Shown: one piece after another, positions 1-64,000 of the stretch
How the letters are laid out: every line of letters begins with the position of its first letter
Numbering within the stretch: the first letter of the stretch is position 1
Assembly (NCBI GenBank): GCA_041659785.1
Contig: JBAZXO010000001.1
Span: 86,941 to 150,940 of the forward strand
Direction: 5' to 3'
Length of the DNA: 64,000 nucleotides
DNA from: Minisyncoccota bacterium
Lineage (GTDB): Bacteria > Patescibacteriota > Minisyncoccia > Phycocordibacterales > UBA9973
The notes under the pieces: generated by a model
Databases searched by the model: none
What the model saw: the letters and a program-made list of their open reading frames with translations, nothing else
Told to the model about the DNA's origin: nothing
Position numbers and translations under genes: made by a program

Positions 1-480
1 AATATATTAGTTACTCAATTTTTTGGAAAAACAGAAGCAGGGAAGCGCCTATATGCAAACGGTACACATAGCGGAGTCGATTTTAGAGCTTCTGTGGGCA
101 CTCCAGTGAAAGCTATGGCAAAAGGTGTGGTGACGGGAACTGGAGATATCGATTTACAGTGTCCAGGTGCTTCATTTGGACGTTATGTATTCATTACATA
201 CGACAACGGTTTATCGAGTGTTTATGGACATCTTTCTTTGATTAAAGTAAGTGCCGGTGAAAAGGTTGAAAGAGGGCAAATGGTCGCTTATAGTGGCAAT
301 ACAGGTCATTCTACGGCTCCACATCTGCATGTTTCAGTATATGCCCCTAATGCCGCTGAGATAAAAAGCATACCTAGTAATACATGCCAGGGAAGGGTTT
401 TAACCCAACCCGTGTCACCAATAAATGCTTATCTCGATCCATTATATTTCTTGCCAGCTTCGTATGCAGTAAAAAGGTGA
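1..480 (+). CDS. M23/LytM family metallopeptidase; C-terminal part, 5' end cut by the window edge
   Basis: The reading frame is open from nucleotide 1 in the same frame as the ATG at 94. Motifs HSGVDF, a Gly-rich loop and GNTGHSTAPHLHVSVY are typical of the peptidase M23 catalytic domain. Confidence 0.7.
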   Translation, partial: NILVTQFFGKTEAGKRLYANGTHSGVDFRASVGTPVKAMAKGVVTGTGDIDLQCPGASFGRYVFITYDNGLSSVYGHLSLIKVSAGEKVERGQMVAYSGNTGHSTAPHLHVSVYAPNAAEIKSIPSNTCQGRVLTQPVSPINAYLDPLYFLPASYAVKR

Positions 481-657
481 TTATTCAAAATTACCATTCT
501 GTGGTATAATAAAATTATGAAAAATAATCAAAGTGGATTTATTCAAATAATAATTTTTATCATTGTTGCTTTGCTCATAATGAAATTTTTGGGGATAACT
601 GTTTCAGGAGTTTTAAATTGGTTTATGTCATTTTTTAGAGGTGTCTTGAGATAATAT

Positions 658-981
658 ATGAAAAATTTTAATACACAACGTGGTCTAAGCATACTAGGAG
701 TCATTCTCATGGGTGTGCTGATCATCTTGGTGCTCAGCTACTTTAAAGTAAGTATCAGATCTGTTGTAGAAAGCCCCACGGGCCAAGAAAATATCAACTA
801 CGTAGGAGGAGGTACAAAGAGCTTATGGACTACATATTTAGCAGAGCCAGCATCTTATTTATGGAATGATGTCTGGGTAAATATTTTTTGGAAAAGTTTT
901 ATTTCTAACATGGAGCGTATTAGAGATGGGAAGCCCACAGACTTCGATAATGCAGCTAATAACTTAAAAGTTCAGCAGTAG
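658..981 (+). CDS. hypothetical protein with N-terminal transmembrane helix
   Basis: 107-aa ORF with a hydrophobic N-terminus (LSILGVILMGVLIILVL). No recognisable motif. Confidence 0.35.
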   Translation: MKNFNTQRGLSILGVILMGVLIILVLSYFKVSIRSVVESPTGQENINYVGGGTKSLWTTYLAEPASYLWNDVWVNIFWKSFISNMERIRDGKPTDFDNAANNLKVQQ

Positions 982-992
982 TGACCTAAAGC

Positions 993-1074
993 AGATTGTG
1001 CGTACGTTAAAATGTCGCACAATCTACGCTATGTTTGCGGTACCTATATTATAGATATATAGTACCGCAAACAT
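993..1074. terminator. two consecutive long hairpins between convergent genes, probably a bidirectional terminator region
   Basis: 993-1002 agattgtgcg pairs with 1016-1025 cgcacaatct. 1031-1043 atgtttgcggtac pairs with 1062-1074 gtaccgcaaacat and extends inward through ctatat/atatag to about 19 bp. The region lies between the stop at 981 (+) and the stop at 1098 (-). Confidence 0.45.
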
Positions 1075-1097
1075 ATATTGTGCGACACGCCTATATA

Positions 1098-1490
1098 TTA
1101 ATTACATGAGCTAGAAAGCGTATATCCGGCCTGCTGTGCTTCTTCCCCTGTCGAAAAGTAGACTCTATTTTCTTGTTTGATAGTTTTACCGGCAGAGCAA
1201 CTAGTCGTGTAGTACTTACTACCCCGACTTGAAGCAAAGAAAGTTTTGCCAAAATTATTTGTTGATGGATTTTGAGTGTCTATAACGGCTGAAACTACGT
1301 TTGCCCCCTGATTAGCATTTTGGTCTGGATATTCGATTTTTAGACCCTCAGAGCTACTTTCCCTGGATAGTCTACCTAGCTCAAATGACCCCAAGCCCAC
1401 TAAAATTACAATTATAACTATTAAAATATCCTTCCCTTTTTCACTTTCGATAAATGACTTGATTTTTTCCATAAAATTATATATACTCAC
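1098..1490 (-). CDS. membrane-anchored hypothetical protein with C-terminal Ada-like (Ada_Zn_binding-type) domain
   Basis: An N-terminal TM helix is followed by a Ser/Asn-rich linker. The C-terminus FFASSRGSKYYTTSCSAGKTIKQENRVYFSTGEEAQQAGY matches the Ada N-terminal domain pattern F..R..G..C...SC....EN..F....EA..AG(F/Y) but has fewer Cys residues. Confidence 0.4.
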   Translation of the reverse strand: MSIYNFMEKIKSFIESEKGKDILIVIIVILVGLGSFELGRLSRESSSEGLKIEYPDQNANQGANVVSAVIDTQNPSTNNFGKTFFASSRGSKYYTTSCSAGKTIKQENRVYFSTGEEAQQAGYTLSSSCN

Positions 1491-1539
1491 TCTACATCGA
1501 TTTATAGATGAATTTTAACATTAATTAATATAAAACCAA

Positions 1540-1815
1540 ATGGCACATAGAAAAGCTGGCGGAACCGCGAAAAACTTAAGAGACTCTAATCCACAATACC
1601 TTGGTATAAAGCTTACTGACGGTCAAAAGGCCCAATCTGGCTCTATTATCGTTCGTCAGCGTGGTACAGCTATCATGGCTGGTACAAACGTATCTGTAGG
1701 TAAAGATCATACCCTATTCGCTCTCAAAGACGGCATAGTTAAATTTGGTTCTAAACGCAAAACTTCTTTTAACGGCAAAACTGTAGTTAAAAAAATAGTG
1801 AGTGTAGTAATTTAA
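1540..1815 (+). CDS. rpmA: 50S ribosomal protein L27
   Basis: [24 protein letters not shown]... is the typical L27 N-terminus. 91 aa. Confidence 0.9.
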
Positions 1816-1835
1816 ACAATAAGCACTATTAAATT

Positions 1836-1862
1836 AAAAAATCCCCGCTCGGGGATTTTTTA
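1836..1862. terminator. rho-independent terminator hairpin (atccccgctcggggat followed by ttttt)
   Basis: A GC stem ccccg/cgggg is flanked by an A-run and a T-run. It lies between the 3' ends of rpmA (+) and the ORF at 1883 (-). Confidence 0.6.
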
Positions 1863-1882
1863 ATAGTGACATAATATTTCTA

Positions 1883-2206
1883 TTATTTTCCTAAACATTC
1901 TTTATATTTGGAGTAACTTTCACTTATAACCAAACAAACTTTTATTTTATTTATATCTGTATAATTTTGATTATTTTCTTTTTGATTAGAGTTATTTTCA
2001 ACGTGAAAGAATATAGTGTCAACTACAATTCCAATAAAAGTTAAACTAATAACAATAACCACAGCAGTCATTATCCAATTTGTTAATTTTAATTTTTTGT
2101 CAGTATAAGAATTTGAGTTTTTTACTGCTTCAGATATAACACGACTTTCTTCAGGACTTAGTATTGTTTGCTGATTATTTTTCATATCTTTATTGGTAGA
2201 TACCAA
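1883..2206 (-). CDS. hypothetical membrane protein
   Basis: ORF with one central TM helix (WIMTAVVIVISLTFIGIVV). Confidence 0.3.
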   Translation of the reverse strand: MVSTNKDMKNNQQTILSPEESRVISEAVKNSNSYTDKKLKLTNWIMTAVVIVISLTFIGIVVDTIFFHVENNSNQKENNQNYTDINKIKVCLVISESYSKYKECLGK

Positions 2207-2408
2207 TTATATCTAATCTCTCGCCCACTCTTCTAACCTGGAAATATTTATCAGTAAATAAAGTAAAATCTATTCCTGCAAAAGACACACCTCTGTTAAA
2301 ACGTACACCTGGACCAAACAAAACACCACTAACACTAATAGGTTGTCTTGGTTCAATAGAACCATCAGGATAAGTTATAAATATATCGTTAAAACTTAAT
2401 CTTTCCAT
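2190..2408 (-). CDS. hypothetical protein
   Basis: 72-aa ORF overlapping the next gene by 17 nt. No motif recognised. Confidence 0.25.
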   Translation of the reverse strand: MERLSFNDIFITYPDGSIEPRQPISVSGVLFGPGVRFNRGVSFAGIDFTLFTDKYFQVRRVGERLDIIGIYQ

Positions 2409-2413
2409 TATTT

Positions 2414-2761
2414 TTATGTTGATTTTATAATTTCAGCCACATGAACCATATTACCGTTTACGGGTTGATTACTAAAAGTTGCTCCGGATTTATATTTTAA
2501 TAATTCTTCAACCAAATGTTCATCTTTTGAGAAAATGCTTATCTTTGCTATTTCATTTACTTCTTCTGGTGAAAAATCTGTCAAAATATAATTTCTTATC
2601 ATGTTAAACACTTCATCCCTGTTTTGAATAGTTGCCCATGTAGCAGAAAATACGATCGTCCATTTATCGATTAAATCGTCCATCTTTAATAAGGCAAGCA
2701 AATCAACTTTCCCCTTTTCTTTTTCTATTTTCTCTAAAATTTTCTTTAGTTTCTCTACCAT
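2414..2761 (-). CDS. hypothetical protein, translationally coupled to the upstream HEPN-like gene
   Basis: 115-aa ORF. Its start overlaps the stop of 2755..3198. Confidence 0.35.
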   Translation of the reverse strand: MVEKLKKILEKIEKEKGKVDLLALLKMDDLIDKWTIVFSATWATIQNRDEVFNMIRNYILTDFSPEEVNEIAKISIFSKDEHLVEELLKYKSGATFSNQPVNGNMVHVAEIIKST

Positions 2762-3198
2762 CTTTTTTCTTCTTCTATTGCTTTTATAATACCATTTTTT
2801 AAAAAAGTATGCATGTTTTTTACTTTTTCTTCTGTAAATTGTTTTGCATAAATATCGTATCTCAGATCAGTCCATTTTCCTTGATATTCTTGTGTAAAAC
2901 CTGACCACTGACTTGAATATTTTCCAGTAAGAGTAAAAATATCTGATAACCCAGAAACAACTAGTAATTGATCAAAATTATGCGTTCTAAAATATGCTGC
3001 TACCTCTTGTTTTACACCATTTCCGAATTCTGGATATTTGGATAAATGTAACGTTTTACAAGAGGCTGCTTTTAAGACACACTCAAGAACGAAACCCATT
3101 ATATAAGCTGCCATTAACCACTCGCCTGCTTCTATGAGAAATTCTGCCGTAGTTAGTCTTTCAGATGCTAATTTTTTAAACTCATTTTGAGTAGCCAT
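2755..3198 (-). CDS. HEPN domain protein
   Basis: The N-terminal helix ERLTTAEFLIEAGEWLMAAYIMGFVLECVLKA resembles the HEPN first helix (E..A..LLE.G.Y..A.F.A.QA.EKALKA). An RTHNF motif resembles the HEPN R-x-H-[DN]-L motif. Confidence 0.45.
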   Translation of the reverse strand: MATQNEFKKLASERLTTAEFLIEAGEWLMAAYIMGFVLECVLKAASCKTLHLSKYPEFGNGVKQEVAAYFRTHNFDQLLVVSGLSDIFTLTGKYSSQWSGFTQEYQGKWTDLRYDIYAKQFTEEKVKNMHTFLKNGIIKAIEEEKRW

Positions 3199-3215
3199 TG
3201 TAAAAATACGATCTT

Positions 3216-3659
3216 TTAAATTTTCTCTACGACTAGTTTAAAGAAAGATTTCTTTCCTTTTATCTCAATTGGGATCTCATACTCCCCTATTTCTTTTATT
3301 GGTTTTTCTAAGACGATGAACTCTACACTGATGTCAGCATGATGTTGGCTTTTCATTTCTTCTACGAGTTCTTTGCTGTGAATACCTGAAAATAAATGTC
3401 CTTTTTCATCTGCTTTTGCAGATATTTTTAGGACTTTTTCTTTTATTTCTTCTAAATTTTTCATCAAGAGGTCATCTTGTATTTGTCTTTCTACGACGAG
3501 CTCCTTTTTGTGTTTTTCTAATAACTCTACAGCTTTAGGTGTAGCGAGTTCGGCAAGTTTCCTCGGAACTAAAAAGTTCATCGCGTAGCCGTCGTTTACT
3601 TCTTTGATGTCATATCTTTTGCCTACCTTGGGTACATCTTGTAAAAAAATAACTTTCAT
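3216..3659 (-). CDS. rplI: 50S ribosomal protein L9
   Basis: MKVIFLQDVPKVGKRYDIKEVNDGYAMNFLVPRKLA matches the L9 N-domain consensus. Confidence 0.85.
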   Translation of the reverse strand: MKVIFLQDVPKVGKRYDIKEVNDGYAMNFLVPRKLAELATPKAVELLEKHKKELVVERQIQDDLLMKNLEEIKEKVLKISAKADEKGHLFSGIHSKELVEEMKSQHHADISVEFIVLEKPIKEIGEYEIPIEIKGKKSFFKLVVEKI

Positions 3660-3664
3660 ATGAA

Positions 3665-4891
3665 TTAGTATTTAGGTGCTAATAATAATTCTACTGCTTT
3701 ATCGAGCTGAGGATCTTTCTTTGCTTCGAAATCTTTTTGAGTATTTTCAACTACATAGTCTGGGGTCAAACCTTTTTCTGAAATAGAAGTTCCGTTTGGT
3801 GTGAGCCATTTTGCTACAGTAATTTTCAAGATAGTATCTCCTGTAATCTTTACGACTTCTTGTACAGAGCCTTTACCGAAGCTTTGTGAGCCTACTAGTT
3901 TTGCACGTCCGTTGTCTTGCATTGCACCAGCGAGAATTTCAGAAGCAGATGCAGAACCGCCATCTATCAAGATTACAAATTTTAATTTATTAGTAAAGAT
4001 GTCATAACCCTTACTTCTGAACACTTCAGCTGTTTTGTTGTTGCCGTAGTCTTCAGTTACTATCGTTTTGCCTTCTTTTAAGAACCAGCTAGATATGTCT
4101 ACGGCTGCGTCCAAATATCCTCCAGGGTTCCCTCGTAAGTCAAGCAAGAGCTTGTCTTTTCCTGAGTCTACGAACTCTTTCATTGCATTACGGAAAAGAT
4201 TTGCAGAGTTGGCAGAGAAGCTATAAAGTTTAATTACAAAAATTCCATCTTTTCTAACTTCAGTATCTAGTGTAGGTATATCGATCGTATCTCTTACTAT
4301 TGTGATATCTTTTGGCTGATGTAATCCTTCACGGAAAATAGTGAGAGTAACCGGTGTACCCTTTGGCCCACGGATCAACTTGATGGCTTCTTCGATACTC
4401 AGACCAGTCGTGATTTTTTTATCAATCTTAAGAATTTTGTCACCGGACTTTATATCTGCTCTATAGGCTGGAGTATTTTTAAGCGGAGCGATGACCGTGA
4501 GGACTTTATCTTTCATTCCAACTTCCATACCGATACCATCGAAATTCCCTGCTATTTCATCTTCGAAAGACTTTGCCTCGTCTGGGGCAAAAAATACGCT
4601 ATATGGGTCATTTAAAGAGCCTGCAAGGCCTGAAATTGCCCCATAAACTCTATTCTGATCAGTTATTTTATTAGCAGATGGGTACTTTTCATTTATCGTA
4701 TTCCAAACTTTCCAAAATGGAGCGAAGTCAGCACCAGTGGCGACCTGAGGTTCCTTTCCAGATATACCGGTGATCTTGTCTATCTCGGGGCGATTGTGGT
4801 CTCCGATATAAATACCAAAAAGAAAAAATACAGCTACAAAAAAAATAGTAGCAGTAATTGATGTACGTTTTGTTGTAAAAAATTCTTTCAT
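3665..4891 (-). CDS. ctpA: C-terminal processing (tail-specific) peptidase, S41 family with PDZ domain
   Basis: Motifs GIGMEVG and LRGNPGGYLDAAVDISSWFL are S41 signatures. There is an N-terminal TM anchor. Confidence 0.85.
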   Translation of the reverse strand: MKEFFTTKRTSITATIFFVAVFFLFGIYIGDHNRPEIDKITGISGKEPQVATGADFAPFWKVWNTINEKYPSANKITDQNRVYGAISGLAGSLNDPYSVFFAPDEAKSFEDEIAGNFDGIGMEVGMKDKVLTVIAPLKNTPAYRADIKSGDKILKIDKKITTGLSIEEAIKLIRGPKGTPVTLTIFREGLHQPKDITIVRDTIDIPTLDTEVRKDGIFVIKLYSFSANSANLFRNAMKEFVDSGKDKLLLDLRGNPGGYLDAAVDISSWFLKEGKTIVTEDYGNNKTAEVFRSKGYDIFTNKLKFVILIDGGSASASEILAGAMQDNGRAKLVGSQSFGKGSVQEVVKITGDTILKITVAKWLTPNGTSISEKGLTPDYVVENTQKDFEAKKDPQLDKAVELLLAPKY

Positions 4892-4908
4892 GCAGTATTT
4901 ATTTTAAG

Positions 4909-5151
4909 TTATATTTCTGTCTCGTTAAAATTACTGTTTTCTCTAAAATTATCAAAAGGTTCACTGGGAGCTTCTAGTTCTTTGTAGTCTTTGTACAAGA
5001 GATAACTAAAAAATATAAGAACGAGTCCAGAGACAGTGAACAAGATGTCTTTCCAAGAATAAGAAAATCCCAAGTAAGGCAAAATCGCCATACAAACACC
5101 TAAAATTAAAAGTATACGTGCTTTTCGCATAAATACATTATATTTCATCAA
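4909..5151 (-). CDS. small membrane protein
   Basis: 80-aa ORF with two hydrophobic helices. Confidence 0.3.
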   Translation of the reverse strand: MMKYNVFMRKARILLILGVCMAILPYLGFSYSWKDILFTVSGLVLIFFSYLLYKDYKELEAPSEPFDNFRENSNFNETEI

Positions 5152-5182
5152 TACCTGAAATGCAAATACTAAATTATTTCGA

Positions 5183-6895
5183 TTATTTGAAGTATTCTGG
5201 AGTATTTATAGACATCCAATCGAAGAGTCCACGTGCTATAGATGAAGCTCCGACACTGTTTGTATTTGGTCCAGCTTCCATCATTATTGCAAATGCGTAT
5301 TTAGGATTTTCGTATGGGAAAAAGCCAATGACCCAAGAGTTCACTTTGTTTTTTGCGACACCGAGCTGAGCAGTACCAGTCTTCGCCGCGACTTGTACAT
5401 AAGGTACATTTAATGATGCTGCAGTTCCCGTAGTGACAGCGAGCCTCATACCTTGATGCACAATATCAAAATAATCTTTTTTCAAATCTAAAACAGTAAA
5501 TTGATTTTCTTTTGCAGTATCACCCAATACTAAATGCGGAGTTAATAATTTTCCATTGTTTGCGATAGATCCGACAGCGCGAATCATTTCCATCGGAGTC
5601 ACCTGAAAGCCGTATTGTCCGATGGCAGTATGGTAAGTGTCTCCAATACGCCAAGGATCACCCTTGAAGTTTTTCATTTTCCATTCTGGGCTAGGTATTG
5701 TTCCAAGTTTTTCATCTGGCAAGTCGACTCCAGTTTTTTCTCCAAAGCCGAAAAGTTTTGCATACTTTTCGATATTTGCTATGCCGAGTCCTTTTTGTCC
5801 TTGGTAACCTCCCCCAACTTCATAAAAATATACATCTGAAGATACCGCTATCGCCTCCATCATATTCGTCCAGCCATTTACTCGCCAGTCTTTAAAAACA
5901 GTTTTTTGGTCTGGGAAATAGGGGTTTGGTATAGATATAGAACCCGTAGAAAGGATTTTCTTATATGGATCGATTACACCTTCTGTGAGGGCTCCCATCG
6001 AGAAGAATGGTTTGACGATTGAGCCAGGAGTATAGAGTCCAGAGATATCTCTATCTAAGAAAACTTTCCTTTTGTCGGTCAGATAGCTTTTTATTTGTGG
6101 TGCATCTTTTCCAAATGAAAGAACTTCCGAATTATATTCAGGGAAACTCGTAGAAGTCAAAAGTTCTCCATTATTTATGTCCATGATTATACCTGATCCA
6201 CCGGTGAATGTTTTATTTTCTGAAAGATTTTTAATTAAAGAAAATAATTCTTTTTGTATTCTCGAATCTATTGTTGTCACTAGGTCAGCACCTTGCTTCG
6301 GTGTATTTACAATATTTTCTGAATAGATTTTTCCTCGGGCGTCTGTCTCTATTATTTTCGCTCCATTTTCTCCTTTGAGAATATCGTTGTATTGTTTTTC
6401 CAAGCCATCTTTACCGATAAATTCCCCTTGCCAATAGTTTCCAGAGCTGTCTACTGTAGGATAGCTCACGTAGCCTAAAAGATGAGAAAATCCTGGTGAT
6501 ATATAGCTACGAGTAGGGATAGAGGTCAGCTCGCCGTCCATGCTTTCTTCGGTTTTCTTGTTCCAGGTTAATTCTACTTTATTGCGATCATAGATGATGC
6601 CTCGGTCTGTAAAAAGAACAGCTTTCTCTAAGACATTGTTCTGGCTCCTCTCAAAATAAGCATTACCTTTATGTATTTGTAGATATACAAGGCGAGTAGC
6701 AAAAATTCCCGTAAAAGCTAAAAATAAAATGCCGAGTAAAAAGATAGTTTTTTTAGGGATTGGTTTCTCTATTCGGCCTTCGAATTGTTGTCGGTCGAAG
6801 TTTTGTAAATTTTTTGAATCAAGAAAAATCTCATCGGGTTCGACGAAAGAATTTTTTTGTTTCAAATTATTTTTCTTTAATATTCTTCGTATCAT
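5183..6895 (-). CDS. mrdA: penicillin-binding protein 2 (class B transpeptidase)
   Basis: N-terminal TM helix, SxxK motif (SIVKPF), KTGTA motif and the PBP dimerisation region. Confidence 0.85.
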   Translation of the reverse strand: MIRRILKKNNLKQKNSFVEPDEIFLDSKNLQNFDRQQFEGRIEKPIPKKTIFLLGILFLAFTGIFATRLVYLQIHKGNAYFERSQNNVLEKAVLFTDRGIIYDRNKVELTWNKKTEESMDGELTSIPTRSYISPGFSHLLGYVSYPTVDSSGNYWQGEFIGKDGLEKQYNDILKGENGAKIIETDARGKIYSENIVNTPKQGADLVTTIDSRIQKELFSLIKNLSENKTFTGGSGIIMDINNGELLTSTSFPEYNSEVLSFGKDAPQIKSYLTDKRKVFLDRDISGLYTPGSIVKPFFSMGALTEGVIDPYKKILSTGSISIPNPYFPDQKTVFKDWRVNGWTNMMEAIAVSSDVYFYEVGGGYQGQKGLGIANIEKYAKLFGFGEKTGVDLPDEKLGTIPSPEWKMKNFKGDPWRIGDTYHTAIGQYGFQVTPMEMIRAVGSIANNGKLLTPHLVLGDTAKENQFTVLDLKKDYFDIVHQGMRLAVTTGTAASLNVPYVQVAAKTGTAQLGVAKNKVNSWVIGFFPYENPKYAFAIMMEAGPNTNSVGASSIARGLFDWMSINTPEYFK

Positions 6896-6910
6896 TTTAA
6901 TTTAGCAAAA

Positions 6911-7174
6911 TTACGAATAGTATTTTACTTTCTTTTTTGTTATTTCTATCACGATTAATAATATTATAGATAAAACAAAAGAAGAAAAAATTATCGTAAA
7001 GTTTTTCGTATCTTTTATCCCATAAAGTAGATCTGATAAAAGTAATAATAAAATTGCTTCCCAGAATATTGGGAAATATGCCATTGCTAAAATAGCTAAT
7101 ATTATAGATAGCCAAATAGGCATGAATAATATTGAGAATAATAGGACAAGAGATGCAAAAATTCGAAGTATCAT
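6911..7174 (-). CDS. small integral membrane protein
   Basis: 87-aa, very hydrophobic ORF immediately upstream of PBP2. The alternative frame 6897..7115 was not preferred. Confidence 0.3.
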   Translation of the reverse strand: MILRIFASLVLLFSILFMPIWLSIILAILAMAYFPIFWEAILLLLLSDLLYGIKDTKNFTIIFSSFVLSIILLIVIEITKKKVKYYS

Positions 7175-7216
7175 TCCTTCATATTACACGTTTTGACTCA
7201 AAATACAAAATATTTT

Positions 7217-8095
7217 TTAGTTAAAAATTAAACGTTTAAGTGCGCGTAGAATATAAAAAAGAATAACAAGAATAGATCCATAAAAGATAAATGGGTTGTT
7301 AACGACAAATGACAAGAAGGTGAAAAAGAAAAGCTCTATATATTTAAATGGTTTTAGAAAACTATTTGATTGAGTGTTTGTGTTGGGTGCACTTTTTGAT
7401 TTAGAAGTGTCAGTTTTTACGGCATCCAAAGCTTTTATCTGACTTTGAACTTCAGCTTTTTTATTATCCGAACTAGTCCCTACGTCGGTACGGAATTGTT
7501 CGACAGCATTTGTGGTAGAGACTATGGGGTCAGATATAAACTTCGGTGTATTCTCCCCTACTATCTTTTGAATAGTTTTTGTTGATTCAGTGCTGGCTGT
7601 ACTGATGGTGTCTAAGATAGAGTTAGCGTTTTTACTCGTATCAGTTGTATTTGTAGTGATTTTTTTTGTTACAGTACGCACACTTTTACTCGTTTCATTT
7701 TCTGCTAAGAATACTTCTTCATATTTACCAGCAGATATTAAAAATTTAGCATTTTCAATCTTGCCGAAGATATTGTGTGTTCCGACATTGGCTGTCCAGT
7801 CTACAGATATGTCCTTGATCCCTTTTGCAGGAGCGACGAAATCTTTCTTAGCTAAAAATACATCATTATCAAAAAATACTACTGTACCCGAGAGTTCTCT
7901 GTTGTCTGGATTGAAAACGAGAGCATATATTTTTATCTTGTCCCCTTCTTCGAAAGGATCTTTTGAATACCAAATATTTCCTGGTACAAAGCCGACATTA
8001 GAATTTTGTGCATGAATATTATTTACTGGCAAGAGAGAAAAAAATAATAACAATATTACTACAATATTTTTCTTTAAATTATTTTCCCATGTCAT
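7217..8095 (-). CDS. hypothetical exported protein with Thr/Ser-rich linker and C-terminal membrane anchor
   Basis: A signal peptide is followed by a beta-rich region, a T/S/N-rich low-complexity segment and a C-terminal TM helix. Confidence 0.4.
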   Translation of the reverse strand: MTWENNLKKNIVVILLLFFSLLPVNNIHAQNSNVGFVPGNIWYSKDPFEEGDKIKIYALVFNPDNRELSGTVVFFDNDVFLAKKDFVAPAKGIKDISVDWTANVGTHNIFGKIENAKFLISAGKYEEVFLAENETSKSVRTVTKKITTNTTDTSKNANSILDTISTASTESTKTIQKIVGENTPKFISDPIVSTTNAVEQFRTDVGTSSDNKKAEVQSQIKALDAVKTDTSKSKSAPNTNTQSNSFLKPFKYIELFFFTFLSFVVNNPFIFYGSILVILFYILRALKRLIFN

Positions 8096-9164
8096 ATTTC
8101 TCGAGGTAAGAAGTTAGCTGTCTACTTACTTTTATAAAAGTAGCTCTTTGAGGGAATTCTTTTAATTGCCTTGCTCCTATGTAGGTGGCTGTGCTTCGGA
8201 GTGAACCCAGCATGTCCTGAATGAAAACGTGTATGTCTCCTTTGTGTGGTATGAGGGTATATCTGCCTTCGCTTGCTCTGTGGGCATCCTTTTTGCCATA
8301 GAAATCTTGCATTGCTTTATTTGAAGAAGAGCCGAAATATTCTTTAAATTTTTGACCATTTTTAACTATAGTTTTACCTCCACTTTGTTCAAAGCCAGAA
8401 AACATTGATCCAAATAAATTAAAATCTGCGCCTCCACAGAAAGCCTTAGCAATGTCTGAAGGATATTGTTGTCCTCCATCGGCGATGATTCTGCCGACAC
8501 TCATACCATTTGCTATTCCGTGTGCAGAGTCCGCACATTCTATGACAGCAGAAAGCTGAGGGTATCCTACACCAGTCATTTTCCTCGTGGTACATGCTGA
8601 GCCTGGGCCGATACCAATCTTTACAATATCTGCTCCAGCTAAAATAATTTCTTCAGTAATTTCATTAGTTGCCACATTTCCTGCGATGATGATATGTTTC
8701 GGACACATCTTCCTGACATCTCTTATCGTTTCAAGGAAATTTTGCAAATATCCGTTTGGCACATCAAGGCAAATAAAAGAAAACTTTTCGAGTAAGCCTT
8801 TTTCTTTCATTAATTTTAATTGTTTGATATCTTGTTCGCGTATTCCTGAGGTGTATGCAATAAAGTCTGGGTCATCAAAAGTTTTAAAAAATTTCTCGTA
8901 ATCTTTAATAGAATAATATTTATGAAAAGTCGTAATCATTTTATACTTGGAAAGTATTTTAGCCATTTCAAAGGTTCCGCACGTGGCCATGTTCGCAGTC
9001 ATTATGGGAATGCCAGTCCACTTTTTAGGAGAGTGGTAAAAAGAAAAAGTCCTCTCGAGGATGACATCTTTCCTAGATTTTAGGGTGCTTCTTTTAGGCC
9101 GAAGCAATACGTCTTGATAATCTAATTTTACATCATCTATTATTCTCATATTTAAAGTATACAC
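8079..9164 (-). CDS. guaC: GMP reductase (IMPDH/GMPR family)
   Basis: Near-colinear similarity to E. coli GuaC: MRI.DD.KL.F.DVLLRPKRSTLKSR, CLDV.NGY and GIGPGS.CTTR. Confidence 0.8.
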   Translation of the reverse strand: MYTLNMRIIDDVKLDYQDVLLRPKRSTLKSRKDVILERTFSFYHSPKKWTGIPIMTANMATCGTFEMAKILSKYKMITTFHKYYSIKDYEKFFKTFDDPDFIAYTSGIREQDIKQLKLMKEKGLLEKFSFICLDVPNGYLQNFLETIRDVRKMCPKHIIIAGNVATNEITEEIILAGADIVKIGIGPGSACTTRKMTGVGYPQLSAVIECADSAHGIANGMSVGRIIADGGQQYPSDIAKAFCGGADFNLFGSMFSGFEQSGGKTIVKNGQKFKEYFGSSSNKAMQDFYGKKDAHRASEGRYTLIPHKGDIHVFIQDMLGSLRSTATYIGARQLKEFPQRATFIKVSRQLTSYLEKYDMGK

Positions 9165-9179
9165 TATTTTTGTTATACT

Positions 9180-10163
9180 GTGATAGTGAAAAATATCGTA
9201 ACAATTGGCGGGGGTACGGGTAGTTATACTGTCCTCTCAGGACTCAAACATATCCCAGATGTTTCTTTGTCTGCGCTTGTTTCTATGGCTGATGATGGCG
9301 GATCTACGGGGGTACTGAGGGATGAGCTCGGTGTATTGCCGCCTGGAGACGTTCGGCAATGTTTGGTGGCACTTTCTGAACATACCGATATAGTACGAAA
9401 GCTTATGAATTATAGGTTTAATGAAGGAACTCTTAAAGGACACAATTTTGGAAATATTTTCCTTGCAGCTCTGGAGAAAGTAACTGGAAATTTTATTGAA
9501 GGTGTCGAAGTGGCATCAGGAATTCTGAAAGTAAATGGTGTCGTGATACCCATAACGAGCAATAAGGCAGAATTATCTATATTGCTTTCCAATGGAAAAT
9601 TAATTGAAGGAGAAAATGAAATCAATCATTCAAATTTACAAGATGTCGGCATTGATAAGATTTTTTATAAAGACAATGTAGAATTAAACGAACACGCGAA
9701 AGAGGCTCTGTTAAAAGCTGATTATGTTATTCTCGGCCCCGGGAATTATTATTGTTCCCTTGTTCCAAATTTGATTGTGAATGGTTTTAAAGAAGCTATT
9801 ATAGAAAGTAAAGCGAAAATTATTCTGCCTATTAACCTCACAAATAAATTAGGACATACTACAAACTTCAAAGTAAGTAACTATGTGAACGATGTAGAGA
9901 AATATCTCGGTAAATTAGTCGATGTTATTTTAGTTAATAATGAAGAGCCATCAGCCGAACAAGTAGAACGATATAAACTTTTAGAAGGTGATGGTGTGCT
10001 CATCGAAGATGACTTCAAGGACGACAGAGTCGTCAGAGCTCCCCTGCTCTCGCATGTATTTTTCGAAAGAGCAGCTGCTGATGTTATACCCAGCACTAAA
10101 GGATTCATCCGTCACGATTCTGAAAAATTAGCTAACCGTATAAAAGAAATAATAAATAAATGA
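9180..10163 (+). CDS. YvcK/CofD-family protein (UPF0052, gluconeogenesis factor-like)
   Basis: IVTIGGGTGSYTVLSGLK...MADDGGSTGVLRDELGVLPPGDVRQCLVAL is the family signature. Confidence 0.8.
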   Translation: MIVKNIVTIGGGTGSYTVLSGLKHIPDVSLSALVSMADDGGSTGVLRDELGVLPPGDVRQCLVALSEHTDIVRKLMNYRFNEGTLKGHNFGNIFLAALEKVTGNFIEGVEVASGILKVNGVVIPITSNKAELSILLSNGKLIEGENEINHSNLQDVGIDKIFYKDNVELNEHAKEALLKADYVILGPGNYYCSLVPNLIVNGFKEAIIESKAKIILPINLTNKLGHTTNFKVSNYVNDVEKYLGKLVDVILVNNEEPSAEQVERYKLLEGDGVLIEDDFKDDRVVRAPLLSHVFFERAAADVIPSTKGFIRHDSEKLANRIKEIINK

Positions 10164-10191
10164 AGTATGTTGAGGAATTTAGTTCGTAATT

Positions 10192-12060
10192 TTATACTAT
10201 TTGTGACACGCGTAGTGCGTTGATGATGACTATTAGGTCTATCACCTCTTGGATCAAGGCTCCTGCAAGTGGTGAGATGATCCCTACGCTTCCTAATATC
10301 ATTGCGCCTACGCTTAATCCAATACCGATAAAGATACCTTGCTTGGCTACATTGATGGTCTTTTGAGCTATGTGGTAAACATCATGGATACGATTGATGC
10401 CTTCGCCTAATATCACCATGTCGGCGCTCTCGCTCGAAGCTGTCTTCCCTTTTGAGCCTAAAGCAATGCCTACTTCTGCTTGAGCTAGTGCCGGAGCATC
10501 GTTGATACCATCACCCACCATGACACAAGGCCTGTCAGTAGCTGGTATTTCTTTAATTATTCGCAATTTGTCTTCTGGTAAACACTCTGAATGAACTTCT
10601 TTTATATTTAACGCTATCCCTATTCTATCTGCGACACTTTGCTTGTCGCCAGAGAGTAAAATAATTCTCTGAATGCCATCCTTGCGTAATTCATCGAAAA
10701 GTTCATGTGAATCACTACGAAGTTTGTCATCGAGAACAATATAACCCATCACACTTTTTTCATGTGCCAAGAAGACTACAGACTTCCCTTCATTTTTAAA
10801 TTCTTCTAAAGTTTTTTCAATGTCTCCTGGAAGATCCGCGATAAATTTCTTAACATAAGACAATTTTCCAAAGATATATTTTACACCATCCACATTTCCT
10901 TCCACTCCACCACCGAATTCTTCTTTAAAATCTGTAGGAAATGAAAGTTTTAATTTTCTTTTTTCTGCTTCATTTACCATGGCTTCTGCGAGTACATGAG
11001 CGGAGAGCTGGTCGAGTGATCCAGCGATACGTACGAGCTTGTCTTCATCTCCTTCATAAGAGAAAACTCTATCTATCTGTGGTGTGCCTATTGTTACTGT
11101 CCCTGTTTTATCAAAAACGAAGCTTCGCGCTTCGGCGAGCTTTTCTAATGCTCCACCATTCTTCACAATTATTCCATGTTTTGTTATCTTGCTCATGCCT
11201 GAAATTATTGCGATAGGAGTAGCTAATATGAGTGGGCATGGTGTGGCTACCACGAGTACTGCGAGCATCCGAACGATGTCATGTGTCAGAAACCATGTAC
11301 CTCCGGCAAATATGAATGTAGTAATAGTAAAATAAACACTGTATCGATCAGCGAGTCTTATCATTGGTGCACGACTTTGTTCTGCTTCTTGTACTAGTTT
11401 TACTATGTGTGCATAAGAGCTTTCACTTGCGAGCTTCGTCACTAGGAGCGTCATTGTACTGTTTTGATTTACTGTTCCAGAGTATACGAATGATCCTTCA
11501 CTTTTTTGTCCGGGGTTGCTCTCTCCAGACAGAGTTGATTCATCAACATAAGTATTTCCTTCTTCGACTATTCCATCGATAGGTATCACTTCTCCAGGTT
11601 TGACCATGACTTTTTGTCCTATTTGTACTTCTTCTATTGGGACATCTGTAATAGTTTTTCCATCAGTTAAATGAGCTTTGTTGGGTGCTCTCGAAAGTAA
11701 TAGAGATAAGTCTCGACGTGCTCGGAAGAATGCATAGCTCTCGAGTGCTTCTCCACCTGAGAGCATTAAAAGGATTATCAATCCGGCTAAATATTGACCG
11801 AAAAAGAATGTAGCAAATAATGCGACGCTCGCGATCAGGTCGACTCCTAGATTTTTTTTAATTATTTCTTTAATTAAGTTAAACCATATTTGTATTGAGC
11901 CGAAGAAAAGTACCCATTTTAATATTTCTTTCCCTAATTCATCTTTTCCATCTAAATATAAAAAAATATATAAAAGTATAGACAAAATACTCACGAAAGT
12001 TATCACAAGGGTAAGTATTTTTTCTTTTAAAACTGATTTTATAAAATTGTTAAAATTCAT
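10192..12060 (-). CDS. P1B-type heavy-metal translocating P-type ATPase, probably Cu, without N-terminal HMA domain
   Basis: DKTGTVT phosphorylation motif and GDGINDAPAL. The TM motif is TPCPLILATP (atypical CPx). It has 8 predicted TM helices and a neighbouring cupredoxin gene. Confidence 0.8.
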   Translation of the reverse strand: MNFNNFIKSVLKEKILTLVITFVSILSILLYIFLYLDGKDELGKEILKWVLFFGSIQIWFNLIKEIIKKNLGVDLIASVALFATFFFGQYLAGLIILLMLSGGEALESYAFFRARRDLSLLLSRAPNKAHLTDGKTITDVPIEEVQIGQKVMVKPGEVIPIDGIVEEGNTYVDESTLSGESNPGQKSEGSFVYSGTVNQNSTMTLLVTKLASESSYAHIVKLVQEAEQSRAPMIRLADRYSVYFTITTFIFAGGTWFLTHDIVRMLAVLVVATPCPLILATPIAIISGMSKITKHGIIVKNGGALEKLAEARSFVFDKTGTVTIGTPQIDRVFSYEGDEDKLVRIAGSLDQLSAHVLAEAMVNEAEKRKLKLSFPTDFKEEFGGGVEGNVDGVKYIFGKLSYVKKFIADLPGDIEKTLEEFKNEGKSVVFLAHEKSVMGYIVLDDKLRSDSHELFDELRKDGIQRIILLSGDKQSVADRIGIALNIKEVHSECLPEDKLRIIKEIPATDRPCVMVGDGINDAPALAQAEVGIALGSKGKTASSESADMVILGEGINRIHDVYHIAQKTINVAKQGIFIGIGLSVGAMILGSVGIISPLAGALIQEVIDLIVIINALRVSQIV

Positions 12061-12064
12061 ATTT

Positions 12065-13153
12065 TTATTTTACCATATTGGACAGTACAGGCTCGGTATC
12101 AACAGGTAAAATATTGAATCGAAGGTGGCCGATAGTTTGGCCCAATTGTGTTTTGATATTTACTCGCCATTTCCCAGGAGATAAATCTAAACGCATTGAA
12201 TATGTTCGGAAGCCCCCATCTCGTCCACCGACGACAGGTAGACTGATCGTTCTTTCTGTCAGCCATTTACTTTGTGTCTCATCATAATGTTGCCATTCAT
12301 GAAGAATTGTAAGGTTAAGGTTTTTAGGAGAGAAAATAGCACTAAAAGCATACACAGGCTCTCCATAAACTTGCCTAAAGTCTGGATATAGATTGAAATA
12401 TCCTCTCCAGCCATAGTTTTCATAGGTTACGTCATAGTTCCCTTCTACATTTTTTTGTAGTGAGTGATACATGCCAGCATCTTTAAGAGAAAGAGGAATA
12501 GGTGGAATTAAATTTGTAAAATACAAAAAGTTAACTAATATAAAAATACCTAAAATCAAAAATACAATTAATTTTTTACTTTCAGTAAATTTATCTTTTA
12601 TAAAATGGAATAAAATTAAAAGAAATAGTGTAATAAAAATTAAGCTAATGAGTCCGGAAAGTAGAAATATTCCATCTCCAATTTTATGCAAGACTACAGG
12701 TATCAAGAAAATTGCAAATGAATAAACAGACAAGAAGAATAAACTTATTTGGAAACTTAGTCTGATGTAATGCCTCTTGAAGGATTCATTGGCAATAAAG
12801 GTGATGGCAAGCAAGGCAATGAATGGCCATGTCACCCAGATATCAGAACTTCTGAAATAAAATACTAAATAAGTAGAGAGAATTCCTCCAAAGAAAAATT
12901 GCAGTATGTTTACATACCAAAAATGTGCCTTTCCTGGGTCTTTCTCGCCACCTTCTTCATTTTCCCTCACGTGTATAAGTATGATAAAAATAGCAATGAT
13001 TATAAGGTGGCCTAAAATCCAAACATTTTCCCATAAAGTATCTACACGTTTTAAAGTAAAAATATCAAAAAGGAATCCGAAGACAAGGGATAAAGATGAA
13101 ATCGGACGTTCGAAACGTCCGTAAAAATTAGCAATAGGTTTCCAGAAAAACAT
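12065..13153 (-). CDS. polytopic membrane protein with C-terminal soluble domain
   Basis: 362-aa ORF with multiple TM helices followed by a roughly 150-aa hydrophilic domain. It sits between the cupredoxin and ATPase genes. Confidence 0.45.
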   Translation of the reverse strand: MFFWKPIANFYGRFERPISSLSLVFGFLFDIFTLKRVDTLWENVWILGHLIIIAIFIILIHVRENEEGGEKDPGKAHFWYVNILQFFFGGILSTYLVFYFRSSDIWVTWPFIALLAITFIANESFKRHYIRLSFQISLFFLSVYSFAIFLIPVVLHKIGDGIFLLSGLISLIFITLFLLILFHFIKDKFTESKKLIVFLILGIFILVNFLYFTNLIPPIPLSLKDAGMYHSLQKNVEGNYDVTYENYGWRGYFNLYPDFRQVYGEPVYAFSAIFSPKNLNLTILHEWQHYDETQSKWLTERTISLPVVGGRDGGFRTYSMRLDLSPGKWRVNIKTQLGQTIGHLRFNILPVDTEPVLSNMVK

Positions 13154-13184
13154 AATTTAACTATAACATTTTTCGTCGCTTCTA

Positions 13185-13574
13185 TTAGTTCGTTACTACT
13201 ACTGTACCCGTCATTGACGGATGGATACTGCAACGATAAGAATAAGTGCCGGCTTTAGTAAAATTGAAACTATAGGTTTGATTTTGCCCTAAGGGTGAGC
13301 TTTTAAGGTCTCCACCCGTTACAGTATGAGACATCGTATCTTTATTGGTCCAGACTATTTCTTCCCCTTTCTTCACAGTTATTGTGGGTGGAACGAATGC
13401 AAAGTTAGAGATACTGACATTATTAGTAACTTTATTTACAACGGGAGCTAGATTTGATTCTGGAGTGGTGGACTTAACTGTTGGAGTAGTGGTAACTGTA
13501 CCTTTCAATGCATAATATCCACCTCCGACGATAATCAAGATTACTATCAAACCGATAAATATATTTTTATTCAT
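13185..13574 (-). CDS. cupredoxin / plastocyanin-like blue copper protein, membrane anchored
   Basis: An N-terminal TM helix is followed by a cupredoxin fold signature: FAFVPPTITVKKGEEIVWTN...H...YSYRCSIHPSMTG, with type-1 Cu ligands H, C, H and M. Confidence 0.7.
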   Translation of the reverse strand: MNKNIFIGLIVILIIVGGGYYALKGTVTTTPTVKSTTPESNLAPVVNKVTNNVSISNFAFVPPTITVKKGEEIVWTNKDTMSHTVTGGDLKSSPLGQNQTYSFNFTKAGTYSYRCSIHPSMTGTVVVTN

Positions 13575-13647
13575 AAATTTTATTATAAGTTATTTGTAAT
13601 AATTTAATTATGTGCCAATAAAAAAGAAATGCAAATTTGGTACAAAT

Positions 13648-14052
13648 TTATTTAATTAAACGAACATGAATAGTCACAGTTCCAGATTGATTGGGCTTAT
13701 TAGAGTCACTTACGATTTCATCAAATATTGCTTCAATATGTTTATCTTCACCCGCGATAATAACCTTTTCACGCGGTTTGGGTACTCTATCATAAAATTT
13801 AACACCAGATATATCTAATTCGCCATTTATTTTTAGTATATCTAGCTGACGATTGCTTACTAATATATTTTGAGCACGGCTCAACCTTTCGTCTTTTATT
13901 CTTCTGTGCATTTCTTCAGCTAATTCTTTTCTCGCTTCAAGCATTTCATTCTTTTGTTTTTTATCAAAATTTCTATCAGGGGCAAATTCACTATCGGGGT
14001 CTGGTTTTTTATGATTTGGTTTTTTAGGTGGAAAGCTTCTCTCGATGCTCAT
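13648..14052 (-). CDS. hypothetical protein
   Basis: 134-aa ORF with a charged N-terminus. No motif recognised. Confidence 0.35.
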   Translation of the reverse strand: MSIERSFPPKKPNHKKPDPDSEFAPDRNFDKKQKNEMLEARKELAEEMHRRIKDERLSRAQNILVSNRQLDILKINGELDISGVKFYDRVPKPREKVIIAGEDKHIEAIFDEIVSDSNKPNQSGTVTIHVRLIK

Positions 14053-14072
14053 AGTTTTATGGTGTATTAAAG

Positions 14073-14366
14073 CTACTTAAGTAAAAGATATAAAATAAAG
14101 AAAAGAGCCACGAAACAAGCGAAGAAGCCTACGGTTTTACCGAAGAAGGCTACAGCTTCTTGTTTATGATTTTCGAAATAGAGATTTAATGGCTCATATA
14201 AAAACAAATATCCCATTACGAGGACAGACAATACGAGGAGCCCTAGCATCCCCATGGGTATCATTATAGTTTTCCCGGGTATATAGGAGCTTGTCGCGTT
14301 TACACCAAGAACGAGGATGGCTATATATAAGGCAGCTGCTAATGCATGTATAAATGGTTTTTTCAT
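14073..14366 (-). CDS. small membrane protein
   Basis: 97-aa ORF with three hydrophobic helices. Confidence 0.3.
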   Translation of the reverse strand: MKKPFIHALAAALYIAILVLGVNATSSYIPGKTIMIPMGMLGLLVLSVLVMGYLFLYEPLNLYFENHKQEAVAFFGKTVGFFACFVALFFILYLLLK

Positions 14367-14383
14367 TGTTTTATTATAGCAGA

Positions 14384-15085
14384 TTATTTAATTGATAAAT
14401 ACATCTTTCTTTTGTCATCCCTGAGCCTTTCTATGGAATACCTTAGTGTAGTTCTTGGCATATTTGTGATGTTTTCGTTTAAAAATTTTTCTAGAGTCGG
14501 CTCGGACTTTTTACCTACTTCACGCAACATCCATCCGACTGCTTTGTGGATGAGGTCGTGTTTATCAGGCAAAAGTATCCTCGCTAATTTTAGCGTATCT
14601 TTAAAATCATTGTTCCTGATAAAAGCAAAAGTAGAAATAATAGCAATTCTCCTGTCCCAGAGTGTCTTAGACTTTACAAGTTTATAAAGCACTGATCTAT
14701 CTTGCTTAAGTAAATAATCACCCAAGATGTAAGGTGCTGAAGTATCCACCAAGTCCCAATTATTTATATTCTTTTTATTTTTTAAATAAAATTTTACTAT
14801 TTCTCCTTTTTCCTTTTCTTTTGCATTTTCGTATTTAAAAACAAGAATCTCTAAAGCGACAAATCGATGTTCGTGCATGCCACTTACGAGAAGCTTCCTC
14901 ACATCATTCAAATTAAGGTTTATATATTTCTTGGCTACCACCCTCTGTGCTGAAACAGTAATCCCTAAAAATTTATCCCCCTCTGCATATTCGCCTTTAC
15001 CGGTTTTGAAAAATCTTTGGAGAATTTTTGCTTTGAGCGGGTTTGCAAGTAATTTTAATTCTTTTATAACGTCAACTGAGTTCAT
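14384..15085 (-). CDS. DNA alkylation repair protein, AlkD/AlkC-like HEAT-repeat glycosylase family
   Basis: HEAT-like repeat protein with WDLVDTSAPYILGDYL and AVGWMLREVGKK, typical of the DNA_alkylation family. Confidence 0.7.
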   Translation of the reverse strand: MNSVDVIKELKLLANPLKAKILQRFFKTGKGEYAEGDKFLGITVSAQRVVAKKYINLNLNDVRKLLVSGMHEHRFVALEILVFKYENAKEKEKGEIVKFYLKNKKNINNWDLVDTSAPYILGDYLLKQDRSVLYKLVKSKTLWDRRIAIISTFAFIRNNDFKDTLKLARILLPDKHDLIHKAVGWMLREVGKKSEPTLEKFLNENITNMPRTTLRYSIERLRDDKRKMYLSIK

Positions 15086-15090
15086 AATTT

Positions 15091-15408
15091 TTAATTAAAT
15101 TCAAACAGAACATCTCGAAAGTTTTCAATCCTGTTATTTTTATCAAGTTTAATTCCCTCTTTTTTGTATAAAACTAGCCTTGTCTTTGCATATTTATCAT
15201 TTAGCCACACCTTCCCATCTGCATATACTATACGATGAAATGGTATGTTCTTTTGCCCCGCCTCATAAGCTTTACCCAAGATGGCAGTGATGCTCTGCGA
15301 AGCCATAGGCCCTGCACCCGCTGCGCGAGCTATCCTGCCATATGTAGTGATTCTTCCTTTAGGAATCTCCAATGCTATTTCCACCACTCGTTCACTAAAA
15401 GTTTTCAT
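15091..15408 (-). CDS. alkyltransferase-like (Atl) protein: MGMT DNA-binding domain lacking the acceptor cysteine
   Basis: MGMT C-domain fold pattern (ITTYGRIA...) but the active-site PCHRV is replaced by PFHRIV. Confidence 0.6.
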   Translation of the reverse strand: MKTFSERVVEIALEIPKGRITTYGRIARAAGAGPMASQSITAILGKAYEAGQKNIPFHRIVYADGKVWLNDKYAKTRLVLYKKEGIKLDKNNRIENFRDVLFEFN

Positions 15409-15410
15409 AA

Positions 15411-15980
15411 CTATACTAAAATTTTAGCCCTTGCTTTTTTCCAATCCTCTTTTAGTAAACCGTATATATTTTGATCATGGAACTTACCGTTTGCCTTGCA
15501 CCTCTTAATTTTTCTTTGTATTCCTTCTAGTTTATACCCCATTTTCAATTGAGTGGCATTAGAAGCTTTGTTATTTGTCGCTACAGTAGAATTTAATCTT
15601 ATAAATTTGAGTTTATTAAACGCATAATCATTTAAAGCTATTTTTGCTTCAGTTATATACCCTTTTCTCCAATATTTTTTATTAATCCAGGACCCCGTTG
15701 TACCGTTTTGAGAATAGGTATCAATTTTATAAATACCAATAGCACCGATAACTTTCTTCTCAGATTTTAACTCAATAAAAAATTCTAGCTCGTTTTTGAT
15801 TTTTTGTTTCCAGCTTTTATTAATCTTTTTAATATATTCTTGTGCATCCTTTTTTGTATAAGGATAAGGTACAGTTGAAAGCATTTTTGAAACGTCATAT
15901 TCACCGGCCCCCTCCATGAGGTCCTTCCAGTCATCTTTTCGGGGTTCTCTGATGATTAATCTCTTGGTTTCTAATTGCAT
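15411..15980 (-). CDS. GNAT family N-acetyltransferase (RimJ/RimL-like)
   Basis: KRLIIREPRKDDWKDL start and acetyl-CoA binding region WINKKYWRKGYITEA. Confidence 0.7.
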   Translation of the reverse strand: MQLETKRLIIREPRKDDWKDLMEGAGEYDVSKMLSTVPYPYTKKDAQEYIKKINKSWKQKIKNELEFFIELKSEKKVIGAIGIYKIDTYSQNGTTGSWINKKYWRKGYITEAKIALNDYAFNKLKFIRLNSTVATNNKASNATQLKMGYKLEGIQRKIKRCKANGKFHDQNIYGLLKEDWKKARAKILV

Positions 15981-15992
15981 AATTTTATTATA

Positions 15993-16229
15993 TCAGATTA
16001 ATTCTAATTTTTCAGACCTTTTTAATCCTTTGATCTTAGCCTCTTCTTTTAAAGCGGTGGATCTGGTTTTAAATTTTTTTGAGTAAACTAACTTTACTGG
16101 TCGGCGACCAGAAGTATATTTCGCGCCTAATTTACTACTATTATGTTCAATGACTCTACGTTTCAAATCTGTAGTAATTCCAGTGTATAAAGTCTTATCA
16201 GCGCACTTGAGAATATATACGTAATACAT
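15993..16229 (-). CDS. GIY-YIG nuclease domain protein (UPF0213/YhbQ-like)
   Basis: MYYVYILKCADKTLYTGITTDLKRRVIEHN. The start was moved to the internal Met at 16229 so that it does not overlap ogt. Confidence 0.7.
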   Translation of the reverse strand: MYYVYILKCADKTLYTGITTDLKRRVIEHNSSKLGAKYTSGRRPVKLVYSKKFKTRSTALKEEAKIKGLKRSEKLELI

Positions 16230-16236
16230 TATTTTA

Positions 16237-16533
16237 TTATATAAAACTAACTCCTTCTTTGAGAAGCAATGCATGTTTAGTTTTGGTTCCGCCTTTTCCA
16301 GAATATCCACCGAGGGAACCATCGCTCCTGATAACTCTGTGACAAGGAATAGTTATAGGCATAGGATTAGCGCCGACAGCATTCGCCACCGCACGCACAG
16401 CCTTCGGCTTGCCGATCTTCTTCGCAAGTTCTTTGTATGTGAGAGTCTTCCCTTTTGGAATATCAAGCAATGCCTTCCAAACCTTTTTCTGGAATGCTGT
16501 ACCCTTTAGTTTTTCAATATCAGTTGAACGCAT
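16237..16533 (-). CDS. ogt: methylated-DNA--protein-cysteine methyltransferase (single-domain Ogt)
   Basis: [24 protein letters not shown]...[25 protein letters not shown] contains the PCHRV active site. Confidence 0.8.
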   Translation of the reverse strand: [98 protein letters not shown]

Positions 16534-16535
16534 TA

Positions 16536-16928
16536 TTATTCAGGCTTGTTGTATTGAGATAGACCAAGGATGTTCCCTTCGGAATCCTTAAACCAAGCGA
16601 GGAAGCCCATAGATCCGTTTTCCCCTAGTGGAGTTTTGCCTTTTACGACAAAACCGCCATTTTCAACAATTTTACTCAAAGCTAAGTCCATATCTGGAAC
16701 ATCAACATAAAACATTGGATACGGCATACTAGGGTCACGCTTACTAGAACCCCCGTTTATAAAACCATATTCAGTTGGCTGCATTTTCGCATCTACCGGC
16801 CCAGTCTGCCAGCTTGTATAACTAAATTGCTCCCACTCAAATGGCTTCCAATCAAAAACGTTCTGATAAAATTTCTTCGCTCGCTCCTTGTCATCCCAAG
16901 GAAATTCAAAATGTGTAACTTTGTTCAT
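16536..16928 (-). CDS. VOC / glyoxalase-bleomycin resistance family protein
   Basis: 130 aa with a VOC fold pattern (FEFPWDD...FYVDVPDMD...GFLAWFKDSEGN). Confidence 0.65.
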   Translation of the reverse strand: MNKVTHFEFPWDDKERAKKFYQNVFDWKPFEWEQFSYTSWQTGPVDAKMQPTEYGFINGGSSKRDPSMPYPMFYVDVPDMDLALSKIVENGGFVVKGKTPLGENGSMGFLAWFKDSEGNILGLSQYNKPE

Positions 16929-16997
16929 CCCGTTATTATACTAATAATATAGATTTTTTCAAAGATTTATGTTATAAATTATAGGCTTTTAAAGCAT

Positions 16998-17068
16998 TGG
17001 GAGATCGTCTAACGGTAGGACAGAGGCCTTTGAAGCCTTTAATCTAGGTTCGATTCCTAGTCTCCCAG
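16998..17068 (+). tRNA. tRNA-Gln (anticodon TTG)
   Basis: Manual fold: acceptor TGGGAGA/TCTCCCA, D-arm GTCT..GGAC, anticodon stem GAGGC/GCCTT with loop CTTTGAA, T-arm CTAGG TTCGATT CCTAG. Confidence 0.85.
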
Positions 17069-17098
17069 CAAGATTAAGTTTTTAGTACTCAAATATAA

Positions 17099-20068
17099 CT
17101 ATTTATTAATTTTCCTTATAACATACTCAAACACTTTTTCTTGAACAAACTTTTTAAGTTCGGGACTTTGATCTAATTTTTGATAAAGATTGAAATGATT
17201 ATCCAATACTCCAACAAGCTCATCTTGAAATAATTGATCAAATTTTAATTTTGCTGAATCTTTACTATTATTTCTAACTGATCCTTGAAGAATTTCACTT
17301 TTAATAAGACGCAGGCTTAAATCATTCAAAATAACTTTATCAGAATCAGTAAAGTTCGTTCCATACCTTTCGTTAATTTCTTTTATTATTTTCGAAAGAA
17401 TGTCGGTTTCTTCTTCAGTTTGCCCTTTTGAACTACCTCCACCCCCCATTGGGTCAATTTCTCCATCCTTATTCTCAAGCAAAACATTTATTTCACCTTT
17501 CTTTTCAATTTTATATGTTTCCATATCAATTGCTTCGAGGACTTCATACGGCAATAAATTTTTTCTTCTTGGTAATTTTCTAATCAAAAATTTTAAGAAT
17601 ATATAGAGTTTCTCAAGTTGAGGGTCTTCAAAGGTAACAATTTGAGAAATGAATGCATACTTTTTTAAGTAATCAAAAGCAGTAGTTTTAAAACCTTCCA
17701 TCTCTTCTTCTGTTAAATTTTCTTCCTTAATTCTTGAGACTACTCCATCAATGATAAAATTAAGCTTATCGGGAGTTGCTCCACCGAAATATTCTTCAGT
17801 AAATCCATTTATCTCAAAATCAGTGAAAAATTTAAAACCACGTACCTCACGCTCAAGGTCATGTAATATATTTGGGTTGGTAGCTTCTGAGAGTATTGTT
17901 GTTGTGTAATAAGGTTGAAAAGATTCTTTTATATCATCAGTTAAATTAACAAAATCAAGTACAAATGTATCATTTTTACCATATGTAGTTCTATTTAAAC
18001 GTGATAGTGTCTGAACTGCATTTACCCCGCCCAGCTTTTTATCGACATACATTACCGAAAGCAATGGTTGATCAAAACCTGTTTGGAATTTTTCAGCAAC
18101 AATCAAGAATTTATATTCATCCTTTTTGAACTCTTCCGCTGTTTTACTTTCTGAAATACCATTCATCTGACCCTCGGTGTATTCTAATTTTGTATCTACA
18201 TCTTTCACAGTACTAGAAAATGCTACGAGAGCTTTGTGGTGATAACCTTTTTCTTTTAGATATTTGTCAAAGGCGATTTTATAACGAACTGCATGCAAGC
18301 GAGATTTAGTGACCACCATCGCTTTTGCCCTACCGCCTATAAGTGATACAATCTTTTCTTCAAAATGTTCAGCCATGATAGCAACCTTTTTATCAATTGC
18401 ATGTTCATGTCTTTCTACATAGCCAATCAAAAGTCTCTGCGCCTTTTTCTTATCGAATTCTGGATCATCTTCTACTTTTTTCAAAAGTCCAAAATATGTC
18501 TCATAGGTCGTGTAATTTTTTAACACATCAAGAATAAACTTTTCTTCGATAGCTTGTTTCATTGAATACAATGAAAAAGGAACAAACTTACCAGTTAAAG
18601 GATCTTCATTTCCAAAAAGCTCAAGCGTTTTTTGTTTTGGGGTTGCAGTGAAAGCAAAGAAGCTTAAATTTGGCGATGCAACCTTTCTTGCCTTCATTCG
18701 CTCAACAATCTGATCTTCTATTGTTTTAAAAGCCTTCTCTTCTTTTTCTTCTTCCACTTGTGCTTCATCTAAAGTCAGCACTTGTCTCAAGTCAGCTGCT
18801 GATTCACCAGACTGTGATGAATGAGCCTCATCGATAATTACCGCAAATTTTTTACCCTCTGTTTGTTCTATCGTCTCTACAATTACAGGAAATTTTTGTA
18901 GAGTACTTGTAATAATCTTTACCCCAGATTTTAATGATTCACTAAGTTCCGCTGATGACTCAACGTGCTTAACTAGACCAGTTATTTGACTGAAGCTTTT
19001 AACCGTATCAGACAATTGCCTATCGAGCACGCGACGATCAGTAACTACAATAACTCCATCAAATACATTTTTATTAGAATTATCATGTAATTCAGCCAAA
19101 CGATGCGCTATCCAAGCGATAGTATTACTTTTTCCAGACCCAGCACTATGCTGAATAAGATAATTTTTTCCTGAACCATTAACCTTTGCATCTACAACGA
19201 CTTTCCTTACAGTATCAAGCTGATGATACCTAGGAAATATGATTTTCTCTTCCTTATATTTTTTTGTATTTTTATCTTCTCTTTCTTCAGTAACTTCTTG
19301 TATAAAATTACCAAGTAAATCAAAAACACTATCTTTAGATAAAATATCTTCCCATAAATAGTGAGTCTTGTATTTCCCTTCTGGCGCATCGGGATTACCA
19401 GACGAGCCTTTATTCCCTTTATTAAATGGTAAAAAGTACGTGGTAAGCCCTGTAAGGCGTGTAGCCATATAAGCTTGCTCAGTATCTACTGCAAAATGAG
19501 TTAAACACCTCTTAAATGACAATAATTTTTCCTTTTGATCACGATCTGTCCTGTATTGGGAAATAGCATTAATAACATTTTGCCCAGTAAATTGATTTTT
19601 AAGTTCCATAGTAAATACAGGCAAGCCATTCACAAAAATAACCATATCAATAGAATTTTCATTTTTCTCACTGTATTTAACTTGTCGCGTTACACTCAAA
19701 ATATTTCCTACATAATCAGCTAATGTTTCAGGGTTTTTATCATTCTCCGGCCTCGAGTACGCCAAATGAATATTTACTCCACGATCTTTAACTCCTTCGC
19801 GAATAACACTCAAGAGCCCGCGAGTAGAAATTTCTTCATCAAGCCTGAGAAGAAATTTCTGCTCCGCTTCCTCCCCATATTGCTCAATAATTTTATCCCA
19901 ACTTTCCTTTTGAGTATTTTTTATAAATTCCAAAACAAGCTCCGTATCCATACAAAGTTTTTTATCATAAGAAGAGTTCTGCCGTTTTCTATATCCTTGT
20001 GCCCCCACTAATTCCCCCTCAATAAATTCCTCAAATCCTGATTCTTTTGTGTTTGTTTTTTGTGTCAT
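17099..20068 (-). CDS. hsdR: Type I restriction enzyme R subunit
   Basis: 989 aa with an HsdR N-terminal domain, IQHSAGSGKSNTIAWIAHR Walker A and IIDEAHSSQSG DEAH box. Confidence 0.9.
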   Translation of the reverse strand: MTQKTNTKESGFEEFIEGELVGAQGYRKRQNSSYDKKLCMDTELVLEFIKNTQKESWDKIIEQYGEEAEQKFLLRLDEEISTRGLLSVIREGVKDRGVNIHLAYSRPENDKNPETLADYVGNILSVTRQVKYSEKNENSIDMVIFVNGLPVFTMELKNQFTGQNVINAISQYRTDRDQKEKLLSFKRCLTHFAVDTEQAYMATRLTGLTTYFLPFNKGNKGSSGNPDAPEGKYKTHYLWEDILSKDSVFDLLGNFIQEVTEEREDKNTKKYKEEKIIFPRYHQLDTVRKVVVDAKVNGSGKNYLIQHSAGSGKSNTIAWIAHRLAELHDNSNKNVFDGVIVVTDRRVLDRQLSDTVKSFSQITGLVKHVESSAELSESLKSGVKIITSTLQKFPVIVETIEQTEGKKFAVIIDEAHSSQSGESAADLRQVLTLDEAQVEEEKEEKAFKTIEDQIVERMKARKVASPNLSFFAFTATPKQKTLELFGNEDPLTGKFVPFSLYSMKQAIEEKFILDVLKNYTTYETYFGLLKKVEDDPEFDKKKAQRLLIGYVERHEHAIDKKVAIMAEHFEEKIVSLIGGRAKAMVVTKSRLHAVRYKIAFDKYLKEKGYHHKALVAFSSTVKDVDTKLEYTEGQMNGISESKTAEEFKKDEYKFLIVAEKFQTGFDQPLLSVMYVDKKLGGVNAVQTLSRLNRTTYGKNDTFVLDFVNLTDDIKESFQPYYTTTILSEATNPNILHDLEREVRGFKFFTDFEINGFTEEYFGGATPDKLNFIIDGVVSRIKEENLTEEEMEGFKTTAFDYLKKYAFISQIVTFEDPQLEKLYIFLKFLIRKLPRRKNLLPYEVLEAIDMETYKIEKKGEINVLLENKDGEIDPMGGGGSSKGQTEEETDILSKIIKEINERYGTNFTDSDKVILNDLSLRLIKSEILQGSVRNNSKDSAKLKFDQLFQDELVGVLDNHFNLYQKLDQSPELKKFVQEKVFEYVIRKINK

Positions 20069-20093
20069 ATTATTTTTATCTATTATAAAGATA

Positions 20094-20513
20094 TCATCTT
20101 ATGATAATTTTATCACTAAATTCTCCTTTTAATGCTTCTTTTAAATCACCGTCAGCTGTCACAACTTCAATATATCCATCATCAAATAAAGTTCTCTGAG
20201 TTTGAAGAATTGTCGCGATAGATGCCATAATTGAGATATCTCCTAACCCTTTTAATCCATAAAATGAAACAATATTATTATATTTATTTAAAAAAGTCTT
20301 GTAGTTTTCTAAATATTTTACTTCATCAAAGGAATCTTTTTGAATATCAATAAATTTTATTCTTTGAATTTTGTTTCTATAATTTGGAGATAATGATTTA
20401 AGAATTTCTATTTCATCTTTTAATTCTTCTGTAATAAAAAATTCATCAGATGAATCAAATGATCTTTCATCTCTTATAAATTTATTTAAAATATTTGTAT
20501 CTATGATTTTCAT
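20094..20513 (-). CDS. PIN-like domain protein embedded in the R-M operon
   Basis: MKIIDTNIL N-terminus with acidic residues (D5, E~29, D~92, TADGD~121) spaced as in PIN nucleases. There is a 4-nt ATGA overlap with the upstream ORF. Confidence 0.45.
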   Translation of the reverse strand: MKIIDTNILNKFIRDERSFDSSDEFFITEELKDEIEILKSLSPNYRNKIQRIKFIDIQKDSFDEVKYLENYKTFLNKYNNIVSFYGLKGLGDISIMASIATILQTQRTLFDDGYIEVVTADGDLKEALKGEFSDKIIIR

Positions 20514-21715
20514 ATTTCTGATCGATATTCAATCCATTTTTCCTTTCTAAATCGGCCAAATATTATCATTTGTGCTTGATTAGGATAAATGGAATTATTC
20601 TTAATGGCTGTATTAACTTTATTAAAAGCAACATCTCCACAAAATTTTTTTACTGAAGTTGATATATGAGGATGTGTAAACCATTTTTTTATATCTTGGA
20701 AAATACTGGGTTCTCTTTCAGGAAGTTTTAATAATTCTTGAAGTTCTTTATCAATTTTTTTCCTAAAACGCAAAATAAATAATATAGCGGTGTAAGATAT
20801 CTTATACTGTTCTTTAAGATTATTGATCAACTCCTTGTTAATATTTTCTGTTTTTATATTATCTGTGACAGATTTTGGTAGTAGAAATTCAGATACAACA
20901 TCATTCATTAACTTAAATTTTTTATCATCCTTTATTTTTTTAATCGAATAACTTTCAATAGAATGTGAGTATTCTTCCATACCAATAACCACCAATAAAT
21001 AAAGTAACGTATATATCTGCCTAAAATGATTTTCGTCTGGATTTATTTCACTTGGTAAAAATACAAAGGGTATTTTTTTATCTTTTACTACAAAGCCACT
21101 GGTATTTCTGTAAAGATCGAAGGTGTTTTTTATTTCAGGCAGAATACCATTTGTTCTTACACCTTGAGAAATATTAATATTCTCTTTACCTTGTATTTTT
21201 TCAATAAGATATTCTTTTGACTTTTCAGCGGAGTCTCTCGTTCTAAAATAATTAAGATCAATATTAAAATAATTTATTATATAATTCACAGCCTCTTGAA
21301 TACTTTTAGATTTTAAAGAACCTGAAAAATCACACATAAAATTATCTGGCAATTGCAACACAACAAACGATTGTATTCTAATTTGTCTATCTATTATTCT
21401 TTTTGACGTTGTGTCACCCCTACCTTTTCTCTTATGTATAGTAAGTAAATCTTTAGGAAATTTGTCCAATCTATTGTCTTCAATGTTTTTTAATTCTTTT
21501 TTTAAATTATTTTCATCCAACAAAAACATTTGCCAAGGTAAATGAATTTTTTCACTTATATCTTTCAGTTCATTGAATGTTATTGATCCTTTTTCAAAAG
21601 CATTTTTGAATACCTCATGTTCAGTAAGTTTTTCTTCAGGATAAAAATTTAATAAAGTTTTAAAAACCTCATCATCTAATTCTACTGCCTTGGTTGTTAC
21701 AGATTTCAAAATCAT
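20510..21715 (-). CDS. hypothetical 401-aa protein embedded between hsdS and hsdR
   Basis: Long ORF with AT-rich codon usage like its neighbours. It has no Walker A, no HExxH and no motif I recognise. Confidence 0.45.
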   Translation of the reverse strand: MILKSVTTKAVELDDEVFKTLLNFYPEEKLTEHEVFKNAFEKGSITFNELKDISEKIHLPWQMFLLDENNLKKELKNIEDNRLDKFPKDLLTIHKRKGRGDTTSKRIIDRQIRIQSFVVLQLPDNFMCDFSGSLKSKSIQEAVNYIINYFNIDLNYFRTRDSAEKSKEYLIEKIQGKENINISQGVRTNGILPEIKNTFDLYRNTSGFVVKDKKIPFVFLPSEINPDENHFRQIYTLLYLLVVIGMEEYSHSIESYSIKKIKDDKKFKLMNDVVSEFLLPKSVTDNIKTENINKELINNLKEQYKISYTAILFILRFRKKIDKELQELLKLPEREPSIFQDIKKWFTHPHISTSVKKFCGDVAFNKVNTAIKNNSIYPNQAQMIIFGRFRKEKWIEYRSEI

Positions 21716-21719
21716 AAAT

Positions 21720-22949
21720 TTATACTTTTACTTTCCCAGTTACAACATTTGAAATAAGAGAAAATTTATATTCTTCCAAAAGTTTAATTGATGTTTTAAT
21801 ATTTTTCCTCACTAAGTTCATTTTTATTAATAATGATTCTATTTTTTCTTCAATATCCTTTGACGGAACTCTTATTTTTTCTAATAATAAAATTTTTATA
21901 TTCAATGGCTTATTACGTCCAGCAGAACCTCTTGAGGATTCATTAAGTATATGATCACCAAATTTTGTCATTAGTAGAGCTAATAAGTATTCAGTTTTTA
22001 CAATACCGTCCCTTAATAAATAATACCTATGCGATACAACACACCCACTTTCATCTTCACCAGCAAAAGCAACTGCACCTTCCCACGCAAATTGTCCACT
22101 TATAATAAGATCTCTTGAAATTACTTTATAGAAATCTGATTCTTTTATGTCTTTACCCAACTGAAAATCTTTATGAAAAAGTCCTCTGCCTCTATTATAT
22201 AAACCTAGAGCAGTGTATTCAGAATAATCTTCTATATTAATTGGATTTTCGGATAATTTAAATAAATTTTTAATTCTAATAATTTTTCCTTTACCTTTTA
22301 TTTGTTCATTCATAGCAATTGAAACAATCTCCTCTTTTAAGAGTTCGATCTGCTTTTCTTTTTTCTCAATAATTTCCTCAATCATTATTGTTTTATCGTC
22401 AATATAGTCTGCAATTTTTGTTTGCTGTTCTGGTGAAATTATTAAAATTGGGAAATTAACCAGTGTATCATCTTTTAATGTCCAACGATGATCCACAGAA
22501 ACACCGTTACCAAAAGGATGGAATATACCCTCAAAATAATGTTTTTGAAAAAAATAATTATAATATTGTGAGTTTGTCTTTTTATCTTTTTTTCTTAATG
22601 TAGAATAGGCAGGACTAATTATGCCTTCATATTTTGAGGCATCAACAAAACCTCTTACGAGATCCATGGGATTTAAAACTATGTCTCCTTTTATTATTTT
22701 TCGATACCCTTCGTAACTTGCCGCAATTTGTCCTTCATTATTTGAAACATCCCTAGTTTTTATACCACTCAAAGTAAGTGATAATATTTCAGATTCAGAA
22801 TTATTAAAAGATCGTTCTTTCAAGAGATTAAAAACTTCTTTAACTTTTCCAACTTTCCATTCCTTTGGAATTTTCCCCAACCATTCAACCCCAGAATCTT
22901 TATATTCAGAATATTTCTCATATTTTTTTGTAAGGTTTAATGTTTGCAT
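21720..22949 (-). CDS. hsdS: Type I restriction-modification specificity subunit
   Basis: 409 aa with two target-recognition domains separated by conserved repeats. Typical HsdS N-terminus: ...WLGKIPKEWKV.KVKEV. Confidence 0.85.
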   Translation of the reverse strand: MQTLNLTKKYEKYSEYKDSGVEWLGKIPKEWKVGKVKEVFNLLKERSFNNSESEILSLTLSGIKTRDVSNNEGQIAASYEGYRKIIKGDIVLNPMDLVRGFVDASKYEGIISPAYSTLRKKDKKTNSQYYNYFFQKHYFEGIFHPFGNGVSVDHRWTLKDDTLVNFPILIISPEQQTKIADYIDDKTIMIEEIIEKKEKQIELLKEEIVSIAMNEQIKGKGKIIRIKNLFKLSENPINIEDYSEYTALGLYNRGRGLFHKDFQLGKDIKESDFYKVISRDLIISGQFAWEGAVAFAGEDESGCVVSHRYYLLRDGIVKTEYLLALLMTKFGDHILNESSRGSAGRNKPLNIKILLLEKIRVPSKDIEEKIESLLIKMNLVRKNIKTSIKLLEEYKFSLISNVVTGKVKV

Positions 22950-22950
22950 A

Positions 22951-24705
22951 CTATAATTGCTTCAGTAAATCAAGAAGTTCATTCTCTACCTTTTCAATAT
23001 CTTTTTCTATTGCTTCCAAACTTCTTGGCGCTTCGTATTTGTAGAAATAGCGGGTAAATGGAATTTCATAACCTACAATACCAGTTTTTCCATCTTTATG
23101 GTCCACAACAGATTCATTAATCCAAGCATCTGGAACATAAGGTTTTACCTCTTTGTCGAAGTACTCTTTAATATCCATATCATAGGGCACATTTTCATAG
23201 TCTCGTAACGATTTATCTATTTCAATATTGCCTTTTTTATCTTTAGAAATTTTTCCATCAACCATAAGTGGACGTTCTATTTGAATTTGCCTATATGCAA
23301 AATCAGTCGTTTTAAAAATCTTAGAAAATTCATTCTCTTCAAACTTTTCATAAAGTTCTTCTATTCTCTTTTTTGATTCAGCATCAATCTCATGACGCTT
23401 GCTGCCAAGACTCTTACGAGTCTTTTTGAAAAATGTACGTGCATCTATGAGCTGAACTTTACCCTTCTTTTCTTTTGGTTTTCTATTGGTTACAAACCAT
23501 AAATATGTATTTATGCCAGTGTTATAGAAAAGTTGATCAGGTAGTGCCACGATTGTTTCCAATAGATCTTTTTCTAATATCCATCTTCGTATTTCACTTT
23601 CTCCGCTTCCTGCATCTCCAGTAAATAGTGGTGAACCATTGTGAACTATAGCAATACGCGACCCGCCATCTTTTTCAGGCTTCATTTTAGAAATGAGATG
23701 TTGTAAAAATAAAAGCTGACCGTCGGAAATACGAGGAGTACCAGCACCAAAACGTCCAGCATATCCACGAGACGCTTCACGTTCTACGACATCTTTATCT
23801 TTTTTCCAATCAACTCCATAAGGAGGATTTGAGATCCCGTAATCAAAAACTTCACCAAAAAATTGATCATTGGATAAAGTGCTAGCCTTAGAATGATCTT
23901 TTTCTCCGCCACGAATAAGATCTGGGTTGTCTCCCTTTATCAACATATCAGACTTTGCCACAGCATAAGTGACTGAATTTAATTCTTGACCATATAAAAA
24001 TATATCTGCATCTGGATTGATGTTTCCTAAAATATAATCTTTAGCAACTGAAAGCATCCCAGACGTGCCGCATGCAGGGTCATATATCTTTTTAATAACA
24101 TGTGGTTTTTTAAGGTCTTTTATGTCAGGAAGAAATAATAACTTTGTCATTACCCCTATGACGTCTCGTGGCGTGTAGTGTTCTCCAGCTGTTTCATTAG
24201 ACATTTCAGAAAACTTTCTAAGTAATTCTTCAAAAATTTGTCCCATTTGGTGGTTATCTACTTTTGATGGGTGTAGATCAACTTTATTTATTTCCTGAAT
24301 TACCAAATAAAGAAGATTACCACCTTCAAGACGTTCAAGCTGTTTACTGAAATCAAATTTCTCAAAGATATCTTGAACATTCTTACTATATCCATTTAAA
24401 TATTGTTTGAAATTTTTTGCTAAATGCTTTGGTTCTCCGAGTAAATTTCTAAAATCATATTCTGAGATATTATAAAAGGCCGCCCCAGATGTTCTCTTGA
24501 GAATAGGATCAAGATCGTTTATTTTTCCCTTATATTCATTATATTTTACAAGAACTTTCTCTTTACTGTCTGCAAGGATAGAATCAAGGCGTTTTAAAAC
24601 CAATAAGGGTAGTATTACATCTTGGTATTCATGTTGTTTCCAGCCACCACGCAAGATGTCCGCTATACTCCAGATCGTCGATGCTTTTTGATTAAAATTT
24701 TCCAT
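22951..24705 (-). CDS. hsdM: Type I restriction-modification DNA methyltransferase (N6-adenine)
   Basis: HsdM_N domain, SAM-binding DPACGTSGML and catalytic NPPYG. Confidence 0.9.
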   Translation of the reverse strand: MENFNQKASTIWSIADILRGGWKQHEYQDVILPLLVLKRLDSILADSKEKVLVKYNEYKGKINDLDPILKRTSGAAFYNISEYDFRNLLGEPKHLAKNFKQYLNGYSKNVQDIFEKFDFSKQLERLEGGNLLYLVIQEINKVDLHPSKVDNHQMGQIFEELLRKFSEMSNETAGEHYTPRDVIGVMTKLLFLPDIKDLKKPHVIKKIYDPACGTSGMLSVAKDYILGNINPDADIFLYGQELNSVTYAVAKSDMLIKGDNPDLIRGGEKDHSKASTLSNDQFFGEVFDYGISNPPYGVDWKKDKDVVEREASRGYAGRFGAGTPRISDGQLLFLQHLISKMKPEKDGGSRIAIVHNGSPLFTGDAGSGESEIRRWILEKDLLETIVALPDQLFYNTGINTYLWFVTNRKPKEKKGKVQLIDARTFFKKTRKSLGSKRHEIDAESKKRIEELYEKFEENEFSKIFKTTDFAYRQIQIERPLMVDGKISKDKKGNIEIDKSLRDYENVPYDMDIKEYFDKEVKPYVPDAWINESVVDHKDGKTGIVGYEIPFTRYFYKYEAPRSLEAIEKDIEKVENELLDLLKQL

Positions 24706-24716
24706 ATTGTTTATTA

Positions 24717-25853
24717 TTATTTAGTAAATAAATGCAAATACTCTTTTAAATAAAAGATCCTATCTTTTCTCCGACCTGTTTTTTCGGTAAATAATCCTAA
24801 TTTTTCAAAATCTTCAGCGATAGCAGATGCTGTAGGAAAAGTAACAGAAAGCATGGACTCAATGTCTCTTATAGTGACAACTGGTTGAGAAAACAGTAAT
24901 CGTAAAAGTTCCTTGCCAAGTTTTTGGCGTTTTACACCCATACCTTTTTCTATAGCAGTCTCATATTTCTTTCGTAGATCTATTATTTTTTCTAATGTTT
25001 CTCGCGCATTCTTTGCAGTTTCAGATACTCCAGTAAGAAAAAAACGAACCCAATGTTCTTTATCGTTTGTCTCACGGACACGTGAAAGAGCATCATAATA
25101 TTCAGTACGATGTTTTTCAAAAAAATCGGAAATATAGAGAGTGGGTTTTTTTATAATACCCAAACTCACCAAATGAAGAGTTATAAGAAGCCTACCAATA
25201 CGTCCATTCCCATCCAAAAATGGATGTATCGTTTCAAATTGATAATGGGAAAGGGCAATTTTTATAATATCAGGTATATTTACATTTTTATTGTGCCAAA
25301 ATTTTTCAAGATCACTAAGTAACTCAGAAATCTCCTCATGATGAGGAGGAATAAAAACAGCATCTTTAAGAGTGGCTCCGCCAATCCAATTTTGGCTTCG
25401 ACGAATTTCTCCTGGTAATTTTGTATACCCGCGTACGCTTGAAAGAAGAACCTTATGTGTATCTTTTACAAGTCTTATTGAAAGAGGAAGTTTTTCAAGC
25501 TCCGCAATAGAAAAATTTATTGCCTTAACATAATTTTGTACTTCTTCCCAATCATCTCTTTTCTCTGGATTAATTTCAAGCTCAGGTAAAAGGGCTTCAT
25601 CAAGCTTTGTATGAGTTCCTTCAATTTTACTTGAAGTGGTAGCTTCTTTTGCAATATGCATTTTTATAAAAAAATCTACGTCAGGTATTAATTTAGAAAA
25701 AGCATTGAGCTCGCCCAAATATCGCATAGAATCAGAAAGAAGTAGATCAATTCTTTTATCTGCCCATTCAAAATTTCTATTTACCAATGAAGGTTTAAAA
25801 CTTTTATAACCATCATTTTGTCTATATGTTCCTGACTTATATTTATCAGCCAT
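24717..25853 (-). CDS. Fic family protein (class II, N-terminal inhibitory motif)
   Basis: [14 protein letters not shown] Fic motif, an upstream SSKIEG matching [ST]xxxE[GN], and a C-terminal winged-helix region. Confidence 0.85.
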
Positions 25854-25948
25854 AAAGACAGTATATACCTTTAATATCCAAAAGTCAAATTAAAGATTAA
25901 AGGCTTAACTTTTAATTAGAACCTTTATAATTAAAATCAGTGTTTTAA

Positions 25949-27040
25949 TCATTTATCCACAGAAATTATCTTAACTAGTGCCAGCTCAAGCGGAAGTTCG
26001 GCGATAAAAGTATTATCCATATTTTGATATGCTTCAAGCAACACAGCCAACGTAGAAGAAGTAAATAAATGGCCGTCTTTGCCTGCCCCGTTTGAAGCCG
26101 AAAGCTTTCGTTCGGGGTCTTCCTTTATCAATGCCTTAAGAAATGCTAAATCTTCTTCGCCTAAATCCCCTGCCATATCCTTTTCTAATTTCGGAGCATA
26201 ACGCAAGATTATTGCCATTCGGAATTTCTGGATGATGAGCTTGAAATATAATTTCATATCTAAATTTGATTCTGATGCAATTCGCACAGCAGTGATTCCT
26301 TTTTCTAAATCTTTCTCTGCGATTGCACTTATAAAATCATTTACGAGGGTCGTCTTCGGTGCGCCAGTTATCTTCTCTATATCTTCTCTCTCAATCTTTT
26401 TACTCTTTTTGTCTTTACTGGAGAAATTTAAAACTTTCTGAAGCTCACCTAGGCCGTCACGATATGAACCATCTGCAAGGATAGCGAGGAGCTCGGCTGC
26501 ATCCTTTTCTAAATCATAACCTTCTTCCTTCGCAACGTATAAAATTATATTCTTTAACATGAGCTCGGAAGCCTTTTTGAAAGTGAAAACCTGGCAACGA
26601 GAAACAATAGTCTCAGGGACTTTATGCAGTTCTGTCGTAGCTAAAATAAAGATGACATGCTTTGGTGGCTCTTCGAGAGTCTTCAAGAGTGCACCCCAGG
26701 CGTCCTTGGAGAGCATGTGTACTTCATCTATGATGTAAACTTTGTATTTCGAATCGAATGGCAACACTCGCACGCCGTCGCGAAGTTCTTTTATATCTTC
26801 AATTCCTCTGTTCGAGGCGGCATCTATCTCATAGAGGTCATTTACTGATACACCTATCTCCTTTGCAAAGATACGGGCTACGGTCGTCTTGCCTGTGCCT
26901 CTACTACCTACGAAAAGGTATGCATGAGAGACCTTATTTGACTCCACAGAGCTTTCTAATACATCTATGATGTGGTCTTGCCCGAAGACTTGATCCCATT
27001 TCTGTGGCCTGTATTTACGATATAAAGCTAAGTCGTGCAT
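25949..27040 (-). CDS. dnaX: DNA polymerase III subunit gamma/tau (short form)
   Basis: LYRKYRPQ, GSRGTGKTT Walker A, IIDEVHMLS and SRCQVF. The start is placed at MHDLALYRK; the ORF track extends it 15 nt further, to 27055. Confidence 0.85.
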   Translation of the reverse strand: MHDLALYRKYRPQKWDQVFGQDHIIDVLESSVESNKVSHAYLFVGSRGTGKTTVARIFAKEIGVSVNDLYEIDAASNRGIEDIKELRDGVRVLPFDSKYKVYIIDEVHMLSKDAWGALLKTLEEPPKHVIFILATTELHKVPETIVSRCQVFTFKKASELMLKNIILYVAKEEGYDLEKDAAELLAILADGSYRDGLGELQKVLNFSSKDKKSKKIEREDIEKITGAPKTTLVNDFISAIAEKDLEKGITAVRIASESNLDMKLYFKLIIQKFRMAIILRYAPKLEKDMAGDLGEEDLAFLKALIKEDPERKLSASNGAGKDGHLFTSSTLAVLLEAYQNMDNTFIAELPLELALVKIISVDK

Positions 27041-27085
27041 CCGATAATTGTACATAAAAAAAACAAAACTAGCAAAATTTTATAA

Positions 27086-27126
27086 GGTCCTCGGTTTCCT
27101 GGGTCCCTATCCCAGCCAGACCATTC
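27086..27126. repeat. copy 1 of a 41-nt GC-rich core element (GGTCCTCGGTTTCCTGGGTCCCTATCCCAGCCAGACCATTC) nested in a 21-bp AT-rich stem (27061-27082 / 27127-27147)
   Basis: 38/41 identical to the reverse complement of 61426-61466. The flanking stems differ between copies, but each is self-complementary. Confidence 0.5.
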
Positions 27127-27275
27127 TAAAATTTTCTAGTTTTGTTTTTTTACTATTTTTGAAATAGTGCTTTTCGCAGGGGTTTTGCGAGTGACGACGA
27201 GCGAACTTCAGGATTTTTTAAGCTTCAAAAAATCCGTACCGAAGAAAAGTAGTTATTTCAAAAATTTAACGAGTT

Positions 27276-28316
27276 TTAAATACTTTTCAAAAATCTTTTT
27301 ATTATTTCTTCTACTTGTTTAGCATTTTCGGTTTCCATTAATTTTACACGGAGTTCTTTTGCCCCCTCGAAGCCATTCACATATGCCTTGAAATGCTTTT
27401 TCATAACTGAGAAATTTTTGTGTTTAGGTTTTGAGAGTTCTTTTTCGAAAACTTCTGTATGCTCCACCATAACTTTCAACTTTTCTTCTAACGAAGGACA
27501 GACCTTCGTTTTTACGAAGGTCTGTCCTTCGTTTTCTTTGTTTTCTATTAAGAAAAACCATGGATTGCCGAAAACTCCTCTTCCTATCATCACCCCATCG
27601 CAGCCGTATTCTAACGCCTTCGCTTCTCCGTCTTCCATACTTGTGATATCTCCATTGCCGATTAGTAAAGTATCTTTGCCACTTTCTTCAATAAGCTTTT
27701 TTACTTTTTTAATATAATCCCAATGAGCAGGAACAAGAGACATCTCTTTTACAGTACGTAGATGAATCGTCAATGCAGAAATGTCCTCTTTTAATAATTC
27801 TGGTATCCATTTATCTATTTCTTCTTTATTGAAGCCGACTCGAGTCTTCACCGATACTGGTATATGCGCACGAGCAGCCTCTATGCCTGCGTGAGCTGCT
27901 TGGATAATCTTCCTCGCTAGCTCTGGAGTCCTGATAAGTGCCGATCCTGCACCTTGCGCTACGACTGATTTATCTGGACAGCCCATATTTATATCTATAC
28001 CGTCGAAGCCAAGGCTAGCGATATACTGGCAAGCCTTTTTCATATTCTCTGGATTAGCACCGAAAACTTGTGCTACGATAGGCCTCTCGTTCTCTGAAAA
28101 TACCAACATGTGGGAGAGTTTCTTCTTGGCGAGCTTATTACACAGACCATCTGCAGCCACGAACTCTGTCCAGAAGACTATCCTGTCTTTGTTTTCTCTA
28201 TTCTTACTGTATTTCGCCAAGATATGACGAAAAGCGATATCAGTGACATCCGACATGGGTGCCAAGCAAAAGAATGGTTTCTTTAATTTTCCCCAAAAAT
28301 TTATTTCATTATTCAT
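27276..28316 (-). CDS. tRNA-dihydrouridine synthase
   Basis: Dus family: CLAPMSDVTD, VAQVFG and DINMGCP motifs. Confidence 0.8.
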   Translation of the reverse strand: MNNEINFWGKLKKPFFCLAPMSDVTDIAFRHILAKYSKNRENKDRIVFWTEFVAADGLCNKLAKKKLSHMLVFSENERPIVAQVFGANPENMKKACQYIASLGFDGIDINMGCPDKSVVAQGAGSALIRTPELARKIIQAAHAGIEAARAHIPVSVKTRVGFNKEEIDKWIPELLKEDISALTIHLRTVKEMSLVPAHWDYIKKVKKLIEESGKDTLLIGNGDITSMEDGEAKALEYGCDGVMIGRGVFGNPWFFLIENKENEGQTFVKTKVCPSLEEKLKVMVEHTEVFEKELSKPKHKNFSVMKKHFKAYVNGFEGAKELRVKLMETENAKQVEEIIKRFLKSI

Positions 28317-29155
28317 TTGAATTTATCATAAACTTTATTTCCGAAACGTAAATCAATATATTCTAAAGATGAATATTTAGTACTGAACTTTGTTTTAAGT
28401 GGTTCAGCATTTAATGCAGCTTCTAGGTTCTCCGCGACGGTCTGAAAATTAGAATTTATATTGAAAATTATTTTAGGCAGAGAGGCTAACGCTGTATTCC
28501 CTTTCGACAAATATATTTCTGTATCTCCATTGTCCGCTACATAAAGTGCTACAGGTTTTATATTTAGGCTCACAAGAACATCTTTAAATAAAACTAATTG
28601 CTGAAATTTTTGTTTAGAGAAATAAGTACCATCTGTCGAGCCATAAAATTTAAAATAAACTTCTCCAGAGAAATACGGTGCTTCGTCCATGACATAACCA
28701 GTATCATCCAAGAAAAAACATGTTTCATCTGCGGTCGGTAGTGTGGCTCCACACCATGTATATTTCGCCACTCGTTCTGTCAGATCTACTTCTAATATAT
28801 GATTGTTCTTAATAGATAGGTTTATATCTTTAAGCCTTTTAAATTTATCTTGTAGAACATTTTTTATAGCACTCTGTGGGTATAAAAATATATTTGATTT
28901 AGAGAAGAGCCAGAAATATTTCCCCTGGATCTGATCTTCTACAGTGCTCTTTAACATTTCAGTATCTACGACGCTGTTGCCACTTATCTGTACTTCAGTA
29001 ATCTTTACCTTATTGAGGTTCGACAGATAAGCAGCTAAGAAAAAAACAACAAAAAATCCCAACAAAGAGAATAAAATTTTATTTAAAATAGCCCTACGTC
29101 TTTCCTTTTTTAACTCCAAAAGACGCGGAGAATTTAAAACATTTCTTTTCTGCAT
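28313..29155 (-). CDS. FtsQ/DivIB-like cell division protein (TM helix + POTRA)
   Basis: Basic N-terminus, a single TM helix, then a POTRA-like KITEVQISGNSVV...LEVDLTER. Confidence 0.5.
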   Translation of the reverse strand: MQKRNVLNSPRLLELKKERRRAILNKILFSLLGFFVVFFLAAYLSNLNKVKITEVQISGNSVVDTEMLKSTVEDQIQGKYFWLFSKSNIFLYPQSAIKNVLQDKFKRLKDINLSIKNNHILEVDLTERVAKYTWCGATLPTADETCFFLDDTGYVMDEAPYFSGEVYFKFYGSTDGTYFSKQKFQQLVLFKDVLVSLNIKPVALYVADNGDTEIYLSKGNTALASLPKIIFNINSNFQTVAENLEAALNAEPLKTKFSTKYSSLEYIDLRFGNKVYDKFK

Positions 29156-29185
29156 TCTTTTTACTTTATAAACTTTATAAACTTT

Positions 29186-30496
29186 TTACTTTATGAACTC
29201 TTTTCCGCCCATGTATTTACGTAGAACTTCTGGAATCTTTACTGAACCATCAGCTTGCTGGTAGTTTTCAATAATTGCGATCAATGTACGGCCAAGAGCA
29301 ATAACAGTAGCATCATTCATATGAACGTGCTCTATTTTTCCATCACTTCTGCGTACTCTAGTATTTAAACGACGAGACTGGAAACCTCCAGTAGAATCTG
29401 AGCTATGAGTTTCTCTATATTTGTTTTGCCCTGGCATCCAAGTCTCAATATCTATCTGCCTACTATCTGGAAAGCCCATATCTCCAGTACACACAGCCAC
29501 GACTTGATAAGGTAACTTTAAAGTTTGTAAAACGTATTCCTGAATTGCTACTAGAAAATTTTGTTCTTGCATAGAATTTTCTGGCAATGAAAAAACTTCC
29601 ATCTCTAGTTTATCAAATTGATGCTGACGCAAAATTCCATTTGTATCTTTTCCTGCTGCTCCTGCTTCTCGTCTGAAAGCAGTTGAATATCCAGCATATC
29701 GCACTGGTAATTCCTTTTCTTCAAAAATTTTATTCATGTGCATTGATCCGAGGGTATGCTCTGCGCTCCCGATCAACATCAAATCATCATTGGGAAATAA
29801 ATAATGTTCTTCGGGTGTCATGTATCGTGCCATTTTCATCTGTACAAGTGGTCGGATAAAAACTGGCGGTATGACTGGTAGAAATTTCGAAGGGTTTATG
29901 GATACTTTTGCTTCTTCTGCAATTTTCTTTAATGTTTCTTCATTTGTTAAAATATCTAAACACATTTGGATTAAACCAAATTGCATGATGACTAAGTCAC
30001 CTTTTAAATATGCGTACCTTGAACCCGAAACTTCTCCTGCTGTTTCGGTATCTATTATTCCTAATGCTTTTCCAATTTCGTAGTGTTCTTTAGGTGTGAA
30101 AGAAAATTGTGGTTTTTCTCCCCAATTTCTTATTACTTGGTTTCCACTTTCATCAGGACCAACTGGTGTATCGACAGAAGGAATATTCGGTATTTTCAGC
30201 ATTATTTTCTGCCATTCTTCTATTATATTTTTTAATTTCTCCTCTTTTGCTTTAATATCATCCTTTACGATGCGCATCTCTTCAATGAGTTGAATCTTGA
30301 GTGCAGAATCTTGGTTGCGAGCGATGTCATTTGATACCCTATTAACCTCACTGCGAAGTTCTTCCACTTCTTTGAGTTCTTTTAAGCGTGCATCATCGAG
30401 CGTAATCAACTGCTCGATGTCTATATCTATGTGCTTTTTCTTCGCACCAGCCTGCACAATGTCTTTGTTTTCACGAATAAATTTGATATCTAACAT
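29186..30496 (-). CDS. serS: seryl-tRNA synthetase
   Basis: MLDIKFIREN... coiled-coil N-domain and class II core motifs. Confidence 0.9.
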   Translation of the reverse strand: MLDIKFIRENKDIVQAGAKKKHIDIDIEQLITLDDARLKELKEVEELRSEVNRVSNDIARNQDSALKIQLIEEMRIVKDDIKAKEEKLKNIIEEWQKIMLKIPNIPSVDTPVGPDESGNQVIRNWGEKPQFSFTPKEHYEIGKALGIIDTETAGEVSGSRYAYLKGDLVIMQFGLIQMCLDILTNEETLKKIAEEAKVSINPSKFLPVIPPVFIRPLVQMKMARYMTPEEHYLFPNDDLMLIGSAEHTLGSMHMNKIFEEKELPVRYAGYSTAFRREAGAAGKDTNGILRQHQFDKLEMEVFSLPENSMQEQNFLVAIQEYVLQTLKLPYQVVAVCTGDMGFPDSRQIDIETWMPGQNKYRETHSSDSTGGFQSRRLNTRVRRSDGKIEHVHMNDATVIALGRTLIAIIENYQQADGSVKIPEVLRKYMGGKEFIK

Positions 30497-30567
30497 ATAT
30501 AGAGTATATAATATAATTCGTATCTTGAAAAGCAGAATATATCTTTTTCTGCTTTTTTAGTTAATTT

Positions 30568-31428
30568 ATGAAAATTCAAAAACTTCCGAAAAATAATTTT
30601 CCGAAAGCATTATTAGAAATTCCCCAACCACCGAAAGATCTATGGACTATGGGTGAATTGCCACCCGAAAATTTAGTTTACCTTTGCGTTGTTGGTTCAA
30701 GAAAATTTACTTCATATGGCCGCGATGCTTGTGAAAAGATAATAGGAGGACTTAAAGGTTATCCAATAGTAATAGTTTCTGGACTTGCTATGGGCATCGA
30801 TGCTATCGCTCACAAGAAAGCATTGTCTGTGGGACTGCGAGCTTTAGTATTTCCTGGCTCAGGATTATCACCAGAAGCAATGTATCCAAAAACGAATGTA
30901 AAATTAGCAGAAGAGATTTTTGAAAATGGAGGATGTTTTATCTCAGAGTTTGAGCCTGATTTCAAGGCAACGTTGTGGAGCTTCGGAAGAAGAAATAGGC
31001 TCATGGCAGGAATATCTAAAGCTACTCTTATTATAGAAGCCGAGGAAAGGTCTGGTACACTCATAACAGCCAGACTTGCCACAGAATACAATAGAGATGT
31101 ATTAGTTGTACCCGGATCAATTTTCTCTCCAAATTCCAAAGGGGTAAATAAATTATTACATCAGGGGGCTACGCCCGTTACTTGCAGTGAAGAAGTGTTA
31201 GAAGCACTTGGCTTCGAACTTCCAAAGAATAAAGAAAAACAAGCTAAACTCTTTTCAGATTTACTTCCTGAAGAAAAAATGGTTACTGTAATACTGCGTG
31301 AACCTGTCCCTCGTGATGAACTAATCCGTGCGATGAAAATGCCCACACCGACAGCAAATGCACTCCTCTCTGCTATGGAAATAAAGGGACTCATAAAAGA
31401 AGAAATGGGTGAAATTAAGTTGACTTAA
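30568..31428 (+). CDS. dprA: DNA processing protein DprA/Smf
   Basis: GSRKFTSYGRDA, SGLAMGIDAIAH and GTLITARLA. Confidence 0.85.
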   Translation: MKIQKLPKNNFPKALLEIPQPPKDLWTMGELPPENLVYLCVVGSRKFTSYGRDACEKIIGGLKGYPIVIVSGLAMGIDAIAHKKALSVGLRALVFPGSGLSPEAMYPKTNVKLAEEIFENGGCFISEFEPDFKATLWSFGRRNRLMAGISKATLIIEAEERSGTLITARLATEYNRDVLVVPGSIFSPNSKGVNKLLHQGATPVTCSEEVLEALGFELPKNKEKQAKLFSDLLPEEKMVTVILREPVPRDELIRAMKMPTPTANALLSAMEIKGLIKEEMGEIKLT

Positions 31429-31469
31429 ATTTGCGTTTAAAAACATTTTCGTGTAATACTTGCTAAACA

Positions 31470-33707
31470 ATGAAATTATTAATTGTCGAATCACCATCGA
31501 AAGCGAAGACTATTGAGAAATATCTCGAAGGCGCTTCCTCCTCTCCGGCGGATAAATTTACTGTGCGCGCATCTGTCGGACACATTCGTGATTTACCAAA
31601 ATCAAATAAACAAGCTATCGACATAGACGGTGGATTCATTCCGCATTATGAAATTTCAAAAGGTAAAGAAAAGATTGTTCACGAACTCCAAGGACTCGCA
31701 GAAAAAGCAACGGAAGTATTACTCGCTACAGACCCTGACCGTGAAGGAGAAGCTATCGCTTGGCACATAGAGACATTACTTAAACAAGATAAGAAAGTTA
31801 AGGCGCCTATATCAAGAGTAACTTTTCACGAGATTACGAAAGAAGCCGTCGAAGAAGCAATCAAGGCTCCAAGGAAAATTGATACAGATTTACGTAAAGC
31901 TCAAGAAGCACGTAGAGTGCTAGATAGACTCGTCGGATACGATTTGAGTGGACTTATATGGAAAAAGGTTCGATACGGACTTTCTGCAGGCCGAGTTCAA
32001 TCCCCTGCACTTCGTATAATAATGGAACGTGAAAGAGAAATTCGTGCTTTTGTGCCTGAAAAATTTTGGAAAATATTAGGACTTTTCGAAACATCAAAGA
32101 AAGATAAAATCACACTCACTTGTTCCGAAGAGCCACGAGAAGAAAAGTTATTTGAGAAAATAATGACCGAGGGCAAAAAAGGTTCTTGGATAGTTAAAGG
32201 AGTAAAAGAGTCCGAACAAAAGAGGTCTCCTCGTGCACCATTTACTACCTCTACTCTCCAACAAACAGCCTCTTCACGACTTGGATATTCTCCTTCACGC
32301 ACGATGCAGATAGCTCAGAAGCTCTACGAGGCTGGACACATCACATATATGAGAACAGACAGTACAAATTTGTCAGCTGTTGCAGTATCTCAGATTTTAG
32401 CATTCGTAAAAAAAGAATACGGAGAAAATTATGCTGAAGCTAGAATTTATAAAACTAAATCAAAAAATGCTCAAGAAGCACATGAAGCTATCCGCCCTAC
32501 ACATATAGAAAAGCTGCAAGCTGGCACAGATGACCAAAGCAAACTCTATAGACTCATCTGGGAACGAGCTATCTCTTCACAAATGACAGAAGCGAAATTA
32601 CTTAAGACGAAAATCACTGCAATAGTAGAGGGCCATGATGATATACCAGAATTCGGAGCAGTCGGATCTCGATTACTTTTCCCAGGATGGCTCGCTGTAG
32701 ATACTGGAGCACGAGGCGAAGACGTAGAACTTCCTTTATGTGAAGAAGGAGAAAAATTAAAATTACTTGGCTTAAGCGGAGAAGAAAAGTATACCGAGCC
32801 TCTAGGAAGATATTCTGAAGCAGGACTCATTAAAGAACTCGAAGCACGAGGCATCGGCCGACCTTCTACTTATGCTTCTATTATGCGAACGATAGAAGAC
32901 CGAGGTTATGTACGAAAAGAAGGTAAAACTCTCTTCCCTACTGATGTCGGTGAAGTCGTGTCTGATTTCTTAGAAGCACATTTTGCAAATTATATTTCAG
33001 ATACATTTACTGCTGAGATGGAAGATGAGCTCGATGAAATATCTCGTGGTGAGCGTGAGTATGAGAAAACATTGAAAGATTTCTATATACCATTTCTCAA
33101 AGAAATAAAAATTAAAGAAAAATTAGAAAAAGCTACAAACCTAGGTGATGCACCAGAAAATATAAAATGCCCTAAATGTGGTAGCTCGATGATCATCAAG
33201 CTTTCTCGAGGAGGTAAATTTTATTCTTGTTCTAAGTATCCAGAATGTGATGGAGCACTGATGCTCGACGGCACAGAATTAAAAGGTCCTGAAGAAACAG
33301 GAGAAATGTGTCCACTCTGTGGCGAGAAAAAAGGTAAATCCGGTGGTGGTAAGCTCGTCATCAAAGAAAGACGCGACGGTACAGGTACATTTATTTCTTG
33401 TTCACGTTATCCTAAGTGTAAATTTATTAAAAAAGACGAAGCCGAAGAAGCCAGAAAACGCACTGGAGTGATGTGTCCAGTTTGTAAAACAGGAGACATA
33501 TCCGAGAGACGTGGAAGATTCGGAATATTTTATTCTTGTTCAAATTATCCTGATTGTAAATTTGCTATTAAAGCAAAACCCACTGGAAATATATGTAAGG
33601 AGTGCGGCAGTCTAATGATGGAAGGTACGAAAACTATCCCTGAACGTTGTTCAAACAAAGCTTGCAAGATGCATAATCCTCATAAAATACCTAAAATAGA
33701 AGCCTAA
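31470..33707 (+). CDS. topA: DNA topoisomerase I with C-terminal zinc ribbons
   Basis: MKLLIVESPSKAKTIEKYLG Toprim start, active-site region, and several CxxC...CxxC zinc ribbons. Confidence 0.9.
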   Translation: MKLLIVESPSKAKTIEKYLEGASSSPADKFTVRASVGHIRDLPKSNKQAIDIDGGFIPHYEISKGKEKIVHELQGLAEKATEVLLATDPDREGEAIAWHIETLLKQDKKVKAPISRVTFHEITKEAVEEAIKAPRKIDTDLRKAQEARRVLDRLVGYDLSGLIWKKVRYGLSAGRVQSPALRIIMEREREIRAFVPEKFWKILGLFETSKKDKITLTCSEEPREEKLFEKIMTEGKKGSWIVKGVKESEQKRSPRAPFTTSTLQQTASSRLGYSPSRTMQIAQKLYEAGHITYMRTDSTNLSAVAVSQILAFVKKEYGENYAEARIYKTKSKNAQEAHEAIRPTHIEKLQAGTDDQSKLYRLIWERAISSQMTEAKLLKTKITAIVEGHDDIPEFGAVGSRLLFPGWLAVDTGARGEDVELPLCEEGEKLKLLGLSGEEKYTEPLGRYSEAGLIKELEARGIGRPSTYASIMRTIEDRGYVRKEGKTLFPTDVGEVVSDFLEAHFANYISDTFTAEMEDELDEISRGEREYEKTLKDFYIPFLKEIKIKEKLEKATNLGDAPENIKCPKCGSSMIIKLSRGGKFYSCSKYPECDGALMLDGTELKGPEETGEMCPLCGEKKGKSGGGKLVIKERRDGTGTFISCSRYPKCKFIKKDEAEEARKRTGVMCPVCKTGDISERRGRFGIFYSCSNYPDCKFAIKAKPTGNICKECGSLMMEGTKTIPERCSNKACKMHNPHKIPKIEA

Positions 33708-33726
33708 AATAGGATTTTTAGAAGCC

Positions 33727-35220
33727 TTGCACCCGTGCTATAATCCCAGCATGGCAGATGTAAAGGAGTTAATAGCACTTATCGGCCCCGGAATAAGTAA
33801 GAAAGAAGAAGAACTTATAGAAAAAGCTTATAAGTTTGCTGAAAAAGCGCATTCTACACAAAAAAGATTGAGCGGTGAACCATATTTCATTCACGTTTTC
33901 GAAACTGCAAAGAATTTAGCAAACCTCGGTATGGATACACCGACCATTGTCGCAGGATTACTCCACGATGTATTAGAAGACACTCCTACACCAGAAGAAG
34001 TAATCAAAAAAGAATTCGGTGATGATATTTTGTTTTTAATAAAAGGTGTCACTAAACTTGGAACCTTAAAATATCGTGGACACGAGAGACATGTAGAATC
34101 TTTGCGTAAATTTTTCGTTGCGATGGCAAATGACTTGCGGGTAGTCATCATAAAATTTGCTGACAGACTTCATAATCTAAAAACTTTACAATATGTACCC
34201 GAAGAAAAAAGACAACGCATAGCCATAGAGTCTATCGAAGTATACGCTCCCCTTGCGAACCGCCTCGGAATGGGAAAGCTCAAAGGTGAGATCGAGGATG
34301 CTGCTTTTCCGTATGCTTACCCTAAAGAATACGCTCAAGTAGAAGAAATAATTAAAGAGAAACAAGAATCATATCAAAAAAATCTTAAAGAAGTTCATGA
34401 AGAGCTCGTAAAAGAATTAAAGAAAAATAAAGTAAAGTTTATTGAAATTGACTACCGAATGAAACATAAATACAGTCTTTACAAAAAACTTGTAAAGTAT
34501 GATTTCGATTTAGAAAAAATACACGACATCGTTGCTCTTCGTGTCGTTGTTAACACGCTAGAAGAATGTTACCAGGTATTGGGCCTAGTTCACTCTATCT
34601 GGAATCCACTTCCTGGTAGAATAAAAGATTACATCGCACTACCAAAGCCGAACGGTTATCGTTCTATTCATACCACTATCTTTACTGGACTCGGAGGAAT
34701 TGCAGAAATTCAGATAAGAACGAAGGACATGCATGCTGAGGCTGCTTATGGTATCGCTGCACACTTCGCTTATAAAGAACAAGGTGTAAAAAAAGTTAAA
34801 GGTGACAAGGATAAATTTAAATGGATTGAAGAATTAAAAGAATTAAATTACAACCCAGATGATCCTAAGAATTTTATTGATCACCTCAAGATGGACTTTT
34901 TCAATGACCGTATTTTCGTCTTTACCCCAGAGGGAGACGTCGTGGACTTACCAGAGGACTCAACTCCGATAGATTTCGCTTACTCTATTCATACAGACAT
35001 TGGAGATCATATATTTGGAGCTAAAATAAACAGAAAAATGTCTCAAATTTTTACCAAATTAAAAAATGGAGACATCGTAGAGATATCAACTAGAAAAGAT
35101 TCTAAACCATCTGGTAAGTGGCTTGAGTTTGTCAAAACAACTGTCGCAAAAAAACACATAAAATCATATCTAGAAAAAAACAGCTTGCTCTCGAAGCTTA
35201 TGTCTTTCGGACGTAATTAA
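33727..35220 (+). CDS. (p)ppGpp synthetase/hydrolase Rel/SpoT homologue: HD + synthetase + TGS, no ACT domain
   Basis: HDVLEDT hydrolase motif, synthetase motifs (DIVALRVV, YRSIHTTI) and TGS (FVFTPEGDVVDLP). The true start is probably the internal Met at 33751. Confidence 0.85.
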   Translation: MHPCYNPSMADVKELIALIGPGISKKEEELIEKAYKFAEKAHSTQKRLSGEPYFIHVFETAKNLANLGMDTPTIVAGLLHDVLEDTPTPEEVIKKEFGDDILFLIKGVTKLGTLKYRGHERHVESLRKFFVAMANDLRVVIIKFADRLHNLKTLQYVPEEKRQRIAIESIEVYAPLANRLGMGKLKGEIEDAAFPYAYPKEYAQVEEIIKEKQESYQKNLKEVHEELVKELKKNKVKFIEIDYRMKHKYSLYKKLVKYDFDLEKIHDIVALRVVVNTLEECYQVLGLVHSIWNPLPGRIKDYIALPKPNGYRSIHTTIFTGLGGIAEIQIRTKDMHAEAAYGIAAHFAYKEQGVKKVKGDKDKFKWIEELKELNYNPDDPKNFIDHLKMDFFNDRIFVFTPEGDVVDLPEDSTPIDFAYSIHTDIGDHIFGAKINRKMSQIFTKLKNGDIVEISTRKDSKPSGKWLEFVKTTVAKKHIKSYLEKNSLLSKLMSFGRN

Positions 35221-35230
35221 ATTTGTGTGA

Positions 35231-36259
35231 TTAAACGCTAAATTTAGAAATATTGTACAAATCAGTATCATCTTTTTCTGTTTCTTCTTTTGTTCTGTCG
35301 TCGAGAGGAGCTTCTTCTGCTATAGCTACTTCTTCTGTCGGACGTTGGGCGTCCGAATTTTCTTCAGGTGTTTTTGTTATAGTATTTTGCGCAATATAAT
35401 TCTCCATCATTTCCGTTGGATTTTTTTGTATCTCTCCCTTATGAATTAGGTCTAGAATTGTACGCAAGTCTTCAGTAGAAAAGAAATCGATTTTAATTTG
35501 TCCACCGAGCTCTTTCCTATCTATATGTACGCGAGTGCCGAGCTTTTCTTGGAATTCTTCTTCGAGCTCAGATATCTCTGGATCAGGCATAAATTCTTTC
35601 TTACGGACACGGTCATAAGCAATCTTACGAGCTAATCTTTCTGCTTCACGAACGGTTATCTTTTTATATACAATTTCTTTAAATAAAACTAATTGCTCTT
35701 CTGGATGATCTGCGAGCATTAATATTGGTCTGGTGTGCCCCTCTGTAATCTTGCCTTCTGATAGAGCATTCAAAATTTCTTCAGGTAAGGTTAAAATACG
35801 TAAAGAGTTGGATACGTATTCCCTGCTTCTGCCCATTTTTTTGGCAATTTCGGCATGAGTAAATTTAAATTCGCTGACTAATCGAAGGAAAGCTCGTGCG
35901 CGATCGACAGCATTTAAGTCTTCGCGTTGTAAGTTTTCAATAATTGCAAGCTCAAGCTTCATTATCGCTGTGTCTCCTGTGCGAATGACCACAGGTACTT
36001 GTGAGACTTGAGCTAATTTTGCTGCACGAAGTCTGCGTTCTCCTGCAATCAATTCATATTCTGTAACAAGTCCACCTCCACCTTCTTTCTCGAGCTCTAC
36101 ACGAGAGACGATAAGTGGCTGAAGGACTCCGTATTGTTTTATTGAGTCAGCTAAATCTTGAAGTCTGGCTTCATCGAAATCTCGCCTTGGCTGAAAGGGG
36201 TTTGGTTTTATTTTATCGGTGTCAATCCAGAAAATTGAATTGGAATATAAATTAGACAT
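35231..36259 (-). CDS. parB: chromosome partitioning protein ParB/Spo0J
   Basis: ParB N-domain with GERRLRAAKLA and IIENLQREDLN, plus an HTH. Confidence 0.85.
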   Translation of the reverse strand: MSNLYSNSIFWIDTDKIKPNPFQPRRDFDEARLQDLADSIKQYGVLQPLIVSRVELEKEGGGGLVTEYELIAGERRLRAAKLAQVSQVPVVIRTGDTAIMKLELAIIENLQREDLNAVDRARAFLRLVSEFKFTHAEIAKKMGRSREYVSNSLRILTLPEEILNALSEGKITEGHTRPILMLADHPEEQLVLFKEIVYKKITVREAERLARKIAYDRVRKKEFMPDPEISELEEEFQEKLGTRVHIDRKELGGQIKIDFFSTEDLRTILDLIHKGEIQKNPTEMMENYIAQNTITKTPEENSDAQRPTEEVAIAEEAPLDDRTKEETEKDDTDLYNISKFSV

Positions 36260-36294
36260 GGATTGATTCTAGCATATTTTTTTTAAAAATATAA

Positions 36295-36323
36295 TTGATT
36301 TTATGCTGAATATGAAGTAAAAT
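36295..36323 (+). promoter_or_regulatory. putative sigma70-like promoter for tRNA-Leu/murA (TTGATT, 17 bp spacer, TAAAAT)
   Basis: -35 at 36295-36300 and -10 at 36318-36323, about 20 nt upstream of the tRNA 5' end. Confidence 0.4.
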
Positions 36324-36342
36324 GTTGAAACGGTGTGGATAA

Positions 36343-36426
36343 GCCCGGGTGGCGGAATTGGTAGACGCGATAGACTCAAAATCTATTGTTGGCAACAACA
36401 TGAGAGTTCGATTCTCTCCCCGGGCA
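36343..36426 (+). tRNA. tRNA-Leu (anticodon CAA), long variable arm
   Basis: Acceptor GCCCGGG/CCCGGGC, anticodon loop CTCAAAA, long variable arm and T-arm GAGAG TTCGATT CTCTC. CCA is not encoded. Confidence 0.85.
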
Positions 36427-36432
36427 CATTTT

Positions 36433-37764
36433 ATGAAAAATAAAAAAGCACAATTAAGTAATTCGATTGATTTCCAAGTAAATGGTGGGAAGAAATTGAG
36501 CGGGAGTATTAAAACAAACTTTTCTAAAAATGGTTCTGTCGGACTTTTGTGTGCTTCACTTTTAAACAAGGGCACGACTACCCTACACGGTATTGCAAGA
36601 ATCGAAGAAGTAAATAGAGTTATTGAAATTTTAGAAAGCATCGGAGTGAAGGTTAAATGGAGTGACAAAAATACAGTTATAATTACTCCGCCCAAGAAAT
36701 TTAATTTAAAAAATATAAATGTTGAGTCAGCTATTAGGACTCGCTCTGTCGTAATGTTGATAGGGCCCTTGGTTCACTACCTTTCTTCTTTTTCTCTACC
36801 TCACGCGCAGGGATGCAATCTAGGTAAACGTACAATCGCTGCGCATATTTATGCTTTAGAAGAATTCGGTATAAAAATAAAAACTACCTCAATAGATTAT
36901 GAAATTACTGCCAAGAAATTAAAGCCAACAGAGATAGTAATGTATGAAACTGGAGAAACTGCTTGTGAGAACACTCTGTTCGCTGCAGCCTTGATCGATG
37001 GGGCTACCACCATAAGCTTCATGAGTAATAATTATATGGTTCAAGAAATTTGTTTCTTCCTTGAGACTCTCGGAGTAAAAATCGATGGCGTTGGAACTTC
37101 TACTCTAGTCGTTCATGGAGTTAAAGAAATAAACAAAAATGTTGAATATTGGAATAGTGAAGACCCCATAGAATCTATGATGTTTATTTCGGCTTGTATT
37201 GTTACAGACTCAAAACTCACCATAACCAGATGTCCAATCGACTTCCTTTCCCTAGAACTTGAAAAATTACGCAGGATGCATTTAAAATTTAAGATCTTAA
37301 AGAGATATTATTCTTACAACGGCCGTACGAAGCTCGCTGATATAGAAATTTTCCCAAGTAAATTGATAGCACTTCAAGATAAAATACACGCCAATATTTA
37401 CCCTGGAATCAATATCGACAATCTTCCATTTTTCGTACCTATCGCAATAAAAGCAAAAGGTCAGACAATGATTCATGACTGGTTCTATGAAGTACGAATG
37501 ATATATATGACAGAATTGAATCGCCTTGGTGCAAACATAAACCTCACAGATCCGCATCGCCTCTATATCCAAGGTGGCACACCATTAAAAGCCGCTCAGG
37601 TTGTCTGTCCTCCAGCACTTCGTCCGTCGATGGTTATCCTCATTTCAATGCTCGGAGCTCCTGGAACTTCAATCCTTAGAAATGTCTATATGATAAATCG
37701 TGGCTATGAAGAAATAGCAAAACGTCTAAACTCTATTGGTGCAGATATTAAAATACTAAAGTAA
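36433..37764 (+). CDS. murA: UDP-N-acetylglucosamine 1-carboxyvinyltransferase
   Basis: The C-terminus INRGYEEIAKRLNSIGADIKIL matches the MurA end ([22 protein letters not shown]). The start was moved to MKNKK, since the ORF-track start overlaps the tRNA. Confidence 0.85.
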   Translation: MKNKKAQLSNSIDFQVNGGKKLSGSIKTNFSKNGSVGLLCASLLNKGTTTLHGIARIEEVNRVIEILESIGVKVKWSDKNTVIITPPKKFNLKNINVESAIRTRSVVMLIGPLVHYLSSFSLPHAQGCNLGKRTIAAHIYALEEFGIKIKTTSIDYEITAKKLKPTEIVMYETGETACENTLFAAALIDGATTISFMSNNYMVQEICFFLETLGVKIDGVGTSTLVVHGVKEINKNVEYWNSEDPIESMMFISACIVTDSKLTITRCPIDFLSLELEKLRRMHLKFKILKRYYSYNGRTKLADIEIFPSKLIALQDKIHANIYPGINIDNLPFFVPIAIKAKGQTMIHDWFYEVRMIYMTELNRLGANINLTDPHRLYIQGGTPLKAAQVVCPPALRPSMVILISMLGAPGTSILRNVYMINRGYEEIAKRLNSIGADIKILK

Positions 37765-38645
37765 TGAAAAAAGTTATTGTAATATTGGGACAGACTGCTA
37801 CAGGTAAAAGTAATTTGGCTGTTAAGATTGCTAAGAAAATAAGTGGCGAGATAATTTCTGCTGATTCTAGGCAAGTTTATAAAGGTCTAGATATCGGCTC
37901 AGGTAAAATATCTAAAAAAGATATGAAGGGCATACCCCACTATCTACTTGATGTGGCAAATCCTAAAAATAAATTTACCGTCACAGAATTCCAACAAAAA
38001 GCAATCTACGCTATCGCTGAGATTATAAAAAATGGCAAGACACCCATCATTTGTGGAGGAACAGGATTTTATCTTGATGCTATAACTAAAGGCGTAGTTT
38101 TCCCCGAAGTTCCACCAAATATTAAACTTCGAAAAATTTTAGAAAAGAAATCTGAAATAGAATTAATCAAAATATTAAAAAAACTTGACCTCAGGCGCGC
38201 TAAAAATATTGATGTAAAAAATAAAGTCCGCCTGATTAGAGCGATAGAGATAGCTAAGGCCTTGGGTAAGGTTCCCGAGGTGACAGAGATGAAACCCATT
38301 TATAAATTTATAAAAATAGGATTGTATTTACCTGAAAATTTACTGAAAAAAAATATAGAAAAAAGGGTAAAAAAGATGTTTAAAGACGGCTTACTAAATG
38401 AAATAAAAAAACTTAAAAAGCCTGCCCGCCTTGGAGGGGCTGGGATTTCTAAGAAAAGGCTTCAAGAATTCGGCTTCGAATACAATGAACCCACTTATGA
38501 AAAAGTCGTAATAGAAACACTTAAATATGCCAAAAGACAAATGACTTGGTTTAAACGCGACAAAGAAATAAAATGGGTGGATGCCAGTCTCGCCGAGCCT
38601 AGGCAGACATCGAAAAATACAGATGCTATAATTAAAAAATTATGA
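37764..38645 (+). CDS. miaA: tRNA dimethylallyltransferase
   Basis: ILGQTATGKSNLA P-loop and ISADSRQVYKGLDIG. Confidence 0.85.
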   Translation: MKKVIVILGQTATGKSNLAVKIAKKISGEIISADSRQVYKGLDIGSGKISKKDMKGIPHYLLDVANPKNKFTVTEFQQKAIYAIAEIIKNGKTPIICGGTGFYLDAITKGVVFPEVPPNIKLRKILEKKSEIELIKILKKLDLRRAKNIDVKNKVRLIRAIEIAKALGKVPEVTEMKPIYKFIKIGLYLPENLLKKNIEKRVKKMFKDGLLNEIKKLKKPARLGGAGISKKRLQEFGFEYNEPTYEKVVIETLKYAKRQMTWFKRDKEIKWVDASLAEPRQTSKNTDAIIKKL

Positions 38646-38983
38646 AAACATTAATACATTTTATTGTTTCTACTTTAGCCATATTAATAACAGCTTATTT
38701 TTTACCAGGAGTACATGTAACGGGTCTACTCGCTGCGCTTGTGTTAGCAGTCGTACTAGGAGCCATCAATGTTATCTTGCGTCCAATACTAATATTCCTT
38801 ACATTGCCACTCACAATAATAACACTCGGCCTTTCTGTGCTGTTTATCAATGGCTTTCTTGTAATGCTCGCGAGCTATATCGTGCCTGGATTTAAAGTAG
38901 ATAGTTTCTGGTGGGCATTTTTATTCGGCATTGTCCTCGCTATCGTAAACTGGGTTTTGCAAATGTTTGAACAAGGAGAATAA
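38642..38983 (+). CDS. DUF360/YvlD-like 4-TM membrane protein (phage holin 4 superfamily)
   Basis: 113 aa with 4 TM helices and LPGVHVTG...VLGAINV.LRPIL pattern. Confidence 0.55.
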   Translation: MKTLIHFIVSTLAILITAYFLPGVHVTGLLAALVLAVVLGAINVILRPILIFLTLPLTIITLGLSVLFINGFLVMLASYIVPGFKVDSFWWAFLFGIVLAIVNWVLQMFEQGE

Positions 38984-39010
38984 AAATTGTTAAGTATTAA
39001 TACGTTAATA

Positions 39011-39039
39011 TTGACAAATAACACTTAGAATGCTATTAT
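39011..39039 (+). promoter_or_regulatory. strong sigma70-like promoter (TTGACA, 17 bp spacer, TATTAT) for the GC-rich orphan gene
   Basis: Consensus -35 at 39011-39016 and -10 at 39034-39039. It is followed by a ~150-nt leader containing a 13-bp stem (39086-39098 / 39134-39146). Confidence 0.5.
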
Positions 39040-39195
39040 ATTTTTAAATAAAATGTTCCTTAAATAAATATTAGCAAGGAAAGTATTTTGGTGGTAGCAC
39101 AATGAAAATCTAAATTAAGGAGGTTTTTATCGCGCTACCACCAAAAAACCCTGTAGCTTTGAGGGTGGACGAGATTCCACAACACAGGAGAATAC

Positions 39196-39684
39196 ATGCG
39201 CGATTTGAAATTTATCCAAAACCTTGAGGTTTATACCTCATCTGTTACCCATAAGGAGCTCAGCCAGGAAGCAGCAAGGTTGAAGCCCCCTGCTCTGAAT
39301 GGTGGAAAATTTGTTGGGATTCTTCCCGAGCCGCTCAGATGGCTCTGGGCCTACATTTCTCGCACCCAGAAAAACCTCGAGGAGAGGATCAACAAAATTG
39401 ACCTGGAGATGCTCAGCAAAAATACAAAGGAGAAAAACGCTGCTCTCGACGATGAAATTCAAGCTTCCATCCAAGAGATTCGGAATCTGTACGATTTTTT
39501 CTGGATCGCTACGTGTAGCGAGCTCAACCTCCAGAATAACCACAATTTCAGCGTATGCAAGGATTGGGCGATCCACTACGCCGACCCCATCTGCATTGGC
39601 AGCAGGGATGGTCACCCGGAAGAAGGCATCAGCCTTTCGATTCATTTTATCGACATCTCCGACCTCTTCAAAAACCACAACTAG
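39196..39684 (+). CDS. hypothetical 162-aa protein encoded by a compositionally distinct (GC-elevated) gene
   Basis: SD AGGAG lies 7 nt upstream of the ATG. Local GC is about 47-50% versus about 33% background. It has its own promoter and terminator. Overlapping ORFs in other frames are treated as artefacts of the high GC. Confidence 0.5.
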   Translation: MRDLKFIQNLEVYTSSVTHKELSQEAARLKPPALNGGKFVGILPEPLRWLWAYISRTQKNLEERINKIDLEMLSKNTKEKNAALDDEIQASIQEIRNLYDFFWIATCSELNLQNNHNFSVCKDWAIHYADPICIGSRDGHPEEGISLSIHFIDISDLFKNHN

Positions 39685-39705
39685 CCCATCAATCACCCAC
39701 CCATG

Positions 39706-39739
39706 CCCCGGCCAAAAGCTGGGGTTGTTTTTTTATTTA
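39706..39739 (+). terminator. rho-independent terminator (CCCCGGC-caaaa-GCTGGGG followed by TTGTTTTTTTTATTT)
   Basis: 7-bp GC stem with one G-U pair followed by a U-run, directly after the stop at 39684. Confidence 0.55.
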
Positions 39740-40002
39740 GTAAAATTTTTAATCCACCACTTTTTAATAAAAGGCAAAGATTGAACAGAGATAAAATACC
39801 CTATTGGTGGAACAAGAGCATTTAAATAATAATTTCCTGTCCCGATAAAATACAAAACTTTTACTGCAATTAAATAGATAATTGCTGAAATAAGTAAAAC
39901 GCGAAAATAACTTGTCTCCCAGGCTTTATCAGCTTCCACTCTTAAATTTCTCTCTTTAATAAGTTCAACTTCTTTTTCTAATTTTTGAATTCTTTCTTCC
40001 AT
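39733..40002 (-). CDS. hypothetical membrane protein
   Basis: 89 aa with an N-terminal coiled-coil-like segment and two TM helices. Confidence 0.35.
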   Translation of the reverse strand: MEERIQKLEKEVELIKERNLRVEADKAWETSYFRVLLISAIIYLIAVKVLYFIGTGNYYLNALVPPIGYFISVQSLPFIKKWWIKNFTK

Positions 40003-40021
40003 AAAATTATTTATTAAGCGG

Positions 40022-40092
40022 CGGGCGATGAGGGAATCGGACCCCCGCCAAAGGTTTTGGAGACCTTCGTTCTACCACTAAACTAATCGCCC
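40022..40092 (-). tRNA. tRNA-Trp (anticodon CCA)
   Basis: Reverse complement folds as acceptor GGGCGAT/ATCGCCC, D-arm GTTT..GAAC, anticodon stem AAGGT/ACCTT with loop CTCCAAA, and T-arm GGGGG TCCGATT CCCTC. Confidence 0.8.
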
Positions 40093-40103
40093 GTATGATT
40101 TAA

Positions 40104-40128
40104 ATAACAAAAAACGACCCTAGGTCGT
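40104..40128 (-). terminator. terminator hairpin for rpmG (ACGACC-tag-GGTCGT followed by U-run on minus strand)
   Basis: Inverted repeat acgacc/ggtcgt with a flanking A/T run, about 40 nt downstream of the L33 stop. Confidence 0.5.
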
Positions 40129-40167
40129 TTTAGTATAGCAGAAAAGCAAAGAAAATATAAGCAAAAT

Positions 40168-40326
40168 CTATTTTTTGACTTCCTTATGCTTCGTCTGCTT
40201 TCGGCACCATTTGCAGTATTTTTTAAGCTCGATTTTTTTAGTAACGAGTTTCTTGTTCTTGCTGGACCAGTAATTTATCCTTTTGCAAGTCGTACAGGCA
40301 AGTTTTATAAGTCTATCTTGTGACAT
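40168..40326 (-). CDS. rpmG: 50S ribosomal protein L33 (52 aa; below ORF-track size cutoff)
   Basis: Manual translation of the minus strand: MSQDRLIKLACTTCKRINYWSSKNKKLVTKKIELKKYCKWCRKQTKHKEVKK. This matches the L33 C-x2-C...C-x2-C zinc ribbon and consensus. Confidence 0.8.
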   Translation of the reverse strand: MSQDRLIKLACTTCKRINYWSSKNKKLVTKKIELKKYCKWCRKQTKHKEVKK

Positions 40327-40362
40327 GTATATAGATTAATATAAAAAACGATTAAATGCAAG

Positions 40363-41541
40363 CTAAATAACGACTCTAGGCAACAGAGCACTAATACGTG
40401 TAGTTATTTCATAATTAATAGTATTTATACGCAAGGCCAACTCTTCGGCTGTAATTTCTTCCTTATTTTGAGCCCCGATAATTATAACTTCATCTTCTAC
40501 TTTTACATTTTTAAGATGGCTAACATTTACTACCAGCATATTCATCATTACTCGTCCTAATATTTTACATTTTGTGCCACTAATTAAGACAAAGCCATTA
40601 TTCGAAAAACCACGATCAAATCCATCAGCATAACCCTGAGGAATGATGGCAACTTTGGTTTCCTTGTTTGTTTTATAAGTTAAACCATAACCAATGGTGT
40701 TCCCTTTCGGTAAAGTTTTAATTTGTGCAATTTTTGTTTTCCAAGAGAGTACAGGCTTCAAACTAAATTTAGTTTTATAAAAATCTTTCAAATGCTCCGA
40801 AGGCCACAGGCCATACACACCGATACCAAGACGTACAAGTGGATGAATTCCTTCGCTCTTTTCATAAACCAAGAGTCCAGAAGTTGCAGAGATATGTGTT
40901 AGGAAGCTTGCCCCGCCTTGGCGTGGGTTTTTAAAACCATTTTCTTCTGCAATAGAGAGAGCTTTCTTATATTCTAAAATTTGTTTCTTTGCATGAGAGA
41001 AATCAGTGGTGTCTTCAATGTTCGCAAAGTGCGCATACATACCAGTAAGTTTTATAAATCCTGCCCGTCCTTTGACGTGGTTATGTTTTTTAATTTCTGC
41101 AAAAAGTTTAGGTAGTTCTTTCAAGAGAAAACCTTCTCTGCCGAGATAAGCATCTACTGGCACATGAATTTCTTGAACCTTTTTTAACATTTCAGCCATG
41201 GCTGAAATGTGTTCTAATTGATCTAAAGAAAAAACTGATAATACGCAACCTAATTTAATGGCTTCTTTTAAATCTAATTTTTGTACGTATCCTAAGACCA
41301 ATGTCTTTTTTGAGCTTATTTTACGTAATAATTTAAGCTCCTCGATACTATCAACTTGAAAATAGTCTACATGGGGTTCTAATATTTTTGCTATTTCATT
41401 CTGTCCGTGGCCATAAGCATTACCCTTTATGGCAACAGAAAATTTAGTTCCCTTTTTAGCTACACTTTTTAAAACTTTGATATTATGAATCAAATTTTTA
41501 CTAGAAAGTTCTATATATGAAAGTGGTAAATCTTTTTTCAC
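40363..41541 (-). CDS. alr: alanine racemase
   Basis: AIKGNAYGHG PLP-lysine motif and a C-terminal beta domain. Confidence 0.85.
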   Translation of the reverse strand: MKKDLPLSYIELSSKNLIHNIKVLKSVAKKGTKFSVAIKGNAYGHGQNEIAKILEPHVDYFQVDSIEELKLLRKISSKKTLVLGYVQKLDLKEAIKLGCVLSVFSLDQLEHISAMAEMLKKVQEIHVPVDAYLGREGFLLKELPKLFAEIKKHNHVKGRAGFIKLTGMYAHFANIEDTTDFSHAKKQILEYKKALSIAEENGFKNPRQGGASFLTHISATSGLLVYEKSEGIHPLVRLGIGVYGLWPSEHLKDFYKTKFSLKPVLSWKTKIAQIKTLPKGNTIGYGLTYKTNKETKVAIIPQGYADGFDRGFSNNGFVLISGTKCKILGRVMMNMLVVNVSHLKNVKVEDEVIIIGAQNKEEITAEELALRINTINYEITTRISALLPRVVI

Positions 41542-41545
41542 AATA

Positions 41546-42511
41546 TTATTTAACAGTAGTTTTTAATTTCTGTTCTCTTTTAAATCTCTCAATTGCAAGA
41601 TTAATTAATTTATCTAAAAGCTTCGGCAATGGTAGTCCACTTGCTTCCCACAACTTCGGATACATACTGATAGCAGTAAATCCAGGTAAGGTATTTATCT
41701 CATTTACTAGAACATCTCCATTTTTTTTCAGGAAAAAGTCTACTCGACTTAAGCCTTCACAATTTAACGTTTGGAATGTTTTAATAGCCAATTCTTGAAT
41801 TTTCTTTGTTGTTTTTTTATCAATCTTTGCGGGAATTTCTGCCACTGATCCAGCATCTATATACTTCGCGTCATAAGAATAAAAATCTTGATTAGCAATA
41901 ATCTCACCAGGAATAGATGCTATGGGCATATCATTACCTAATAGAGCACATTCTATCTCTCGTCCTTTTATAAATTCTTCAATAATTATTTTTGAATCGT
42001 ATTTAAATGCATCACTAATTCCTTTTTTAAATTCTTTTTCATTTCGTACTTTACTTATCCCTACTGATGAACCCATATTGGCGGGTTTAATAAACATTGG
42101 CGAACCTAATTCCTTTTTTATTTTATTAAAATTTATTTTGTCATTTTCCTTAATAGCAACAAATTTTCCAATTGGAATGCCTGCGTCTCGAAGAATTCTT
42201 TTCATTATCTCTTTATCCATACCGACAGCTGAACCAAGAACACTGGGACCAATAAATGGCACCCCTGCGAGCTTCAGAAGTCCTTGCATACTACCATCTT
42301 CACCAAAAGGTCCATGCATTACTGGAAAAATAACATCAAAATTTTTAATAATGTTTAAATTAAATTTACCAGATCTATCTATTTTTATTGGAGTTACTAG
42401 ATATTTTGTTTTATCTAGGGCATTTATCACATTCTTTGCAGACACCAAAGACACCTCGTGCTCGGCTGATTTGCCTCCGAAAAGGACACCAATTTTTATT
42501 TTCCTTATCAT
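41546..42511 (-). CDS. ddl: D-alanine--D-alanine ligase
   Basis: KIGVLFGGKSAEHEVSL start and ATP-grasp motifs. Confidence 0.9.
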   Translation of the reverse strand: MIRKIKIGVLFGGKSAEHEVSLVSAKNVINALDKTKYLVTPIKIDRSGKFNLNIIKNFDVIFPVMHGPFGEDGSMQGLLKLAGVPFIGPSVLGSAVGMDKEIMKRILRDAGIPIGKFVAIKENDKINFNKIKKELGSPMFIKPANMGSSVGISKVRNEKEFKKGISDAFKYDSKIIIEEFIKGREIECALLGNDMPIASIPGEIIANQDFYSYDAKYIDAGSVAEIPAKIDKKTTKKIQELAIKTFQTLNCEGLSRVDFFLKKNGDVLVNEINTLPGFTAISMYPKLWEASGLPLPKLLDKLINLAIERFKREQKLKTTVK

Positions 42512-42537
42512 AGAAAACAGTATACTCCGATTTTATC

Positions 42538-43638
42538 TTAGAGCAATTTAACTACATCATGATAAGTGATGATGATCATGAGCAAAATCAGAAGACCAAA
42601 ACCAATCATATTTGCAGTATTGGCAACTTTGGGATTCATCCTTGAGCCTTTAATTTTTTCGATAAGTAAAAAGAATAATCGTCCGCCATCAAGCGCTGGA
42701 AATGGAAGCAAATTTATTATAGCGAGGTTAATTGAAATTAAAGCTGCAAAAGAAAGAAGATAAACAAAACCAAACTGATAAGCATCTCCGACGATACCTA
42801 CCATTCCGACTGGCCCAGTAACAGCAGCAAAGCTACCTTTACCCCTTATACCCTCATAAATAAGCGTATAAAGCCCAACAGCGGTACCTTTAGTCATATT
42901 CCAGTCTAAACGCAGCCCCTCAAAAATAGCTGTAAAAAAGGGCAATTTAGCCGTCCCAATCTCATCCATAGATATACCTATTGCAGGCTTTCCATCAGTA
43001 GGGCTCACGACTGGAGTTACTTTCGCTAAATTAATCTCTGTATTTTTACCACGTATATATCCGATATCAATTTCTTTTCCCCCACTTCCAACAACAAAAG
43101 ATTTAATAGACTCGGGACTTACGAAGGTCGTAAAATTGTCACCACTTTTTATATTTACAATTTTGTCTCCAATCTTTAATCCAGCTTTTTCCGCAGGAGA
43201 TTTCGCTAAAACAGAAACGACTACTAAATTTATATCTTGGAGTTTAAAACCCGCTCTTTCACTACCAACTGAAGTCGGAAGTCCAGACATAAAACCAATA
43301 GAAAACAAAAGCCAAGCTAATAAAAAGTTAGCGAAGATTCCAGCAAATAGAACTATCGCTTGTTTCCATTTTGCTTTATTTACGAAACTTCTCTCAGCAT
43401 CAGGGCCAGTAGTGTTTTCTTCATCTGGATTCTCACCAAAAATTTTAACAAAGCCACCAATAGGTAATAAATTAAAAGTATATTCCGTCTCCCCTTTTTT
43501 AAAACCAAATAACTTTGGCGGAAAGCCAAAACCAAATTCATCTACTCTAATACCAAACTTTTTCGCAGTAAAAAAATGCCCAAACTCGTGGACTAAAACT
43601 AATACCAATAAAATTACGATAAAAATTACGATACTCAT
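42538..43638 (-). CDS. rseP: RIP metalloprotease RseP (site-2 protease, M50 with PDZ)
   Basis: HEFGHFFTAKKFG HExxH, PDZ segment and a C-terminal LDGG motif. Confidence 0.85.
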   Translation of the reverse strand: MSIVIFIVILLVLVLVHEFGHFFTAKKFGIRVDEFGFGFPPKLFGFKKGETEYTFNLLPIGGFVKIFGENPDEENTTGPDAERSFVNKAKWKQAIVLFAGIFANFLLAWLLFSIGFMSGLPTSVGSERAGFKLQDINLVVVSVLAKSPAEKAGLKIGDKIVNIKSGDNFTTFVSPESIKSFVVGSGGKEIDIGYIRGKNTEINLAKVTPVVSPTDGKPAIGISMDEIGTAKLPFFTAIFEGLRLDWNMTKGTAVGLYTLIYEGIRGKGSFAAVTGPVGMVGIVGDAYQFGFVYLLSFAALISINLAIINLLPFPALDGGRLFFLLIEKIKGSRMNPKVANTANMIGFGLLILLMIIITYHDVVKLL

Positions 43639-43644
43639 AGATAT

Positions 43645-44196
43645 TTATCCCATTACTTCTTTTTCTTTTTTCTCGAAAGTTGCTTCTAGATTACCATTCG
43701 TCTCAGTAATGATCTTTTGCAATTCTTCTTTCGCGCGGAATCTCTCGTCTTCGGTCATCTTGGCCTCTTTCTCTAATTTCTCTATATCTACCACTACTGC
43801 TTCGCGTTCTTTCCGTACAATGATTCTACTTTCTTCTAATTTTTCTTTTAGAACTTTTACAAGGGTTTTTCTTGTGTCAGTAGTCAATTGCGGAAAGATA
43901 ACTCTTATGCCCTGATCATCAGTAGCTACAGATAAGCCTAAATTTGAGCCCACGATAGCTTTCTCAATACCTTTTATCTGGCTTTTATCCCAAGGAGCAA
44001 CACGTAATGTTTTCGGATCTTCGATAGACACAGAAGCTACGTTTTTGAGTGGAACATAAGCGCCATATGATTCGACAGATACACCATCGAGTATCATAGG
44101 TGAAGCTCGCCCAATGTTTAATTGACTATATTCCTTACCTAAAAAGTCTTCTACCTTTTTAAGTTCTGCTTTAAAATTTGAAAAATTGTATTGCAT
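43645..44196 (-). CDS. frr: ribosome recycling factor
   Basis: Full-length similarity to the RRF consensus (..LNIGRASP..LD.V.VE.YG...PL...A.V...). Confidence 0.9.
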   Translation of the reverse strand: MQYNFSNFKAELKKVEDFLGKEYSQLNIGRASPMILDGVSVESYGAYVPLKNVASVSIEDPKTLRVAPWDKSQIKGIEKAIVGSNLGLSVATDDQGIRVIFPQLTTDTRKTLVKVLKEKLEESRIIVRKEREAVVVDIEKLEKEAKMTEDERFRAKEELQKIITETNGNLEATFEKKEKEVMG

Positions 44197-44224
44197 GGCT
44201 TTATTGTATCATGTAAAAGTTAAT

Positions 44225-44986
44225 TTAAAAAATGGGGATAATTAATGTCAGAGACTCCATCAAACTCTTAGTGGAACTCCCGGGCATACGCAGAAGTTCC
44301 CGAACTTTAAAAATATGTTGAAAGCAAGTTTGTAAATTATTTTGAACATGGAAGGTTCCATCTGAAGGATGGAGTAAAATGGAAAAATCATTTACAAACT
44401 TGTTATGCAAAGAAACTTCCAGCTCATTTAGAAACTTTAAAGCTTTAGCACGGCTTGAGTTTAAAACAATAATTTCATTTCCTTCTTCGTCTTCTTCATC
44501 AGGTGCAGCAATTAATTCTTTAATAAACTCAATCCTATCTCGTAGTGGCATCATGATAAATTTCTCAGCTTCTTTTGTATCTCCCTTCTCACTAGAAAAT
44601 GAAGAAATTAAATAAAACCTAGAAACTAGGGTCCGTAAAAGAGCATTTGCATCTGGTACTATAAGGAAAAAATGGGTATCTTGTATTGGCTCTTCAAACA
44701 TTTTCAATAAGCTATTTTGTGCTTCGAGTAAAAAACTGTTAGCAGAAACAATAAATACCTTTTTCCCTGAGGAAAAACTTTTCTGATTTGCATAAGACTT
44801 TAAATTACGAGCATCTTCGATTTTAAAAGAATCTAGCTGAATATGAACAAAGTCTGGATTACCGACAGTGTCTATCCCTAAACTTTTTAAAAATTCTATA
44901 ATCTCAAGAGAAACAACATCACTCACCCCTTCTATCAAATATGCGTGATGCAAATTATTTTTATCTAAGTGTTGTGAAATATTCAT
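44225..44986 (-). CDS. holB: DNA polymerase III delta-prime-like subunit (clamp-loader AAA+ fold without Walker A)
   Basis: HAYLIEG, LLKMFEEP and RTLVSRF motifs. The start was moved to the internal Met, because the ORF-track extension is encoded by the GC palindrome. Confidence 0.6.
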   Translation of the reverse strand: MNISQHLDKNNLHHAYLIEGVSDVVSLEIIEFLKSLGIDTVGNPDFVHIQLDSFKIEDARNLKSYANQKSFSSGKKVFIVSANSFLLEAQNSLLKMFEEPIQDTHFFLIVPDANALLRTLVSRFYLISSFSSEKGDTKEAEKFIMMPLRDRIEFIKELIAAPDEEDEEGNEIIVLNSSRAKALKFLNELEVSLHNKFVNDFSILLHPSDGTFHVQNNLQTCFQHIFKVRELLRMPGSSTKSLMESLTLIIPIF

Positions 44987-44995
44987 CGATTTTGT

Positions 44996-45038
44996 GTCGG
45001 ACGTCCAACGTCTAGAATTCGGACGTTGGACGTCCGAC
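44996..45038. repeat. perfect 17-bp GC-rich inverted repeat (GTCGGACGTCCAACGTC / GACGTTGGACGTCCGAC) with a 9-nt spacer containing GAATTC
   Basis: Arms at 44996-45012 and 45022-45038 are exact reverse complements. The repeat lies immediately 3' of the mreB stop. Confidence 0.6.
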
Positions 45039-45042
45039 AAGA

Positions 45043-46074
45043 TTATTTTTTACTTAAAACTGTCTTTTTATAGACGTCCAAATGTTCTAGAGCGATACCT
45101 GTACCCTTAACTACACAAAAAAGAGAATCTTCTGCGAGAGTTGCTTTAACTCCCGTTTTCCGATAAACCAAATCTGTAAAATTACGTAATTGAGATGAAC
45201 CACCAGTCATGATAATTCCATGGTCAATAATATCGGAAGCGAGCTCTGGAGGAGTTTCTTGTAAGACGTCTTTTATTGCTTTTATGATCTGCCTTAATTC
45301 TGCATCTATGGCTTTGACTATTTCATTCGTCCCCACCTGAGCTGACCTTGGTAATCCTTGTATAAAATCTCTACCTTTTATGGTGACACGAAGTTCTTCA
45401 TCTAAAGCAACAGCTGCGCCAATTTTAATTTTTACTTCTTCGGCAGTTCTATCACCGATAGCTAAGTTGAAAGTTTTTTTAATATAGTCCGCAATAGCAG
45501 CATCTATTTTATTTCCAGCAAATTTAACTGAAGTAGAAGCCACAATTCCACCGAGAGATATCACTGCTACGTCTGTCGTACCACCTCCGATATCGACTAC
45601 CATATAACCCTTTGATTCATAAATAGGAATACCTGCACCGATAGCTGCTAAGATTGGCTCCTTAACCACGTACGCATTCTTGGCACCAGCACGTAATGCT
45701 GCTTCTATGACCGCTCTTCTTTCGGTCGAAGTCACTCCTGCTGGAACAGATATCATTACATCTGGTTTAAAGAAACTGAATTTTCCCATCGCTTTACTAA
45801 TAAAATAACGAAGCATCGCTTCAGTTACTCGGTAGTCTGCAATTACTCCATCTTTCATTGGACAATAAGTTATTATTGAGTCTGGAGTTTTACCTATCAT
45901 GTCCTTAGCTTCAAAACCAATTGCCACAATTTTATTGTCTTGCTCAGAAACCGCTACAACAGAAGGCTCGTTTAGAACGATACCCTTGCCCGGTACGAAT
46001 ACTAGAGTATTTGCTGTGCCTAAATCTATTCCTAATTTACGTGAAAAAAATCCCATAGGGCTAATATAACACAT
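45043..46074 (-). CDS. mreB: rod shape-determining protein MreB (actin-like ATPase)
   Basis: GIDLGTANTLVFV phosphate-1 motif and full-length actin-fold motifs. Confidence 0.9.
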   Translation of the reverse strand: MCYISPMGFFSRKLGIDLGTANTLVFVPGKGIVLNEPSVVAVSEQDNKIVAIGFEAKDMIGKTPDSIITYCPMKDGVIADYRVTEAMLRYFISKAMGKFSFFKPDVMISVPAGVTSTERRAVIEAALRAGAKNAYVVKEPILAAIGAGIPIYESKGYMVVDIGGGTTDVAVISLGGIVASTSVKFAGNKIDAAIADYIKKTFNLAIGDRTAEEVKIKIGAAVALDEELRVTIKGRDFIQGLPRSAQVGTNEIVKAIDAELRQIIKAIKDVLQETPPELASDIIDHGIIMTGGSSQLRNFTDLVYRKTGVKATLAEDSLFCVVKGTGIALEHLDVYKKTVLSKK

Positions 46075-46102
46075 ATTTATGCTAGAATGAAATTATTAAA
46101 AT

Positions 46103-48073
46103 ATGAAAATAATATCAGTAATACCACTTAAAAAAGGCATACTAAAAGGAGATTTAACCTATTTCACGAGCTTGGACATACCTGTCGGAAATGTTGTATC
46201 TGTGCCTATAAGGAATAAAGAAACCTTAGCATTGGTGACATCTAGCGAAGAGCTCAAAGAAAGAAAAAGCAATGTAAAAGGCATGGATTTTAATTTAAAA
46301 AAAGTTACAAAAGACAAAGGAGCTTCTATAATTCTCCCGGAATTTCTTAATACTGTTTTTGACACCAGTAGATATTTTGCTCAAAATAAAAACAAAGTTC
46401 TCACCTCATTGATACCATCTATTTTTATAGAAGAATATGACAAAATAATAAAAATAAAAAATACAAATAAAAATGACGATGCTGATAAAAAAAATATACA
46501 AAACATAAGGTCTGAAAAATTGTTATTCCAATATCCACTAGAAGATCGTATATCTATCTACAAGACTATCGTTCGTGAATCTTTCGCAAGGGGTAAATCT
46601 ATCTTTATGGTCTTACCTACCCAATTTGATATAGAAAAATTTGAAACTCAACTCTCAAAAGGTATTGAGCAGTTTACTTTCTCCATGCACAGTGGAATAA
46701 ATGCCAAGAAAAACTTAAAAACTTATGAAAAAATAATAAATTCCACCCATCCTGTCCTAATACTCGGCACTGCTCCATTTTTATCTATACCTAGGAAGGA
46801 TATTGGCACCATAATTCTAGAACACGAGAATTCAAATGCTTATAGAATGATGATGGGGCCACATATAGACCTCCGAGTTTTTGTAGAAATTTATGCTTCT
46901 AAAATAAATGCAAAATTCATAATGGCTGATGAGATATTACGTTATGAAACAATAGGCAGAAAAGATATAGATAATTTAAACCCCTTACATCCTCTTTCTT
47001 TTAGGATTGATTTTACAGGAGAAATAGAAATTTTGGTAAAAGAGCCCAAAGCTCAAATAGAAGGGCTAAGGGTAAAAGAAGAAAGTAAAAAATTCCAAAT
47101 ATTTAAAGATAAAAGTATTGAAGAAATAAAACATGCAATAGAAAATAAGAAAAATGTTTTTATTTTTTCCTTAAGGAAAGGCCTAGCCACTATGACCATA
47201 TGCAAAGATTGTGGTGAGACAGTAGGTTGTGAAAAATGTGGATCACCACTCGTACTTTATATGTCTCATCAAGAGAAAAAAAGGATGTTTGTATGCAATA
47301 AATGTGAAATGAATATAGATGGAGATGTATCATGTAAATATTGTGGCAGTTGGAATCTATTACCTCTGGGCATCGGCACGGACACTGTGTATGAAGAAAT
47401 AGAAAAACTCTTTCCTAAAGTTAAAATTTTCAAATTAGATAAAGAGTCATCAAAAACAAAAAGTGGCGCTCAAAAAATAATAAAAGATTTTATAGAAAAT
47501 GAAGGTTCGATACTAGTCGGCACTGAGATGACATTTTTCTATCTTAAAGACAAAGTGCCACTTTCGGTTATTGCTTCTTTTGATTCACTTTGGAGTATCC
47601 CTAATTTTAAAATGGGTGAAAAAATTATTCAGATAATACTTTCTACGATAGACAATACGACAGAGAAAGTTATCGTTCAAACAAAAAACGAAAAAGATCC
47701 CGCAATTCAAGCAATAAAATCAGCAAACCTACTATCTTTTGTACGTGAAGAATTAGAAGACCGACAAAAACTTTCTTATCCACCATATAAACGTTTTATA
47801 AAAATAACATATTTGGGCGACAAAACAGATATTCCAAAAGTAAGTAAAATATTAGAAGAAATTTTCAAAGAATATTCTCCTGAAATTTTCAGTGGTTTTG
47901 TCTCTCGTTTAAAAGGTAAATATGTCACCAATGCACTCATAAAAATAGATACAAAAAAATGGTCTTTACCAGAGCTATCCCATGATTCATCAATTGACGA
48001 AAATCTCTTCACAAAACTTCAATCCCTTCCACAACCCTTTGAAATATTTGTGGATCCAGAGGATTTACTTTAA
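46103..48073 (+). CDS. priA: primosomal protein N' (PriA)-like, with degenerate helicase motifs
   Basis: N-terminal 3'-DNA-binding-like domain, a Cys4+Cys4 zinc region (CKDCGE..CEKCGS..CNKCEM..CKYCGS) followed by GIGTDTVYEEIEKLFP. At the Walker A position, GSGKT is replaced by LEDRIS. Confidence 0.6.
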   Translation: MKIISVIPLKKGILKGDLTYFTSLDIPVGNVVSVPIRNKETLALVTSSEELKERKSNVKGMDFNLKKVTKDKGASIILPEFLNTVFDTSRYFAQNKNKVLTSLIPSIFIEEYDKIIKIKNTNKNDDADKKNIQNIRSEKLLFQYPLEDRISIYKTIVRESFARGKSIFMVLPTQFDIEKFETQLSKGIEQFTFSMHSGINAKKNLKTYEKIINSTHPVLILGTAPFLSIPRKDIGTIILEHENSNAYRMMMGPHIDLRVFVEIYASKINAKFIMADEILRYETIGRKDIDNLNPLHPLSFRIDFTGEIEILVKEPKAQIEGLRVKEESKKFQIFKDKSIEEIKHAIENKKNVFIFSLRKGLATMTICKDCGETVGCEKCGSPLVLYMSHQEKKRMFVCNKCEMNIDGDVSCKYCGSWNLLPLGIGTDTVYEEIEKLFPKVKIFKLDKESSKTKSGAQKIIKDFIENEGSILVGTEMTFFYLKDKVPLSVIASFDSLWSIPNFKMGEKIIQIILSTIDNTTEKVIVQTKNEKDPAIQAIKSANLLSFVREELEDRQKLSYPPYKRFIKITYLGDKTDIPKVSKILEEIFKEYSPEIFSGFVSRLKGKYVTNALIKIDTKKWSLPELSHDSSIDENLFTKLQSLPQPFEIFVDPEDLL

Positions 48074-48122
48074 GCTTGATATATTTGAAATATAATTTAT
48101 AATACTAAATGAGGAGGTTCTT

Positions 48123-48515
48123 TTGAGATACATACACGTAAAAGCCGATGATAATCGGCCTCACCTATTTGGGTTCCAAGGAAACCCAAGCAAGGCCAAA
48201 CAATCGGCAGAAAAAAGTTATGGAAAAGGGAGATTGTTTATTCCCTTTCACTTAACGCCCAATGTTCCCAGGGTCATAGATGAAATAATATTCTTTCATC
48301 ACCCCAGCGAAACGCCGTTCGTGAAAAAAAACATCGAAGCAAATAAGCTTTTCGGGTGGATTGATTCGGAATTTGATGGAGACCCTGGCGAGATATTCAT
48401 TCTCTACCACGAACCATCTAATCATGTCGCACAAGCCCCCCTCCTCCAACAAAGGAGAAAGAAAAAGCCAAGAGGCCGTTGGCGTCGCTATCGTCAACAA
48501 CAAGAAGCCGCATAA
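48123..48515 (+). CDS. hypothetical protein, GC-elevated orphan gene with TTG start and basic C-terminal tail
   Basis: SD GAGGAGG precedes the TTG. About 45% GC. A terminator follows at 48536. The opposite-strand ORF 48252..48503 was not preferred. Confidence 0.35.
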   Translation: MRYIHVKADDNRPHLFGFQGNPSKAKQSAEKSYGKGRLFIPFHLTPNVPRVIDEIIFFHHPSETPFVKKNIEANKLFGWIDSEFDGDPGEIFILYHEPSNHVAQAPLLQQRRKKKPRGRWRRYRQQQEAA

Positions 48516-48535
48516 GCAAGAATCAACACAACTAA

Positions 48536-48570
48536 GGGCGACCAGAAATGGACGCCCTCGTTTTATTTTA
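48536..48570 (+). terminator. rho-independent terminator (GGGCG-accagaaatgga-CGCCC followed by TCGTTTTATTTT)
   Basis: GC stem plus U-run between the convergent 48123 gene and rsmI. Confidence 0.5.
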
Positions 48571-49257
48571 GGCGACGATTACAGTAAATTCCCCTCTTTG
48601 TTTATCAGGATTTTTATTAAAATATTCCAAAACTTCTACTGGTGTCCCAGTTACGAATTCTTCATAAATTTTTGTTAACTCTCTCGCAACACAGACCTTC
48701 TTCTGATTCTCTTTGGGACAAAATTTCACAAGTGACTCTAATGTTTTTAAAATTCGATGAGGAGACTCATAGAAAACCATCGTCCTTTTAGCATCTCTAA
48801 TTTCTTTAAATAAAGTTTCTCTTCCCTTTTTATGAGGGAGAAAACCCAGAAAAGTAAATTCATGAGTTGGTAAACCTGAAGCAGAAAGTGCAGTAATGAC
48901 CGCGGAAGCACCCGGTATCGGAATTATATCTACGCTATAGCGTAGATTGATATCTTCTTTAATTTTAGATACAAGCAATGCTCCAGGGTCAGAAATTCCT
49001 GGTGTACCAGCGTCTGACACTAATGCTAAATTTTTACCTTCGCTCAATAATTCAAAAATTTTATCTGTCTTCGCGAGTTTACTCTGAGCGTGATAGCTCA
49101 TCGTCGATTTATCGATATTGTATTTTTGCAAAATCTTTTTAGTAACTCTCGTATCTTCGCACAATATCAAATCGACATCCTTTAGGGTCTCAATAGCCCT
49201 GAATGTAATATCTCCCATATTTCCTATTGGCGTCGCAACTACATAAAATTTACCCAT
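48568..49257 (-). CDS. rsmI: 16S rRNA (cytidine1402-2'-O)-methyltransferase
   Basis: MGKFYVVATPIGNMGDITFRAIETLKDVDLILCEDTR is the RsmI/tetrapyrrole-methylase family signature. Confidence 0.85.
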   Translation of the reverse strand: MGKFYVVATPIGNMGDITFRAIETLKDVDLILCEDTRVTKKILQKYNIDKSTMSYHAQSKLAKTDKIFELLSEGKNLALVSDAGTPGISDPGALLVSKIKEDINLRYSVDIIPIPGASAVITALSASGLPTHEFTFLGFLPHKKGRETLFKEIRDAKRTMVFYESPHRILKTLESLVKFCPKENQKKVCVARELTKIYEEFVTGTPVEVLEYFNKNPDKQRGEFTVIVA

Positions 49258-49350
49258 ACACTTATTTTTTAATTATATTATATAAAGCTAAATTAAACAA
49301 TTGAGAAAATAAGTGTGTGGGTTTAGACATTATGTTTATGATTTTAGCAT

Positions 49351-49383
49351 ATAAAAATAAAAAAGCCCCGAACGAATCGGGGC
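49351..49383 (-). terminator. rho-independent terminator on minus strand (GCCCCGA-uucgu-UCGGGGC followed by UUUUUUAUUUUU)
   Basis: The inverted repeat 49365-49371/49377-49383 is preceded on the plus strand by ataaaaataaaaaa. It lies downstream of the 49406 gene. Confidence 0.55.
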
Positions 49384-49405
49384 GAGGTTTCTGGTGAATA
49401 TTTCA

Positions 49406-49951
49406 CTAAGCCGCTAAAAATTTCTGTGGCTCAAGAATTGGTTTTTTTGTCTTTTCACGAAAACACGGGGTTATGTCACCTGGCATCAGGTAATCTTCCA
49501 ACCATAGCCAACCTATTTCGACTCTACCCCTTCGTGCACAGACAAATGGAACGTAGTAGGAATACTGTAACCCCTTTTTGGGATTCATTTCAGCTTGTTT
49601 CACTACTGACTTCCACAAAAGAAGTTTTTTATCCCCGAAAGCTTTAAGAAAAGGCTCAACACCATTTTCTCGGATAGCGTAACCGTCCAACAAACCCAAA
49701 CAAGAGTTTATAAGCGGAAGAAAAGTGATGGTGCTTTGTTGTATATATTCAAATACTTCCTTTGCTTTTATTTTTATATTATTTCTTTGATTGGGGTGTA
49801 ACCAAAGCTCCAAGGAGCCAAGCCTATACTCGAGAAACCCAGTATGCTCGAGCTCCAGTAATACTGGTTTTCTGTTATACGGATAATAAGGACAATCCGT
49901 CCGTTTCACGATAATATAATCGGAAACAGCTTGTGCTAAAGTTTTGCTCAT
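49406..49951 (-). CDS. hypothetical protein (moderately GC-elevated)
   Basis: 181-aa ORF with no motif I recognise. It is followed by a strong terminator. Confidence 0.4.
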   Translation of the reverse strand: MSKTLAQAVSDYIIVKRTDCPYYPYNRKPVLLELEHTGFLEYRLGSLELWLHPNQRNNIKIKAKEVFEYIQQSTITFLPLINSCLGLLDGYAIRENGVEPFLKAFGDKKLLLWKSVVKQAEMNPKKGLQYSYYVPFVCARRGRVEIGWLWLEDYLMPGDITPCFREKTKKPILEPQKFLAA

Positions 49952-50079
49952 GATTTCTCCCTATGGGTTAATTGATTATTGGGAAAGTGACTCTTTTATT
50001 GACGAGGTGCGACGAAATACAATTCTATTTCTTAAATAGAACCATACTATAAGCACATTTGTCAAATATAGACTTATTT

Positions 50080-50535
50080 TTATTTTCTATACTTTCGGGT
50101 GCGCCATTTATCTGCAATCTTTATTCGAGTGAGTGAACGTTCAAGTTCAGCTTCAAAATGTTCAAAATCAACATTATCTTTATTCTCCATTAATTTCTTT
50201 AATTCTTCTGAACGAGTTCTAGCTTGAGCGATTTTCTCTTCTGAAAGTTCTGCGACGTGTTCAGCGAAATCAGCCAATACAGCAACTTCTGTGTCCCCTT
50301 TTTCATTTTGTTTCACTTCCACGAAACCTCCCACCACAGCCATGGGTACATGTTCAGCATTTATAAATGCGACAACGTCTCCTGAAGTGAGCCCTGTGAT
50401 TAAGGGAATATGATTTGGCAATACTGTTATCTCACCCAGAGTAGTAGGTAAACTAACTTGGTCTACCATTTCTTCCAAGACCAATCTCTCGGGAGTTACT
50501 ATTTTTAATTTTAATTGCTTCATAGATGAGTTCAT
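50080..50535 (-). CDS. atpC: F1Fo ATP synthase epsilon subunit
   Basis: LKIVTPERLV..VLPNHIPLITGL consensus. Confidence 0.85.
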   Translation of the reverse strand: MNSSMKQLKLKIVTPERLVLEEMVDQVSLPTTLGEITVLPNHIPLITGLTSGDVVAFINAEHVPMAVVGGFVEVKQNEKGDTEVAVLADFAEHVAELSEEKIAQARTRSEELKKLMENKDNVDFEHFEAELERSLTRIKIADKWRTRKYRK

Positions 50536-50611
50536 AAAGTTATAAAGTTATAAAGTTATAAAGTTTTTAAAATTCTTACTTTATGAACTTTAAGAACTTT
50601 TTACTTTTAAC

Positions 50612-51994
<1,383 letters not shown>

Positions 51995-52020
51995 TTATAA
52001 TTTACTAATAATTTTTATAA

Positions 52021-52983
52021 TTAACCGACTGATGTCATCCCTGCACTTATCTCTGATATCTCCCTCGTAATGTTCGCTTGTCTGGCTTTATTGAACATTA
52101 GAGTTAGGTCATCGATCATCTCTCCGGAAGCATCACTTGCATTTTTCATTGCTATCATTCTGGATGATTGCTCTGATGCGTTTGATTCGAGAATCATCTG
52201 ATATATTTGCATCCTTGTGAGTTTCTCAGCTAATGATTCTATCAATGTATTAAAATCTCCTTCAAATAAATAATCTATTGATTTTTCTCCAGACGTTCCT
52301 CGTCCGGAATCCGGACGAGGAACGTCTGGAGATTTTTCTGGCTCTAAAGAATCTATAACTTCTTTTAAACTATCTTTAGATATGGGCAAAATTTGTTTTA
52401 TGTTTGGTCTCTGAGTAAGGGCTGAAATAAAATCTGTGTAAGCAAATAAAACTTTATTATAATTCGCAGTACTGTATTCATCTATTGCCAACTTTGATAT
52501 TGGGAGGACATCAGAAAGAGAGATGTTATCTGGTAATTCTGTAAAGCTAGCAATGATTTTCCTACCAAGGCGACGCATAGACATATCACCCTTTTTACCG
52601 ATTGTTACAAAATCTATATTTATATTATTATTGCTTGCCCCACCATGGCGTGGGTCAAGCTTCAATAAAGAAATAACTTTTTTGATAACTTGAGCGTTGT
52701 AAGCACCACAAAGTCCACGATTGGAAGTAATAAGTATAACTAAAATATTTTCATGACTGTCTTTCTTCTCGCGTTCTAAGAAAAGTGGATGTGTAGACTC
52801 CTCTAAATTTTTAGCAATGGATGTCAAAATTTCCCAAGAATATCCGGCATACAAACGCGAAGCCAAAGTGGAAGATACGGCCCTCTTCATCTTGGAAGCA
52901 GCCACAAGCTCCATCGCCTTGGTGATTTTCTTTGTGTTCTTTACACTTTTTATTCTTCTTTTAATTTCTTTTGTCCCTGCCAT
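52021..52983 (-). CDS. atpG: F1Fo ATP synthase gamma subunit
   Basis: KEIKRRIKSVKNTKKITKAMELVAASKMKRA N-terminus and conserved C-terminal helix. Confidence 0.9.
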   Translation of the reverse strand: MAGTKEIKRRIKSVKNTKKITKAMELVAASKMKRAVSSTLASRLYAGYSWEILTSIAKNLEESTHPLFLEREKKDSHENILVILITSNRGLCGAYNAQVIKKVISLLKLDPRHGGASNNNINIDFVTIGKKGDMSMRRLGRKIIASFTELPDNISLSDVLPISKLAIDEYSTANYNKVLFAYTDFISALTQRPNIKQILPISKDSLKEVIDSLEPEKSPDVPRPDSGRGTSGEKSIDYLFEGDFNTLIESLAEKLTRMQIYQMILESNASEQSSRMIAMKNASDASGEMIDDLTLMFNKARQANITREISEISAGMTSVG

Positions 52984-53007
52984 ATATTAGGTTCTAGTTA
53001 TTAGTTT

Positions 53008-54519
53008 CTAGTTAAAATTCTTTTTGAAATCTTCTATAACCTTTTTTAATTCTTCTTCGCCTTTATCGCTCCACATTTTCTTCTCAATGATTTCTTTATA
53101 AAATGCTTTTGCATTGTGTTCACTATAGTCTGTGAGGCCTTGTTCGAATTCTTTTATTTTTTCAACTGGAACATCATCCATATAACCTTTCGTAAGGGCA
53201 TAAAGAGTGACTACCTGATGTTCTGTCTTTACTGGCGCGTATTGAAGCTGTTTCAATACTTCCACTGCTCTTTTGCCTCTTTCGAGCTGACGTTTTGTAG
53301 AATCATCGAGATCAGAACCAAATTGAGCAAATGCTTCGAGCTCACGGAATTGTGCGAGATCGAGCTTGAGTGTACCTGCAACCTTTTTCATAGCTTTTAT
53401 TTGCGCAGTAGATCCTACGCGAGAAACTGAAAGTCCAACGTTCACTGCAGGACGAATACCTTTATAGAAAAGATCTGTCTCTAGGAAAATTTGTCCGTCA
53501 GTAATAGAAATAACATTTGTAGGAATATACGCCGACACGTCACCAGCTTGTGTCTCTACTATAGGCAATGCAGTGATAGATCCGCCGCCGTATTCTTTAT
53601 TTCTTCGGCAAGCACGCTCAAGTAAACGTGAATGCAAATAGAAAACATCTCCAGGGTACGCTTCACGGCCTGGTGGACGACGCAAGAGAAGCGAAATTTC
53701 TCGATATGCTACGGCATGCTTCGAAAGATCATCATAAATAATAAGTACATCTTTCCCTTGATCCATAAAGTATTCTGCAATAGATACTCCTGTATAAGGT
53801 GCAATATAAGAAAGTGAAGCTGCTTCTGAGGCAGATGCTTTAACGATAACTGTGTATTTCATTGCGCCACCTTCTTCTAACCTTGCTTCGATTTTTCTAA
53901 GTTTAGAATCTTTTTGACCGATAGACACATAAACACATATCATGTCTTGGCCTTTTTGGTTTAAAATAGCATCGATAGCAATCGCTGTTTTACCTGTTTG
54001 ACGGTCACCAATGATGAGCTCACGCTGACCACGACCAATAGGGATAATGGCATCGATAACCTTGATACCAGTCGCGACTGGCTGGTCCACAGACAAACGA
54101 GTAATAACTCCTGGGGCTACCTTTTCTATCGGATAAGTTTGCAGACCGTCTTTTCCGGCTTTAATGACACCCTTACCATCGACTGCTTCGCCAATTGAGT
54201 TCACTACGCGTCCTAATATATGATCAGAAATTGGTATTTCAAGAATCTTACCCGTAGCTTTAACTTCATCCCCTTCTTTAATAGCAGAAAAGTCTCCAAG
54301 AATGATTACTCCAACTGCATCTTCTTCCAAGTTTAGAGCTACACCCACTTCGCCTCCAGGAAAAGTCACCATTTCTGAAGATTTAATATCAGATAAACCA
54401 GAAACCTTGGCGATACCATCGAAAACTTCCAACACCCTACCTATTTTCTCAACCTTTATCTGGGCGGTAAAGTTTTCTATTTCTCTTTTTAAATTTTCTA
54501 CGATGGTATTGTTATTCAT
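53008..54519 (-). CDS. atpA: F1Fo ATP synthase alpha subunit
   Basis: GDRQTGKTA Walker A. Highly conserved. Confidence 0.95.
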
Positions 54520-54920
54520 AAAGGTTTTGTTAAGTGTTCTTGTAATCTTTCAATCTTATTTTTCATTGTTAGGTCTATAACTTCGTCATTTACTTCTATT
54601 TTTATTCCGCCCAGTAATCTTTTATCTAAATTTTCAACTATTCTTATTTCTTTAGCTTTGTAACGATGTGCGAGTGTAGCGGTGAGTTCCTTTTTCATTT
54701 TTTCATTAATCTTGTCTGCGCTAGAAACCTTTGCTACAACTCTACCCTCGTGTTCGTTAATTATTTTATTTAGATGTGAGAGTATGCTGGGAGCTTTTGA
54801 AAGAAATCTTCTTTTTTCTAAAAATTTAACAACCTTTGCAGAAAAATGATCTTCTCCACCCTTTTCTTTTGATGCTAAATAAATAGCTTGTGCTATATCG
54901 TTGTTTGATATTGCAGTCAT
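54516..54920 (-). CDS. atpH: F1Fo ATP synthase delta (OSCP) subunit
   Basis: Position between atpF and atpA, OSCP-like helical N-domain, and 4-nt overlap with atpA. Confidence 0.75.
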
Positions 54921-54925
54921 ATTAC

Positions 54926-55387
54926 TTATAAATTATTTAAATCTTGCTTACTACTAATCAATTTCTCGGTGGCTAGCATTGCGAGGTTTACGATTTCTTT
55001 CTTGGCATCTTCTACCATTTTTACCTTTTCTGCTTCTAGTGTTTTTTTACCATTTTCGATAACTAGCGCAACTTCTTTTTTTGCATCTTCTAACATTAAT
55101 GCTTTTTTAGTTTCAGATTCCTTTTTACCGTCTTGAAAAATTTTATTTGCTTCAGACTGGGCTTTTGCAAGCATTGCATCGTACTCTGCTTGAGTTTTTG
55201 TAAGTAGAACTGCATTTGTCTTCGCATCATCTATGCCCTTGCCTATTTTCTCACTTCTCTCCGCCATTAGTTTAGAAAGTGGCTTCAATGCAAAGATATA
55301 AAGAACGACAAAAACGACTCCGAAGTTGATAGCTTGAGCAACGATAATTTTCCAGTCTATGTGAAATGTTGAAATAATTGATTCCAT
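54926..55387 (-). CDS. atpF: F1Fo ATP synthase subunit b
   Basis: Single N-terminal TM helix, a long Ala/Lys/Glu-rich coiled coil, and its operon position. Confidence 0.75.
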   Translation of the reverse strand: MESIISTFHIDWKIIVAQAINFGVVFVVLYIFALKPLSKLMAERSEKIGKGIDDAKTNAVLLTKTQAEYDAMLAKAQSEANKIFQDGKKESETKKALMLEDAKKEVALVIENGKKTLEAEKVKMVEDAKKEIVNLAMLATEKLISSKQDLNNL

Positions 55388-55453
55388 AATTTTTTTTATT
55401 TTTTAAAAGAAACTTTCGCAACACAATTTATAATTATGTTGCGTGAGCTTCGT

Positions 55454-55678
<225 letters not shown>

Positions 55679-55719
55679 TTATTCGGGATTAACTAATAAT
55701 ATTTTGACCTTTAATAAAA

Positions 55720-56610
55720 TTATGCTATCTCTTTAATAAATTCTTTAACTAATTCCTTTTCACTTTCCATGCTATCGTGCGTTACCGTATTGTGGGCAGG
55801 TTCATGCTCCTCGTGTTCATCATGATCAGACGATGCAATGGTAAAGTAAACCACAAGCAAAATTGAAAAGATGAGAGCCTGAATAACTCCGACGAGCAAT
55901 TCTAGAAAAAGAAACGGAATTGGAACAATATATGCCACAAGGGCTGCCATGGAGGCCAAGAGGACCTCTCCGGCAAATACGTTACCAAATAGACGAAACG
56001 AGAGTGATGCAACTTTTGCAAATTCACCAACAATTTCGATTAAACCAACAAAGAACGTGATGGGTGCTACGAGAATAATCGTAGGCTCGTGGCGAATTTT
56101 CTTAAATATTCCTCCGAGCACTTTTAGATTAACATACTTATTGAAAGTTTTCCATATACCTATAGAAAATGCTCCGAAAAGGTTCGCACCGAGTACAGCC
56201 ATAAATGCGAGTGCAACGGTTGTGTTGATGTCTGCTGTACCTCCACGTAGAAATGGGATGAATGCTAGACCCTGTTCACTCTTTTCTACGATACCGAAAC
56301 CTCCAAGTGGCATAATACCTAGCCAATTGTTTATAAGAATAAAGAAAAAGACTGAAATAGCAAAAGGGAAAATTTTAAGAGACAATGCTCTATCATTTGT
56401 GACTTGGTCGCACATGCCTAGTGCGCCCTCCACGACAATTTCAAAAAGATTTTGTAATTTACCAGGAATTGTTTTGAGTTTAAAACGTAAAGCTAGGGAC
56501 AAGATAACAATTATTGTAACTGCAATCCAACTCGTAAGAAGTGAGTTGGTAATAGTAAAATTAGTAAACTGATGTATTGGCTCTGCAAATAATGTAATGT
56601 TTTCTTTCAT
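55720..56610 (-). CDS. atpB: F1Fo ATP synthase subunit a with His/Asp/Glu-rich C-terminal extension
   Basis: Conserved R in the penultimate helix (LSFRLFGNVFAGE). The C-terminal tail is SSDHDEHEEHEPAHNTVTHDSMESE. Confidence 0.85.
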   Translation of the reverse strand: MKENITLFAEPIHQFTNFTITNSLLTSWIAVTIIVILSLALRFKLKTIPGKLQNLFEIVVEGALGMCDQVTNDRALSLKIFPFAISVFFFILINNWLGIMPLGGFGIVEKSEQGLAFIPFLRGGTADINTTVALAFMAVLGANLFGAFSIGIWKTFNKYVNLKVLGGIFKKIRHEPTIILVAPITFFVGLIEIVGEFAKVASLSFRLFGNVFAGEVLLASMAALVAYIVPIPFLFLELLVGVIQALIFSILLVVYFTIASSDHDEHEEHEPAHNTVTHDSMESEKELVKEFIKEIA

Positions 56611-56611
56611 A

Positions 56612-56914
56612 TTATTTCTTGTCTATGTCTTGCAATTTTTTCATATAATCCTTAACCACGTAAAATATTTTAAAACATGAAAATAGGAAAGCTACGCCGG
56701 TCAAAGAAAGGAAAATGATCGGCTTTGTCCCATAGTGTGCATCCAGCATTTTACCGAAAATTAATGCCAAAACTACAGGCACCACTATCCACGTAGAAAC
56801 CTCACTAAATATCTGCATTGCTGGCTTCCACCAAGGGCCACCGCCATTGCGGGGCAAGCCACTCGGAGAGGCAGGCAAATCATTATTTAAGTTGTTTTTA
56901 TCTTCATTAATCAC
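56612..56914 (-). CDS. AtpZ/AtpI-like small membrane protein at head of atp operon
   Basis: 2-TM protein matching the ATPase_gene1 pattern (W..A......W.VVPVVLALIFG..LD...GT.P....L...G). It lies immediately upstream of atpB. Confidence 0.55.
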   Translation of the reverse strand: MINEDKNNLNNDLPASPSGLPRNGGGPWWKPAMQIFSEVSTWIVVPVVLALIFGKMLDAHYGTKPIIFLSLTGVAFLFSCFKIFYVVKDYMKKLQDIDKK

Positions 56915-57000
56915 AAAAAGAAAGGCAATTGCGCCTTTCCTATATCATACCAAAAAGGAAAAATTAATGCAAAATGTGATGTATACTATATTTATAGTAT

Positions 57001-58068
57001 ATGACCACAAACAAAAAGGTATTTTTCCAAATATTAATATTGTTACTTTTCCTCAGCACTGCAATGCCGACTTTTGCAGCTTCGGTAGCACCAGTGGTAA
57101 AAAAAGCTACAACATCAAAACCTTTAGAAAAATTATTCTACTATATTCCTGGATTTTCAACATTCTACTCCTTGCAAGCAAATGGAAACAAGGCGAATAT
57201 TTTCGCACCTCAAGTTTATAAAGTAGATGCTGATGGCGTACTCACTGGATCTATTTCTGACATAGCGCTTGAAGTTGTAAATAAAAATAAAACACCTATT
57301 ATGCCCTTGGTGTCCAATGAAAACTTCGATCCTGATACGATGCATACGATCCTACAATCAACTGATTTACAAAATAAAATTATAAGTGAATTGATTGCTG
57401 AAGCTAAGTCTAAAAATTATATCGGTTGGCAGTTTGATTTCGAACACATCATGGCCACAGATCGAAATACATTCTCTTCATTTGTAGAATTAACTGCAAA
57501 AAAACTTCACAAAGAAAAGCTGAAGCTATCGGTAGCATTGATTGCGCGTTCCTCTAACAAGCCAAGTGACCTCCCTGCAGGATCATGGGACAAATATGCT
57601 GGAGTTTTCGACTATAAACGCATTGGTAGAGCAGCGGACTTTGTAACACTTATGGCATATGACGAGCCCGCATCCGTGGGTCCGGTCGCAAGCTTGCCAT
57701 GGGTTAAAAAAGTCCTTGCCTATACTGAAAAGCACATTCCAAAATCTAAAATTTCTTTAGGCATACCTACATATGGATGGCTATGGAATACAGACACGAA
57801 TACGAAAATCCGAAGTATGCCATATCAAAAAGTTCAAGACCTCATGGATAGTAAAGGTTATATAGGTAAGGGATTTGATAAAACCTTGCAAACCTCGTGG
57901 ATTACTTACACACAAGGAGCAGGAGCAAATTTAGTCCATTACAAACTTTGGTATGAAAATGCGGCTAGCTTTAAAACAAAACTTTCTTTAGCTAAATCAC
58001 AAAAAATTAGAGGCATCTCGCTCTGGGTTGTCGGTATGGAAGATCCTAATATTTGGAAGAGTTTTTAA
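57001..58068 (+). CDS. glycoside hydrolase family 18 (chitinase-like) exported protein
   Basis: Signal peptide. The GH18 catalytic region YIGWQFDFEH matches the DxxDxDxE-type motif, and the TIM-barrel strands are conserved. Confidence 0.65.
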   Translation: MTTNKKVFFQILILLLFLSTAMPTFAASVAPVVKKATTSKPLEKLFYYIPGFSTFYSLQANGNKANIFAPQVYKVDADGVLTGSISDIALEVVNKNKTPIMPLVSNENFDPDTMHTILQSTDLQNKIISELIAEAKSKNYIGWQFDFEHIMATDRNTFSSFVELTAKKLHKEKLKLSVALIARSSNKPSDLPAGSWDKYAGVFDYKRIGRAADFVTLMAYDEPASVGPVASLPWVKKVLAYTEKHIPKSKISLGIPTYGWLWNTDTNTKIRSMPYQKVQDLMDSKGYIGKGFDKTLQTSWITYTQGAGANLVHYKLWYENAASFKTKLSLAKSQKIRGISLWVVGMEDPNIWKSF

Positions 58069-58520
58069 ACCTATTTTGATTATGAGTTATTAACATTTAG
58101 TATTGCATTTTTTTACAAATATTTTTATACTGAGATAGTGAAAAACATGATTACAAATTTCCAAAACCGACGTAGAACAATCTCAAAATTTGAGGTTGTT
58201 TAGAGTGTTTGTAATTTTTCCTAAAATATTAAAACGAACTTTCAAAAACGGCCTCAATCAAGGGGTCGTTTTTGTTCTTCATAAAGCATTTAGTTGATTT
58301 GGAAGCTCGCTTCTGAAACGAAGCAAAGAGTGTTGAAAATCGATTGCTATACCCCCGCATCGGGTGACAAATTCTTGTGACAGAAGAATGGTGCGCTGGG
58401 AACTCTGTGGCAACACAGTAGCTTTAACGGGATTGCCAATCCCATCGATACACTCTGAGCCATAGTCAGCTGAAATGCAAAAGAAAGGAGGCGCATCGGC
58501 CGCAAGCATAGCCGCATCAC

Positions 58521-58556
58521 AAAAGGGTTACGTTTAACGTAACCCTTTTCTTAATT
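58521..58556. terminator. perfect hairpin GGGTTACG-tttaa-CGTAACCC flanked by AAAA/TTTT (bidirectional terminator)
   Basis: 8-bp perfect stem with A- and T-runs on either side. It lies downstream of the yafQ-like toxin gene. Confidence 0.5.
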
Positions 58557-58582
58557 TTCCCTGAACGAGAATTATTCTGATA

Positions 58583-58864
58583 CTAAAACAACTGCGAGTG
58601 AGAGCCAATATCAACTAATATTAGAATTAAATTTTCTTTTTCTATTTTATAAATTAGAAGTAAATCCCCTTGGATATAACATTCTCGACAATCAGAGAAT
58701 TCTCCACTTAATTTGTGATCTTTATATATAAGTGGCAAATTCTTACCAATTGCAAGATAGTCTATAACAAACCCCAAATCTTTTAAAACAGATTTTTTCG
58801 CTCCAGAATTTCTAATCTTTTTAAAAGACTTTTCAAAAGATTTTGTCTTTTTTATCAAATACAT
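58583..58864 (-). CDS. yafQ: YafQ/RelE-family type II toxin (mRNA interferase)
   Basis: DH.L.G....RECYIQGDLLLIYKIEKENLILILVDIGSHSQLF matches the YafQ C-terminal signature. Confidence 0.75.
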   Translation of the reverse strand: MYLIKKTKSFEKSFKKIRNSGAKKSVLKDLGFVIDYLAIGKNLPLIYKDHKLSGEFSDCRECYIQGDLLLIYKIEKENLILILVDIGSHSQLF

Positions 58865-58865
58865 T

Positions 58866-59120
58866 TTATTTTAAATCTGCAAAAAGCTCTTTAGAATTTT
58901 TATATGATTTCCCGTATTTTAAAGCGTAGGCAATTTCTTTATCCCATTTTGCTTTTATAGAAGCAAGATTTTTTGTGGGAGTAAAAGGTAAACCATTTTC
59001 AGTAATAACTTGGTTTAAAAACATTTTAACAGCAGTAGACATATCAATGCCAAGAGAAGACAAAGTCTTATTTGCCTTATTTTTTATATTTTCTTCAATT
59101 CTTATATTTAATGTGGTCAT
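58866..59120 (-). CDS. dinJ: DinJ/RelB-family antitoxin
   Basis: MTTLNIRIEENIKNKANKTLSSLGIDMSTAVKMFLNQV matches DinJ (ribbon-helix-helix). The start is at the internal Met, so the upstream palindrome is an operator. There is a 1-nt gap to the toxin gene. Confidence 0.7.
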   Translation of the reverse strand: MTTLNIRIEENIKNKANKTLSSLGIDMSTAVKMFLNQVITENGLPFTPTKNLASIKAKWDKEIAYALKYGKSYKNSKELFADLK

Positions 59121-59149
59121 ATTGCTAGTATATACAATGTACATACATT
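59121..59149 (-). promoter_or_regulatory. dinJ-yafQ promoter with embedded palindromic operator (ACAATGT-acat-ACATTGT), probably a leaderless transcript
   Basis: On the minus strand: TTGACA, 16 nt, TATACT, 5 nt, then the ATG. The 7-bp inverted repeat at 59126-59143 sits inside the spacer. Confidence 0.4.
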
Positions 59150-59254
59150 GTCAATACAGTTATTCACAAGTTTAAAGAGCGAAAAATAGGAATCATGCCA
59201 AAAAAATACCCCTTCCTTTCGGTTGGGGCACGCATTAAGCATATATTAGATATT

Positions 59255-59566
59255 TTAGTTAGGATTTTTGAGAATATCAATCCAACCCTTGCGGTCAGAT
59301 GTTCTAAACCATCCTTTTACTTTTAAATCCAGGTTAATGGGATTATTTTTTTTAATAAATCCTTCAAAAAGCCAACTTTCCCCAGAGCCATCTTCCCATT
59401 TAAGGCTGTTGATGCCAACCTCGATATCACATGTACCACCTGGAAAATCCGGCCCATACACAGTAAAGGTCACCGTACGGTGACATCCCTTTTCAACCTT
59501 ACTAAAAAATGCAACTGCAAGATCCCACTTTGATGGAGCATTGAGGATTGAATTCATGCGTGTCAT
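59255..59566 (-). CDS. hypothetical protein
   Basis: 103-aa ORF. No motif recognised. Confidence 0.35.
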   Translation of the reverse strand: MTRMNSILNAPSKWDLAVAFFSKVEKGCHRTVTFTVYGPDFPGGTCDIEVGINSLKWEDGSGESWLFEGFIKKNNPINLDLKVKGWFRTSDRKGWIDILKNPN

Positions 59567-59712
59567 ACGACACCTCTTTAAAAGAACTTCTATGCATTAG
59601 ATGAGGAATGCATACAACCCCCTTATTTCCCATTTTTAATTGGGAAACGACTTAGCTATACAGCTAAGAATCTAAATATATTATACACTCATATTGAGTT
59701 TTCGTCAATTTG

Positions 59713-59784
59713 TGAGCGTGGATGGGATCGAACCATCGACCTCTGTCTTATCAGGACAGCGTTCTACCACTGAACTACACGCTC
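59713..59784 (-). tRNA. tRNA-Ile (anticodon GAT)
   Basis: Reverse complement folds as acceptor GAGCGTG/CACGCTC, D-arm GTTC AGTGGTA GAAC, anticodon stem CTGTC/GACAG with loop CTGATAA, and T-arm GATGG TTCGATC CCATC. Confidence 0.85.
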
Positions 59785-59884
59785 AAACAAAATTAAAGGA
59801 CACTGAAAGCCGACGTTTCAGTCGGCTCCCCGACCACATGCGTCGGGGCTACACGCCCAAAACATTAATAAATATAACACAAAT

Positions 59885-59912
59885 AAAACAAAAAACCACC
59901 TTTCGGCGGTTT
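59885..59912 (-). terminator. terminator for the RNA-binding protein gene (ACCGCC-GAAA-GGUGGU hairpin + U-run on minus strand)
   Basis: Hairpin with a GNRA loop followed by a U-run, 50 nt downstream of the stop at 59960. Confidence 0.5.
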
Positions 59913-59959
59913 TTTGTTTTTTGAGAAGTTAATTAAAACCCACGCCGAAGCGGGGCAAG

Positions 59960-60277
59960 TTAGTATTCTCGGCGTCCTCCTCCACTGTATCCACCTCGGT
60001 CATTTCCGCCAGTTCTTGGTGGGCGAGCTTCCATAGGGCGAGCTTCGTTGACAGTAAGCTTACGTCCTTCAAAATCTTGATCATTAAACATAGAAATAGC
60101 TTTTGAAGCTTCATCTTGTGATGACATTTCTACGAATCCAAAACCTTTTGAACGACCAGACATTTTGTCCATGATAATCACAGCAGAAACAACGTTTCCA
60201 GCTTGTGCGAAGAGCTCTTTAAGAGCATCCTCTTGTGTACTGTAAGGTAATCCCCCTACATATAGCTTTGTAGCCAT
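59960..60277 (-). CDS. RRM-type RNA-binding protein with Gly/Arg-rich tail
   Basis: RNP2 LYVGGL, RNP1 KGFGFVEM, and a C-terminal RGG/GGYSGGG tail. Confidence 0.8.
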   Translation of the reverse strand: MATKLYVGGLPYSTQEDALKELFAQAGNVVSAVIIMDKMSGRSKGFGFVEMSSQDEASKAISMFNDQDFEGRKLTVNEARPMEARPPRTGGNDRGGYSGGGRREY

Positions 60278-60397
60278 AACTTATTCTTCTTCCTTTTTTA
60301 ATAAAAAGGACAAAAAACTATTTATAAACGTAGAAACTCTATTTCGCTAAATGAGACCTACAAATAAAAGTATACCATACGAAAAATAAAAGACAAA

Positions 60398-61393
60398 TTA
60401 TTCTTCATCTTCATCTTCCGCCCCTGAATTGGCGGACAAGCCCACTACTCCAGAATCCAAATCTTTTATTATTTCTTCTATTCCTCCTTCTAAAATTTTA
60501 GGTAGATTATGCCAAGACTTTTTGATGCGATGATCTGTCACACGGTCTTGAGAAAAGTTGTAAGTACGAATTTTCTCAGAACGGTCACCAGTACCTATCT
60601 GATTCTTTCTCTCACCAGCATATTTACTTGCTTCTTTTTCTTCTTCAAGCTGTTGTAGTTTCGCGGTCAAAATCATCATCGCTTGTTCACGGTTTGCGAG
60701 CTGACTTCTTTCATTTGTAGAACGCACATCGAGCCCTGTAGGCTTGTGAATTATGCGCACAGCAGTCTCAACCTTGTTCACATTTTGTCCGCCCTTACCA
60801 CCAGAACGAGAATACTCCATTTCGAAGTCAGCTGGGTTTATTATAAAAGTTATTTTCTTCTTAATTGGAAGCACTGCTACAGATGCCGTAGATGTATGCA
60901 CTCGGCCATTCTTCTCAGTTGCGGGAATTCTCTGCACTCGGTGCACGCCTGTCTCATAACGCATTTTCTTATAAACATCCTTACCCTTTATCTCAAAGCT
61001 CGCCTCTTTGTAACCATTAAGGTCACTCTTATTTTCATAATTTACTTTCCACTGCCAGTGTTGCATCTCAGCAAACTTCTCATACATATGAGCGAGCTCC
61101 CAAGCGAAAAGCGAAGCTTCGTCTCCGCCAGCTCCTGCACGCACCTCGAGAACTATTTCATTAGGAAATTCTTCAGCCTCTTTATCTTTATCTAAAATTT
61201 CTTGTACCTGTTTCTCTATTCTCTCTCTTTCTTCTTGAATAAATTTTAGTTCTTTAGCTGCCATCTCATGGAGAGAGTCATCGCTCGCAAGCATCTCGCG
61301 AACTTCTGCTTCTTCACGAAAAAGTTTCTCCAAAATACTCGCCAAGTAGCTCGTATTGTGATTCTTTTTAAGTTCTTCTATGTCTAGGCTCAT
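60398..61393 (-). CDS. prfA: peptide chain release factor 1
   Basis: GGQ motif (SGGKGGQNVNK) and RF1-type PAT tripeptide (RIPATEKNGRVHTS). Confidence 0.9.
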   Translation of the reverse strand: MSLDIEELKKNHNTSYLASILEKLFREEAEVREMLASDDSLHEMAAKELKFIQEERERIEKQVQEILDKDKEAEEFPNEIVLEVRAGAGGDEASLFAWELAHMYEKFAEMQHWQWKVNYENKSDLNGYKEASFEIKGKDVYKKMRYETGVHRVQRIPATEKNGRVHTSTASVAVLPIKKKITFIINPADFEMEYSRSGGKGGQNVNKVETAVRIIHKPTGLDVRSTNERSQLANREQAMMILTAKLQQLEEEKEASKYAGERKNQIGTGDRSEKIRTYNFSQDRVTDHRIKKSWHNLPKILEGGIEEIIKDLDSGVVGLSANSGAEDEDEE

Positions 61394-61425
61394 GTTATTA
61401 AAAAATAAAGTTATATAATTTTTTT

Positions 61426-61466
61426 GAATGGTCTGGCTGGGATAGGGACCCAGAGATCCGAGGACC
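61426..61466. repeat. copy 2 (inverted) of the 41-nt GC-rich core element, nested in an AT-rich stem (61410-61425 / 61467-61487)
   Basis: The reverse complement GGTCCTCGGATCTCTGGGTCCCTATCCCAGCCAGACCATTC matches 27086-27126 at 38/41 positions. It lies between rpmE and prfA. Confidence 0.5.
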
Positions 61467-61498
61467 TGAGAAAAAATTGATATAACTCTATTTTTTAG

Positions 61499-61717
61499 TT
61501 ATTTTTTAGCTTTTACGGTTGCAGCTCGGCGCTTGTTGAATCGTTCTACGCGTCCAGCAGTGTCCATAATCTTTTCATTTCCAGTATAGAAAGGGTGACA
61601 ATGGCTACAAATTTCCATCTTTATATCTCCCATTGTTGAGCCAACTTCAAAAACCGCTCCGCAAGCGCAGGTGGCCTTTGTCTTTAAATCATATTTTGGA
61701 TGTATGCCTTTTTTCAT
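61499..61717 (-). CDS. rpmE: 50S ribosomal protein L31
   Basis: MKKGIHPKY start and Cys motifs (C..C...C.HC) with HPFYTG. Confidence 0.9.
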
Positions 61718-61746
61718 TGCCTAAAAATATTATCACAAATTTAATT

Positions 61747-63099
61747 CTAAAGCAAATCTATATTGTCTTGTATTTTTGCTTTAAAATTCATAACGCTTCT
61801 ACCATAAGAACAAGTGGACCCTCCAGAACCATAATATTTACAAGCAGCCTTCTTTTGAGCGCTAGCACTGTCACCCACGGCTCCCAGATCTGTAAGGTAC
61901 ATAGCAGAAGCCATAAAAGCATCGTGTGGTGACCATGGATTAGCATAATGTCCTAGGATATTTTGTAAACGTGATGCAAACATTTTCCAAGTCGAAGGAA
62001 TAAACTGAGCTGGACCCATGGCTCCACCGTACCCAGCCACACCAGCGATAGGACAAGACACGGCAGTTTGATACGCATTAAAAGCAAGATCATTGGTTAT
62101 TTCTAGAAATGGCTGAACGTCACGTGTGGGCTTCATCACATTTGCAAATGGTGTTCCTGTATTTTTCCCGACACCCGCACCAGTATCTGGATTGGTTAAA
62201 TAACATTGACCGACATTGGCTCCGAGATTACTTTCCTGAGTAAGTATCGCAAGTAAAAATGCTGGATCAATACCTAATTTACTTTTTGCATCATTAGCAT
62301 ATCCAAGAGCGGTACCGAAATCAATTTTCGTAGAAATACCAGCAAGACTGAAGAGTGCGCTACGGATCTTGTCAGCTTGAGCCTTTTTTTGTGCAGCGAG
62401 AGTATTGTAAGCAACTTCTTTTTGTTTAGAGATAGCGAGCAATTGCTTTTTATCAGCCTCCGCTTTTGCAGTACTCCTTTGTGCATTTTCTAACTCTGCT
62501 TTTGCATCAGCTTCAGCATTTTGCTTTTTTTCAAGACTTTGTTTCTCGACTTCAGTCTGAACCTTCACTCCATTAATAATATCTACAGAATTTTTTACAG
62601 CTTGTTTGATTGAATTATAAGATTCTAAATCACTATAAAAATCTGACACGCTATTATTAGAAAGAACAAGGTCTACTAAATTATTATTATCAAATTCATT
62701 AGTATTACGCAGAAGCTGAGCAAGCGAATTATGTTCACGATCTATTTTAGTAGTGAGTGAGTTAATAGTATCAACTTTTTCTCCTATATTTATTTTTAAT
62801 TGAGCGATGGCGAGTGCCCGAGCTTTTATTTTTGCTTTCAGTGCATTGATCTGAGCAGTCAAATAAGCCACGTCCCCTTTCAATGTACCGGTGGCTTTTT
62901 GTTGCTCTTTTTGTTTGTTTATAAGGTCGGCAAGCTCTGCTTCAATTTGAACAAGTTCACTTCGGCAATAATCCTTATCAACCTGACTAGAAGATGTAAC
63001 TAATGTCAGACAGTCAAAAGCAGCATTTGCTGTGAGTACAAATGATGATGAAAAAACTAAACTAAAAATAAAAAAAGTTATGACTATCTTCCTTGTCAT
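61747..63099 (-). CDS. exported coiled-coil protein with C-terminal lytic transglycosylase (SLT/MltB-like) domain
   Basis: Signal peptide, then about 250 aa of Ala/Lys/Gln-rich coiled coil, then LAILTQESNLG and GPAQFIPSTW motifs. Confidence 0.6.
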   Translation of the reverse strand: MTRKIVITFFIFSLVFSSSFVLTANAAFDCLTLVTSSSQVDKDYCRSELVQIEAELADLINKQKEQQKATGTLKGDVAYLTAQINALKAKIKARALAIAQLKINIGEKVDTINSLTTKIDREHNSLAQLLRNTNEFDNNNLVDLVLSNNSVSDFYSDLESYNSIKQAVKNSVDIINGVKVQTEVEKQSLEKKQNAEADAKAELENAQRSTAKAEADKKQLLAISKQKEVAYNTLAAQKKAQADKIRSALFSLAGISTKIDFGTALGYANDAKSKLGIDPAFLLAILTQESNLGANVGQCYLTNPDTGAGVGKNTGTPFANVMKPTRDVQPFLEITNDLAFNAYQTAVSCPIAGVAGYGGAMGPAQFIPSTWKMFASRLQNILGHYANPWSPHDAFMASAMYLTDLGAVGDSASAQKKAACKYYGSGGSTCSYGRSVMNFKAKIQDNIDLL

Positions 63100-63194
63100 A
63101 ACTCTTATTATAGCAGTAAACGAGGAGCATAAACAAATTTATTTGTTTAATGTCCGAGTGCAACTGCTATATGGTAATCCATATATCATATTTT

Positions 63195-63857
63195 TTATTC
63201 TTTTGCGGGGGCTGCTGCTTCAGCTCCGGCTTCACCTTCCTCTTCTTTCTTGCCTTTCTTTTCTACTTCGATAGCAGATAGATCAACAGGTGCTACGACT
63301 TCTTCTTTTTCTTCTACTTGTTCTACAACAGAAACGACAACTTCAGTAGGCTCATTCATTACGACAACTCCAGCTGGAAGTTTAACATCAGAAACGAAGA
63401 CCTGATCATTTAGTGTTTTAAGTTTAGAAATATCAACGACAAGGTTGTGTGGTAAGTCGTTTGGCAGAGCTTCAATTTCGAATTCATGCATAACTTTAAC
63501 GAGGTTTCCAGTTCCAGTCTTAACTGCATCTGATACACCTTCGAATACAAGAGGTACATGGACACGAATTTTCTTTTTCATGTCGATAGCGAGGAAGTCT
63601 ACGTGTGTAGGCTCATCTGTAATAGGGTTTACTTGAACTTCATGGATAAGAACATCGATGTTTCCATCTAGCATTTCAATTTTAACAGCAGAAGACTCTC
63701 CAGCATCTCGCCAAACTTTCTTGAATTCAACTATTGGAACTGAAATAGAAGTTGTTTTCTTACCTGCTCCATAAAAAACAGCAGGGATTTCCCCTTCTTT
63801 TCTTATAGCATCTAATTTCATGCTTTCGTCTCTCTTTTTAGCTTTGATTGTAAACAT
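63195..63857 (-). CDS. rplY: 50S ribosomal protein L25 / general stress protein Ctc
   Basis: L25 N-domain (KAKKRDESMKLDAIRKEGEIPAVFYG), Ctc C-domain and an acidic Ala/Glu tail. Confidence 0.85.
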   Translation of the reverse strand: MFTIKAKKRDESMKLDAIRKEGEIPAVFYGAGKKTTSISVPIVEFKKVWRDAGESSAVKIEMLDGNIDVLIHEVQVNPITDEPTHVDFLAIDMKKKIRVHVPLVFEGVSDAVKTGTGNLVKVMHEFEIEALPNDLPHNLVVDISKLKTLNDQVFVSDVKLPAGVVVMNEPTEVVVSVVEQVEEKEEVVAPVDLSAIEVEKKGKKEEEGEAGAEAAAPAKE

Positions 63858-63864
63858 GAAGATG

Positions 63865-63892
63865 ATTATACATGAAAAATATGTAAATGCAA
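63865..63892 (-). promoter_or_regulatory. putative promoter for rplY (TTGCAT, 16 nt, TATAAT on minus strand) preceded by a 10-bp hairpin CCCTCTCCTT/AAGGAGAGGG at 63917-63939
   Basis: The -10 TATAAT is the complement of 63865-63870 and the -35 TTGCAT is the complement of 63887-63892. Confidence 0.35.
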
Positions 63893-64000
63893 ATTCACCT
63901 CACCCCTTTCTTTCCCCTCTCCTTAATAAGGAGAGGGGCTGGGGAGAGGTTAAACATGGTGACTAGCCTCATGTTCTTCTGCTATATGTGATGCGATATA

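Follow-up and report, generated by a model that had tools for sequence, protein, structure and literature searches.

Type I restriction–modification enzymes methylate host DNA and cut unmodified incoming DNA, and in Patescibacteria, whose genomes are tiny, few immune systems beyond restriction–modification have been recognised. Most genes found nested within Type I systems have a defence function, with PrrC as the classic case (Payne et al. 2024, bioRxiv 10.1101/2024.01.29.577857). HTH-DUF955 genes have been described upstream of PIN-like genes, and PIN genes have been found coupled to Type I systems (Matelska et al. 2017, PMC5499597). An ImmA-type antitoxin hub that includes RosmerTA has also been reported (Ernits et al. 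2023, PMC10440598; Millman et al. 2022, bioRxiv 10.1101/2022.05.11.491447), and SoFic is both toxic and defensive (PMC12249575). Here we analyse a six-gene block within a 64,000-nucleotide stretch of a Minisyncoccota bacterium contig (hereafter, the window). The block is probably best explained as an acquired anti-phage cassette that combines a Fic toxin and a Type I enzyme with a toxin–antitoxin or abortive-infection module, X–PIN, embedded in the restriction system. Although systems of this kind are known, this particular X–PIN pair is absent from current databases.

An accessory Type I cassette between dnaX and tRNA-Gln

The block (17099-25853) consists of six minus-strand open reading frames, transcribed in the order fic, hsdM, hsdS, X, PIN and hsdR, and lies between two native genes:

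16998-17069, plus strand: tRNA-Gln(ttg), identified by ARAGORN and Rfam; native boundary gene, convergent with hsdR
17099-20068, minus strand: hsdR, 989 aa; Type I restriction/translocase subunit
20094-20513, minus strand: PIN, 139 aa; PIN-fold (VapC-like) nuclease, proposed toxin/effector; 4-nt overlap between its start and the stop of X
20510-21715, minus strand: X, 401 aa; ImmA/IrrE (M78)-fold protein, predicted to be catalytically dead; proposed antitoxin/sensor partner of PIN
21720-22949, minus strand: hsdS, 409 aa; Type I specificity subunit
22951-24705, minus strand: hsdM, 584 aa; Type I methyltransferase subunit
24717-25853, minus strand: fic, 378 aa; SoFic-like class II Fic, probable AMPylase; leader gene
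25860-25888, minus strand: candidate operon promoter TTGACT-17-TATACT just upstream of fic; pattern match from a consensus scan (10/12 matches)
25949-27055, minus strand: dnaX, with DNA_pol3_delta2 and dnaX_nterm matches; native boundary gene and anchor for the synteny comparison

From fic to hsdR, the intergenic gaps are 11, 1, 4, -4 and 25 nt, in agreement with the initial annotation, which had described six same-strand genes separated by no more than 25 nt. Its proposal of a single operon fits this spacing, the lack of any terminator-like site on the coding strand of the block and the promoter-like site upstream of fic. The arrangement is consistent with a single predicted transcript of all six genes, and hsdR may have its own internal promoter. 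The tRNA-Gln gene expected just past hsdR was located 29 nt from the hsdR stop, and the alkylation-repair genes expected on its far side are indeed present (an AlkD-like DNA_alkylation protein and two Ogt/ATL-type DNA_binding_1 proteins), together with GNAT, GIY-YIG and glyoxalase/bleomycin-resistance proteins. On the upstream side, 95 nt separate dnaX from fic.

Comparison with relatives that share about 10 kb of synteny upstream of dnaX supports the earlier view of the block as accessory. The block is absent between dnaX and tRNA-Gln in these genomes: the tRNA gene follows dnaX after 26-234 nt in four of them (L026, L027, L031 and L032), and other syntenic relatives carry unrelated cargo after dnaX, namely a cyclase (L025) or DsbD/thioredoxin genes (L028). 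The tRNA-Gln of the window is identical over 72/72 nt to that of L026, which lies about 100 nt after dnaX, with its orientation relative to dnaX inverted. Base composition deviates as well, the block being AT-richer (31.4% GC, versus 36.5% in the rest of the window); among genes encoding at least 100 aa, three of the four with the lowest GC content are hsdS, X and PIN, with PIN lowest of all. By contrast, the suggestion that the tRNA served as an integration target found no support. Pfam and PADLOC searches identified no integrase or recombinase among the six genes, a search of the window for the 3′ end of the tRNA, allowing up to 3 mismatches, gave one match and no second copy, and no direct repeat was found at the block boundaries. 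Because both an integrase and a repeat of the tRNA 3′ end are missing, the block is not a classical tRNA-integrated island.

All three restriction subunits have Type I features. HsdM contains HsdM_N and N6_Mtase domains (Pfam), matches PADLOC MTase_I at 6.6e-247 and has NPPY at residue 293. HsdS has Methylase_S (Pfam), and several PADLOC Specificity_I models match two stretches of it, corresponding to two target-recognition regions. HsdR combines an N-terminal nuclease domain with an SF2 motor: it contains HSDR_N, SWI2_SNF2, ResIII and T1R_D3-like domains (Pfam) as well as GSGKS at 310, DEAH at 413 and D141...E155-x-K157, and matches TIGR00348 (hsdR) at 6.3e-62 and 210 bits, below the 284.55-bit cut-off of that model.

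The class II Fic gene reported immediately before hsdM was recovered as described, at a gap of 11 nt. The protein matches the Pfam Fic_N and Fic domains and carries, in the same polypeptide, the inhibitory motif S74SKIEG and the active-site motif starting at H210; it is assigned to class II because it has both the N-terminal [S/T]xxxE[G/N] motif and HPFx[D/E]GN[G/K]RxxR. The PADLOC SoFic model is matched at 2.5e-115 over profile positions 5-359 of 361, and the NCBIfam SoFic equivalog NF046030 at 170.7 bits, below its 550-bit cut-off. Fic is a probable AMPylase. In all seven contexts sampled (7/7), only 8-12 nt separate fic from a downstream hsdM that belongs to the same Type I lineage, and fic is thus an integral part of the cassette. 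Phase variation, also raised earlier for Fic proteins next to Type I methylases, found no support: searches for long simple repeats, spare hsdS copies, invertible repeats and a recombinase were all negative.

Other Patescibacteria carry the cassette at different, non-tRNA chromosomal sites, with the layout Fic, HsdM, cargo slot 1, HsdS, cargo slot 2 and HsdR. One copy lies beside rpsB-tsf (L106; identities of 81% for Fic, 79% for HsdM, 71% for X, 58% for PIN and 78% for HsdR) and another beside pilM (L108; Fic 50%, HsdM 72%, X 68%, HsdR 68%). Further Fic-led Type I cassettes, with Fic 80-93%, HsdM 71-94% and HsdR 81-91% identical, hold different cargo and include sister cassettes without X–PIN. 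In these, the slot between hsdM and hsdS contains PemK, NYN with a 409-aa protein, or DUF2130, and the slot between hsdS and hsdR contains DUF3800 or unrelated proteins of 357, 358 and 413 aa; in the genome studied here, the first slot is empty and the second holds X–PIN. The hsdM/hsdS and hsdS/hsdR junctions are swappable cargo slots. HsdS is only 27-35% identical between cassettes that are otherwise 70-94% identical, the exception being L115 (79%). Most likely, the block represents a self-contained type of anti-phage cassette circulating among Patescibacteria, which was acquired horizontally into the variable dnaX/tRNA-Gln gap without the use of a tRNA-specific integrase.

The X–PIN pair

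The most unusual content of the block is the X–PIN pair rather than Fic, a point that the initial annotation had missed. X matched no Pfam, NCBIfam or PADLOC model. Two independent methods assign it an IrrE/CapP/PrpR-like fold, with IrrE/PprI-DdrO, CapP-CapH and Mycobacterium tuberculosis PrpR as the best structural matches. PrpR is a transcription factor and a known non-proteolytic use of the IrrE-type fold, in ligand sensing. No histidine is conserved across the 53 members of the X family, and the HE..H string is absent from the entire length of 67 of the 69 superfamily sequences; P0227 has it at residue 78, outside the aligned helix, and P0285 is the sole sequence with HELCH at the aligned helix. 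Profile searches give the same picture: X has no match to Pfam PF06114 even at E<=10, and its distant relatives score 13.8-20.5 bits against a cut-off of 22, which P0285 alone passes (56.3 bits). Because the HExxH zinc-binding motif has been lost, X presumably cannot act as a protease. A strongly conserved basic segment (R82, K95, R96, S104, K105, R106, D109, R110 and R113) might serve for nucleic-acid binding; helix-turn-helix matches are weak. The superfamily comprises about 500 clusters at 50% identity, and every named core-family member derives from a Patescibacteria-type bin.

PIN has a VapC-like PIN fold in which D5, E34, D92 and D121 are invariant among 27 diverse partners, none of which matches a Pfam, NCBIfam or PADLOC model. 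In 20/20 genome loci where the sequence continues past X, PIN comes next, and the two genes nearly always overlap by 4 nt; the identities of X and PIN to their counterparts in the window co-vary from locus to locus (r = 0.98). The two are obligately paired and move as a unit between unrelated hosts. The pair occurs inside Type I systems with HsdR identities of only 23-28% (L006, L008, L013 and L110), 3′ of hsdR (L011), and beside MmeI (L104; X 80% identical), a Type ISP enzyme (L020), an EcoRI-type methylase with GmrSD/HNH (L111), Shedu (L004) and a DUF2075/Schlafen helicase (L021). It is often found at the 3′ end of an operon or away from nuclease genes, and some loci adjoin serine recombinases. 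In a small, non-redundant sample from metagenome bins (n=23), 10/23 contexts are Type I, 14/23 any restriction–modification and 17/23 restriction–modification or other defence; the remaining 6/23 have no recognised defence neighbour. In one locus (L023), X appears frameshifted and PIN is intact, which is awkward for an essential antitoxin unless it reflects an assembly error.

Candidate roles of X–PIN within the cassette

In the anti-phage cassette that we favour, the Type I enzyme would methylate host DNA and cleave unmodified incoming DNA, and Fic would act as an auto-inhibited, SoFic-like AMPylase toxin, a kind reported in the literature to cause abortive infection. X, without a zinc site, would be a binding or sensing partner, translationally coupled to PIN, that keeps the nuclease inactive; infection, or the loss or inhibition of the cassette, would release PIN, which would cleave RNA and stop growth. 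That X neutralises PIN is our inference, drawn from the order of the two genes, their overlap and their joint inheritance. With five times the size of a typical VapB and no protease motif, X departs too far from the known ImmA antitoxins for their mechanism simply to carry over. We tentatively suggest, as a speculative extension, that the X family consists of non-catalytic sensors of infection (for example, of ssDNA or anti-restriction proteins) that gate the PIN nuclease. If so, Patescibacteria would have a second line of defence inside their restriction systems, which fires when restriction is overwhelmed or inhibited, and the ImmA/IrrE/CapP fold would gain a mode of signalling unlike repressor cleavage.

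Three other roles can be envisioned for the pair. X could guard the restriction system in the manner of PrrC, monitoring the Type I complex or restriction products such as ssDNA and freeing PIN once a phage anti-restriction protein inactivates the enzyme or restriction fails. Like prrC, X–PIN separates hsdS from hsdR, and does so in at least nine independent Type I loci that represent two very different HsdR lineages; the nearest folds of X (IrrE/PprI and CapP) are ssDNA-stimulated sensors (PMC10904395; bioRxiv 10.1101/2022.04.27.489752), and the basic segment spanning R82-R113 might contact nucleic acid. However, the pair also occurs after hsdR, beside single-chain MmeI, Type ISP or Shedu, or with no restriction genes nearby; because of these other positions, an obligatory physical partnership with HsdMS is unlikely, and we regard such a guard as rather unlikely overall. 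Somewhat less probable still is that X–PIN, and perhaps Fic, are plain addiction modules that maintain the mobile cassette in a streamlined genome by killing cells that lose it, and have no direct anti-phage role. The layout, with the partner gene ahead of a PIN toxin gene and a 4-nt overlap between them, is that of a type II toxin–antitoxin system; classic toxins such as PemK occupy equivalent slots in other copies of the cassette, and serine recombinases flank some of the loci. Yet a conserved, multi-domain partner of 400 aa with a sensor-type fold exceeds the needs of simple neutralisation, and the bias towards restriction–modification and defence fits the published rule that embedded genes mostly serve defence (bioRxiv 10.1101/2024.01.29.577857). 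Addiction and anti-phage roles of X–PIN are not mutually exclusive.

It is very improbable that X regulates hsdR transcription or processing like the C-proteins of Type II systems, delaying restriction in a new cell as PIN trims the polycistronic mRNA, given the weak helix-turn-helix matches, the frequent location of the pair at operon 3′ ends or far from nuclease genes, and the sister cassettes that do without it.

Comparison with described defence and toxin–antitoxin systems

The advance is incremental rather than conceptual, since SoFic, ImmA-like proteins paired with PIN toxins and the embedding of defence genes have all been described before. Nonetheless, because the pair is invisible to Pfam, NCBIfam and PADLOC, present defence censuses of Patescibacteria miss it, and the Fic-led Type I lineage with its two interchangeable slots offers a concrete place to seek new defence genes in these poorly charted bacteria. 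With X, the ImmA/IrrE/CapP sensors would gain a branch that does not rely on proteolysis, and this branch would connect restriction to abortive infection in a testable way, much as PrrC does.

The Fic protein described here resembles SoFic (Millman et al. 2022; Wu et al. 2025, PMC12249575) in its full-length PADLOC match and in carrying both the Fic motif and the inhibitory helix motif of class II. Unlike SoFic, it falls below the NCBIfam equivalog cut-off and is not standalone, occupying a constant place at the head of a Type I operon, and the 11-nt gap before hsdM is too short for a small downstream AS1-like gene. As with PrrC/EcoprrI and the rlo genes, X–PIN lies between hsdS and hsdR on the same strand and includes a nuclease effector; it differs in not being exclusive to Type I loci. 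Homology to PrrC itself was rejected, as neither X nor PIN has an ABC-ATPase or anticodon-nuclease domain. Like VapBC, the pair combines a toxin of VapC-like fold, in which four acidic residues are conserved, with a partner encoded ahead of it and translationally coupled to it. Assignment to VapBC was nevertheless discarded, since the partner is a 401-aa protein with a pseudo-peptidase core and not an AbrB, RHH or Phd-fold VapB of about 80 aa. RosmerTA was likewise set aside, neither X nor PIN matching any PADLOC family in a release that may not include RmrA/RmrT models.

The ImmA/IrrE proteins (Peptidase_M78, COG2856) have the same kind of fold as X, which differs in lacking HExxH and any PF06114 match above the gathering score. 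IrrE and CapP are both active metalloproteases that cleave a separate repressor, whereas X has no catalytic motif and is paired with a nuclease. Closest in architecture are the HTH-DUF955 (COG2856)-PIN modules and the ImmA hub, in which a large ImmA/IrrE-fold gene likewise lies directly upstream of a PIN nuclease, in defence contexts that include Type I operons. The published modules retain HExxH and are proposed to work by proteolysis; by contrast, X and nearly all of its superfamily have lost this motif, and X and PIN reach no Pfam or PADLOC model.

A Fic-led Type I cassette between dnaX and tRNA-Gln

The six genes fic, hsdM, hsdS, X, PIN and hsdR all lie on the minus strand, with intergenic gaps of 11, 1, 4, -4 and 25 nt, as the initial annotation had described. 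The block and its immediate surroundings comprise the following features:

17099-25853, minus strand: six-gene block, fic to hsdR
24717-25853, minus strand: fic, with Pfam Fic_N and Fic domains
22951-24705, minus strand: hsdM
20510-21715, minus strand: X, a 401-aa protein
20094-20513, minus strand: PIN, a 139-aa VapC-like PIN-fold protein
25860-25888: promoter-like site next to fic
25949-27055: dnaX, ending 95 nt upstream of fic
16998-17069, plus strand: tRNA-Gln(ttg), 29 nt past the hsdR stop

The spacing of the genes, the absence of terminator-like sites from the coding strand and the promoter-like site are consistent with a predicted single operon. Fic, encoded ahead of hsdM, contains both the inhibitory motif (S74-SKIEG) and the catalytic motif (at H210), in agreement with its assignment to class II; it is matched over its whole length by the PADLOC SoFic model (2.5e-115) and scores 170.7 bits against the NCBIfam SoFic equivalog, below the 550-bit cut-off. 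HsdM, HsdS and HsdR each display the expected domains in Pfam and PADLOC scans, and the Type I motifs NPPY, GSGKS and DEAH are intact, with the D...ExK nuclease motif also present. Source names of identical database proteins identify the host as a Candidatus Paceibacterota (Patescibacteria/CPR) metagenome-assembled genome. HsdM is 584 aa long, compared with 660-675 aa in the sister cassettes described below, the difference lying around residues 483-490; tblastn alignments break at residues ~483-505, which implies an extra segment of ~50-80 aa in the relatives, either gained by them or lost from the window copy. DnaX is just 368 aa. It aligns with the N-terminal, clamp-loader portion of the models and apparently lacks the long C-terminal extension (tau) that bacterial DnaX proteins typically have.

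Relatives were found by scanning metagenome contigs with DnaX (50-74% identity), and in two of these loci, L025 and L026, gene order follows that of the window over ~10 kb upstream of dnaX. The tRNA-Gln gene follows dnaX after ~100 nt in L026, 234 nt in L031, 26 nt in L032 and 147 nt in L027, and the DNA 3' of dnaX comprises 1.1 kb with a cyclase gene in L025, 3.1 kb with DsbD/thioredoxin genes in L028 and 0.75 kb in L030. The restriction block was not found 3' of dnaX in any of these loci (L025-L028 and L030-L032); therefore, the 8.8-kb block is accessory, as had been proposed, and the interval between dnaX and tRNA-Gln is variable. The base composition fits this status, with a GC content of 31.4% in the block versus 36.5% in the rest of the window: PIN (23.1%, the lowest), X (26.5%) and hsdS (28.5%) fall within the four lowest of the window genes of at least 100 aa, and fic, hsdM and hsdR deviate from the window mean by no more than about one SD.

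The window tRNA-Gln is identical at 72/72 nt to that of L026 (11115-11186), the closest syntenic relative, and inverted relative to dnaX, so that some local rearrangement took place during or after insertion. The two genes are on opposite strands in the window, L027 and L028 and co-directional in L025, L026 and L030-L032; thus, the orientation of tRNA-Gln has flipped within the clade. The suggestion that this tRNA served as an integration target is not demonstrable: the block contains no integrase gene, a search of the window (up to 3 mismatches allowed) did not find the 3' end of tRNA-Gln duplicated, and direct or inverted repeats are missing from the block boundaries, so that classical att-site integration is rejected; elsewhere the cassette is not beside a tRNA. 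Phase variation likewise found no support and is rejected, given that the scan for homopolymers, tandem repeats and invertible hsdS copies yielded C6 as the sole homopolymer at threshold, tandem arrays all scoring <=42 and no invertible-hsdS signal. The gene description and the accessory nature of the block given in the initial annotation thus stand, and tRNA integration and phase variation do not.

Across tRNA-Gln, as annotated, lie repair-type genes (AlkD-like, two Ogt/ATL-like, GNAT, GIY-YIG and glyoxalase/bleomycin-resistance). This alkylation-repair/detoxification cluster (14384-16928) looks variable as well: in L025 and L026, the stretch between tRNA-Gln and the homologue of 14073-14366 holds no full-length homologue of its genes. 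In L006, another Type I locus with X-PIN is followed, 8 kb downstream, by an AlkD-like homologue (62% identity). At 1883-2761 on the minus strand, two small ORFs of 100 and 115 aa (GC 23.8% and 29.9%) resemble X-PIN in composition and may represent another foreign insert.

A recurring cassette with two slots

The cassette recurs at other sites, as Fic-HsdM-(133 aa)-HsdS-X-PIN-HsdR adjoining rpsB-tsf (L106) and as Fic-HsdM-HsdS-X-PIN-HsdR adjoining pilM (L108). Identity to the window is 50-81% for Fic and 68-79% for HsdM, X and HsdR but only 27-30% for HsdS, as expected for swapped specificity domains. Four further contexts belong to the same Type I lineage (HsdM 71-94% and HsdR 81-91% identical), with Fic 8-12 nt upstream of hsdM. 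Fic homologues are numerous: at least 120 clusters are listed, none of these below 75% identity and almost all with a length of precisely 378 aa; nearly all the named clusters among those listed come from Patescibacteria-type bins, and identity reaches 93% in bins labelled Doudnabacteria, Yonathbacteria, Pacebacteria and 'Tenericutes'. This conservation, far tighter than that of X or PIN and also tighter than that of DnaX in the sampled relatives (50-74%), suggests recent spread or strong constraint.

Different genes are nested in the sister cassettes, which therefore point to the architecture Fic-HsdM-[slot 1]-HsdS-[slot 2]-HsdR; in the window, slot 1 is empty and slot 2 holds X-PIN.

Contents of the two slots in sister cassettes
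Slot 1 (hsdM|hsdS): PemK; NYN plus a 409-aa protein; DUF2130
Slot 1 coordinates: L113 13183-13626; L114 13312-15643; L115 13142-14347; L116 13133-14317
Slot 2 (hsdS|hsdR): DUF3800; unrelated 357-, 358- and 413-aa proteins
Slot 2 proteins: L113 15051-16127 (358 aa); L115 15593-16666 (357 aa); L116 15628-16869 (413 aa)

Of the four sister cassettes L113-L116, two have DUF2130 in slot 1; the others have a PemK toxin or an NYN nuclease with the 409-aa unknown protein. The slot 2 proteins of L113, L115 and L116 have no Pfam match in the contig tables and are candidates for further embedded defence genes; those of L113 and L115 are 35% identical. The possibility that these ~360-410-aa proteins are diverged X was rejected, as they gave no HMM match and are unrelated. 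Same-strand embedded genes are frequent in Type I systems and mostly serve defence, with PrrC as the best-known example (bioRxiv 10.1101/2024.01.29.577857), a pattern with which the two-slot architecture agrees.

X and PIN form a portable module

Searches of Pfam (E<=10), NCBIfam, PADLOC, PHROGs and PDB sequences returned no match for X and were uninformative for PIN. A first search nevertheless delineated an X core family of at least 155 clusters at 90% identity, the source-named ones mostly from Patescibacteria and a few labelled 'ImmA (M78)' by JGI, and an exhaustive profile search extended it to a superfamily of 499 representative clusters (57 at E<=1e-30), mostly ~400 aa. No histidine is conserved in the 53-sequence X alignment, and in an alignment of 69 superfamily sequences the helix with ARSFTLLHELCHIFLG in the outlier P0285 corresponds to FRQIYTLLYLLVVIG in X and has the consensus GRxIFTLxLLxVxI. 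Among these 69, only P0285 passes Pfam Peptidase_M78 (56 bits); 27/69 match it at E<=0.1, below threshold bar P0285, and in members scanned individually the weak matches fall in one region (~residues 210-325). From the lost motif and this sub-threshold signal, X is therefore a diverged ImmA/IrrE-fold protein that has lost its zinc site, that is, a pseudo-peptidase. With HExxH missing, a role as an active ImmA protease is excluded.

A PIN homologue follows X in 20/20 genome loci retaining downstream DNA, nearly always with a 4-nt overlap, and the identities of X and PIN co-vary over loci (r = 0.98). Even a distant X relative (P0196 in L112, 26% identical) precedes a 133-aa protein in which the DTN, E, GxxD and TxD motifs are preserved. 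X and PIN are thus one module. A 398-aa and 128-aa pair upstream in L112, tested as a second copy, is not X-PIN.

The module is portable. In L006, L008, L013 and L110 it sits inside Type I systems with an HsdR that shares only 23-28% identity with the window protein, and in L011 it comes after hsdR. Its other neighbours include MmeI (L104, X 80% identical), a Type ISP enzyme (L020), an EcoRI-type methylase with GmrSD/HNH (L111), an N6_N4 methylase with recombinases (L012), Shedu SduA (L004), a DUF2075/Schlafen helicase (L021) and a STAND-type ATPase (L014). By our count, 10 of 23 non-redundant contexts are Type I, 14 involve any restriction-modification system and 17 restriction-modification or other defence; the sample is modest, and every relative is a metagenome bin. 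The few relatives with non-CPR labels (Flavobacteriaceae, Methylophilus and Rhizomicrobium) may reflect mis-binning or real transfer. X found no counterpart by tblastn in the phage and plasmid collections, so nothing indicates that phages or plasmids carry X-PIN. Large serine recombinases adjoin several copies that lie outside Type I systems (L112 1592-3226, L009 6730-8487 and L012 11663-12991), suggesting that X-PIN also rides on small mobile elements. In two divergent Type I loci with X-PIN, the gene immediately after hsdR encodes a 189-aa protein (L011 9394-9963 and L013 8556-9125; 56% identical), and comparable positions in other loci hold unannotated small genes of 174 aa (L104, between MmeI and X), 180 aa (L106, after hsdR) and 96 aa (L020, between the Type ISP gene and X).

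Possible roles of X-PIN and known counterparts

Type I enzymes restrict foreign DNA and methylate self DNA. SoFic-type Fic proteins are toxic AMPylases that bring about abortive infection (PMC12249575; bioRxiv 10.1101/2022.05.11.491447). The evidence best supports reading X-PIN as a module for toxin-antitoxin function or abortive infection, with PIN as the putative RNase effector and X as a partner that would neutralise PIN or act as a sensor. This reading draws on the partner gene coming first with translational coupling, the constant co-inheritance of the two genes, the intact PIN site and published precedents, namely antitoxins of the ImmA fold that occur together with PIN-like toxins and have links to Type I systems (PMC5499597, PMC10440598). 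The published ImmA-PIN models presuppose proteolysis, of which X is incapable; we therefore propose that X acts by binding. The nearest folds of X are IrrE/PprI and CapP, and PrpR represents a ligand-sensing, non-proteolytic use of the IrrE-like fold. IrrE/PprI and CapP are ssDNA-stimulated sensors (PMC10904395; bioRxiv 10.1101/2022.04.27.489752). These precedents make a sensor role for X plausible. In L023 (10001-11168), X is broken by an apparent frameshift near 10500 and PIN is intact with all four acidic residues kept. Either the assembly is wrong here or PIN is naturally without its guard, the latter being a problem for the antitoxin model.

Three other explanations can be envisioned. The position of X-PIN within a Type I locus makes it attractive to view the pair as a PrrC-like guard that reads out restriction failure, but the module also occurs outside Type I loci, and we regard such a guard as unlikely. 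Somewhat less probable still is that X-PIN serves purely for addiction to the cassette, and the weak proposal that X is a C-protein-like regulator of hsdR seems very improbable.

Our results identify the six-gene block as a genuine accessory defence cassette. New here are a Type I cassette of Patescibacteria that starts with Fic and has two slots, and an uncatalogued pair of a pseudo-ImmA and a PIN protein; embedded defence genes, and ImmA-type partners joined to PIN toxins, are already known kinds.

Follow-up and report, generated by a model that had tools for sequence, protein, structure and literature searches.

The window, a stretch of 64,000 nucleotides from a Candidatus Paceibacterota (Patescibacteria) genome, carries a Type I restriction-modification (R-M) operon in which two genes, here termed A and B, lie between hsdS and hsdR (Table 1). 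An earlier note on this DNA had placed two ORFs in this interval, and all of its coordinates held in an ORF check. The string of genes that holds hsdM, hsdS, A, B and hsdR is headed by a Fic/SoFic gene. The hsdS stop codon TAA ends at 21720 and is followed by a 4-nt spacer and the ATG of A at 21715, the stop codon of A overlaps the start codon of B, and 25 nt separate the stop codon of B from the ATG of hsdR. Both the 4-nt gap and the ATGA overlap had been reported previously and are present in the sequence; the overlap makes translational coupling of A and B probable. From 25853 to 17099 the minus strand contains no terminator-like site. A promoter scan returned 37 sites against 41.5 expected from shuffles, and as this count does not exceed expectation we claim no internal promoter. 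As part of the overall explanation favoured below, A and B are probably co-transcribed with the Type I R-M operon.

Table 1. Genes and features of the A-B locus (positions within the window)
Feature	Position	Strand	Description
Fic/SoFic gene	24717-25853	minus	Pfam Fic_N + Fic; PADLOC SoFic E 2.5e-115
hsdM	22951-24705	minus	Pfam N6_Mtase E 2.6e-58 + HsdM_N
hsdS	21720-22949	minus	Pfam Methylase_S
Gene A	20510-21715	minus	401 aa; VapB52-like putative antitoxin/sensor with degenerate, non-catalytic IrrE/M78 middle domain
A N-terminal domain, aa 1-81	21473-21715	minus	beta-hairpin then helices (secondary structure of predicted model)
A junction, aa 82-104	21404-21472	minus	conserved basic segment KRKGxGxVTSKRIIDR
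A middle domain, aa 105-330	20726-21403	minus	IrrE/ImmA (M78) fold + helical HTH-like subdomain
Degenerate zinc/catalytic motif	20987-21001	minus	Y239-L240-L241-V242-V243 replacing H-E-x-x-H
A C-terminal domain, aa 351-401	20513-20665	minus	four helices, homologous to VapB52 C-terminal domain
ATGA overlap	20510-20513	minus	A stop codon/B start codon; sequence read
Gene B	20094-20513	minus	ORF; 139-aa PIN-fold nuclease, predicted toxin/effector
hsdR	17099-20068	minus	989 aa; Pfam HSDR_N, SWI2_SNF2, ResIII, T1R_D3-like

Homology of gene A to VapB52 and loss of its peptidase residues

Scans of A and B against Pfam, NCBIfam, PADLOC and PHROGs returned only noise, P-loop domains had no matches in A or B, and profile searches of PDB sequences with both families gave nothing usable. 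PADLOC-DB v2 yielded a chance-level Cmr5 match (E 0.01) for A and no match for B. Weak matches to Cmr5, YutD and RdgC were likewise taken as chance. The Pfam model Peptidase_M78 (PF06114) did not match A and reached 4 of 33 relatives at sub-threshold scores only (best 18.6 bits against a gathering threshold of 22), but two more distant proteins clear the threshold, P0281 at 56.3 bits and P0287 at 23.4 bits. P0281 serves as a bridge, since it combines an HELCH motif and a Peptidase_M78 match of E 3.6e-15 with a DUF4411 neighbour. In all six plasmid relatives examined (6/6) the annotation gives an XRE/ImmA-IrrE protein with a DUF4411 protein after it; the canonical relatives on plasmids adjoin partition and recombinase genes.

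Profile-profile comparison placed A among the antitoxins of this kind. The characterized representative is VapBC52 of M. tuberculosis (Rv2515c/Rv2514c), whose structure and function were reported in 2026 (Singh et al., NAR, PMC13273310; PDB 9VZY and 9VZZ); 9VZY is the VapB52-delta23:VapC52 complex. In hhalign, A1 matched VapB52+A6 over 311 columns with a probability of 98.6% (E 1.3e-15), A6 with 98.2% (E 3.6e-14) and P0281 with 96.9% (E 1.5e-10). The link to 9VZY was reached solely via the canonical relatives of A. Residues 39-385 of A correspond to residues 33-372 of the VapB52 chain and span all three domains, so that about 85% of A is homologous to the Xre-HTH + IrrE/M78-peptidase antitoxins paired with DUF4411 PIN toxins. 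The M78 fold is present in A, and the predicted model has C-terminal helices at 351-359, 361-372, 378-386 and 391-400, with F358, G360, Q382 and G387 invariant. The view that the 401-aa protein has no recognizable motif and belongs to an undescribed system is thus not supported, given its homology to VapB52-type antitoxins. As a domain accessory to HsdS or HsdR, A was rejected for lack of similarity, and the pair is also found where hsd genes are missing.

In the N-terminal domain of A, the part that aligns with the Xre-type HTH domain of VapB52 is residues 39-66, which match its C-terminal half ('AFEKGS--ITFNELKDISEKIHLPWQMFLL' opposite 'AWEVGEVVPTIAQLRKAAEVYKRSLAVFFL'). Residues 1-38 have no alignment to the HTH core, which leaves DNA binding and autoregulation by A uncertain. 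In a canonical relative, Pfam HTH_3/HTH_31 matches cover residues 12-69, with HTH_3 at 12-38; no HTH model matched A or any of the 33 relatives. These observations bear on the possibility that A acts mainly as a C-protein-like transcription regulator of hsdR or the operon, with B as an accessory nuclease. Such a role would fit the resemblance of the VapB52 N-terminal domain to the R-M controller protein C.Csp231I (PMC13273310) and the several operons in which A lies immediately upstream of hsdR. We nevertheless judge it very improbable, given the missing HTH matches, the unaligned first 38 residues and the constant pairing of A with B, both with and without hsd genes.

VapB52 is a zinc peptidase that is activated by ssDNA and cuts itself at an FR motif (PMC13273310). 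In A, every catalytic and zinc residue is replaced: VapB52 H216/E217/H220/C229/E245 correspond to Y239/L240/V243/S250/F267 (hhalign). At the motif itself, 'QIYTLLYLLVVIG' of A stands opposite 'RSFTLLHELCHIFLG' of P0281, and the same segment 'QIYTLLYLLVVIG' opposite 'LFSLLHEFVHVVL' of VapB52. The earlier observation that the 401-aa protein contains no HExxH is therefore borne out by both sequence and alignment. The canonical D-F-R falls opposite D80-N81-R82, where R82 is invariant and the Phe position varies. Just past the position of the self-cleavage motif sits the basic junction segment of A, in and near which R82, K95, R96, S104, R106, D109 and R110 are invariant; residues 88-98 are predicted to be disordered (pLDDT < 50).

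Loss of the active site extends through the family. Among 97 full-length sequences (A and 96 of the best 150 cluster representatives) the catalytic residues are lost in 96, and the single sequence that keeps HExxH has a true DUF4411 as its neighbour. The first His column of the 97 contains L42/Y20/F13/S9, the Glu column L68/M24 and the second His column L30/C27/S13. Because the zinc ligands, catalytic Glu, Cys switch and Phe of the FR site are all lost, A cannot free a toxin by autoproteolysis, and ssDNA-induced self-cleavage, the one trigger shown experimentally for the class, is excluded. Decay of A into a pseudogene was considered and rejected: the gene is full length, and 33 sequences with 39-80% identity to A share 40 invariant columns, which points to purifying selection.

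The PIN fold of gene B

The 139-aa protein had been called PIN-like in the earlier note, and a PIN fold was found in B. Of the acidic residues proposed there (near positions 5, 29, 92 and 121), D5, D92 and D121 are indeed invariant in 24 partners from different loci. The second position has to be revised: E29 and E30 vary, and the invariant residue is E34, giving the tetrad D5, E34, D92 and D121. The acidic active-site residues of VapC52 are D6, E48, D99 and E117 (PMC13273310). The alignment of the PIN partners varied too much to serve as the seed of a genome scan.

B did not match any Pfam PIN model (PIN, PIN_2 to PIN_6 and others), and distant partners in loci L031 and L033 gave weak, sub-threshold PIN_4/PIN_5 matches only. 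With the limit relaxed to E<=10, B and six partners still matched nothing in Pfam, DUF4411 (PF14367) included. Tests of B as a diverged DUF4411 were negative at sequence level: when the partner alignment was compared with each of two DUF4411 alignments, hhalign assigned a probability of only 2-3%, and single-sequence comparison was also negative. VapC52 (9VZZ) was likewise absent from the hit lists of the fold searches. Since B has no detectable sequence relation to DUF4411/VapC52, the interfaces seen between VapB52 and VapC52 may not carry over. As a predicted metal-dependent PIN-fold endonuclease, B most likely cuts tRNA or rRNA, by analogy with VapC toxins and VapC52, and A would neutralize it.

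Pairing and genomic settings

A database search identified 155 relatives of A. Among representatives of 50%-identity clusters, 514 matched at E<=1e-3, the weaker of which probably include ordinary active M78 peptidases, and 166 at E<=1e-10. Members of the A-B core family come almost entirely from Patescibacteria MAGs. When A and the distant dead-peptidase protein P0207 were compared by tblastn with plasmid and phage collections (annotated records, mostly from cultured organisms), no matches were obtained. In each of the 23 distinct loci that are complete, a PIN-like gene follows A, 20 of them with the 4-nt overlap, and distant subfamilies of A also have a PIN-like partner. The number of relatives and representatives, together with this unbroken pairing, shows that A-B is not a chance arrangement of ORFs; the suggestion of a two-gene module is thus upheld as a conserved and probably translationally coupled pair. 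One locus (L029) has A broken into two ORFs next to an apparently intact B; unless this reflects an error of sequencing or assembly, it argues against A as an essential antitoxin.

Type I R-M operons hold the pair in 9 of 23 informative loci. In eight of the nine A comes directly after hsdS; the ninth, L015, has the pair after hsdR. Insertion between hsdS and hsdR recurs in L001, L006, L007, L011, L013 and L017, and a distant subfamily is ordered hsdR-hsdM-hsdS-A-B. Nearby hsd genes are missing from the remaining 14 informative loci, so the pair need not be tied specifically to Type I restriction; most of these loci adjoin defence or mobile-element genes, and in some the pair simply follows dnaK. 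Over all loci the settings comprise Type I R-M, Shedu, Type ISP R-M, GmrSD, a Schlafen-type helicase, a STAND ATPase, Fic and recombinases, in keeping with the defence context that the earlier note had surmised. Findings that it had listed as contrary to its proposal, namely homology of the 401-aa protein to a housekeeping enzyme or Hsd domain, no PIN fold, or no defence contexts, did not emerge.

These settings invite comparison with PrrC. A could guard the restriction system by sensing inhibition of the Hsd complex by phage anti-restriction proteins, or the ssDNA or DNA fragments that HsdR produces. It would then unleash the PIN nuclease B in an abortive response that forms a second line. 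In EcoprrI, prrC likewise lies between hsdS and hsdR, and the placement of A straight after hsdS, in the core family and in the distant subfamily alike, points the same way. Among related genomes the module is kept with conserved HsdR (82-84% identity) and HsdM (88-91%) while HsdS varies (28%), A itself being 76-79% identical. The live homologues VapB52 and CapP are, moreover, activated by ssDNA (PMC13273310). Against this, the majority of informative loci lack hsd genes nearby, and some of these lie by Shedu, Type ISP or GmrSD or after dnaK, from which it follows that the pair works as a self-contained unit. Neither PrrC nor RloC is homologous to it, and plasmid-borne pairs of the canonical VapBC52 type occur without linkage to hsd genes. 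We consider this guarding role unlikely.

Frequent neighbours of the pair are serine recombinases, a tyrosine integrase and T4SS genes. Together with a two-gene architecture typical of type II toxin-antitoxin (TA) systems and the plasmid setting of the canonical relatives, this would suit a selfish addiction module that stabilizes the R-M island or mobile element and has no role in phage defence. We consider this quite unlikely, because the characterized homologue VapBC52 gives phage resistance and cleaves phage tRNAs (PMC13273310), and because the neighbours are enriched in dedicated defence genes rather than in mobility genes alone. Addiction and defence roles are not mutually exclusive.

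Proposed mechanism and comparison with known systems

On balance, A-B is probably a VapBC52-type toxin-antitoxin or abortive-infection module within a Type I R-M operon, with an antitoxin that is unable to cleave itself. B would be the toxin and A a three-domain antitoxin that holds it as VapB52 holds VapC52. In that complex the N-terminal domain of VapB52 binds the toxin, gripping the VapC52 dimer, and its C-terminal domain occludes the toxin active site in 9VZY (PMC13273310). As the dead peptidase domain of A is still strongly conserved, we infer that it persists as a scaffold for binding or sensing. B could then be released in either of two ways: a trigger might induce a conformational change in A, or infection might halt synthesis of A, whereupon a host protease would degrade it via two predicted flexible linkers.

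The general kind of system to which A-B appears to belong, an HTH + M78 peptidase + PIN toxin, is already known through VapBC52, the first experimentally dissected case of these long-predicted modules. What appears to be new, judging from the sequences compared, is a peptidase that is catalytically dead throughout a clade and a toxin outside all Pfam PIN families; new also is the repeated placement of the module directly after hsdS. In our literature search neither a VapB52-like clade with a dead peptidase nor the A-B pair in Patescibacteria turned out to have been described. Because the antitoxin scaffold is under purifying selection although the catalytic residues are gone, the clade constitutes a natural separation-of-function variant, which would imply either that the M78 domain senses or scaffolds independently of proteolysis or that the trigger differs. 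Patescibacteria have small genomes and few recognized defence systems, and A-B documents a recurrent insertion point after hsdS in their Type I R-M operons. Practical value, for example as annotation models for defence-system finders, would depend on experimental validation.

The VapBC52-type class was predicted in 2009 and 2017 (PMC2701414, PMC5499597). Makarova 2009 (PMC2701414) and Matelska 2017 (PMC5499597) described three-component HTH + DUF955/COG2856 + PIN-like TA systems in which, as in A-B, an M78-type protein is co-transcribed with a PIN-like nuclease. PIN-like families are known to replace one another in this architecture (DUF4411, COG2405, PIN_14/20/26), and PIN-like genes near hsdM and hsdS had already been noted (PMC2701414, PMC5499597). 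Both predictions emphasize that HExxH is conserved and that an Xre HTH can be detected (PMC2701414, PMC5499597); A lacks HExxH and matches no HTH model.

With VapBC52 itself, A-B shares a large antitoxin gene (∼400 aa) upstream of a small co-directional PIN toxin gene (∼140-170 aa). The domain order also agrees: a helical N-terminal domain, a middle domain that combines the IrrE/M78 fold with a helical subdomain, and a four-helix C-terminal domain in A, and a PIN fold with four acidic residues in B. In contrast to VapB52, A is devoid of HExxH, Glu ligand, Cys switch and FR site, and its N-terminal domain matches no HTH model; in contrast to VapC52, B is not a detectable DUF4411 member. The A-B module also differs from VapBC52 in often lying inside Type I R-M operons and in having a core family confined almost wholly to Patescibacteria MAGs.

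Other M78 proteins differ further. IrrE/PprI, ImmA and CapP are active M78 zinc metallopeptidases that cleave separate Xre-type repressors after DNA damage, whereas A has lost all ligands and its partner is always a nuclease and not a repressor. Closer in one respect are PrpR/RamB-type regulators, in which an M78-like domain serves as a sensing module. In PrpR, a transcription factor of propionate metabolism, this domain is non-proteolytic and binds a ligand; PrpR, unlike A, has no nuclease partner.

PrrC is a single ABC-ATPase-type anticodon nuclease that is kept latent by the Hsd complex. Its gene is embedded in a Type IC locus (reviewed in PMC12707154). A-B resembles it as a putative RNA-cutting effector embedded in a Type I R-M operon between hsdS and hsdR, and by analogy the logic may be the same, a latent RNase tied to restriction. 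A-B differs in comprising two genes, in having neither homology to PrrC nor an ABC-ATPase, and in occurring also where hsd genes are absent. A more specific proposal, which we regard as unlikely, is that a widespread clade of VapB52-like antitoxins has turned its peptidase into a non-catalytic sensor. In the Type I operons of Patescibacteria this sensor would detect a consequence of restriction or anti-restriction, such as ssDNA, DNA fragments made by HsdR or a phage inhibitor that docks in the degenerate cleft, and would release the PIN RNase without proteolysis. If true, restriction would here have a 'guard' similar to PrrC in role but assembled from wholly unrelated components.

Organization of the operon

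The arrangement read from the DNA in the earlier note, with a 401-aa ORF (A) and a 139-aa ORF (B) lying between hsdS and hsdR on the minus strand, was reproduced exactly. Direct reading of the DNA placed the ATG of A 4 nt from the hsdS stop codon, an ATGA overlap at the A/B junction and a 25-nt gap between B and hsdR. A Fic gene located 11 nt upstream of hsdM is the first member of the same gene string and matched the SoFic defence model, giving the gene order SoFic-hsdM-hsdS-A-B-hsdR.

Features of the operon and its downstream flank (window coordinates)
Feature	Position	Strand	Evidence or content
Fic gene	24717-25853	-	Pfam; PADLOC SoFic defence model, E 2.5e-115
hsdM	22951-24705	-	Pfam
hsdS	21720-22949	-	Pfam
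A, 401-aa ORF	20510-21715	-	
B, 139-aa ORF	20094-20513	-	
hsdR	17099-20068	-	Pfam
DNA-damage/xenobiotic-related gene run	14384-16928	-	glyoxalase/bleomycin-resistance-like, two MGMT DNA-binding-domain proteins, GIY-YIG, GNAT acetyltransferase, DNA_alkylation repair enzyme

No terminator-like sites were found on the minus strand across the entire string from Fic to hsdR. The sole good and suitably placed minus-strand promoter-like match lies just upstream of Fic, the overall count of promoter-like sites being no higher than expected from shuffled sequence. The contig derives from a Candidatus Paceibacterota MAG; the genes on both flanks of the operon are housekeeping, with dnaX and Dus on one side and the DNA-damage/xenobiotic-related run immediately downstream of hsdR on the other.

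The G+C content was 24-27% across 20000-22000, an interval that covers B, A and the 3' portion of hsdS, compared with 33-38% in hsdR, hsdM and the flanks. Since related operons in other genomes (L006, L007) carry the same module, this dip is explained by the genes' own composition or rapid evolution rather than by recent insertion. Identities with the closest relatives (HsdR 82-84%, HsdM 88-91%, A 76-79%, B 57-59%) likewise indicate that the A-B module is a stable part of the operon lineage. Although HsdR and HsdM are nearly the same, HsdS is about 28% identical between the window and L006 and L007/L008, as expected if target-recognition domains were swapped while the module was retained.

A is related to VapB52 and has lost the peptidase site

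In an exhaustive HMMER search the A-family profile matched 514 cluster representatives (E<=1e-3); 166 of these reached E<=1e-10 and 54 reached E<=1e-30. Among 97 full-length sequences (A and 96 of the best 150 representatives), one, P0281, carried HELCH at the aligned site (RSFTLLHELCHIFLG, aligned with QIYTLLYLLVVIG in A). P0281 matched Peptidase_M78 significantly (E 3.6e-15) and its gene is followed by a DUF4411 gene. At L030 (1482-8236), the relative that carries HExxH and its DUF4411 gene lie between two co-oriented 308-aa AbiJ_NTD4/Abi_C genes, with an Mrr_cat gene close by; the DUF4411 ORF is short there (122 aa versus about 160).

Full-length relatives of P0281 were found on plasmids of Methylobacterium, Cupriavidus, Caballeronia, Rhizobium and Sinorhizobium, annotated as 'XRE family transcriptional regulator' or 'ImmA/IrrE family metallo-endopeptidase' and followed by a 'DUF4411 family protein' in six of six cases. 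In a profile-profile comparison, 305 columns of the A family could be aligned to these canonical proteins (probability 98.2%, E 3.6e-14). The canonical profile in turn matched PDB 9VZY chain A (E 9.4e-30), and the DUF4411 profile matched 9VZY chain D and 9VZZ. With three chains of 393 and six of 162 residues, 9VZY fits the VapB52-delta23:VapC52 complex of M. tuberculosis (Rv2515c/Rv2514c) reported by Singh et al. (NAR 2026; PMC13273310) in its chain lengths, 1:2 chain ratio and HExxH/FR positions.

The N-terminal domain of VapB52, a five-helix, HTH-like unit, attaches to the outside of the VapC52 dimer, and binding requires it; the middle domain combines an IrrE-type zinc peptidase (HEXXH; ligands H216, H220 and E245; cysteine switch C229) with a helical HTH subdomain, and the four-helix C-terminal domain occludes the toxin active site (PMC13273310). 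Upon activation by ssDNA the peptidase cleaves VapB52 where the N-terminal and middle domains join, within a conserved FR motif, setting free VapC52, a tRNase that also cleaves phage D29 tRNAs and confers phage resistance in M. smegmatis (PMC13273310).

When VapB52 was added to the canonical alignment, the match to the A family extended over 311 columns (probability 98.6%, E 1.3e-15), covering residues 39-385 of A and 33-372 of the VapB52 chain. Secondary-structure prediction gave A a matching layout: helices within residues 15-81, a junction whose centre is disordered (88-98), an alpha/beta domain and then three helices (105-329), a second low-confidence linker (around 340-346) and exactly four C-terminal helices (351-400).

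In A the VapB52 residues H216, E217, H220, C229 and E245 correspond to Y239, L240, V243, S250 and F267, and the D-F-R cleavage motif to D80-N81-R82. In the 97 full-length sequences the main residues are L, Y, F or S at the first His, L or M at the Glu and L, C, S or V at the second His. Nearby scaffold residues are conserved (R232 97%, T236 90%, S206/G207 93-95%, P216 100%, L278 and P280 90%), and K95, R96, S104, R106, D109 and R110 of the basic junction are invariant. The replaced catalytic positions and conserved scaffold indicate that the peptidase is dead across the clade, with the domain under purifying selection.

Pairing with B and genomic contexts

Scanning one genome per GTDB species yielded 24 loci, of which nearly all belong to Patescibacteria MAGs; exact look-ups added three core-family places. 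A B homologue followed A in 23 of 23 complete distinct loci, with a 4-nt overlap in 20. Three loci are exceptions: in L014 and L022 the contig stops within A or shortly beyond it, and L028 has a truncated A with no B homologue found. At L029 (7980-9614), two overlapping ORFs of 189 and 231 aa take the place of a single A gene, and B appears intact with all acidic residues; this represents either a frameshift from MAG assembly error or real disruption of the putative antitoxin.

B is a putative PIN toxin of a family without a Pfam model. Compared with two DUF4411 alignments, its profile reached a probability of only 2-3%, amounting to no detectable membership, and the first two acidic motifs alone lined up. 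This fits the exchange of PIN-like families reported within HTH-DUF955-PIN modules (PMC5499597).

Distant dead-peptidase subfamilies also have a PIN-like partner. L031 is ordered hsdR-hsdM-hsdS-A-B, and L036 and L037 sit in T4SS/GmrSD-type islands; the L036 partner matched the B-family profile with a probability of 98.6%, and that of L037 weakly (17.8%). At L033-L035 (7169-7621) the gene caller gave only a truncated 92-aa product downstream of the 391-aa A homologue; the 150-aa PIN-like ORF (FFVDTNAL ... GKADPIIVAYAL ... VTND) has a TTG start and overlaps the A stop codon. Public annotations may miss some partner genes. About 3 kb from the L036 pair lies a separate module (9901-12561) in which a HigB-toxin-like gene is grouped with genes for a 402-aa Peptidase_M78 protein and a Beta_protein, with an HTH_3 and SocA_Panacea gene upstream, so that several M78-/Panacea-type TA-like modules cluster in one island.

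The position of A-B after hsdS suggests a PrrC-like 'guardian of restriction' role. Type I operons house the pair at 9 of 23 informative loci: at eight A begins directly after hsdS, usually with hsdR following B, and at L015 the pair comes after hsdR. As most loci lack hsd genes, the guardian role cannot be general. Neighbours elsewhere include Shedu SduA, a Type ISP enzyme, an EcoRI-like methylase with GmrSD/HNH, a Schlafen-group-3 helicase, STAND/AAA_16 and AAA_13 ATPases, Fic (at L024 just upstream of the pair) and serine or tyrosine recombinases; at one locus the pair simply follows dnaK. The Type I operon at L001 has an extra 290-aa gene without a Pfam match between B and hsdR (9743-10615) and three more small genes, one DUF2321, between hsdM and hsdS.

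Putative mode of action and relation to VapBC52

From the folds, homology and conserved residues of the pair we infer that A is an antitoxin and B its toxin. A would grip a dimer of B through its N-terminal domain and shield the toxin's active site with its C-terminal domain. B would most probably be an RNase with tRNA or rRNA as its target, by analogy with VapC toxins and VapC52. Self-cleavage activated by ssDNA, the sole trigger demonstrated for the class, is excluded for A because all catalytic residues are gone. As the M78 scaffold, cleft-lining elements and basic junction are all conserved, the M78 domain probably persists as a scaffold for binding or sensing. B would be released through ligand-induced rearrangement, or through host-protease degradation of A via its flexible linkers once A synthesis stops.

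The suggestion that the pair constitutes an undescribed system did not hold, as the class was predicted in 2009 and 2017 (PMC2701414, PMC5499597) and characterized in 2026 as VapBC52. We found no description of the dead-peptidase VapB52-like clade in the searchable literature. The new part is a dead-peptidase VapB52-like putative antitoxin with a PIN toxin lacking a Pfam model, repeatedly embedded in Patescibacteria Type I R-M operons. The pair shares architecture, homology and fold with VapBC52, but lacks three features that define the family as characterized: the zinc site, the FR motif and a DUF4411 toxin.

Follow-up and report, generated by a model that had tools for sequence, protein, structure and literature searches.

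Two spacers of the 64-kb stretch of DNA analysed here (the window), one between dus and dnaX and the other between rpmE and prfA, each contain a GC-rich core enclosed in a long AT-rich hairpin. Are these hairpins RNA genes, regulators of the neighbouring genes or a form of repetitive DNA? The initial annotation had listed three options, namely a small non-coding RNA family, a protein-binding DNA site and a miniature repeat, and had argued from the opposite directions of the two copies that they are not simple cis-leaders. We agree with the latter point and, of the three options, only the miniature repeat is favoured by the evidence presented below.

Results

Two hairpins with a shared core

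We refer to the two hairpins as copies 1 and 2 of element A (Table 1). Both cores lie where they had first been placed: that of copy 1 reads GGTCCTCGGTTTCCTGGGTCCCTATCCCAGCCAGACCATTC (27086–27126, + strand), and that of copy 2 is inverted and identical to it at 38 of 41 positions, the three differences being limited to TTTCC/ATCTC, that is, to the region of a 4-nt bulge. Pairing within the core is predicted at P1 (GGTC/GACC), P2 (GG/CC) and P3 (CTGGG/CCCAG), leaving a 7-nt loop and the 4-nt variable bulge; the internal pairings proposed earlier were GGTC/GACC and TGGG/CCCA. The stem around copy 1 had been described as self-complementary, AT-rich and 21 bp long; the first two properties hold but the length was understated, with inverted-repeat arms at 27057–27089 and 27119–27151. 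The stem of copy 2 is a different sequence and is also self-complementary, again with longer arms than given before (61399–61425 and 61471–61497). A single C is bulged out of the left arm in both copies (27073 on +, 61479 on −).

Table 1 Coordinates of element A, element B and neighbouring genes in the window
Feature	Position	Strand	Evidence
Element A copy 1, whole palindromic element	27057..27151	+	Longest-inverted-repeat search, hairpin fold, covariance model R1
Copy 1 5' arm, AT-rich; bulged C at 27073, inner T-run	27057..27085	+	
Copy 1 conserved core, 37-nt GGTCC...AGACC plus linker ATTC	27086..27126	+	
Copy 1 3' arm	27127..27151	+	
Element B, second palindromic family of like design, adjoining copy 1	27155..27265	.	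blastn, folds, alignment
dnaX, DNA polymerase III gamma/tau subunit (context, outside element)	25949..27040	-	100% identical protein (P0001) in Candidatus Paceibacterota MAG
dus, tRNA dihydrouridine synthase (context only)	27276..28316	-	Pfam Dus in syntenic loci
Element A copy 2, whole element	61399..61497	-	Inverted repeat; R1 101 bits
Copy 2 conserved core, 38/41 identical to copy 1	61426..61466	-	
prfA, peptide chain release factor 1 (context)	60398..61393	-	Named from ORF translation and the initial annotation
rpmE, ribosomal protein L31 (context)	61499..61717	-	Named from ORF translation

The view that these are structured elements rather than products of chance is upheld by shuffled controls for both pattern and fold. 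The 37-nt pattern, with up to three mismatches allowed, occurs at exactly two sites in the window (0 expected from 100 shuffles), and the two copies are the two longest inverted repeats in the whole 64 kb. Folding and covariance modelling, both of which had been suggested as checks, gave concordant results. Both strands of both copies fold as one long hairpin (−32.6 to −39.2 kcal/mol, z −5.3 to −8.5; −36/−39 kcal/mol for copy 1), a stability equalled by 0 of 200 shuffles. A covariance model (R1) built from 65 copies of the family described below has only two matches in the window, at 101 bits each (101.5 bits at 27059–27151 for copy 1), and the next score on other window sequence is 18.5 bits, for a generic hairpin. 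Other long inverted repeats in the window with 37–42-nt loops (58764–58855, 44325–44402 and 49252–49322) were rejected, as they have no relation to the core.

All four neighbouring genes lie on the minus strand, which corrects the context given earlier. Copy 1 sits 16 nt upstream of the dnaX ATG (27040) with its core forward on the + strand, that is, antisense to dus and dnaX, and copy 2 occupies the entire rpmE–prfA spacer (rpmE stop at 61499, prfA ATG at 61393) with its core forward on the − strand, sense to both genes; the opposite orientation of the copies relative to dnaX and prfA was correctly described. Each hairpin is preceded by an A-run and followed by a T-run, and both spacers separate co-directional genes. 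An exact-protein look-up of the window PrfA returned no record. Element B, which adjoins copy 1, has a conserved two-hairpin core (~27170–27249) and site-specific arms; further copies were found by blastn in L049, L017, L041, L060, L053, L021 and L001–L004, and in L001 it is inverted relative to dnaX.

A dispersed family with three layers

We scanned 185,579 species genomes with a 20-base core pattern, for which ~1 chance match was estimated. The scan returned 57 further copies in 55 loci, at most four per genome, all of them in Patescibacteria MAGs (Nomurabacteria/Paceibacterota); Rickettsiales were absent among the matches. The initial annotation had made its reading depend on copies elsewhere and in relatives, and these exist: the two window hairpins are intergenic members of a dispersed family in one Nomurabacteria/Paceibacterota clade. 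Viral contigs had 0 matches to the strict core pattern; their 35 matches to a looser gapped pattern are close to a rough chance estimate, none of them fits the covariance model, and a phage origin was rejected.

The full set comprises 61 full copies and at least four subfamily copies from 59 sources. Elements are 71–120 nt long (median 93 bp), and Watson–Crick arms of 13–32 bp (median 24) are present in 61 of 61 copies. The contig of one relative begins inside the element. Every copy has a common layout, in which a near-invariant, GC-rich, asymmetric core of 37 nt is enclosed by inner arms consisting of a T-run and an A-run and then by site-specific outer arms.

Conservation falls into three layers. 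The first is the basal core, GGTCCTCGG...CCAGACC, which is nearly invariant. The apical domain of the hairpin spans 45 nt; its apical hairpin is exchanged in subfamilies, and the apical GGGTCCC hairpin, a palindrome at the core apex as read from the sequence, is missing altogether from subfamilies. One core pair covaries: 6 copies have CG in place of UA, and the pair is nowhere broken. The second layer consists of ~13-nt imperfect terminal repeats, TTTTT-yTCA-GGTC / GACC-ATTC-AAAAA, which are kept in all copies and also in subfamilies with a different interior; in 34 of 65 copies, a base is bulged at a distance of 12 nt from the core. The third is formed by the outer 8–20 bp of each arm, which are unrelated between sites yet Watson–Crick complementary. 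Over 65 copies, 93.9% of arm cells are paired compared to 67.4% in shuffles, both sides have changed in 21 of the 23 arm pairs, and the covariation score is 0.585 compared to 0.116 in shuffles (reached by 0 of 500). The earlier claim that arms differ while staying complementary around conserved cores thus extends from two copies to the family.

In-frame copies within housekeeping genes

Of the first 59 copies, 26 are in long ORFs, as are 36 of all 71; at least 11 different genes are involved, with hosts including the CCA enzyme, KsgA, MnmA, TsaD, IscS, UvrA/B, IleRS and a PcrA-like helicase. All 36 coding copies are in frame and stop-free despite their AT-rich arms, in both orientations and with five of the six reading frames in use; the core itself, read from the sequence, is open in 5/6 frames, and in 6/6 in a CC loop variant. 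Among oriented copies, 44 are sense and 15 antisense (25% antisense, ~3:1). Size differences relative to empty sites are multiples of three, and the insertion sites are length-variable loops in orthologue alignments.

Conservation of frame suggests that coding copies are translated as part of the host protein. A protein-database search with a composite query of the encoded peptide yielded no candidates. In an AlphaFold2 model of one MnmA (P0121), itself of moderate quality (mean pLDDT 71.6), insert residues 130–152 have pLDDT <50 and lie between strands 126–129 and 154–157. The insert is accordingly modelled, at low confidence, as a loop at the tip of a beta-hairpin, where extra residues may be tolerable.

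Filled, empty and flipped sites

Orthologous sites are polymorphic: they can be empty, occupied by element A in forward or reverse orientation, or occupied by other palindromic families. In the helicase loop, L048 has no insert, L025 and L047 have a forward copy, L044 and L050 a reverse copy and L030 another family. The KsgA loop is empty in most of ~60 readable loci; 8 loci contain element A in one orientation or the other, and at least 10 contain other families. At MnmA, a native loop of 13–14 aa is kept in ~30 of 120 orthologues and the rest are expanded by many families. Orientation is flipped at the same site in three genes (KsgA, helicase and IscS), and at the KsgA site the same arms enclose different cores in L044 and L090.

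At dnaX, the element is present in the window and in L177 and L178 (90% DnaX identity) but not in L001, L002 or L005; it is absent at 88% and 80% DnaX identity. These empty relatives lack the whole 94–95 nt, both arms included, and the link of the element to dnaX is incidental. The rpmE–prfA spacer is likewise filled in L015, L027, L037 and L040, with compensatory arm changes. No pair of filled and empty alleles with >95% identical flanks was found (flanks are 70–90% identical), and insertion borders are therefore approximate; within such borders there was no sign of a direct target-site duplication, and the sequences on either side of the conserved part are inverted rather than direct repeats.

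At MnmA, the native K-Y-F-Q-L-R-Q-G is encoded by the right arm, and the core together with one arm makes up the 24 additional aa. A general rule that one arm is always native was rejected: it is true at MnmA and fits the sizes at KsgA but fails in the dnaX spacer, where all 94–95 nt are extra. Absence of this whole segment from empty dnaX sites fits an element that carries its own arms, and the idea of local arms fails or cannot be shown at some sites. At orthologous sites, conservation of the core greatly exceeds that of the arms. Core variants are also genome-specific, with a mean of 3.0 differences within a genome compared to 4.66 between genomes, of 44 nt (permutation p<0.0005).

RNA and DNA signatures

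A search of the whole window against Rfam at the gathering threshold gave no match, and at E≤10 the two loci gave only weak matches, scoring far under the gathering cut-off of each family, of the long AT-rich stem to eukaryotic miRNA-precursor and snoRNA families (best E 0.0027). The Rfam check suggested at the outset thus found no known RNA family. The ffs gene lies upstream of dnaX in many bacteria; SRP RNA was rejected for the element, as the GGAA/AGCA motifs of domain IV are missing from both strands and the Rfam SRP models had no match. A hammerhead-like reading of the reverse core (CUGG...GAAAC) was also discarded, its CUGANGA box being incomplete and again unmatched in Rfam, and no tRNA-like element was predicted at either site.

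Covariation in the arms is very strong, and G·U pairs on the transcribed strand are few. In transcript sense the arm mismatches comprise 16 G·U, 35 A·C and 70 others, and the rarity of G·U relative to the other classes is the pattern expected of a DNA palindrome: complementarity is maintained with no preference for RNA wobble pairs.

Discussion

Origin and spread of the element

We consider it likely that these are DNA-level palindromic insertion elements, selfish or near-neutral, that resemble Rickettsia palindromic elements (RPEs) and MITEs and are neither an RNA gene nor a regulator of dnaX or prfA. In-frame copies in essential genes make up roughly half of the family, as with RPEs, which makes selfish hairpin DNA a more likely reading than an RNA gene or a dnaX leader. 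Such an element would land in, or survive only in, permissive places, namely short spacers and length-variable surface loops of proteins, of which very compact host genomes would leave few. Copies in protein loops would be read through in frame, adding ~21–29 residues. The conserved core and termini may serve as the recognition site of a putative trans-acting enzyme or as a substrate for conversion between copies, and cores could be copied or converted between ‘sockets’ within one genome. The outer arms, rather than being carried from site to site by the element, may arise or be maintained at each site when template switching during replication copies neighbouring sequence in inverted orientation; a single such event leaves a perfect stem (PMC10710096). 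Conservation of the core far above that of the arms could instead mean a host-level function, and the 3:1 sense bias is not predicted by a purely DNA-level neutral element.

Tentatively, the mobile unit might consist of the GC-rich core and ~13-nt termini only, copied or converted between sockets that are either built locally, by inverted duplication of the host flank through template switching, or are pre-existing palindromes; this would be an undescribed kind of mobile DNA. It would explain why cores go with the genome and arms with the site, why native coding sequence can form one arm, why different core families and both orientations occur within the same arms and how a socket persists without a core (L178). 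If true, CPR bacteria would continuously remodel surface loops of essential proteins via a putative hairpin-targeting enzyme.

An RNA hairpin with a host function seems unlikely. In this reading the transcribed element would be bound or processed, for instance by RNase III or a dedicated RNA-binding protein, and would thereby control how stable the mRNA is or how the neighbouring cistrons are processed or translated; the core would be the recognition module and the long stem its scaffold. Strong stem covariation together with one compensatory core pair, a helix defect at a fixed distance (the bulged base 12 nt away in 34/65 copies), sense orientation in 75% of oriented copies, a near-invariant core at orthologous sites where arms vary and the placement of intergenic copies exactly between stop and start of co-directional genes all point in this direction. 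However, half of the copies occupy five frames of essential ORFs, in which harm would be expected from a 25-bp hairpin or a site of cleavage; a quarter are antisense, three genes hold flipped copies at one site and the window copies themselves are oppositely oriented relative to transcription; and there is no excess of G·U in the transcript (16 compared to 35 A·C), no Rfam family and no dnaX copy in near relatives. The non-coding RNA family initially considered is not supported either, given the lack of an Rfam match, the 36 of 71 copies in ORFs in five frames and both orientations, the absence of G·U excess and the absence of the dnaX copy from near relatives (88% and 80%).

We regard as improbable a host-functional DNA site, in which a host protein would bind the core, or a cruciform, for chromosome organisation, replication, repair or DNA uptake, and selection would keep the element where tolerated. 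Gain and loss between close relatives, the interchange of unrelated palindromic families at the same position, subfamilies without the apical GGGTCCC hairpin and the lack of regular spacing, with only two copies in the 64-kb window, weigh against this reading, even though it would suit the independence of orientation, the exclusively Watson–Crick complementarity of the arms, the strict conservation of the core across the clade and the GGGTCCC palindrome at its apex.

Very improbable is a mini-intron or bypass element, comparable to phage T4 gene 60 or yeast mitochondrial ‘byp’ elements, whose hairpin would join the flanks so that the insert is either cut from the mRNA, with rejoining of the ends, or skipped by the ribosome, and remains untranslated. 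The long stem does juxtapose the insert borders in every copy, and essential genes do carry inserts, but excised or bypassed sequence needs to be neither in frame nor stop-free, as 36/36 coding copies are. The openness of the core in 5/6 frames (6/6 in the CC loop variant), five of which are used, the size differences in multiples of three and the AlphaFold2 model, which would put the insert at a tolerant loop tip, also count against bypass. Finally, we give almost no credence to ordinary bidirectional intrinsic terminators or hairpins that share a loop by chance: despite the flanking A- and T-runs and the co-directional genes around both window copies, intrinsic terminators have short GC-rich stems rather than AT-rich ones of ~25 bp (13–32 bp) topped by a 45-nt apical domain, a single 37-nt core recurs at least 61 times across species, half of the copies are within ORFs and the shuffles rule out chance, which refutes either as a sufficient explanation.

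Rickettsia provides the best-known cases of in-frame palindromic ‘selfish’ repeats. If element A is selfish hairpin DNA, invasion of essential genes by such DNA would be a recurrent outcome of genome reduction rather than a rickettsial oddity, would underlie some of the unusual differences in length and ‘extra loops’ seen in CPR housekeeping proteins and would account for contig breaks in CPR assemblies. It would also caution annotators and those who search for RNA motifs that, in these genomes, a strongly covarying hairpin can be a DNA palindrome. The contrast between arms specific to the site and cores specific to the genome would provide a concrete handle for tracing the mobilising mechanism.

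Comparison with known systems

Bacterial MITEs (Correia/CREE, ERIC, RUP and BOX) are, like element A, small, non-autonomous and multi-copy, with hairpin potential and terminal inverted repeats, a role filled here by the ~13-nt imperfect repeat; subfamilies with common termini and different interiors and occasional in-frame fusions with host ORFs are further likenesses (PMC10969869, PMC3184786). Unlike in MITEs, no direct target-site duplication was seen for element A, the flanks forming an inverted rather than a direct repeat, the 8-kb loci covered yielded no parent IS with matching termini and no transposase or other mobilising enzyme, and the intragenic share is far higher. REP and REPIN sequences, mobilised by RAYT/TnpA-REP, are also hairpin repeats recognised as a structure plus a short motif, with helix imperfections at fixed positions and copies that are homogeneous within a genome. 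However, REPs are extragenic and much shorter, whereas half of the element A copies are intragenic; a REPIN has conserved arms and a variable loop, the reverse of the conserved core and variable arms seen here; and element A lacks the GTAG/CTAC motif of REPs.

Template-switch hairpins offer the simplest known route to arms that are specific to the site and of which one is host sequence, as at MnmA (PMC10710096). They explain the arms but not the recurrence of a 37-nt core at many sites and in many species. GC-rich hairpins that invade the coding sequence of AT-rich, compact genomes are shared with yeast mitochondria, which have mobile GC-rich palindromic clusters and ‘byp’ elements. Ribosomes bypass byps, and the frame need not be kept, whereas every coding copy of element A is in frame and stop-free.

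RPEs, reportedly described as RPE-1 to RPE-10 by Ogata and colleagues in 2000 and 2002, form families that are each defined by whole-length homology, and no associated transposase is known for them or for element A. RPEs and element A are both small (~100–150 bp), dispersed palindromic repeats of a reduced, AT-rich, gene-dense genome, both have about half of their copies in frame in unrelated housekeeping genes (the window copies themselves being intergenic), and in both several families coexist and insert where the protein fold tolerates them (PMC10969869). Element A belongs to another phylum, Patescibacteria, and is likened to RPEs by architecture, not by sequence; its coding copies are recognised by their reading frames. 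Instead of whole-length homology it conserves the core and ~13 nt per arm, and it also differs in using five reading frames in both orientations, and in its orientation flips and different cores within the same arms at orthologous sites. The CPR element is likely an analogue of RPEs with a different architecture.

Two copies of a palindromic element in the window

Only two sites in the window match the 37-nt core pattern of element A, a palindromic repeat with a conserved GC-rich core, at up to three mismatches (none expected from shuffles). Their cores differ at three positions, all within TTTCC/ATCTC, and the inverted repeats that enclose them are longer than any others in the 64-kb window. 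A long single hairpin is predicted for both strands of both copies (-32.6 to -39.2 kcal/mol, z-scores -5.3 to -8.5). Pattern search, inverted repeats and folds thus bear out the initial annotation, which had described two related cores in long self-complementary stems. Rfam gave no match in the window at the gathering threshold and, at E≤10, merely spurious matches to miRNA-precursor and snoRNA models on the AT-rich stem; no tRNA-like gene was predicted at either site.

Coordinates of element A, its flanking genes and other palindromic features
Feature	Sequence	Position	Strand	Details
Copy 1 core	Window	27086-27126	+	41 nt
Copy 1 inverted repeat	Window	27057-27089 / 27119-27151		Encloses core
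Copy 2 core	Window	61426-61466	-	Reverse complement
Copy 2 inverted repeat	Window	61399-61425 / 61471-61497		Encloses core
dus	Window	28316..27276	-
dnaX	Window	27040..25949	-
rpmE	Window	61717..61499	-
prfA	Window	61393..60398	-
Family B	Window	27155-27265		Core ~27170-27249
Palindrome in dus ORF	Window	27490-27533		Perfect, 20 bp, 4-nt loop; in frame, encodes NEGQTFVKTKVCPSL
GC-rich perfect palindrome	Window	52286-52332		23-bp arms; in frame in minus-strand 321-aa ORF, encodes SPDVPRPDSGRGTSGE
GC-rich perfect palindrome	Window	44995-45039		18-bp arms; in frame in minus-strand 274-aa ORF, encodes LSDVQRPNSRRWTSDT
Inverted repeat	Window	39083-39149		29 nt, 83% complementary, 9-nt gap, GTATTTTGGTGGTAGCAC...GCGCTACCACCAAAAAAC; no ORF spans it
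Family C	L030	6572-6642		Opposite orientation to L044
Family C	L044	862-925		Opposite orientation to L030
Contig start	L177	1-60		Inside element A
Family B outer arms	L178	30-60		Abutting, in dus-dnaX spacer

The window DnaX is 100% identical to a protein on a 318-kb contig of a Candidatus Paceibacterota MAG, and the window genome (GC ~36%) therefore belongs to the CPR/Patescibacteria. Copy 1 is antisense to transcription and stops 16 nt short of the dnaX ATG on its upstream side, and copy 2 wholly occupies the rpmE-prfA spacer in sense orientation. Relatives retain the synteny serS-x-dus-dnaX, but element A is absent upstream of dnaX in L001 (88% DnaX identity), L002 (80%) and L005 (80%; dus-dnaX spacer of just 9 nt). 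In two relatives with 90% identical DnaX, L177 and L178, it is present in the same orientation and with near-identical arms; the whole 94-95 nt is extra relative to the empty relatives. Copy 1 is therefore a lineage-specific insertion and not a dnaX leader; the initial annotation had already argued from orientation against a simple cis-leader. Most likely element A regulates neither dnaX nor prfA. Genome assemblies in this group apparently tend to break off where the repeat occurs, and the L177 contig, which starts inside element A, is typical of such behavior.

A dispersed family confined to one clade

Further copies in other genomes were sought by scanning one genome from each of 185,579 species with CTGGGNCCCNNNCCCAGCCAGACC (20 specified bases; about one chance match expected from the collection size). 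This gave 57 matches in 55 loci, with a maximum of four copies per genome, exclusively in Patescibacteria MAGs (Nomurabacteria, Paceibacterota and a small number that bear the label Saccharibacteria). With a covariance model trained on 65 copies, the search identified exactly two copies in the window (101 bits each), ahead of their own reverse strands (22 bits) and a generic hairpin (18.5 bits). It also recovered 61 full and four subfamily copies in the genome loci and 15 matches in KsgA loci from an independent sample of 443 kb, and found no copy in viral contigs. Element A is a dispersed family confined to one CPR clade, and both copies in the window belong to it as unexceptional intergenic representatives. 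The initial finding is real and leads to something broader than first seen: a clade-wide family of palindromic insertion elements, most likely not an ncRNA family, which fits the miniature repeat among the three options first listed.

Anatomy of element A

Every copy has the same three layers (core, conserved termini and site-specific outer arms) within a total of 71-120 nt (median 93). The core is 37 nt, GC-rich and asymmetric (GGTCCTCGG-wtyy-CTGGGTCCCTnnCCCAGCCAGACC), with predicted helices GGTC/GACC, GG/CC and CTGGG/CCCAG. Its variation is limited to the 4-nt bulge and two to three loop positions; an apical helix pair changes from T-A to C-G in six copies and is broken in none. The 5' terminus consists of a T5 run and the linker (y)TCA, the 3' terminus of the linker ATTC and an A5 run, and 34 of 65 copies have one bulged base (usually C) at a distance of exactly 12 nt from the core on its 5' side. 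Subfamilies retain the termini together with GGTCCTCGG...CCAGACC and replace the apex, with GGTCCTCGGAAAAAATCCCCAGACC in L023, L010 and L041 and further apices in L115, L095 and L090.

The outer arms are unrelated between sites yet complementary inside each copy (13-32 Watson-Crick pairs, median 24), as the initial annotation had noted for the window pair. In a model-based alignment, 93.9% of cells paired versus 67.4% in shuffles, the covariation score was 0.585 versus 0.116, and 21 of 23 arm pairs had changed on both sides; an ungapped alignment agrees on pairing and covariation.

In a stem selected as RNA, G·U should be frequent compared with A·C. Arm cells comprised 1330 Watson-Crick, 13 G·T, 45 A·C and 85 other mismatched pairs. 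That element A acts at the RNA level has a low probability: a neutral DNA palindrome does not account for the fixed bulge or for the 3:1 orientation bias (44 sense and 15 antisense copies, with flips at orthologous sites), but in transcript sense the arm mismatches show no excess of G·U (16) over A·C (35; 70 other). The arms therefore match in the way of a DNA palindrome, by Watson-Crick pairing.

Copies inside genes

In the first copy set, 26 copies interrupted long ORFs that extend for hundreds of coding bases in both directions; with the KsgA loci added, 36 of 71 were intragenic. The hosts, named from conserved motifs or homology, are unrelated housekeeping genes: CCA-adding enzyme (seven genomes), TsaD (three), IscS (three; forward in one, reverse in two), MnmA (two), KsgA, a PcrA/UvrD-like helicase, UvrA, UvrB, IleRS and others. 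Every intragenic copy keeps the frame and is free of stops, the copies between them employ five of the six reading frames, and filled and empty sites differ in size by multiples of three. Read off the sequence, the core is open in five frames, or six in the CC loop variant. The commonest encoded peptide is GPRFSGSLSQPDH; others are QVLGSLGPSPSQTI, RSSVPWVPPPARPF, NGLAG.GTQ.TEDL and E(R/W)SGWGRDPE.RG. Because a mini-intron removed from mRNA, or an insert bypassed by ribosomes, would need none of frame retention, freedom from stops or multiple-of-three sizes, we infer read-through translation as the simplest reading of these sequences. Insertion sites coincide with length-variable loops in orthologue alignments, and in an AlphaFold2 model of an element-bearing MnmA the insert (residues 130-152, pLDDT below 50) sits at the tip of a beta hairpin (residues 126-129 and 154-157).

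Polymorphic sites and other palindromic families

Insertion sites of element A are hot spots whose occupancy is polymorphic. In the helicase, the loop is empty in L048 and others (a 27-37-residue segment) and elsewhere carries element A forward (L025, L047) or reverse (L044, L050), the unrelated palindromic family C (L030), A adjoining C (L044) or as many as three tandem elements (L088). Most of the ~60 readable metagenomic KsgA loci have an empty loop; five carry element A forward and three carry it in reverse, and in others the loop is filled by palindromic families of other kinds, at least five in number. The variable loop of MnmA, between ATGHYA and KDQSYFL, is native (13-14 residues) in ~30 of 120 close orthologues (P0121-P0240); the others, about three-quarters, carry 13-50 additional residues from at least ten insert families, and the full proteins are between 342 and 431 aa long.

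Family C has a ~60-nt GC-rich core (TCTCTCGCAGGCGGACGCGCCGAGAGGGAGCGCTGTGCGAGCACGCACAGACAGCGA) within its own arms and lies in frame in the helicase loop. A family C-like peptide (...ALPLGPSACETP...; ...ALPLGSSACETP... in the L044 helicase) occurs in MnmA orthologues P0168, P0178, P0198 and P0211. The KsgA ORF of L050 (MFUV01000005) has, beyond element A, the apparent inserts ...KVYLAGAGQGLVI... and ...SVLPPPPRKSNWAPPPYQGGGSKEVQGKTLNS..., so that one protein can apparently carry several insertions.

Family B directly adjoins copy 1; its conserved core comprises two hairpins (GGGGTTT-[hairpin]-ACTTCAGGATTTTTTAAGCTTCAAAAAATCCGTACC) and its arms, 20-25 bp long, are specific to the site. The family has multiple copies, in L049, L017, L041, L060, L053 and L021, and is also present between dus and dnaX in L001-L004, where the L001 copy is inverted with respect to dnaX. 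The palindrome within dus may be another kind of in-frame palindromic insert; the two GC-rich perfect palindromes share a GGACG motif.

Cores, arms and possible origin

Core variants are common to non-orthologous copies of the same genome (all four MFUV01 copies are GGATTCCTGGGTCCCTCCCCCAG), and differences over 44 nt average 3.0 within genomes versus 4.66 between them (permutation p<0.0005). Arms are alike at orthologous sites of different genomes, with compensatory changes, as in the rpmE-prfA spacer (gttcta/tagaac, gctata/tatagc, gccaata/tattggc), and different cores occur within the same arms at KsgA (L044, L090). The right arm in MnmA codes for K-Y-F-Q-L-R-Q-G-x-D, a native and conserved stretch, and the 24 extra residues (72 nt) equal core, linkers and one arm; the left arm is therefore an inverted host copy. 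KsgA size differences of 63-66 nt are consistent with the same composition, whereas at the dnaX spacer all 94-95 nt, both arms included, are additional. In L178, family B arms (tttgaaatag / tatttcaaa) abut without a B core, presumably through central deletion of the palindrome, the alternative being an empty 'socket' (hairpin arms that hold a core); arms can therefore persist core-free.

Tentatively, we propose that copying or conversion moves cores from one socket to another, and that local processes produce or maintain the arms. Replication template switching is documented to make perfect stems in one step (PMC10710096).

Comparison with known systems

The closest analogue is the Rickettsia palindromic element (RPE), reportedly described by Ogata et al. 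in 2000 and 2002. REP/REPIN sequences, with conserved arms and a variable loop, are the inverse of element A. Conserved termini and interior-variant subfamilies recall MITEs, but no direct target duplication was seen for element A, and no parent IS was found in the 8-kb loci covered. RPEs form several families of short palindromic repeats in a genome that has undergone reduction, and close to half of them are inserted in frame in genes unrelated to one another (PMC10969869); element A shares these functional features (palindromic, reduced genome, in frame, several families) but has no whole-length homology between copies, and the likeness is one of features. Full-text literature searches turned up no account of elements of this type in CPR, Patescibacteria, Parcubacteria or Nomurabacteria.
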